From NCBI GenBank assembly GCA_029838195.1, contig JALGVJ010000054.1, forward strand, positions 1 through 20,537: a stretch of DNA of 20,537 nucleotides, in the 5' to 3' direction. Below the pieces are notes generated by a model that was given only the letters and a program-made list of their open reading frames with translations, did no database searches and was not told where the DNA came from. Of this stretch, positions 1-20,537 are shown piece after piece (positions within the stretch are counted from its first letter, which is position 1; each line of letters starts with the position of its first letter). Origin of the DNA: Promethearchaeota archaeon (lineage in GTDB: Archaea; Asgardarchaeota; Lokiarchaeia; Sigyniarchaeales; SOKP01). The translations under genes and the position numbers were made by a program.

Positions 1-384
1 TGTCCTTGCCAAAATGCCGGCCAAAACACCCCATTAGTCGATAATATTCTAAAAAAGTGGAAGTAATGAAACAGAGCGTCAGATAACGAAGAATTCCCTG
101 CTTCTTCCGAAGATATTATCTTCGACCTTTAATAAACCCGAGTAATATCGGCGTGATACGTTCCGGATATGGTTATTCCTAAAGCGCACCTTCCCTTGGC
201 TTGTGAGCAAGAAAGTGAATTTTCCTTTTTTCCTTCCATTTCCGAGAAGTTGAGATGTTCATTCATCTAAGAGATCTCCCAAATTGCCTCATCATGCCAA
301 GAAAAAAAGTTTTAACTTTAAGGAAAATAAATTTTTGATTAAGAATTAATAAAAAATATATTATTATATATTATTATCAAGAGG

Positions 385-1557
385 GTGTGTTCCATGAAAG
401 AACGATTTATTGAACTGAGTTTTTCTGACGTAGGATTAAGTGAATTTGAAAATTATAAAGAGTTAATCAATATATGTGCTCAAGATTTGAATAAACTATA
501 CAAATTAATTCCAAATTTATTGCGTACATTGCTTGAAAATTTAATTTATAGAATATTTTTAGATGGACTTTCTCTTATGCATAAAGAATTTTATTTTCTT
601 CCTTCGAAAAATAGGGCAAGGGATTTCTCCGAATTAATAGAACTTCTTAATATCTTAAAAGATGACCCTAAAATTAAACCAATTAATATTAATATTATTA
701 CAGACAAAACTATTCAATATTTACATGAATTCAGAATTGAAGGAAATATTGATACACATTCGATCATTCCACAAATTACCAGCAATTATGTTATAGAAAA
801 TAAGCAAAAAATAAACATTCTATTAGAAAGCTTATTAACTTTTTATAGATCAATCAAGGATAAAAATATTTATATAACGGATTTACGTACTTTAAATAAG
901 ATTACTTCAAAATTAACTTTATCAACTGCCGTAAATAAACATGATATTAGGACAATAATCGATGAAATTAAAAAGAGTACTAAAGAAAAAATAAGCGATT
1001 TAATAGTGGATCTTGAGGAGGATCGTTTATTAGAGATTGTTGAAAAAATGTTGGCAGAGCTTATAATTAAAGCAAATGATTCAATATTTTCCGAATTGCA
1101 TTTATTTATTACTTTCATTTTCCATTCTATTCGAATTAAGGAATATCGCCTTAAGATTTTTAAATTGTTAATGAGCCAATTAAAAATGCATTATAATTTG
1201 TTGGATTTTGATTATTTAAAACAAGAATTAGCTTCTATAATTGAGCTTGAACCTATATTATTGTTTTGTAAAGGCCCTCAAAATTTAAGTTTTTTTATCA
1301 ATATTTATAAAGAATCTTATAGTTATCGGGATGCGGAACTTAAAAGTAAAATGTTAGATCCCCTCACGCCTTTTTTAAATGAATCTCAATGGAATGACAT
1401 TATTAAGGCATTTGATAAAAATTCTCAGCTAAATGAAGCTTTTGAAGCAAGGGGATTCATGCATAATTGGGCATTCCATTATCAAGAAAAGATATCAAAA
1501 GAAAATTATGAAATTTTAAAAAGGCATAAAATAGAACTATCGCCTTCCTATAACTGA
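385..1557 (+). CDS. HEPN-domain (DUF4145-like) protein with helical C-terminal region; possible defence RNase
   Basis: 390-aa ORF (ATG at 394 is an alternative start). N-terminal helix LLRTLLENL and motif FRIEGNIDTHS fit the R-x2-G-N-x3-H signature of DUF4145-type HEPN domains. Visibly more AT-rich than the cas genes. Confidence 0.55.
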   Translation: MCSMKERFIELSFSDVGLSEFENYKELINICAQDLNKLYKLIPNLLRTLLENLIYRIFLDGLSLMHKEFYFLPSKNRARDFSELIELLNILKDDPKIKPININIITDKTIQYLHEFRIEGNIDTHSIIPQITSNYVIENKQKINILLESLLTFYRSIKDKNIYITDLRTLNKITSKLTLSTAVNKHDIRTIIDEIKKSTKEKISDLIVDLEEDRLLEIVEKMLAELIIKANDSIFSELHLFITFIFHSIRIKEYRLKIFKLLMSQLKMHYNLLDFDYLKQELASIIELEPILLFCKGPQNLSFFINIYKESYSYRDAELKSKMLDPLTPFLNESQWNDIIKAFDKNSQLNEAFEARGFMHNWAFHYQEKISKENYEILKRHKIELSPSYN

Positions 1558-1603
1558 GAAGTATTTTCATATTCCAGCAAACTATTAAATGTGGTAAAAA
1601 TCT

Positions 1604-2156
1604 TTGATAATTCTTTATAAAATAGGTCATAACATTCCCGTAAAATTATTTAATTTTCGCTGCGGAAATAAATTCCGCATGCGTTCTCCCGATCTTGTCG
1701 TGGGAGATATCGAAGGCGTGCTTGAAAAGTTTCATCCCGAATACATCATCTTTGGCGAATCTATGATCAATGCAGACCTTTCCTATTTCGAAACTTTATG
1801 TGAAAAGATGGCAGAAAAGCAGTTTCCCGTTCATTTCGGATGCCACTTTCAAGCAAAAATCACTCCCGAACTAACACGAAAGGCAGTGAAAGGCAGTGAA
1901 TGTCTCCGAAAGCTTACAAGCCATTAATGCTCTCACGCAAGCGAGCATGAATGTGATTGCCATACTGGTAGCAGGTATCGGTTCCGAACAACAAGAACGT
2001 GTGAATCTTCAAAAAATCCTTACAACCATTAATCATTTCTCGAAAAAACGCATTGTATCGTCCAATGAAAAAAAGAAATTAAACATCCAATGGCGACCTG
2101 CCTACATGCATTTAGTACCCGGTTCCTTAGATTATATGCCTACATACATTATATGA
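1604..2156 (+). pseudogene. Fragment of a B12-binding-type radical SAM protein, truncated and frameshifted
   Basis: ORFs 1604..1927 and 1896..2156 carry class-B radical SAM core-like segments (FRMRSPDLVVGDI, YIIFGES, ITPEL, ILVAGIGSE, LVPGSLDY). The CxxxCxxC motif and the GxES segment are missing. The frameshift coincides with a tandem AGGCAGTGAA at 1881-1900. Confidence 0.65.
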
Positions 2157-2387
2157 CATATATCAATCCCTTCGGGATGGACCCCTTTTTCCTTTCCCTT
2201 TAATATAACAGGACATCCCGCAGCCTCGATTCCCGTGGGTTTTACGAAAGAAAACCTTCCCATCGGCATGCAGCTCGTGGCAAGATTAAGAGAAGAGCAT
2301 CTCCTCTTACAAGCATCCCATGCTTTTGAAAAAATAGCACCGTGGTATGATAAAAATCCTACTTTTTCTCATTCCTTGATGCGCTAA
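2157..2387 (+). pseudogene. C-terminal fragment of an amidase-signature (GatA-like) protein
   Basis: My translation, not in the ORF track: HISIPSGWTPFSFPFNITGHPAASIPVGFTKENLPIGMQLVARLREEHLLLQASHAFEKIAPWYDKNP...*, the typical amidase C-terminus (FNxTGxPAxSxPxG..LPxGxQ). The N-terminal part of the protein is absent. Confidence 0.8.
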
Positions 2388-2581
2388 TATTTTATTAATA
2401 TGGATTTAATCAATGGATCTCTCGTGTGGATATATTTCTTATAATTCAACAACGCTTCTAAAACTCCAGAAATTTTCATATCCCGAATACCAAACAAATA
2501 TTCCGATATATTTTTTATCTCTGTTCCATAATTAATCATTGTATTAATTAATTAAACTTGTAAAAAGCAAATAATAAATAA

Positions 2582-3124
2582 ATGAAATCTAAAAGAACCC
2601 CCTCTCATGAAACAAAACTAAATTCCATTGAAACTAAAATACGCGATTATCTATTAGAAGAAGGCTTACTACGAGAAAAATTAACTGATCCTCGCTTTGA
2701 ATTTGGCTTTCGATTTCAGTTCCCCAATATGAAAGGGTCGCAAGGGCAAGATTTGGGACGTAGCATGCTGATCGTGAAGCCAAAAAATAAAAACTTGGTC
2801 GAACTCTCGTGCGCGACACAGATTGCCCCTCAACACGTGAAGGCTCTAACCAAAGATTCCTTGACCCGCTCCCGGCAATTTTATAAGGAGTTGAGGCGGC
2901 TGTTTTTCGAGAAAGAGGTGTTTTTCAACATCGATCCACGGCACCATCGATTCGTGGTCATTGATAATTTTTTCATTGAGAACGAGGATTCATTAACTAA
3001 AAACCGCTTGTTTCAAAGCATTCGGAAACTATTCAGCACGACCATGTTAGCATTAGTTCTTTTAGAAGAGTATCTTCCGGGGATGAGCGGGGGAATTGAC
3101 TCGAATGAGTTAAAATTACTTTAA
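2582..3124 (+). CDS. DUF2299-family archaeal conserved protein
   Basis: 180-aa ORF with IRDYLLEEG...FGFRFQFP...IVKPK...QIAPQHVKAL pattern that I recognise from DUF2299 proteins; convergent with cas6. Confidence 0.6.
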   Translation: MKSKRTPSHETKLNSIETKIRDYLLEEGLLREKLTDPRFEFGFRFQFPNMKGSQGQDLGRSMLIVKPKNKNLVELSCATQIAPQHVKALTKDSLTRSRQFYKELRRLFFEKEVFFNIDPRHHRFVVIDNFFIENEDSLTKNRLFQSIRKLFSTTMLALVLLEEYLPGMSGGIDSNELKLL

Positions 3125-3195
3125 CTACGAATTATTTCAAATTCAAACCTTATCTATTTTTTCAAAAAAAGAAATTCGTTTTAAAGCCATTAACG

Positions 3196-3903
3196 TTAGG
3201 GAGGATGCGTAAGCGGAGGGAGGCGATACACGGAGCCATATCCTCGTGATACTGCTTTTCCTAACCCAAAATAATTAGGAATTTTAAAGTTAGTTTCGAA
3301 CATACCCGTGAAGCCGGTCATTTTAATGCCCTTAAAAAGGATATTTATAGGGTGTACTTCCAATTCAACGTGAATGGGGGAGGGCACATGGTAATTCAAA
3401 TATTTACACATGGAAAGGATATTCCCGATTAATATTTTTTTTAGGAGATTCCGCCGCATGAGAAGGGAGGCCGACTTATATTTTTGCTTGTTCTTTTCGT
3501 TGAAGGCGAGCCAAGGGGTTAGAAATTTATAACGATATACTTTTTTCGAGGAGATTTTTAACGTGGGCTCGCTATAATGAACTTTTATTTTTACTATGGG
3601 ATAGTCATTATTTCCTAAAGACAATGTTTTCAAATTCAAGATGACATGGCGCAAGATAGAGATGTTTTCTTCTCCGATTGCCAAGATGATGGCGTACTGC
3701 TCATGAACATGGTATTGGATGGAAGGATATCTATAAAATAATGAATGCTGCTTGGAATTCGAGATATGATGATGCAAAGAAGGAAAAGAAGGAAATTGAG
3801 CTCCGATAAAACCTCGCAAGTGAGCCCCATTTTCTTCAATGGGACGATTCGTAAATAAAAAAACATTTAATACCTGTAATTTCATGAGCAATCCTAAAAT
3901 CAT
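3196..3903 (-). CDS. cas6: CRISPR-associated endoribonuclease Cas6 (Cas6b-like)
   Basis: LRGFIG...LHHH...YRYPSIQY N-terminal motifs, FLTPWLAFN, ILIGNILS, C-terminal G-rich loop GLGKAVSRGYG; last gene of the csm operon, start overlapping the csm6 stop. Confidence 0.93.
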   Translation of the reverse strand: MILGLLMKLQVLNVFLFTNRPIEENGAHLRGFIGAQFPSFPSLHHHISNSKQHSLFYRYPSIQYHVHEQYAIILAIGEENISILRHVILNLKTLSLGNNDYPIVKIKVHYSEPTLKISSKKVYRYKFLTPWLAFNEKNKQKYKSASLLMRRNLLKKILIGNILSMCKYLNYHVPSPIHVELEVHPINILFKGIKMTGFTGMFETNFKIPNYFGLGKAVSRGYGSVYRLPPLTHPP

Positions 3904-5387
3904 TAGAGTTTTTTAACGTGTTCTAAAATTAATTCATTAATGATGTCATACACGTTCATGAATGACACGGTTTTTTTGTTCATGAGGAAAGCAAGAAAAA
4001 TAGAAAGGTGGTTTTTTAAAGAGGCAAGCAAATCATTAATGTCTTGTCCGTACAAGGATTCAATGGTTTTTTCTGATACGGGTTCGAAGCCATGGGCGAT
4101 GATGGATTTATTCCTCAATTCTCCCAGGTATGCTGAACCTGAACTGTTCGGATATTTTGTTTCAAGAGTTTCTTTTCCCATCTTTTTATATTCATCGTAT
4201 CGATACTTATTTATTTTATCCAGCAAATCAATGATATTCCATACAGGATAATAGTGATTTCTGTTATTCAGTTGTTTCAATTTTTGAAGGGCAATAAAAA
4301 ACATGAGAGGACGATTGAGTTGCTCGGCGGTCAAATCCAACGGTTTTCCGCGAAGCGTGATAGACTCTAAATCATTCCAAATGGCAGGCTCGTGAGCCTT
4401 TAGATAAGATAAAAAGTTACCATGCTGCTTAACGTCCTCAAGATATTGAACCACGGGAGAGGATTGAAACACGCACTTGAGAATTTCATTTAATAATGCC
4501 TCTTCTAGTCGAAAAAGAAGCGCAATCAGCAAGATGAGGTTTCCTGTTTCATGACAAATTTCGATTTTCCAAAAAAGCTCTTTTATCAGATCCACGTGAT
4601 TAAGAGGTTTTGGAATGTCCAAGACTTTTAATTTATCATGGAACACGTGAGACACTTGCTTTTTATAATTGGTTAACTCAGTGCGTGCTCTTTCAAAATT
4701 GAAATTGTCCCTAGCCCGAGCATGACGCAAAAGGGATAAAAGGGGCTTGCTTCCTTCCAAGTTATCTTCGCTTAATAAGGCAATGAGGGAAGAATAATTG
4801 TATCCTTTTAATAATTCTAAGCAAGTATTTTTTAAAAAGACCTTGCGAATGGTAAGCTCGTGATTGACGGGATTTAGTGTCCCTTGATCCACGTTATAAA
4901 ATTCTATGTTTTTAGGATATAATAAACTCAAAATGATGTATAAAGCGGCATTCATTTGAGGCGTGCCGCCCGAAAGCGAGATGATCTTAATGCCTTCTTG
5001 ATTTAAAATGCTATTTTTTTGCGTGAAATAATCCGTAAAAAAACGGAAAATCCGTTCATGATCCGTGGGATTATTAGGATATTCTACCACGTTCACTCGC
5101 ACGTGGGGATGGTTTTTTTCAATAATTTTTTTCAAAATGCCGGCAACATGGAGCGTGTCGGAATTATTATAGCGGGTATCTTCTTGGTTGGTCGCAAATA
5201 AATACACGTGATTCAATTCTTTTCCGAATTCTCGAAAATACGGCTCGAGGATGGGATAACTCAAGCTAGCCTCTTCCTTATTAAAATTATTAAGAATTTC
5301 AAGGCTTGCCTGGCGAAGGTTATTCCGATTTAACAAGGATCCATTTTTTTGCACGTCCCTATTGCCGACATTTGCTATTAAGATCAT
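3903..5387 (-). CDS. csm6: CARF + HEPN cOA-activated RNase, Csm6/TIGR02710-like
   Basis: N-terminal CARF-type motifs (ILIANVGNRD, YLFATNQ, SLSGGTPQM) and C-terminal HEPN motif LRNKSIIAHG; lies between csm5 and cas6. Exact subfamily uncertain. Confidence 0.8.
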   Translation of the reverse strand: MILIANVGNRDVQKNGSLLNRNNLRQASLEILNNFNKEEASLSYPILEPYFREFGKELNHVYLFATNQEDTRYNNSDTLHVAGILKKIIEKNHPHVRVNVVEYPNNPTDHERIFRFFTDYFTQKNSILNQEGIKIISLSGGTPQMNAALYIILSLLYPKNIEFYNVDQGTLNPVNHELTIRKVFLKNTCLELLKGYNYSSLIALLSEDNLEGSKPLLSLLRHARARDNFNFERARTELTNYKKQVSHVFHDKLKVLDIPKPLNHVDLIKELFWKIEICHETGNLILLIALLFRLEEALLNEILKCVFQSSPVVQYLEDVKQHGNFLSYLKAHEPAIWNDLESITLRGKPLDLTAEQLNRPLMFFIALQKLKQLNNRNHYYPVWNIIDLLDKINKYRYDEYKKMGKETLETKYPNSSGSAYLGELRNKSIIAHGFEPVSEKTIESLYGQDINDLLASLKNHLSIFLAFLMNKKTVSFMNVYDIINELILEHVKKL

Positions 5388-5457
5388 GATGCCCCCCCTT
5401 ATATTATTATTATTATTTTCATCATTAACATCGTTATCTTTATTAATAATATACTCA

Positions 5458-6789
5458 TCAATTCCATGTTAATTTTATCCATCCGAAAGGAAATGTGGCT
5501 TTATCATCAATCATTACAAATTTCCGGGTCAAGGGAAAAATCATGTCCGACATGTTAAATTGGGGTTGTATTCTTTCTATTAAAAACACGCGTATGTATT
5601 TCTTTTTTCTGTCTATACTGCCGATTCTACAGAGCCATTGTTCATTTTTCGATTGAGGCTTAGGGGAATTCCTGTCTATATAAATATTATATCCTTTATC
5701 CCTTGTAAAATATTGCCCTTGTTTATTTATTCTATCGAATCTAAAGATTTTCCAATTTTTTACGTCAAGAGAATCGGGATAATTCAAGAGCACGGTAATG
5801 CCGAGGATGCTGGAGCCTTGTCCCAAGCGGATAATGGCCTCGTTTGAATTTAAAGTATTAATTTTTTGACGGAGTTCTTCGTAATAGGAAATAATAGGGG
5901 TTAAATTTGCATCATTTTGCTTTTTAAACAAGGATAATTCGTAAGTAATGAGTTCTTTAGAAAACTCGTTTAAAGTTGAAATGATATTCTCTTTTTGAAG
6001 GTTGAATTTACTCGTTTCTAAGATATTAGAATCAATTAATTTAGTATTGATTTTTATAGCTCCTTTTGATATAAACCCTTTTTTCAGCATTTCATAAAAC
6101 ATGGGGATGGTAAATTGCTTATTTTTTAAATGATAAACCTTGGATTCCATTATTTGAAGACACGTTTTACAATTCATTACAGTCAAATCAGATATTGAAA
6201 GGGCCCGTAATAAATCCGTTTTAGCATTCTTGCGATTTTTTCCATTCTTGCGAATTAGATTTTGCACGTGGCGGTCATTCATGGCCCCATAAGATCTATT
6301 CACTAAATCATCGAGAATACGTTTGGAGTCATGTTGATGGGATTTTAACACGTCAAAAAGGATAGCAGTTCGTAAGGCACCCTTGAGACTCGAGCCGGGG
6401 ATGTACGGTCGATCGCACGAGGTAATGAACTGATGGATTTCATTTTTTCCGATTGATCCAACCAAATCAAGGCTTTTTTTAATAGCTTCCTTCCAATTCA
6501 TTTGATAATGATCAAGAAATTCTTGTACATCCTTATTCCAAATATTATTTTGAAAATTCTCATTAATATCATTGGTAAGGTCGTCAATAAATTCGATAGG
6601 AACGCCGGATAATAGCTTTTCAAAATTAATGATGTGAATTTTATTGCCTTCCGGAATGTAATCCAGCTGAGAGTATTTTTTGCCCGACCCGATGAATAAG
6701 GGAGATAACCCTTCCATGAGTATTTCATGCGATTTAAATAATTCCTCATTGTTTTCTTTTTCCATTCCAATCTTCTCCATTTTTTTCAT
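5458..6789 (-). CDS. csm5: Type III-A RAMP protein Csm5
   Basis: LSPLFIGSG, PYIPGSSLKGALRTA, DLLRALSISD, RLGQGS, FPLTRK, PFGWIKL motifs; follows csm4. Confidence 0.92.
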   Translation of the reverse strand: MKKMEKIGMEKENNEELFKSHEILMEGLSPLFIGSGKKYSQLDYIPEGNKIHIINFEKLLSGVPIEFIDDLTNDINENFQNNIWNKDVQEFLDHYQMNWKEAIKKSLDLVGSIGKNEIHQFITSCDRPYIPGSSLKGALRTAILFDVLKSHQHDSKRILDDLVNRSYGAMNDRHVQNLIRKNGKNRKNAKTDLLRALSISDLTVMNCKTCLQIMESKVYHLKNKQFTIPMFYEMLKKGFISKGAIKINTKLIDSNILETSKFNLQKENIISTLNEFSKELITYELSLFKKQNDANLTPIISYYEELRQKINTLNSNEAIIRLGQGSSILGITVLLNYPDSLDVKNWKIFRFDRINKQGQYFTRDKGYNIYIDRNSPKPQSKNEQWLCRIGSIDRKKKYIRVFLIERIQPQFNMSDMIFPLTRKFVMIDDKATFPFGWIKLTWN

Positions 6790-6790
6790 T

Positions 6791-8014
6791 TTAAATCTCT
6801 CCTTCCTCCGCTTGATTGGGACCGATATTCATGTAAAATCCAATGCCATTTTTATATACTTCATGATGAGTCCGTGCGAATTCTTTGGAAGCAACTTGTA
6901 CCAATTTTCCTTTTATTTTTCCTGTAAAAACAGAACCCTCTTTAATGAATTTTACATCCAAAAATCTCTGGGTCTTACTATCAAGGGAGTAACAATAGCC
7001 CGTGCGGTCTAATAAGGAATAAAATTTAACGTGTTTCATGTCAATTTTGGGTGTTGCGGGATATACTAAAGAAAGGTTCATGAATTCTCTATGATTAGAT
7101 TCCTCTCCATTCGAAAATAAATCATTTAAATTAGGTTCCTTCTCTAAGGGTTCGATCACGACATCATCGAATAAGCCCGCACCCAAGCTCCTTTCTCCTC
7201 CGATTCCGTTGTCAGTTAGCAATTTAATGGCAGCTTTGAGAATGGAAACATGGGCTTCCTTTAGTCCTGAAGGATCTAGCAAGAAGTAGAATCCGGGAAC
7301 TAATTCATGAATCAATCTTGCATCTTCAGAACGAATAAAATAATTAGAACGAGTTAGATATAATTTTGATCTCGTGAAGGGTTCGGATTTAGCCTCCGAA
7401 ATATTAAAACCACATCTCTTGATGCGTACTCGTTGCTCTTCTACTTGGCGTAGTAATTTTATTTTCTCTTTAATTGCAATGAATTCCGTATCATGTTCAT
7501 GAGGTATTTTTTTTTGAACCCACTTTTTCCATCCCAAGATCTCCAAGTCTTTATCGTCCAATAAATGGGAATCGTCGAGTAAATAAAATGCATTGAACGA
7601 AAGCGGTTCTCCCTTTTGAAGTTTCCTTGCGGTATTGGATGAGAGGTATTCCACTTTCTTGAATAGTTTAGGATTTCCTTCCAAATAACTTTGTGCCTCT
7701 TCCGTGAACGTAAATCGCTTTAACGGAGCAGGCAAAAAAAATAAGGAAGATAGCTGTTTTTGGTCCTTATAAATGTCAATGTAATGAAAACAAGAACTTA
7801 GCTTGAACCATCCATCTCCCGTCTTTAAGCTATCCTGCACGGCGGCCAAAAATTCTTTTAGAACCTCTTTTCCCTCTAAAAGGCGAATGTTATTACAGAG
7901 GGCACTGAATAACGTATCGCTGTGAATGAGGGTGCTTAAATTGCCCGCATGATCCTCTCCAATGCTGTAATAGTTTCGAGTCTTAGATATTAATTTTATT
8001 AAATACATCCTCAA
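6791..8014 (-). CDS. csm4: Type III-A RAMP protein Csm4 (Cas5 group)
   Basis: IHSDTLFSAL, LSSCF, FFLPAP, GIGGERSLGAGLF, EGSVF motifs. Start is at 8014 or 8008; either overlaps the csm3 3' end. Confidence 0.93.
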   Translation of the reverse strand: MRMYLIKLISKTRNYYSIGEDHAGNLSTLIHSDTLFSALCNNIRLLEGKEVLKEFLAAVQDSLKTGDGWFKLSSCFHYIDIYKDQKQLSSLFFLPAPLKRFTFTEEAQSYLEGNPKLFKKVEYLSSNTARKLQKGEPLSFNAFYLLDDSHLLDDKDLEILGWKKWVQKKIPHEHDTEFIAIKEKIKLLRQVEEQRVRIKRCGFNISEAKSEPFTRSKLYLTRSNYFIRSEDARLIHELVPGFYFLLDPSGLKEAHVSILKAAIKLLTDNGIGGERSLGAGLFDDVVIEPLEKEPNLNDLFSNGEESNHREFMNLSLVYPATPKIDMKHVKFYSLLDRTGYCYSLDSKTQRFLDVKFIKEGSVFTGKIKGKLVQVASKEFARTHHEVYKNGIGFYMNIGPNQAEEGEI

Positions 8015-8807
8015 ACCATTGGATATTATTTATATCACGTACATTAAATGAAGTATCCGTCAATGCAATTTCAGCTTGCGAGGATTTATAAAATTCCACG
8101 GGACGATAATTAAGCTTGATATTTTCAAAACTAACTTTTCCGCTCCCGCGCGTTCCGCTTGCTCCCAAGTAATCATCTTCCAGTAGTTTTAAACCCGTGA
8201 ATAGCGTTTTTAAGAGCTCCTTGTCTTCCCCAGAATAAAGATCTAAAATGATCTCAAATCGAAATTGAACTCCTGGAGGTACCCGTTCCAGATGGCGAGG
8301 ATTAGCTTTTGCAGTAATTCTATCGATTGCATTTTCAATTTTATCTTCCGTGTATTCTAACTCGAGATTCTTAAATAACTCGTGTTTATTTTTTTCAAAA
8401 TGTTCTACATCCAGCCATGCATCCCGAAAAATTCCTCTTTCGGGTTCGTTAACATCAGGATCTCCAAAAATTTTCGTGATGTCATCAATTTTCTCTATTA
8501 TAACCTTGTCATTTTCTTTTTTAATAAATCTGTGAATGACCATTTTTTCATCAAAGTATCCTTTCCCATCGCTATCATACTCATTTCTTAATGGATATTT
8601 TGACGTCTCCAAGAGACTTCTCATCTTTCCCTTGAGGGAGCTTCCGGGGATATAAGGCACGCCTTTAGCATCCCGAATCACCGGAGAATCAATTCCGCCT
8701 ATATTTAGGGCGGTTTTGCTTCCTCCAATTGCCAAACCCGTTCTTACTACGATATTTCCCGTTATTAAAACTTTTCCTTTTAATTGTAGATCATTCGTCA
8801 TGTTCAT
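7983..8807 (-). CDS. csm3: Type III-A backbone RNase Csm3 (Cas7 group)
   Basis: TGLAIGG...IGGIDSPVIRD (catalytic Asp present), PYIPGSSLKGKMRSLLE, ENAIDR, ANPRHLERVP, YLGASGTRGSG. Confidence 0.97.
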   Translation of the reverse strand: MNMTNDLQLKGKVLITGNIVVRTGLAIGGSKTALNIGGIDSPVIRDAKGVPYIPGSSLKGKMRSLLETSKYPLRNEYDSDGKGYFDEKMVIHRFIKKENDKVIIEKIDDITKIFGDPDVNEPERGIFRDAWLDVEHFEKNKHELFKNLELEYTEDKIENAIDRITAKANPRHLERVPPGVQFRFEIILDLYSGEDKELLKTLFTGLKLLEDDYLGASGTRGSGKVSFENIKLNYRPVEFYKSSQAEIALTDTSFNVRDINNIQWFEDVFNKINI

Positions 8808-9169
8808 TCTTTTCCTCCATATGATCTGTGATAGGCTAATATAGCTTCAAAAAAATCCTTAAAAGCGATTAACATGTCGTCATTTTGTATATTTTTTATC
8901 AAAGCATCTAATACTTTTACTAAAGGTGTTAATTCCTTAAATCTTCCTTTTTGATACGCCAGTTTTGGACGTAATAAATGAAGATTCGTTTTTGCTTCAT
9001 TATAGTCATCCGGTAACGTTTTTACTACCTGAAAAATGCCTCGAATTTGAGATGTGGAAATCTTTTTATCGCTGGCACAGAATCTTCCAAATTCTTCGCT
9101 CAATGTTATGAATTGCTCAATGTTTTCCTTTTTCAGAATGGATTCTGCCTTATTTATTATTTTATTCAC
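8804..9169 (-). CDS. csm2: Type III-A small subunit Csm2 (Cas11)
   Basis: STSQIRGIF, LLRPKLAYQKGR, FFEAILAYH motifs; ATGA overlap with csm3; GTG start. Confidence 0.95.
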   Translation of the reverse strand: MNKIINKAESILKKENIEQFITLSEEFGRFCASDKKISTSQIRGIFQVVKTLPDDYNEAKTNLHLLRPKLAYQKGRFKELTPLVKVLDALIKNIQNDDMLIAFKDFFEAILAYHRSYGGKE

Positions 9170-9249
9170 TAATTGATTTTCATTTTCTTGTTTCTTTTTT
9201 TTTTTTCCTCTATTTTTACTTTTATTAAAGTTCTTACCTTGGTAAATGG

Positions 9250-11946
9250 TTAATCACTCTCATTTTCAGTCTTTTTTCTTGTTAAATAATCAGCCCATTG
9301 AATGGCAACTGATATAAAATTAATATTTTTAATACGTGAACGAGAAGATTGTTTAAATAAATTATTCTTAATGATAATTTCAAACATTTTTAGAATGAAA
9401 TTACTCAACAATCGCGTGTCCGAGTCCTTGGAATTTAATTCGGCTCTTAAAAAATAACGCAATCGCCAGAGTTTAGGGACCCGCACGCTTCCCTTTAATG
9501 ATTCATGGAGCAGTTCTTTCATGCGTAAGGAGGTGAGCTTTAATTTATGGAGCAAGGATTTTGAAATTTTTTTATTATTAATTAAATAAATTAGAATATC
9601 TTTTAGAAGGAAGGATAATTCAAACTCAGATTTATCATCTAGTAATTCTAAGAGCCTTGAGGTCTGTTCTTGCTCGCTTTCTAAATTCATGATCTCCAAC
9701 ACTTTTTCTACGTGGTATTTCAAGCATTTTTCCTCGTCATCAATTACCGACTGATATTCCTCTTCTTTTTTCAAGGACCAATCCCACGTCAAGACCGAGC
9801 CGAATAATGCTATTTTATTTTTAGTATTTTTATTTGGCGTGAAGATTTCATGGTGTTTCGCAGCATCCAATTGCTCTTCTGCTAAGGCTGAGGCTTTCAT
9901 GATTGGAAATTTCGGGTCCTCGATGACAATGCCCGCACTCATGGTAACGTTGGAATTAAATGCCGTGAATCTTCTAAAATCCCTGTATACATGCCACGCA
10001 AACAAGATTAGCTCATCCCAAGCTCCCAGAGCAAAAAGATCGTCTCCTCCCGAATAAATGATGTAAACGCTTTCTTTATAACGTTCTTGAAGCTTGGAAA
10101 TGTATCCCTTAAAGAATAAATTCAAGGAGGTACTCAAGGTAGAGATCCGAGAAAATGAGGCATTTTCTCCGAGTCCTTTTTGCACGATCAATCCTAAAAA
10201 ATCAACATCCATTTTTAGAATGCCGAGTTTCCCGTAGCCCGTTCTTTTTTCCGCCCCTCTTGCCAACTCATCATTATTATAAATGGAATTATCATTTTTT
10301 AACGGAAATCCCGTGGAATATAAAACATGTCCTAAAGTATTTACATTCCCGGGTTCGTTGATAGAATACCAAGTTTTAATATCGTTAATATTTAAATTAT
10401 TCAAATTATTCTCAAAAACCACTGCCAATTGGAGTTCATTAAAGAGTCTGTTATAGCTCCGAGGGCTATTCGTGATTTTCTTAATCAAACATGCTCCTTT
10501 CAAATCATTCGTGAGGTCGATAAACCCCTTACAATGCTCGCAAATCAATTCTTCGCGCGCAAGATCCGAAGGATCAATGAGTTGTAAGGCCGGATAAGAA
10601 TTACATATAATGCAGCGCTCTTCTAATTGCAAATCATTCTCATTCGGTCCAAAAATCTCTTTAAATTTCTCATTAAGATTACCGTCATCCGAAAAAATAA
10701 TGTCCTTAAACCTTTGTCGTTTCCTGAAATTCGTTTTTTCAGAAACCCGTTTCCAAGGGTTAAATTTTTGATAAAAAATTATATTTTCTAAAGTTAAAGG
10801 AACATGTGCCACCGCTAAATAAAGATTCGCATTAAATTCTTTTAAAAAGAATTCGTTTATTACTTTGACTTTCTCGCTGAGATATGACTCAAGCTGCTCA
10901 AAATAATGTGTTATTAAATAAAAATGCCCGCCTCCGGCAAATATGATGTTCGCCTTCGTTAGCTTGAGTTCTCTCACCAAATATTCAGCGACAAGTTCAG
11001 TCATTAGACTAAAATAAAAAGACCTTCCCTTAAGCGTCTTGCTTGCATACTTTGAAGTAATAAGATGAATGAATCGCTGAATGCCGGAAAAATCACCGTG
11101 CACCAATGCAAAAAGCTTTCGTGATTTAAACAACTTTTCTTTATCGGATCCTTTAATCTCATCTAAATAATGCGTTCCTTCATGATACAACTTTTCAAAT
11201 AAAACTCCAATATCATTTAAGAAAGTAACTTTATCGTCTTCATTAAAATACCTTTTCTCAAGATATTCATTAATAGCGGCAGAAAACGCACATGCCACCT
11301 TTAAATGATCAAATAAACTTATATCAGGCTCCACTTCATAGGCAGCCGAAGGAACAAGTTTGAGATGCGTGAATAATAAAGAATAAAGAAATTCAAACTT
11401 TAATTCAAAATCATCATCACCATTATCATACCTTTCAATAGCCGCAAGCTTTTCTTGAAATTTATTCCAATTTTGCTTGAAATTTTCTTTTATTTCTTTT
11501 TGAACCTTGCTTAGCGTATTGGGAAAAATTTCAGGGCAATCCCCTTCCATCTCTAACGCTTTCCCCAAATGATAAAATTCTTTTACTTGTCTTGAAGGTG
11601 TATTAATAACATCATGGTCAAATATTTTTATTTTTGAAAAAATAGAAGTAAGTCCCACTTTCGATATTTCTCCTCTATCTTCTGATGTTATCCGCTCAGA
11701 AGACGCTAGCCAATCCGAAAGAACCAGTATTTTCAACGGTAAATACCCTTCCTTTTGAAAAAGATTCTTAATTTCCTTCAGGTGATGCAAGTTCACTAAC
11801 GAGGATATTTCCGATGAGAAAGCTTTCTGGTTCTCAATTAATCTACCACCAATCTCGGAATGCGAGCCCCTTTCACCCGCCCGATATCCCAATTTCCCTA
11901 TATCATGAGTCAGTGAAGAAAATAGTGATTTGTCTTTCTCGTTCAT
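9250..11946 (-). CDS. cas10: Type III-A Cas10/Csm1 with intact HD nuclease and Palm cyclase motifs
   Basis: HDIGK (HD), GDFSGIQRFI, LKGRSF, GGGHF, CxxC...CxxC zinc site, KMDVDFLG, YSGGDD. Confidence 0.97.
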   Translation of the reverse strand: MNEKDKSLFSSLTHDIGKLGYRAGERGSHSEIGGRLIENQKAFSSEISSLVNLHHLKEIKNLFQKEGYLPLKILVLSDWLASSERITSEDRGEISKVGLTSIFSKIKIFDHDVINTPSRQVKEFYHLGKALEMEGDCPEIFPNTLSKVQKEIKENFKQNWNKFQEKLAAIERYDNGDDDFELKFEFLYSLLFTHLKLVPSAAYEVEPDISLFDHLKVACAFSAAINEYLEKRYFNEDDKVTFLNDIGVLFEKLYHEGTHYLDEIKGSDKEKLFKSRKLFALVHGDFSGIQRFIHLITSKYASKTLKGRSFYFSLMTELVAEYLVRELKLTKANIIFAGGGHFYLITHYFEQLESYLSEKVKVINEFFLKEFNANLYLAVAHVPLTLENIIFYQKFNPWKRVSEKTNFRKRQRFKDIIFSDDGNLNEKFKEIFGPNENDLQLEERCIICNSYPALQLIDPSDLAREELICEHCKGFIDLTNDLKGACLIKKITNSPRSYNRLFNELQLAVVFENNLNNLNINDIKTWYSINEPGNVNTLGHVLYSTGFPLKNDNSIYNNDELARGAEKRTGYGKLGILKMDVDFLGLIVQKGLGENASFSRISTLSTSLNLFFKGYISKLQERYKESVYIIYSGGDDLFALGAWDELILFAWHVYRDFRRFTAFNSNVTMSAGIVIEDPKFPIMKASALAEEQLDAAKHHEIFTPNKNTKNKIALFGSVLTWDWSLKKEEEYQSVIDDEEKCLKYHVEKVLEIMNLESEQEQTSRLLELLDDKSEFELSFLLKDILIYLINNKKISKSLLHKLKLTSLRMKELLHESLKGSVRVPKLWRLRYFLRAELNSKDSDTRLLSNFILKMFEIIIKNNLFKQSSRSRIKNINFISVAIQWADYLTRKKTENESD

Positions 11947-12006
11947 TTTTGAAAATATTATTAGATTAAACCAAGATCTGTATGATTAATTTGTACCATT
12001 CCATAT

Positions 12007-12020
12007 TATTTAAATTTTTG
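12007..12020 (-). promoter_or_regulatory. Candidate BRE/TATA box for the cas10 operon
   Basis: Minus strand reads CAAAAA-TTTAAATA about 60 bp upstream of the cas10 ATG, the same TTTAAATA box as in the CRISPR leaders. AT-rich context weakens the call. Confidence 0.35.
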
Positions 12021-12084
12021 TGTTTCAATTTCCTTTTCTATTTACTTTAGTTTTTATAAATCAAATTTAAACTATTTAAAGAAA

Positions 12085-12128
12085 GTCGAGCATCTTCCCC
12101 TGCCTATTTATAAAAAAAAAGAAGCCGA
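12085..12128 (-). promoter_or_regulatory. Inverted, diverged copy of the leader dyad motif upstream of cas10
   Basis: Minus strand reads TCGGCTTC-N29-GCTCGAC versus TCGAGCTTC-N29-GCTCGAC in leaders 1 and 4; 12085-12097 is the exact reverse complement of 15799-15811. Confidence 0.55.
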
Positions 12129-12263
12129 AAAAAATTTTCAAATTAGCATCGTGCTTGAACAAATTGTTTAAAATTAAAGGCAAATTAATCGAGCGATCTT
12201 TCATTAAATCACTATTTTAACTCCCTTGGGGCGCTCCCGGTAAAATTCAAAAATGGGTAATCC

Positions 12264-12596
12264 TACTTCTTTATTTTCGGTTATATTACCTTTCTTTCAT
12301 GAGGAAAACTCACGGGCGCTATTTTCCCGGAACCAATTTTTGTCGAGCTTCCTTTATTAATAATTAGCATGAAAAGAAATGCTCGACAGATCCGTTAAAA
12401 ATAAAAATTTAACAAGATTGGTCAGTGTCACGTTTACTTTATGAAAATTAATGTTTCTTCAAAGAAATTAAAAATAAAAAACGGAAAGCACAAGTTCGAG
12501 GATATCTTTTCCCAAAAGCCAAAAATTAACTTTAATCGTTATGATTGCAATTTCCGTGCATTTAAATAAGATTCCTTCTTCTCCTATTTTATAAGG
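12264..12596 (+). promoter_or_regulatory. CRISPR leader 1 (full length)
   Basis: AT-rich, abuts the first repeat, aligns over ~333 bp with 15688-16021. Contains dyad GTCGAGC (12342-12348)/GCTCGAC (12381-12387) and TATA-like TTTAAATA (12561-12568). Confidence 0.88.
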
Positions 12597-14604
12597 GTAG
12601 CATCTGATAAGCCATCATAACAAGGATTGCGACAATGTAAGAATCATTGAATGCATTATTATACGTGTTGTAGCATCTGATAAGCCATCATAACAAGGAT
12701 TGCGACCTCCAAGAGTTTTCCAAACCCGTCGGTCTGGAAGGCTTGTAGCATCTGATAAGCCATCATAACAAGGATTGCGACGTAGAGAATCCAATGTCTG
12801 GTTCATTAGTATTTTATCTGTAGCATCTGATAAGCCATCATAACAAGGATTGCGACAGATCCAAAAAAGCCGAGTAGAAGCCGTCTACTCCCCAAATTTT
12901 TAGTAGCATCTGATAAGCCATCATAACAAGGATTGCGACAACACATCACCAAAAAGATATACTTTTTCCTTACTTCCCGTAGCATCTGATAAGCCATCAT
13001 AACAAGGATTGCGACCTTAGCCTCTCTGCAAGCTCCCAGAGTTGTGTAAGGGAATTATAAGTAGCATCTGATAAGCCATCATAACAAGGATTGCGACAAT
13101 CCATTGCATAACTTTTTTAGAAAACTCGGAATCGATTCAAGTAGCATCTGATAAGCCATCATAACAAGGATTGCGACTAATTCCGCACGGGGACATTCTT
13201 TACAAGCCGATATGGTAGCATCTGATAAGCCATCATAACAAGGATTGCGACCATGATAAGGAAGAGGAAGTAAATCATTCAATAAAAAAGTAGCATCTGA
13301 TAAGCCATCATAACAAGGATTGCGACATGAACCTATCAAACTTTTCCGTAATATCAGGGAGGCGTAGCATCTGATAAGCCATCATAACAAGGATTGCGAC
13401 GAAAAGAGCATGGTATCGGTCTCATTGCAATTCCCTTTTGTAGCATCTGATAAGCCATCATAACAAGGATTGCGACACCTGCGAGATGAACGGTTGAGTG
13501 ACGGCGATCCTGCTGTAGCATCTGATAAGCCATCATAACAAGGATTGCGACTCTCGAGCGGTTGATGGAGAACGGGTTCGTGGACAAGTGTAGCATCTGA
13601 TAAGCCATCATAACAAGGATTGCGACATTACAATTAAGAGTATTACTACTCCCGCAATTATTAATGGTAGCATCTGATAAGCCATCATAACAAGGATTGC
13701 GACTTTATTCTAAATTTTACTTTCATAAAAAATACATCACCGTAGCATCTGATAAGCCATCATAACAAGGATTGCGACTTTAATAAATATGGATATTGTT
13801 CCTCACTCCTTCTGGTAGCATCTGATAAGCCATCATAACAAGGATTGCGACTTAGCTCTTTCTCGGGATGATTCTCGGGAGGCACGTTCTGTAGCATCTG
13901 ATAAGCCATCATAACAAGGATTGCGACTCTTGCTCCTCGACTGGAATCGGGCAACGGATAAATTCCGTAGCATCTGATAAGCCATCATAACAAGGATTGC
14001 GACAAAAGAAAAAGAAAAAAAACTTTTTATTAATTTTTAGTTTGTAGCATCTGATAAGCCATCATAACAAGGATTGCGATAACCACAGATCATATGTCTT
14101 TTCTTGGTCCACTACATGTAGCATCTGATAGGCCATCATAACAAGGATTGCGACAGTCTCTCATAACCGATATGGGAATGTTCACATAATTGTAGCATCT
14201 GATAGGCCATCATAACAAGGATTGCGATAATGCAATTCTCGCATGAACGTTGTAGCTTGCACTCCAGGGTAGCATCTGATAGGCCATTATAACAAGGATT
14301 GCGAATTGTTTAGCTGTTTAGTTTTCGTGCTGTTTTTTATTTTGTAACATCTGATATGCCATCATAACAAGGATTGCGACTCCCAGATCTCCAATAACTC
14401 TCGTAAATACCCATCCATTGTAGCATCTAATATGCCATTATAACAAGGATTGCGACGTGGTAAACCTGGCCGTCAGGCGGGTAACGTTTCGGATGTAGTA
14501 TTTGAAATGCCATTATAACAAGGATTGCGACCATCGAGGACACTCGTAGATGGACATGTATTCATTGCTCCAGTAGTATTTGAAATGCCATCATAACAAG
14601 GATT
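12597..14604 (+). CRISPR. CRISPR sub-array 1: 27 repeats, 26 spacers (36-46 nt)
   Basis: Repeat GTAGCATCTGATAAGCCATCATAACAAGGATTGCGAC; first 19 identical, then increasingly variant; last repeat cut after 32 nt. Orientation from leader position, distal decay and the ATTGCGAC 3' octamer (type III 5'-tag). Confidence 0.98.
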
Positions 14605-14740
14605 TCCTTCAAAGAAATTAAAAAGCGAAAAGTACAAGTTCGAGGATATCTTTTCCCAAAAGCCAAAAATTAACTTTAATCGTCATGATTGCAATATCCG
14701 TGCATTTAAATAAGATTCCTTCTTCTCCTATTTTATAAGG
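14605..14740 (+). promoter_or_regulatory. CRISPR leader 2 (truncated, 136 bp)
   Basis: Matches the proximal part of leader 1 (...GTGCATTTAAATAAGATTCCTTCTTCTCCTATTTTATAAGG) and lacks the distal dyad. Confidence 0.88.
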
Positions 14741-15301
14741 GTAGCATCTGATAGGCCATCATAACAAGGATTGCGACGCCAGATGAGGAAGTAATCAAAA
14801 ATTCTGGATCACAACCGATGTAGCATCTGATAGGCCATCATAACAAGGATTGCGACTATACTAGCTTTTCGATAATTTTTAAATGATTCGTAAAAGTAGC
14901 ATCTGATAGGCCATCATAACAAGGATTGCGACGTTGCGTAGCTGCTTGCTGCCAAGTCCACCTACTCGTGTAGCATCTGATAGGCCATTATAATAAGGAT
15001 TGCGATAATGGTCATTCCACCGGGAGTGCAACCGGAGCACCACCGTAGCATCTGATAGGCCATTGTAATAAGGATTGCGATAGTATATCGGAGTAGAAAC
15101 TCGGAGTATGGATCATAATGTAGCATCTGATAGGCCATTATAATAAGGATTGCGATTTCGAGCTGGAAGACCCCCTTGGGGCTAATGGCTTGAGTAGCAT
15201 CTGATAGGCCATTATAACAAGGATTGCGATCTATATTTGTTATATATGTAATCTGCCATACGATCGATTGTAGCATCTGATAGGCCATCATAACAAGGAT
15301 T
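14741..15301 (+). CRISPR. CRISPR sub-array 2: 8 repeats, 7 spacers
   Basis: GATAGGCC repeat variant; last repeat (15270-15301) cut after 32 nt. Confidence 0.96.
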
Positions 15302-15443
15302 TCATTAAAGGAAATTAAAAATAAAAAGCGAAAAGCACGAGTTCGAGGATAATTTTTCCAAAAAGCCAAAAATTAACTTTAATCGTCATGATTACAGTTT
15401 CCGTGCATTTAAATAAGATTCCTTCTTCTCTTATTTTATAAGG
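15302..15443 (+). promoter_or_regulatory. CRISPR leader 3 (truncated, 142 bp)
   Basis: Same proximal leader segment and same left junction as leader 2. Confidence 0.88.
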
Positions 15444-15631
15444 GTAGCATCTGATAAGCCATCATAACAAGGATTGCAATTTTGCATCTTGACCAGCAAT
15501 TGACGCATTAAGCCAAAAGTAGCATCTGATAGGTCATCATAACAAGGATTGCGATTAAAACCTGCATTCTCCAATGTCTCGTTTTCCCAAAAAGGTAGCA
15601 TCTGATAGGCCATCATAACAAGGATTATTAC
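15444..15631 (+). CRISPR. CRISPR sub-array 3: 3 repeats, 2 spacers
   Basis: Repeats at 15444, 15519 and 15595; the last ends in degenerate GGATTATTAC. Confidence 0.93.
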
Positions 15632-15687
15632 GGGGAGATAATTCAAATAACGGAACGCTAATTGATAATCATACAGATCTGAATTGA

Positions 15688-16021
15688 TACTCCTTTATTT
15701 GAAGGTTTGTTACTTTTCTTTCATAAAGACAACTCTCGGGCGCCATTTTCCCGGAACCAATTTTTGTCGAGCTTCCTTTATTAGAAATGAATTCAAATGA
15801 AGATGCTCGACGGATCGGTTAAAAATAAAAATTTAACAAAATTGGTCAGTGTCCCGTTTACTTCCCGGAAATTAATGTTTCCTTCAAAGAAATTAAAAAT
15901 AAAAAGCGAAAAGTACAAGTTCGAGATAAACTTTTCCAAAAAGCCAAAAGTTAATTTTAATCGTCATAATTGCAATATCCGTGCATTTAAATAAGATTCC
16001 TTCTTCTCCTATTTTATAAGG
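15688..16021 (+). promoter_or_regulatory. CRISPR leader 4 (full length)
   Basis: Colinear with leader 1; dyad arms at 15766-15772 and 15805-15811; TTTAAATA at 15986-15993. Confidence 0.88.
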
Positions 16022-16816
16022 GTAGGAATGATAGGCCATAATAACAAGGATTGCGACGCATTCAGAAAATGCAAAAGGGTACCGGCCACGTATTCCGTAG
16101 CATCTGATTGGCCATTATAACAAGGATTGCGACTATGGCACTGTATCGTTATCCGCATCCCCACTGATATCATAGTATTTGAAATGCCATTATAACAAGG
16201 ATTGCGATCCATTTTGGAGGAAGTCAAGCAAGAAGGCATCCACTTTGTAGCATCTGATAGGCCATCATAACAAGGATTGCGACAAACAAGAATGGGACTT
16301 CAAGGGAACTTAACCTCCGTCCCATTTGTAGCATCTGATATGCCATCATAACAAGGATTGCGACACCAGGCTATAGACAATCATAAAGATCACTACGGCG
16401 ATTTAGCATCTGATATGCCATCATAACAAGGATTGCGACACCAGGCTATAGACAATCATGAAGATCACTACGGCGATTTAGCATCTGATAGGCCATTATA
16501 ATAAGGATTGCGACGGAAAATCAAGGAAAAGTCTCCTAACTCTCCGCATTAGAGTAGCATCTGATAGGCCATTATAACAAGGATTGCGACTTTCCTTTCC
16601 CACACCAAAGGCAAATCATTTCATTTTTGTAGCATCTGATAGGCCATTATAATAAGGATTGCGACTACACCATCTGTTTTACATTAGGTTTATTCCTTTC
16701 AGGCGTAGCATCTGATAGGCCATAATAATAAGGATTGCGATAAGCCAAACTCATGCGAACCACATTCGCATGAGATTATGTAGCATCTGATAGGCCATTA
16801 TAACAAGGATTACGAC
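16022..16816 (+). CRISPR. CRISPR sub-array 4: 11 repeats, 10 spacers
   Basis: Heterogeneous repeats; first is mutated (GTAGGAATGATAGG..., 36 nt); one spacer tandemly duplicated; last repeat ends GATTACGAC. Confidence 0.96.
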
Positions 16817-16817
16817 A

Positions 16818-16825
16818 TTTTTTTT
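16818..16825 (+). terminator. Oligo-T tract, candidate archaeal terminator of the pre-crRNA
   Basis: T-run immediately after the final repeat. Confidence 0.4.
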
Positions 16826-16965
16826 ACGTGATTTGTGAAATTACGACTCTTTTATCTTGAACTATTCTCTTCTTTTAAAAGAATATGAACTAAAATTATC
16901 TTAACTAGACCCTATTTCAAATGAATACTTCAATTTAAAAATTTAAAGCTAAAAAGATAGAAACC

Positions 16966-17205
16966 ATGAAATGTAAATCCGAACGGGAGATAAAAAGATT
17001 CTTATTTTCCATTAAAAATAAAGAAATGCGGATTGTTATAGCCGATACTTATTATTATACAAATAAAGGGTTCATTAAGATTTATAATGAATGTTCAAAT
17101 CGATTTAATAATTATTGCCTAGAATTAAAAAAAGATTGTAGTTTTTATTTGTGTCCGCAACGTGAACAATTATTAAATGAATTTTTGGAAAGTAAAGGTA
17201 AATAA
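16966..17205 (+). CDS. Small hypothetical protein with C-terminal Cys cluster
   Basis: 79-aa ATG ORF, long for such AT-rich DNA; C-x7-C-x6-C-x4-C-P cluster; N-terminus homologous to 18963-19013. Confidence 0.55.
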   Translation: MKCKSEREIKRFLFSIKNKEMRIVIADTYYYTNKGFIKIYNECSNRFNNYCLELKKDCSFYLCPQREQLLNEFLESKGK

Positions 17206-17367
17206 TTCATCTCATATTCTATTAATTTTTATATCTTTTTTCTTGGGCATTTTGGTTTCTTTGCGCCTTTGTAAATTTTATTAGAATATACAGAGAAAAT
17301 TTTTTCTTTAAATAAAATAAATGAAAGATAATAACCATTAAAATAATTGTTTTTAATATAATTTAAA

Positions 17368-18705
17368 ATGAATCAAATGACAGGTAATAATTCCAAAACT
17401 AAAACCAATAATATTCAAAGCAAAAATGAGAACGAAATCAAATTTAAAACAAATTCCCCGCAAATATTTCATGCTTATTTATCTGCTGCTCTTCTGAACG
17501 TGTTAGTCTTAGCGTATTTACCCATTTATTTTTTCAACGTGCTGAACGTAAACCGAACGGAATTGGCTTTCGCTCAATTACTCTCCTATTCCCTATTATT
17601 CATCAAGCCCGTTCTTTCCGTGTACATGGATAAACAAGACAAGCATCCCTCCAAGTTAAAAATCTACTCAATTCTCGGAGCAATGGGTATGATTTTTTTC
17701 TTTTTCATTTCCCTTCTATTTACTCATTTATTACTGCTTTTCGGCATTCTTTTAGGATCATTTTATGCTTTCATGGCTCTCATGGATGTTGCGATTGACA
17801 AATCCATCGTATCTTCAGGCAAGAATGAAAAAACTGCGAGTAAAAATTCGCTCTTGCTCCAACTTGGAGGGCTAATAGGATCAATCCTCACGAATCTTTT
17901 CTTTTTGATCATCATTCAAAACATTCAGTCATTATCCTCATGGAATACTTTCTTTTTAACTTCCTTTCTATTTACCGCTCCCTTGATCCTCATTCTTTTT
18001 TGGTTCAAACCCCAAGCCGCATTTCCAAGATACAATAATGACAAGCAAGCTGATGATTATAATTATACAAATAATAATTATAATAATACCAAAAATACCA
18101 ACAAATTAAATACAAATTCCTTTACCGCAGAATTCTCGACCCGGGATCTTTTTTTAATGTGCTTATTTATTTTCATCTTAAATGCCGAAGAATTATATCA
18201 ATATCCCTTAGAGCCTTGGGCAATTGAACGATTAGGCCCCGAAAACGCATGGATGATTTCCGTATTCTACATTATATTCATCCTCATCAATGCGATTTTC
18301 ATTATTGTAGCTTCAAAATTAACCCACAGAATTCCCTGGAAACTTGCATTATACATTTCAATTTTTTTCTATGCATTCCTTACCATCGTGGCTCCCTGGA
18401 CCACTATATTAACCTTTTTCATTTTGATTGCGATTCAGCAAATTTTTACCTCTTTTATCATGATCTATTATGTCTTGCTCATGATACAAATTTCCGAAAG
18501 AAAAGTGCTTAAATTTCAGATCATGGCCTCATTTGGCATTCTTGGTCGGTTAGTGTTCACGCCTATCGGAACGGCTTTAACAACAGTAATCACGACCGAG
18601 TGGATCATCACCATTGCCGGCATTCTTCAGCTCACGTGCTTGCTGCCCTTATTCTTCATTGGAAAAACAAACGCTATACAATTAATTCAAAATAAGAAAT
18701 CTTAA
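17368..18705 (+). CDS. MFS-type transporter
   Basis: Two bundles of hydrophobic helices (about 12 in all) joined by an Asn-rich loop; FIKPVLSVYMDK and ALMDVAID resemble AmpG/BT1-like MFS motifs. Confidence 0.85.
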   Translation: MNQMTGNNSKTKTNNIQSKNENEIKFKTNSPQIFHAYLSAALLNVLVLAYLPIYFFNVLNVNRTELAFAQLLSYSLLFIKPVLSVYMDKQDKHPSKLKIYSILGAMGMIFFFFISLLFTHLLLLFGILLGSFYAFMALMDVAIDKSIVSSGKNEKTASKNSLLLQLGGLIGSILTNLFFLIIIQNIQSLSSWNTFFLTSFLFTAPLILILFWFKPQAAFPRYNNDKQADDYNYTNNNYNNTKNTNKLNTNSFTAEFSTRDLFLMCLFIFILNAEELYQYPLEPWAIERLGPENAWMISVFYIIFILINAIFIIVASKLTHRIPWKLALYISIFFYAFLTIVAPWTTILTFFILIAIQQIFTSFIMIYYVLLMIQISERKVLKFQIMASFGILGRLVFTPIGTALTTVITTEWIITIAGILQLTCLLPLFFIGKTNAIQLIQNKKS

Positions 18706-18945
18706 CAATATTTTCTAAGCGCATTCGAAAAATGAGTTATAATTAATATAATAAAAATTATTATTATGAAAATTCCAAAAAATAAAAATAAATTAAGTTC
18801 CAAAATTCTTTTTCCTGACTCAAAAAGTTAACTAGAACATTGGGGTGTTTTAAAAAACAAAAGAGATTACTTACTCTTTAATGATTTAAAATCCACGTCA
18901 TATTTGAAAAAATTAACCCTGTATAGACAAGGATTTTTACTTAAC

Positions 18946-19097
18946 ATGACAAAAAAATCTTAAAACGTAAATTTGAACGAGAGATTAAAAAATTCTTATT
19001 ATCTATTAAAAATGGATTATTTTTAGATAATACAATCAAAATCATTGCAGAAAAACCAAATCCATTTTTTTTTTTATATAAATTTAAAAAAAATTAA
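18946..19097 (+). pseudogene. Frameshifted homologue of the 79-aa ORF N-terminus
   Basis: ATG at 18946 is followed by an A7 run; one more A would give MTKKILKRKFEREIKKFLLSIKNGLFLDNTIKIIAE..., 13/17 aa identical to KCKSEREIKRFLFSIKN. Confidence 0.5.
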
Positions 19098-19230
19098 ACT
19101 AAAGAAGAGATTAGTTAATAAGCTATTTTTTCAGGTTTTTTAAAAAGTGAGTAAAATTTAATATCAAAAATTTTTTTTTTAATTTTGCACCATTATTCTA
19201 AATTTAATAATTAAATAACCAAAGTAAAAA

Positions 19231-20469
19231 ATGACATGTAGATTGACATATGATGATATAATTAATTTTGATTATTTAAATAAGGAAGCATGGAAAACTT
19301 ATGTAAAAAATTATATATTTCCTATTTTAAAAATAGCCTTATATTTCAGGGAATTAGAAAAAATTTTAAAGGAAAAGTTCACTGAAAATTTGAAAGAATG
19401 CTTTGATAATAATGAGGAAAATTTACAAACATTTCTTTTAGGAGGAGTTAATGAAAAAGGAGAATTTGAAGGTTATAGCTTAGCTAAATTAGTTAAGTTA
19501 ATTTTTGGTATTGATTTTACGAGAGAAGAATATATTTATTTTAAAAGTTTAGGTGAAAATCCTTTTGAAAAAGAAAATGTAAGATGCGTGTTTGAAGAAA
19601 ACGAGTTTATGAGTTTCATTAATGAAATTATAAAACGAATAAATCCTATTATTAAGTCTTTAAAAATTGATTCACCCCTAATTAGTTCCCAAGAAATAAA
19701 TGAAATAATTAATAATCCTGAAAAAATTTTAGAATTGCTAAAAGATCTCTACACTAATATTCTTAAATTTCATCCTTCGTATAATCAACAAACATTCTTT
19801 GTTAGGAATTTTCATTTAGCACCTCATTTTTATTTACTCCAAGCCTATCCAAGGTTACAATCAAATTTCGAACAACTAGCTGAAAATATTTTAGAATTAG
19901 AACCAAAATTAACTTTTCCGCTCCAAGATGACATGGAAAAAAAAAAGTTTACATTATGGGGATACAAAGAACATGGCTTAGGCTACGCAATTTATTCCTT
20001 ATTAGATTTGATTGAAAAAAAATTTCATAGCTCTTTCGAGTTAATTGATAACTTCATTTTAATAAAAGATCCAATAGATCTCAAAAAGGATTATTTAAAA
20101 CTTATAAAATCAGAGGTTAATCGACATTCTGAAAACTTTAGAAAAAGAAATATTTCTTTTCCTATATTTTTAAACATTGATTTCGGTAAAATTTATATAA
20201 AAGGAAGTTACGATAAAAATAAGCCATATTATTTTGTACTACTAGGGACTACCATAACATATATCAATATTGAGTACCAGAAAAGTACTAAAGGTTACAC
20301 AGAATATAGATGTAATATAGATATTCGAGATTTTATAAATTTAATTGCACCTTACTTATTTCTAGATATTTTAGATTTATTTAGAGTGAGTGAAATTTAT
20401 GAGGCCTATTCATTAACTAGCAATGAACGAAATAATGGTATTTTTTATAAATTTAGCGTGCGAGAGTGA
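19231..20469 (+). CDS. Hypothetical protein
   Basis: 412-aa ATG ORF in very AT-rich DNA; no motif I can assign. Confidence 0.8.
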   Translation: MTCRLTYDDIINFDYLNKEAWKTYVKNYIFPILKIALYFRELEKILKEKFTENLKECFDNNEENLQTFLLGGVNEKGEFEGYSLAKLVKLIFGIDFTREEYIYFKSLGENPFEKENVRCVFEENEFMSFINEIIKRINPIIKSLKIDSPLISSQEINEIINNPEKILELLKDLYTNILKFHPSYNQQTFFVRNFHLAPHFYLLQAYPRLQSNFEQLAENILELEPKLTFPLQDDMEKKKFTLWGYKEHGLGYAIYSLLDLIEKKFHSSFELIDNFILIKDPIDLKKDYLKLIKSEVNRHSENFRKRNISFPIFLNIDFGKIYIKGSYDKNKPYYFVLLGTTITYINIEYQKSTKGYTEYRCNIDIRDFINLIAPYLFLDILDLFRVSEIYEAYSLTSNERNNGIFYKFSVRE

Positions 20470-20537
20470 ATGTTCTTGAAAAAATTAAATTATAAAATAA
20501 AAAAGAAACACAAAATAAAGAGAAAATCGAAAAAAGT

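Follow-up and report, generated by a model that had tools for sequence, protein, structure and literature searches.

The window, by which we mean the whole stretch of 20,537 nt that was analysed, belongs to a genome of 4.5 Mb in 94 contigs with a GC content of 33.5%. Its minus strand carries a type III-A operon at 3196–11946 (cas10/csm1, csm2, csm3, csm4, csm5, csm6 and cas6b), and four CRISPR arrays with a 37-nt repeat ending in ATTGCGAC follow the csm operon on the plus strand. The genome encodes a TBP and is therefore archaeal, and because sigma-70 promoter logic is inapplicable to an archaeal host, TATA boxes were sought instead. A search with aragorn for tRNA genes, the upstream regions of which were to give a promoter consensus, found only 15 doubtful tRNAs in the genome, and TATA was only weakly enriched, at -25 to -35, upstream of ORFs.

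Array 1 is preceded by a leader of ~550 bp in which the word TCGAGC(W)TC is common to two sites, A and B, and to the complement of a third site, C. The gene cas10 is the neighbour of this leader and lies outside the leader proper. The features are:

9250–11946, minus strand: cas10/csm1 (Pfam Cas10 palm2, Csm1_B and HD), first gene of the divergent type III-A csm operon
12063–12080, plus strand: two TTTAAA boxes (12066–12071 and 12075–12080) directly upstream of site A, which open the conserved leader
12085–12094, plus strand: site A, GTCGAGCATC, a single half-site
12107–12120, unstranded: TATA-like TTTATAAA, 15 nt after site A, and the A run behind it; shared by all three full copies of this genome
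12313–12332, plus strand: 4-bp hairpin, CGGG/CCCG, with a T-rich loop
12342–12351, plus strand: site B, the left dyad arm, GTCGAGC(TTC)
12353–12363, unstranded: TATA-like box TTTATTAATAA, the sole conserved stretch of the dyad interior
12379–12387, minus strand: site C, the right dyad arm, (AT)GCTCGAC, which is the A/B word on the opposite strand
12388–12596, plus strand: proximal leader, 209 nt, fixed in length and mostly free in sequence
12561–12568, plus strand: proximal TATA box TTTAAATA within the proximal leader
12597–12633, plus strand: first repeat of array 1, 37 nt, ending in ATTGCGAC
15716–15820, plus strand: copy of the 3' sub-module in leader 4, with a hairpin (15737–15753) and a dyad (15766–15811) and without site A

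Sites B and C had been described in a first-pass annotation of the window as a dyad, GTCGAGC-N32-GCTCGAC, that recurs ahead of a later array, and both copies (12342–12387 and 15766–15811) were found to be exact, with none arising in 100 shuffles. The heptamer GTCGAGC occurs five times in the window, the fifth time at 12085. The dyad interior, much of which had been stated to diverge, does so faster than its flanks: by our own count from their alignment, leaders 1 and 4 agree at 12 of the 23 positions in its distal part, against ~83% identity over the whole duplicated segment. The GGGCGC..CCCGG element, reported to occur at 12229–12240 and 12314–12330, is indeed repeated and has a third copy at 15738–15754; its occurrence at 12314–12330 corresponds to the hairpin listed above. 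The same annotation had placed a third, mirror-oriented dyad at 12085–12128, of which the mirrored match is real and the dyad is not. The reverse complement of 12085–12097 is the exact 13-mer GAAGATGCTCGAC of leader 4 (15799–15811), and no GCTCGAC partner arm is found in 12085–12128. The GCCGA at 12124–12128 was rejected as a partner arm, as it would need a 1-nt deletion and has no counterpart in the copies C48a, C48b, C45 and G074. As far as the dyad is concerned, the only conserved feature in 12085–12128 is, judged from the aligned copies, the single half-site TCGAG(C). The original observation is thus confirmed in part: the dyads are real and the third copy was misdescribed.

In this genome the dyad occurs in three exact copies and in two further copies with one or two arm changes. 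The five copies are found either at a repeat relic or in array leaders, the arrays being of two different repeat types. The third exact copy is on contig C48, between a same-strand thiolase gene on its upstream side and, ~210 nt downstream, a large array whose repeat is different; the ~340 nt ending at this dyad are homologous to window positions 12055–12400 and include TTCGAGCATC, which matches 12085. Another full copy of the module, at C48:44520–44860, lies ahead of a further array. The 3' part of the module is found alone in leader 4 and in a decayed relic on contig C22, while the 5' part is found alone at C48:44003–44217 and C45:5870–6060. In leader 4 the first (degenerate) repeat begins at 16022 and is separated from the dyad by 210 nt. 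A genome-wide motif scan, which had been suggested as a check on the dyad, gave the outcome expected of a CRISPR-specific element: the dyad and the 10-mers GTCGAGCTTC and GTCGAGCATC are confined to these leaders, and the heptamer alone is at chance level (108 occurrences found and ~130 expected, by our calculation from 33.5% GC). With a PWM of the site, the top non-coding matches across the genome are all within these leaders, and no copy was found ahead of this genome's other cas operons. Among the copies examined, no dyad-bearing module lies at a locus without CRISPR-cas. A MITE or other inverted-end element was rejected, as every dyad copy has the same orientation and is followed by an array or a repeat relic, and so was a conserved small ORF in the module, the frames of which are broken between copies (by eye).

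A blastn search of the module against 60 relatives returned only chance matches, in low-complexity or coding sequence, which suggested that the module is specific to one genome; this view was overturned by covariance model matches in relatives. A scan of 154 genomes of the order for the exact dyad with at most one mismatch likewise yielded real copies in this genome only, the matches in genome G138 being coding DNA, and it missed the relatives because their spacer is 31 nt. Pattern scans returned 10 GC-rich chance matches in JGI metagenomes, 2 bacterial chance matches in GTDB genomes and 0 matches in IMG/VR. Direct reading of the leaders of relatives' arrays with similar repeats revealed the same architecture in other genera, with an interior of 31 nt and a divergence beyond the reach of blastn. 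A covariance model (R1), built on the 105 nt ending at the dyad, matched 26 of 135 family genomes at E ≤ 0.1 and 13 of 151 sampled genomes of the class at E ≤ 0.01, all 13 in family f1, and it matched none of 24 genomes in other families of the class. Two further leaders, in genus g4, were found by eye beside homologues of an upstream gene. By covariance model and reading by eye together, the dyad occurs in 7 genera of the same family, and on these matches the dyad-bearing leader is a conserved, family-wide architecture. The fixed spacing claimed for the two window copies extends to this wider set, being 32 nt in all five copies of this genome and 31–32 nt in 19 good matches from relatives (24 good matches in total). 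Conservation of the 12085 site, which had also been named as a check, was found in 14 leaders of 6 genera.

Distances to the first repeat were measured for the T of TCGAG, or for the start of CTCGA at site C, in 17 loci of 7 genera:

Site A, plus strand: -507 to -514 from the first repeat; 14 loci, absent in genus g9
Site B, plus strand: -253 to -257 from the first repeat; 17 loci in 7 genera
Site C, minus strand (inverted): -215 to -219 from the first repeat; 17 loci in 7 genera

The distance from A to B (253–257 nt) is the same as that from B to the first repeat (253–257 nt), and in 18 of 21 loci 209–213 nt separate the right arm, C, from the first repeat, the leaders of three relatives having deletions that leave 167, 147 and 74 nt. 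The arrays behind these leaders belong to at least four repeat families. Best ungapped identity across lineages is 0.358 for -200 to -60 (0.355 when shuffled) and 0.373 for -500 to -300 (0.337 when shuffled), compared with ~0.50 for the landmark blocks. As the sequence between the landmarks is at random-level identity while its length is kept within ~2 nt, it is the length, not the sequence, that selection holds.

The landmarks themselves are conserved in several parts. The block ahead of A reads ATATTTAAAC-TATTTAAATA in 12 leaders of 6 genera at a constant distance from the array, and CGAGCA of site A is invariant in five copies of this genome. Most relatives have a T5–T9 run at the position of TTTATAAA, 12–25 nt after site A. 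The hairpin stem is CGGG/CCCG, CGTG/CACG or CTTG/CAAG among paralogues, both halves changing together, and its 3' half, CCCGGAA, is the counterpart of an element of the relatives, X (CCTCGAA), which is conserved as TTTTCC-TCGA-ACC 22 nt ahead of B. Within the dyad, TTTWTAAATA is found 4–6 nt after B and ~17–20 nt before C in nearly all of the 24 aligned copies, and ATGCTCGA is invariant in the five aligned leaders and in most of the 24 good matches. The leaders commonly carry an A-rich stretch and TTAAATA at ~-42, and this proximal TATA box is likely to be the array promoter. Each landmark site adjoins a conserved TATA-like box. The bases at the BRE position before the TATA-like box of the dyad are pyrimidine-rich, whereas those before the proximal TATA box are A-rich, so that a promoter within the dyad is not assured.

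We tentatively propose, as the best of the explanations weighed here, that A, B and C are predicted docking sites of one sequence-specific DNA-binding protein on a long leader of fixed length. From the arrangement of the sites we infer the following mechanism. One protein would bind A, B and C, by which a complex of fixed geometry would be assembled on the leader. The bound protein might gate a leader-internal promoter at the TATA-like box that B and C bracket, and it would sit at a set distance from both the proximal promoter and the leader-repeat junction, where spacers are inserted; its output could be transcription, integration or both. The logic would be that of the Csa3a leader-distal motif of Sulfolobus. 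Consistent with docking sites, the TCGAG/CTCGA core is nearly invariant, i.e., the arms are conserved as sequence beyond their pairing, the dyad is confined to CRISPR leaders, and at 7 loci the leader diverges from the adaptation operon. Other observations argue against them: the word is unlike the published Csa3a site, the compensatory arm changes and a lean toward G.U are also explicable by an RNA stem, the full geometry is missing from window arrays 2 and 3, and the centres of B and C are 38–39 bp, or ~3.7 helical turns, apart and are hence not on the same face of the helix. Co-occurrence links no regulator to the motif. The gene for a Csa3-like protein with CARF3 and winged-helix domains, located in the main cas cluster of the genome (C48:36631–37458; PADLOC CARF3, E = 6.9e-97), is present in 8 of 12 module-bearing genomes and in 18 of 123 genomes without the module, and gene X, a Cys-rich gene of 440–475 codons (C48:42088–43509 in this genome), in 6 of the 12 module-bearing genomes; neither tracks the module well. 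Protein X matched no Pfam, NCBIfam or PADLOC family, and its AlphaFold model (mean pLDDT of 56) had no PDB fold match at E ≤ 0.001.

The strongest competitor, which we regard as possible but a good deal less probable, is an RNA element. The leader would be transcribed from the block ahead of A, which resembles the proximal promoter in having an A-rich stretch and then a TATA box, and in the resulting leader RNA of ~500 nt B and C would form a hairpin of 6–7 bp, extended by some pairs of the interior, while A might replace B as the partner of C; the hairpin would affect RNA stability, processing or protein binding. In the 24 good matches, a small and phylogenetically related sample, 92% of the cells are paired, double changes are seen in three of the seven pairs (GC to GU to AU, in two copies of G122; CG to UG to UA; and four types at the outer pair) and the covariation score is above those of 500 of 500 shuffles. 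One-sided changes in the inner six pairs gave G.U on the plus strand in 6 cells and true mismatches in 4, and the hairpin z-scores of three copies are -2.95, -3.85 and -3.58. The covariation and the G.U bias thus lean toward an RNA stem. A symmetric protein on an inverted repeat, however, would give identical covariation, and RNAalifold on the five copies of this genome recovered the 7-bp stem only, with no compensatory pair, and on the minus strand only weak, unsupported helices. The active-looking copy C48b has a broken pair and a z-score of +0.34, the fold of the whole module is unremarkable for the window (z = -0.39), and no Rfam match at gathering score was found for the window or the C48 locus. 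In the arms and the TATA-like loop it is the sequence that is conserved, the central TCGA of the arms never varying among the 24 good matches, and the word recurs as the lone site A with no local partner. An alternative hairpin between X and B is 80% paired and shows no covariation. Runs of T5–T9 are archaeal termination signals, and in most relatives one follows site A within 12–25 nt, which counts against the RNA reading. Nor would an RNA fold predict fixed lengths of unstructured, sequence-free spacers. It is because of the sequence conservation of arms and loop box, the lone site A, copy C48b, the RNAalifold and X:B results, the T run and the spacer lengths that docking sites of a protein are preferred over an RNA hairpin.

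A further proposal, which we consider unlikely, is that the leaders of this family are DNA scaffolds of fixed geometry, in which two ~210-bp spacers of free sequence, held to within ~2 nt between TCGAGC landmarks, are looped, intrinsically bent or wrapped (e.g., on histone multimers) and thereby place the dyad-bound factor at the leader-repeat junction. If true, the leader would be a long-range ruler for spacer integration or promoter activation; we know of no described counterpart to such a ruler.

With still lower probability, the TCGAGC sites could be docking points for the adaptation machinery (Cas1-Cas2, with Cas4 or protein X). The leader-repeat junction would then be marked by the distances of 210 nt and 256 nt, which would work as a long-range ruler or as a scaffold of bent or wrapped DNA. 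The 209–213 nt to the first repeat in 18 of 21 loci despite random sequence, the divergence of the leader from an X-cas1-cas2 operon in 7 loci and the handing over of Cas1 by Csa3a at the leader-distal motif of Sulfolobus all agree with this idea. So does a 10.5-bp periodicity of AA/TT in the spacer (-205 to -55), the mean power of which is 0.75 as compared with 0.32 for 825 intergenic segments of this genome; the fraction of random sets that reached the observed power is 0.00025, with the period chosen post hoc and the signal coming from about half of the loci. The leader of the window is itself without this periodicity (power of 0.03), and we treat the periodicity as a lead only. The known integrase and host-factor motifs of types I-E, I-F and II-A are within ~70 bp of the leader-repeat junction, whereas the nearest site here is 210 bp away, ending 209–213 nt before the first repeat and so outside the range of IHF- and LAS-type motifs. 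Moreover, the module is missing from the short leaders of the arrays on contigs C29 and C74 that adjoin cas1-cas2, and leaders with deletions exist.

The reading favoured by the first-pass annotation, that 12085 belongs to the cas10 promoter as a shared operator or a mirror-image leader copy and couples csm expression to the array, is very unlikely as it stands. The site lies between divergent genes, 139 nt ahead of the start of cas10, and cas10 diverges from a site-A leader in both the window and the syntenic G074b locus. The distance to the upstream start codon, however, varies from 139 to ~1040 nt, while that to the array (507–514 nt) and that to B (253–257 nt) are constant, which speaks against a cas10-linked element. 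What lies upstream varies too: gene X with cas1-cas2, divergent, in 7 loci, and elsewhere same-strand genes for a thiolase, a DUF4268 protein, cas6b, csm6 and a CARF protein, some of them unrelated to cas. No site of this kind precedes the second csm operon of this genome (C48, 16355 onward). Because its distance is constant to the array and to B whatever the upstream gene, site A is a leader landmark rather than an element of the cas10 promoter. A mirror-image origin is weakly suggested by site A of G000 and G074, which reads, by eye, as an inverted TCGAGCAT-N15-20-TATA half-dyad. The cas10-centred reading is thus supported in part: wherever a cas operon diverges from the leader, site A may serve it as well, in the manner of the Csa3a sites of Sulfolobus, and one factor acting on both the array and the divergent cas operon would be plausible.

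It is highly improbable that the sites have no present function and are remnants, either of a 256-bp leader unit that was once tandemly duplicated or of an inverted-end mobile element: the equality of the A-to-B and B-to-repeat distances, the order of TCGAGC, TTC and TATA box at both A and B and the separability of the 5' half (C45 and C48) from the 3' half (leader 4 and C22) could be so explained, but words, orientation and lengths persist in 7 genera with the DNA between them at random identity, which neutral decay disallows, the copies keep one orientation upstream of an array or relic and are found at no locus without CRISPR-cas, and no target-site duplications were seen in an unsystematic look.

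Should a protein bind the TCGAGC words, they would constitute a defined cis-element with a candidate regulon for the control of CRISPR in the archaea closest to eukaryotes, would permit a clean test of whether the length of a leader is itself functional and would provide a practical marker with which to orient arrays and locate their 5' ends in the fragmentary metagenome bins of this family. Conserved leader motifs and leader-binding regulators are already known. To the best of our knowledge, however, no CRISPR leader is known with three copies of one word at equal steps of ~256 bp and with sequence-free spacers, and no description of CRISPR leaders in Asgard-type archaea was found in the literature searched on Asgard archaea.

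Among known systems, the leaders described here resemble those with the IHF site and upstream motif of types I-E and I-F and the leader-anchoring sequence of type II-A in that the spacing from the junction is fixed; in those systems the spacing matters and the elements work through DNA architecture. They differ in that those systems have their sites within ~70 bp of the first repeat and employ a bacterial bending protein, whereas the distance here is 210 bp and the host is an archaeon. The archaeal operators that bracket a TATA box or lie over the transcription start (TrmB-, Phr- and Lrp-type) also offer a parallel, as one site is just upstream of the TATA-like box and the second is ~17–20 nt after it, where a transcript would start. 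Unlike in those operators, the promoter here is putative, with a pyrimidine-rich BRE position, and a third site lies 256 bp upstream.

The closest parallel is with Csa3a of Sulfolobus islandicus, which binds an imperfect palindrome beside the BRE/TATA of csa1 and, at cas1, a cooperative pair of sites that extends over the TATA box and the gene start (PMC4333418, PMC5587795, PMC9456107). Csa3a also has a leader-distal motif at -130 to -103, where it activates array transcription and modulates Cas1, so that one protein serves both the divergent adaptation operon csa1-cas1-cas2-cas4 and the array (PMC4333418, PMC5587795, PMC9456107). The word found here, TCGAGCWTC, bears no likeness to the TTCNTAACTAAANANGGNNNGAAA of Sulfolobus, and its sites are much further out (-217, -255 and -511), at distances fixed through spacers of free sequence, which are not reported for Sulfolobus. 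Csa3a binds its sites in Sulfolobus, whereas binding here is predicted from sequence, and the host belongs to another lineage of archaea and has loci of types III-A and I. Shared by the two cases are a short word repeated in the leader well upstream of the core promoter, an imperfect inverted-repeat character and sites that lie beside or span a BRE/TATA, and this genome, too, encodes a Csa3-like protein with CARF3 and winged-helix domains.

The CRISPR leader module of the source genome, about 550 bp long and composed of TTTAAA boxes, site A (TCGAGC), a dyad with arms B and C and a spacer of about 210 nt, also occurs in partial and decayed forms, as follows.

Contig C45, 5870-6060: 5' half of the module, with the TTTAAA boxes and a CGAGCA site.
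Contig C48, 44003-44217: 5' half of the module, with the same elements.
Contig C22, 44190-44466: decayed, solitary 3' part, with arms GTTGAGC and GCTCGAG spaced by 32 nt.
Window, 14602-14745: leader of array 2, of which only the proximal ~150 nt are present.
Window, 15305-15448: leader of array 3, likewise only the proximal ~150 nt.

Both 5'-half copies are without the dyad and without an array; csm6 and an MNT-HEPN pair flank one of them, and the other is arranged in tandem ahead of C48b, a full module copy at 44520-44860 of contig C48. The DNA flanking the 5' half recurs, inverted, directly past the end of the 118-repeat array (C48, 14768-15111, minus strand). The 3' part on C22 is followed by the remnant of a repeat end (...TTTAGAAGATTGAAAC) and appears to be what is left of an array that has been lost. 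Arrays 2 and 3 of the window are short, and the partial leader of each, from which the dyad and site A are both missing, is fused directly to the truncated repeat of the preceding array.

Within the spacer, an AA/TT periodicity of 10.5 bp that exceeds the intergenic background of the genome is found at -205 to -55 from the first repeat in C48a, the other module copy on C48, and in the relatives' leaders G075b, G074a, G033 and G019a, and the signal is in phase between these loci. The periodicity was not found in leader 1 of the window or in the leaders of the relatives G158 and G122.

On two short contigs of the source genome, cas1-cas2 precede arrays whose repeats are different.

Contig C29, 1-3216: repeats of 30 nt ending GGGATTGAAAC.
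Contig C74, 2490-4856: repeats of 37 nt ending GGGATTGCGAC.

Their array leaders are short and lack the module; because the estimated contamination of the genome is 7.9%, both contigs may be from another organism.

A pyrimidine-rich word of the form TTCC(N)TCTATTTAC has several occurrences, some of them at gene ends: at 9188-9227, 17694-17733 and 17947-17977 of the window (families D8, D13 and D15), and also at ~12028-12046 of the window and directly past the thiolase stop on C48.

The following two genes are on C48.

Contig C48, 42088-43509, minus strand: gene X, with homologues in L134-L142.
Contig C48, 36631-37458, minus strand: Csa3-like regulator gene, encoding Pfam HFX_2341_N and a DUF6293_C winged helix (PADLOC CARF3, E = 6.9e-97).

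Gene X opens an X-cas1-cas2(-cas4) operon that is divergent from the long leader at seven loci. Its product, compared among homologues, is a Cys-rich protein of 440-475 aa with conserved CxxC...CxxC and NPCLKNHGIGL motifs and without a family match in Pfam, NCBIfam or PADLOC; its AlphaFold model (mean pLDDT 56) matched no PDB fold at E <= 0.001. The Csa3-like gene adjoins cas6, and the cluster to which it belongs contains type III-A, csx1, type I (cas7, cas5 and cas3) and adaptation genes together.

Follow-up and report, generated by a model that had tools for sequence, protein, structure and literature searches.

Within the window analysed here, the 20,537-nt contig JALGVJ010000054.1 of a Promethearchaeota archaeon (assembly GCA_029838195.1), a CRISPR locus of 49 repeats of 37 nt each occupies positions 12597-16816 of the + strand and is divided into four head-to-tail blocks of 27, 8, 3 and 11 repeats, each preceded by its own copy of one leader (Table 1). 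We think it probable that this arrangement arose from tandem arrays and one illegitimate recombination that was later copied, that the promoter modules of the leader copies remain under selection, and that the whole is a single, recombination-built and non-mobile locus serving a type III-A system. CRISPR leaders do two jobs, starting transcription and marking the entry point of spacers, and to our knowledge the division of this labour is poorly known in archaeal arrays of type I-B and in those linked to type III.

A four-block array beside a type III-A operon

The array is adjacent to, and divergent from, an operon of type III-A effector genes that includes a cas6b gene. Neither cas1 nor cas2 was found in the 20.5-kb contig, and three cas1 genes lie elsewhere in the genome (contigs C29, C74 and C48). 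On C74, a csm6-cas1-cas2 cluster accompanies an array whose repeat has the same 3′ end, GGATTGCGAC, as the repeat of our locus, and the Cas1-Cas2 pair of this contig is presumably the best candidate integrase. TBP genes are present in the genome, and archaeal promoter rules therefore apply.

The repeats enclose 45 spacers of 36-46 nt, lack a stable fold (z = 0.3) and end in the 8-nt tag ATTGCGAC, of the ATTGAAAC type; in related arrays next to homologous cas10 genes, the repeat end is ATTGAAAC or ATTGAAAT. Comparison of all four blocks revealed no spacer common to more than one of them, the sole duplicate being a tandem spacer-repeat unit within block 4 (spacers 16365-16402 and 16440-16477, one mismatch). 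Six T5-T6 runs occur in the sense strand of block 1. Archaeal transcription terminates at oligo-T, and the run of eight T that directly follows the last repeat is likely the terminator of the locus.

Table 1 Coordinates of the leaders, repeat blocks and neighbouring genes within the window
Feature	Position	Strand	Description
Type III-A effector operon	3196-11946	-	Pfam and NCBIfam matches; divergent from array
cas6b	3196-3903	-	Cas6b N- and C-terminal domains, E 3e-18 and 1e-39
csm6-like (CARF/HEPN)	3903-5387	-	Pfam/NCBIfam
csm5	5458-6789	-	Pfam/NCBIfam
csm4	6791-8014	-	Pfam/NCBIfam
csm3	7983-8807	-	Pfam/NCBIfam
csm2	8804-9169	-	Pfam/NCBIfam
cas10/csm1	9250-11946	-	TIGR02578 Cas10/Csm1, E 1e-151
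Leader 1 (L1)	11947-12596	+	Complete modular leader, up to cas10 start at 11946
L1 box A	~12064-12096	+	Double TATA-like element + TCGAGC
L1 box B	12186-12209	+	Also present in other leaders
L1 dyad	12336-12386	+	Arms GTCGAGC and GCTCGAC
L1 proximal module	12456-12596	+	TTTAAATA at 12561-12568; leader end ...TATAAGG
Block 1	12597-14604	+	27 repeats, 26 spacers
Leader 2 (L2)	14605-14740	+	136-nt copy, proximal module only; TTTAAATA at 14705-14712
Block 2	14741-15301	+	8 repeats, all G14; 7 spacers
Leader 3 (L3)	15302-15443	+	142-nt copy, proximal module only; TTTAAATA at 15408-15415
Block 3	15444-15631	+	3 repeats, 2 spacers
Leader 4 (L4)	15632-16021	+	Long copy; clear homology to L1 from 15688; TTTAAATA at 15986-15993
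Block 4	16022-16816	+	11 repeats, 10 spacers; G14 and T14 variants mixed
Run of eight T	16818-16825	+	Directly after last repeat

Four unequal copies of one leader

A BLAST search of the whole 4.5-Mb genome with L1 retrieved three more copies, all on the same contig and strand, at 15688-16021 (87% over 335 nt, E 1e-110), 14604-14740 (92%, E 4e-53) and 15300-15443 (91%, E 6e-51), a similarity that is far beyond chance. The four leaders are alike at 89-96% over 136-142 nt, and the homology of L1 with L4 spans the full 335 nt at 87%; L2 matches the corresponding stretch of L1 at 95.6% and has a 6-nt deletion, while L3 is 89-91% identical to the other copies. The TATA-like box TTTAAATA begins exactly 36 nt before the first repeat in every block (starts at 12561, 14705, 15408 and 15986), and a TATA-like box 30-50 nt upstream together with a leader end in ...AAGG recurs beside homologous cas10 genes and in other leaders of the family. 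A preliminary description of this DNA had reported four same-strand leader copies, each with its own non-shared spacers and with the box at this distance, and the BLAST search, repeat map and spacer comparison bear it out. Its statement that one leader occurs four times holds for the number of copies but not for their extent, since two are long and two are partial (136-142 nt), and L1 does not begin at 12264, as given there, but reaches upstream to the start of cas10 at 11946.

The distal boxes of L1 align with the leaders of the contig C48 arrays of the same genome and with those of two relatives (G103 and G117), and TCGAG occurs five times in L1, with 0.77 expected. L4 is without boxes A and B and has its dyad at 15760-15810. 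Within the locus the dyad is restricted to L1 and L4, and its absence from L2 and L3 agrees with the preliminary description; so does the finding that only block 1 combines a dyad with a canonical first repeat, given that the dyad-bearing L4 adjoins a decayed one. A search of 135 family genomes with the dyad pattern gave 11 matches in seven genomes (none with the reversed pattern as control), of which ten lie upstream of arrays, and in 9 of the 11 family leaders the distance from dyad to first repeat is 210-214 nt, a fixed spacing as expected of a distal integration-helper site of IHF or HU type. Judged by this distribution of sequence matches, the dyad genuinely belongs to the CRISPR leaders of this archaeal family, and its conservation at a fixed distance makes its absence from L2 and L3 meaningful.

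Junctions between repeats and leaders

The last repeats of block 1 (14573-14604) and block 2 (15270-15301) are both cut after position 32, and L2 and L3 are fused to them at the identical point, leader position -141; at L2 the fusion reads ...AAGGATT/TCCTTCAAAG. These junctions display TT microhomology only, and their identity suggests a single accidental recombination of which copies were made afterwards. Since, in addition, no relative searched has the architecture, the term "segmented super-array", in the sense of an evolved design, goes beyond the evidence. In block 3 the terminal repeat also diverges after position 32 (ATTAC replaces GCGAC) and is joined to its leader at another point, which hints at a hotspot and possibly at recurrent events.

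Between the truncated repeat of block 1 and that of block 2 there are four differences, for which a later recombination is needed as explanation, and a single origin of the junction requires the later loss of every duplicated spacer. Insertion of a MITE or IS element was considered and rejected: a BLAST search of the 4.5-Mb genome places the 141-nt module at the four leaders of this contig and nowhere else, and the junction has nothing beyond the TT microhomology.

The locus comprises two tandem arrays, A (blocks 1-3) and B (block 4), each of which is headed by a long modular leader. We propose that one illegitimate recombination fused a repeat with the leader at position -141, that the junction was then copied by unequal recombination between repeats, and that later repeat-repeat deletions dropped those spacers that had been duplicated and gave the truncated repeats a 5′ part of another type. 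Published work has documented both the duplication of spacer-repeat segments and their recombination, inside one locus as well as between loci (PMC4390879). Junctions may have survived where they fell within the last few nucleotides of a repeat: whatever Cas6b would need of the repeat for completing the crRNA upstream is still there, and the portion that supplies the 8-nt tag would be dispensable where no spacer follows.

Constraint on the repeat-proximal 44 nt

When the four leader copies were aligned, the last 44 nt, including TTTAAATA, contained one variable site and the ~93-98 columns upstream 22 changes (Fisher P ~0.001, a test that with four copies has little power to tell which of them is constrained). 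Block 4 has no change in the 44 leader nt versus four in the adjoining 37-nt repeat (P = 0.04), and the identity of L4 with L1 is a mosaic of 98% at -44 to -1, 96% at -289 to -240 (left dyad arm) and 65% in the dyad loop. Because these 44 nt are intact in L4 beside a decayed first repeat, their conservation is explained neither by gene conversion extending out of the repeat nor by selection for integration at block 4. The best reading of the alignment is that the promoter modules of the leader copies are still under selection. The conserved stretch also includes the leader-repeat junction, which is what integration needs in other systems (PMC4330368), and the constraint on L2 and L3 could thus be for integration and not for transcription. 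The suggestion in the preliminary description that internal leaders act as promoters gains only indirect support from the near-invariance of the 44 nt, although the same nucleotides could equally serve integration.

Under our preferred reading, each block would have its own promoter of the TBP/TFB type, with TTTAAATA at -36 to -29 and a transcription start expected ~5 nt before each first repeat, and the transcripts would be cut by Cas6b 8 nt from each repeat end. With a promoter per block, the old spacers of blocks 2-4 would be transcribed without ~2 kb of read-through across six oligo-T runs. In a long array, interference falls with distance from the leader (bioRxiv 10.64898/2026.07.09.737519).

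The internal leaders could alternatively be neutral scars of recombination, the downstream blocks being expressed, if at all, by read-through from L1. We hold this account to be unlikely, yet several observations speak for it. Neither the repeat nor the architecture was found among the 135 family genomes, 40 close relatives and collection scans, and a same-genus genome is without this repeat and leader, a distribution that gives no sign of the maintenance of the architecture over time. Blocks 2-4 are, moreover, made of decaying repeats, and in Leptospira interrogans serovar Lai seven neighbouring arrays yield one precursor from a single leader (PMC9372919). Neutral scars would nevertheless leave unexplained why the last 44 nt are nearly invariant in four copies whose remainder has diverged by 10-15%, and the conservation beside the decayed first repeat of block 4 argues against gene conversion from the repeats. 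The T5-T6 runs of block 1 would also make full archaeal read-through doubtful.

Uptake history of the blocks

In block 1, repeats 1-19 are identical and carry A at position 14 (A14), repeat 20 has a single change (C37T), repeats 21-23 are of the G14 and repeats 24-27 of the T14 type. The chronology of this block runs from T14 through G14 to A14, and T14 is the state closest to that of related repeats in relatives. Only block 1 has a long run of identical repeats, as the preliminary description had noted, and this run is of the newest variant; blocks 2-4 contain heterogeneous older variants only. Block 2 begins with a repeat of the older G14 type that is identical to the two that follow, the first repeat of block 3 is non-canonical, with two changes within the last 3 nt, and that of block 4 (16022-16057) has 36 nt and is decayed at positions 5-8 and 19, which confirms the damage reported earlier. 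No repeat in blocks 3 and 4 copies the present first repeat of its own block. The best reading of these repeat types is that spacers were recently gained at the front block only, and the earlier suggestion that only the front block acquires agrees with this chronology for recent time. New spacers would recently have entered at L1 only, via Cas1-Cas2 encoded elsewhere.

These patterns bear on the possibility that the blocks represent parallel integration points, in which the partial leaders are or were full sites and each block grew from a seed of leader plus one repeat. Grissa et al. read the lack of shared spacers as growth from such units (PMC1892036), acquisition in S. thermophilus can be induced at an internal repeat by placing a short leader element next to it (PMC4330368), L2 has preserved the leader-repeat junction with its 44 flanking nt completely and L3 almost so, and block 2 opens with three identical repeats. 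We nonetheless consider parallel integration improbable: blocks 2-4 are without a run of young repeats, the repeats of block 2 are all of a type that also lies deep in block 1, the first repeats of blocks 3 and 4 have no copies in their own blocks, the latter being damaged, and L2 and L3 are without the dyad that most family leaders keep at its fixed distance.

That an assembler stitched array versions of co-occurring strains into one contig is very improbable: although the assembly has 94 contigs and an estimated contamination of 7.9%, and CRISPR arrays are strain-variable and repeat-rich, the junctions of truncated repeat and leader -141 share 2 nt of homology, so that a k-mer assembler could not have created them without spanning reads, the leader copies differ by 4-11% plus an indel (L2 and L3, at 9% and a 6-nt indel, are not assembly echoes), the contig continues into unique sequence on either side of the locus, and the repeat is on no other contig of the genome.

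Relation to known systems

Many leader-plus-array units occur in Methanocaldococcus jannaschii. The locus is real, and its kind has precedents: in 2007, Grissa, Vergnaud and Pourcel described clustered CRISPRs whose leaders are paralogous, including seven CRISPRs within 25 kb in Clostridium tetani, with leaders 80% similar and no shared spacers (PMC1892036). Our four units resemble these in having the same repeat, on one strand and close together, leaders that align over ~150 bp at 80-95%, and no spacer in common. Unlike separate loci that each have a complete leader, they include two partial leaders (L2 and L3) and one without boxes A and B (L4), abut directly with no trailer, have two proximal-only leaders fused inside a repeat at the identical point, and differ in the leader modules kept.

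In S. thermophilus CRISPR1, the leader works in modules and acts locally, at its junction with the repeat, and an engineered leader segment beside an internal repeat, as in our locus, induced acquisition at that internal site (Wei, Chesne, Terns and Terns 2015, PMC4330368). That case is artificial, bacterial and of type II-A, whereas the present locus is natural, archaeal and type III-linked, and its repeats bear no sign of recent internal acquisition. Cryptic TATA-box promoters inside arrays of Sulfolobales could likewise start transcription mid-array (PMC10883916, PMC3315313), but they arise by chance in AT-rich spacers, face both directions and are repressed by Cbp1-Cren7, while the candidate promoters here duplicate that of the leader, all face in the sense direction and are kept intact in sequence. 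Leptospira interrogans serovar Lai also has one locus split into short arrays, by segments of 112-158 nt; those segments are reported to differ from the leader, and the arrays to be transcribed as one precursor (PMC9372919), whereas ours are leader copies. Finally, some leaders depend on host factors, namely on IHF in E. coli type I-E, with an anchoring site further upstream, and on HU in Thermotoga profunda type III-A (PMC13769266). The dyad of our locus resembles such elements in its fixed distance of ~210 nt, roughly 20 helical turns, and differs from them in its archaeal host.

Implications for the family and its type III-linked arrays

The locus presents four natural leader versions, namely a complete one (L1), two proximal-only ones (L2 and L3) and a long one with dyad and a broken first repeat (L4), which together with the family-wide distal element could be used directly as constructs when transcription and integration are assayed in vitro. 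The practical value of the locus is nevertheless limited, its host being an uncultivated Asgard-type archaeon and its structure being shared by no relative.

A further reading, which we offer tentatively and rate as rather unlikely, is that family leaders consist of two parts, a dyad ~210 nt (20 helical turns) from the repeat that licenses integration and a 141-nt proximal module that is only a promoter. The locus would then be a natural separation-of-function series, in which the full leader L1 acquires and transcribes, the promoter-only copies keep archived type III spacers expressed, and L4, full-length but followed by a dead first repeat, is left with transcription. Reiterated promoter-only leaders would be a recurrent, selected escape that lets type III-linked arrays avoid the fall of crRNA with leader distance. 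If the internal copies are inactive, the locus is still a clear record of array rearrangement by recombination inside repeats, and if they are active promoters, they would offer one simple way to keep old immune memories expressed in a long array.

Organization of the CRISPR locus

The four-block CRISPR feature, which is both real and well defined, contains 49 copies of a 37-nt repeat (GTAGCATCTGATAAGCCATCATAACAAGGATTGCGAC) between 12597 and 16816, with spacers of 36–46 nt, arranged in blocks 1–4 of 27, 8, 3 and 11 repeats that follow the leader copies L1–L4, respectively. The preliminary description had placed four copies of one leader on the same strand, and a BLAST search of the whole genome with L1 retrieved exactly three more (E 6e-51 to 1e-110), all on this contig and in the same orientation, and none outside it. 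The copies are present but not equal: L1 is complete and L4 long, whereas L2 and L3 comprise only the final 136 and 142 nt. The TATA-like box TTTAAATA begins exactly 36 nt ahead of the first repeat in all four blocks, and no spacers are shared among blocks, both as previously stated; the sole duplicate is a tandem one within block 4 (spacers 16365–16402 and 16440–16477, one A/G difference), where both repeats flanking the duplicated unit begin with T instead of G. We regard the + strand as the transcribed one because an AT-rich leader lies upstream, the repeats decay with distance from the leader, the repeat end ATTGCGAC is a version of the ATTGAAAC tag, and a run of eight T comes after the last repeat. 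The arrays adjoining the two closest cas10 homologues have repeats ending in ATTGAAAC or ATTGAAAT.

The window is an entire contig (20,537 bp) of a 4.5 Mb assembly in 94 contigs (33% G+C, completeness 96.6%, estimated contamination 7.9%). The CRISPR locus begins 650 nt upstream of cas10, in the opposite orientation, and no Rfam family matched anywhere in the window. Neither cas1 nor cas2 was found on the contig, and the three cas1 genes of the genome all lie on other contigs. One of these, C74, carries a csm6-cas1-cas2-array unit that marks a second type III locus of the genome, with a 37-nt repeat whose 3′ end (GGATTGCGAC) matches that of the window repeat; this unit is the best candidate for an adaptation module acting in trans on the window array. 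Exact matches for four spacer cores were absent from IMG/VR, and no convincing protospacers were found in the family genomes or the organism's own genome.

Coordinates of the CRISPR locus features and of related elements (window positions unless a contig or locus is named)
Feature	Position	Strand	Remarks
Type III-A effector operon, complete	3196–11946	-	cas10, csm2, csm3, csm4, csm5, csm6-like CARF/HEPN gene, cas6b
L1, complete leader	11947–12596	+	distal part with box A, box B and dyad
Box A of L1	about 12064–12096
Box B of L1	12186–12209
Dyad of L1	12336–12386		arms GTCGAGC and GCTCGAC, about 31 nt between
L2, partial leader	14605–14740	+	corresponds to L1 12456–12596
L3, partial leader	15302–15443	+	corresponds to L1 12456–12596
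L4, long leader	15632–16021	+	dyad 15760–15810 kept; boxes A and B absent
First repeats of blocks 1–4	12597, 14741, 15444, 16022
TCGAG/CTCGA sites, L1	12086, 12189, 12343, 12382, 12496
TCGAG/CTCGA sites, L2 and L3	14640; 15343
TCGAG/CTCGA sites, L4	15767, 15806, 15921
Dyad sites elsewhere	G000:C48 5631–5681, about 44800–44847; loci L040–L048		G000, the window's own genome
C74 unit, small contig	L002 190–2778; C74 3958–4691		csm6, cas1, cas2; array

Constraint on the leader copies

Variation among the leader copies is unevenly distributed. Across the four, 28 of 142 columns are variable, and the last 44 nt hold one of these (position -13, counted from the first repeat, in L3); with a 6-nt indel counted once, this amounts to 1/44 variable columns vs 22/93 upstream (P = 0.001). 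Between L1 and L4, identity is 98% from -44 to -1, 77% from -57 to -45 and 83% from -99 to -58, while it reaches 96% in the left dyad arm with its flank and 65% in the dyad loop. In block 4 the 44 leader nucleotides are unchanged and the adjoining first repeat differs at four points, one of them a deletion (P = 0.04). An intact stretch beside a decayed repeat argues against homogenisation by conversion tracts starting in repeats, as well as against selection for integration at L4, and the pattern fits a promoter maintained by selection.

The TTTAAATA box agrees with the archaeal TATA consensus, and the usual archaeal TATA spacing would put the start ~5 nt ahead of the first repeat. Without intron handling, 15 tRNAs were detected in the genome, too few for their upstream regions to inform a TATA consensus. 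Related leaders in the family likewise have a recurrent TATA-like box 30–50 nt upstream and a leader end ...AAGG. The host genome encodes TBP, which within the control set was restricted to archaea and is the evidence for archaeal identity, a 16S rRNA gene being absent from the assembly. Overall, the sequences provide good, though indirect, evidence for continued maintenance of the promoter portion in all leader copies.

Distal leader elements

The palindromic dyad is, from its distribution, a real leader element held at a fixed distance, and it is absent from L2 and L3. Among 135 family genomes, seven contain its pattern, with 11 sites in all and at least four genera of the archaeal family represented (reversed control pattern: 0). 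All but one of the 11 sites have a CRISPR array downstream on the same strand, the arrays belonging to several repeat families. In 9 of 11 leaders, 210–214 nt separate the dyad from the first repeat (210 and 211 nt in L1 and L4, 213 and 212 nt in two leaders on contig C48 of the same genome, and 213, 211, 211, 211 and 214 nt in five leaders of relatives), with exceptions at 168 and 75 nt. This spacing suggests a phase-locked protein site, and since the arms show no covariation, a protein site on DNA is likelier than an RNA hairpin. Integration and regulation are both candidate roles; if the former, the dyad would parallel the IHF and HU systems, in which a host factor steers integration to the leader-proximal end (PMC13769266). 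TCGAG is found five times in L1 against about 0.8 expected (0.77; P = 0.001), the C48 leaders are similarly enriched, and one TCGAG/CTCGA is retained at -101 in each of L2 and L3; these may be several sites for one leader-binding protein.

The distal boxes of L1 align with the leaders of two C48 arrays, which belong to another repeat family, and with leaders adjoining the cas10 homologues of the relatives G103 and G117. In box A, which lies in the stretch separating cas10 from the array and ~500 nt ahead of the first repeat, a double TATA-like element precedes TTTCGAGCATC; box A is also conserved in the C48, G103 (L019) and G117 (L020) leaders, and could be a second, distal leader promoter or the cas10 promoter. 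A repeat-like relic in the long leader (TAACAAG-ATTG near 12410) was discarded as not significant, 70% of shuffles equalling its score.

Origin of the internal leaders

The locus is best seen as made by recombination and as belonging to the known class of multiplied CRISPR arrays. At the L2 and L3 junctions the breakpoint is identical: the repeat ends after position 32 (...AAGGATT) and continues into TC(C/A)TT(C/A)AAG, with only TT as crossover homology between repeat and leader. This identity points to a single illegitimate recombination event, with leader position -141 and a repeat as partners, the junction of which would then have been copied by unequal repeat-repeat recombination. Block 3 likewise ends in a repeat that leaves the consensus beyond position 32, although there the adjoining sequence is the distal end of L4. 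Between blocks 1 and 2, the truncated repeats show four differences in their 5′ part, each resembling its own neighbours, as expected from later repeat-repeat deletions, and the same deletions would also have removed duplicated spacers. Presumably only breakpoints in the last few nucleotides of the repeat survive, because the part that Cas6b needs for finishing the upstream crRNA would stay whole; such breaks would be tolerated because the 8-nt tag is useless without a following spacer. The leader copies are 89–96% alike, with shared variants in mosaic, so that the duplications are old relative to spacer turnover.

In Sulfolobales, spacer-repeat segments are documented to duplicate and recombine within and between loci (PMC4390879), and groups of neighbouring CRISPRs that have paralogous leaders but no spacers in common were described in 2007 (PMC1892036). 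Searches of the open full-text literature found no paper describing truncated repeats joined to partial copies of a leader. A mobile element carrying the leader was ruled out, because the module has no copy in the genome beyond the four leader positions.

History of spacer acquisition

Repeat position 14 provides a time series in block 1, with T in repeats 24–27 (the state nearest to the repeats of relatives), G in 21–23 and A in 1–20, and repeats 1–19 are identical. As each new repeat duplicates the leader-proximal one, a logic also applied in PMC1892036, block 1 recently gained ~19 spacers. Block 2 has G14 throughout, with extra changes from the fourth repeat onward; in block 3 every repeat is different from the others; and block 4 mixes G14 and T14, none of its repeats being a copy of its damaged first repeat. 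The earlier proposal that only the front block acquires is thus supported for recent time, uptake being visible at L1 alone, and these repeat variants are good indirect evidence for it.

Spacers may nevertheless have been taken up at the internal leaders too at an earlier time, and Grissa et al. attributed this kind of pattern, with no spacers in common among blocks, to growth from inserted leader-plus-repeat seeds. In S. thermophilus, an engineered leader element adjoining an internal repeat redirects acquisition (PMC4330368).

Comparison with relatives

The same architecture, which the preliminary description had suggested seeking in relatives, was not found in any other genome or contig searched, nor were the repeat and the leader, and there is no evidence from these sequences that the four-block arrangement is conserved among them. 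A cas10-based scan of the genome-contig collection did not recover the window repeat or leader copies, nor did an exact 30-nt leader core match there, and the repeat core identified only one distantly related array in metagenome contigs, with a different leader. Only low-complexity matches came from comparing the leader DNA with 40 relatives and the entire array with 135 family genomes. Synteny with a same-genus genome was limited to an MFS gene at 55–58% identity, the array being absent. Neither the arrays that neighbour the two closest cas10 homologues (G103 and G117, 50% identity) nor the 118-repeat array of C48 had internal leaders.

The latter array (C48 5895–14739, 8.8 kb) has a single leader and belongs to another repeat family (GTCGCAAAGGAACAAGCTTCAAATAGAAGATTGAAAC), the last repeat base shifting from C to T along its length. 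The two cas10 homologues (G103:C14:67295–69922 and G117:C16:8083–10698) each contain one in-frame TAA, which could mean a mini-intron or a broken gene. In G103 (L019, G103:C14) a transposase-like ORF region separates cas10 from the leader (about 10720–12040, locus coordinates), and the array includes a repeat cut after ...AAGGA and followed by an 18-nt stub (about 9430–9470, locus coordinates), a break falling in the same repeat part as the window junctions.

Possible implications for guide supply

The sense strand of block 1 contains six T5–T6 runs, and in archaea runs of this type can halt transcription. One spacer of this block (14004–14043), a low-complexity sequence that is A-rich and then has two T5 runs, yields spurious matches in many genomes and might serve as an internal terminator. 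In a long bacterial array, interference weakened sharply the farther a spacer lay from the leader (bioRxiv 10.64898/2026.07.09.737519), and chance internal promoters are known, in repressed form, from Sulfolobales arrays (PMC10883916). If active, the internal promoters of the window locus would replenish the 19 older guides encoded by blocks 2–4.
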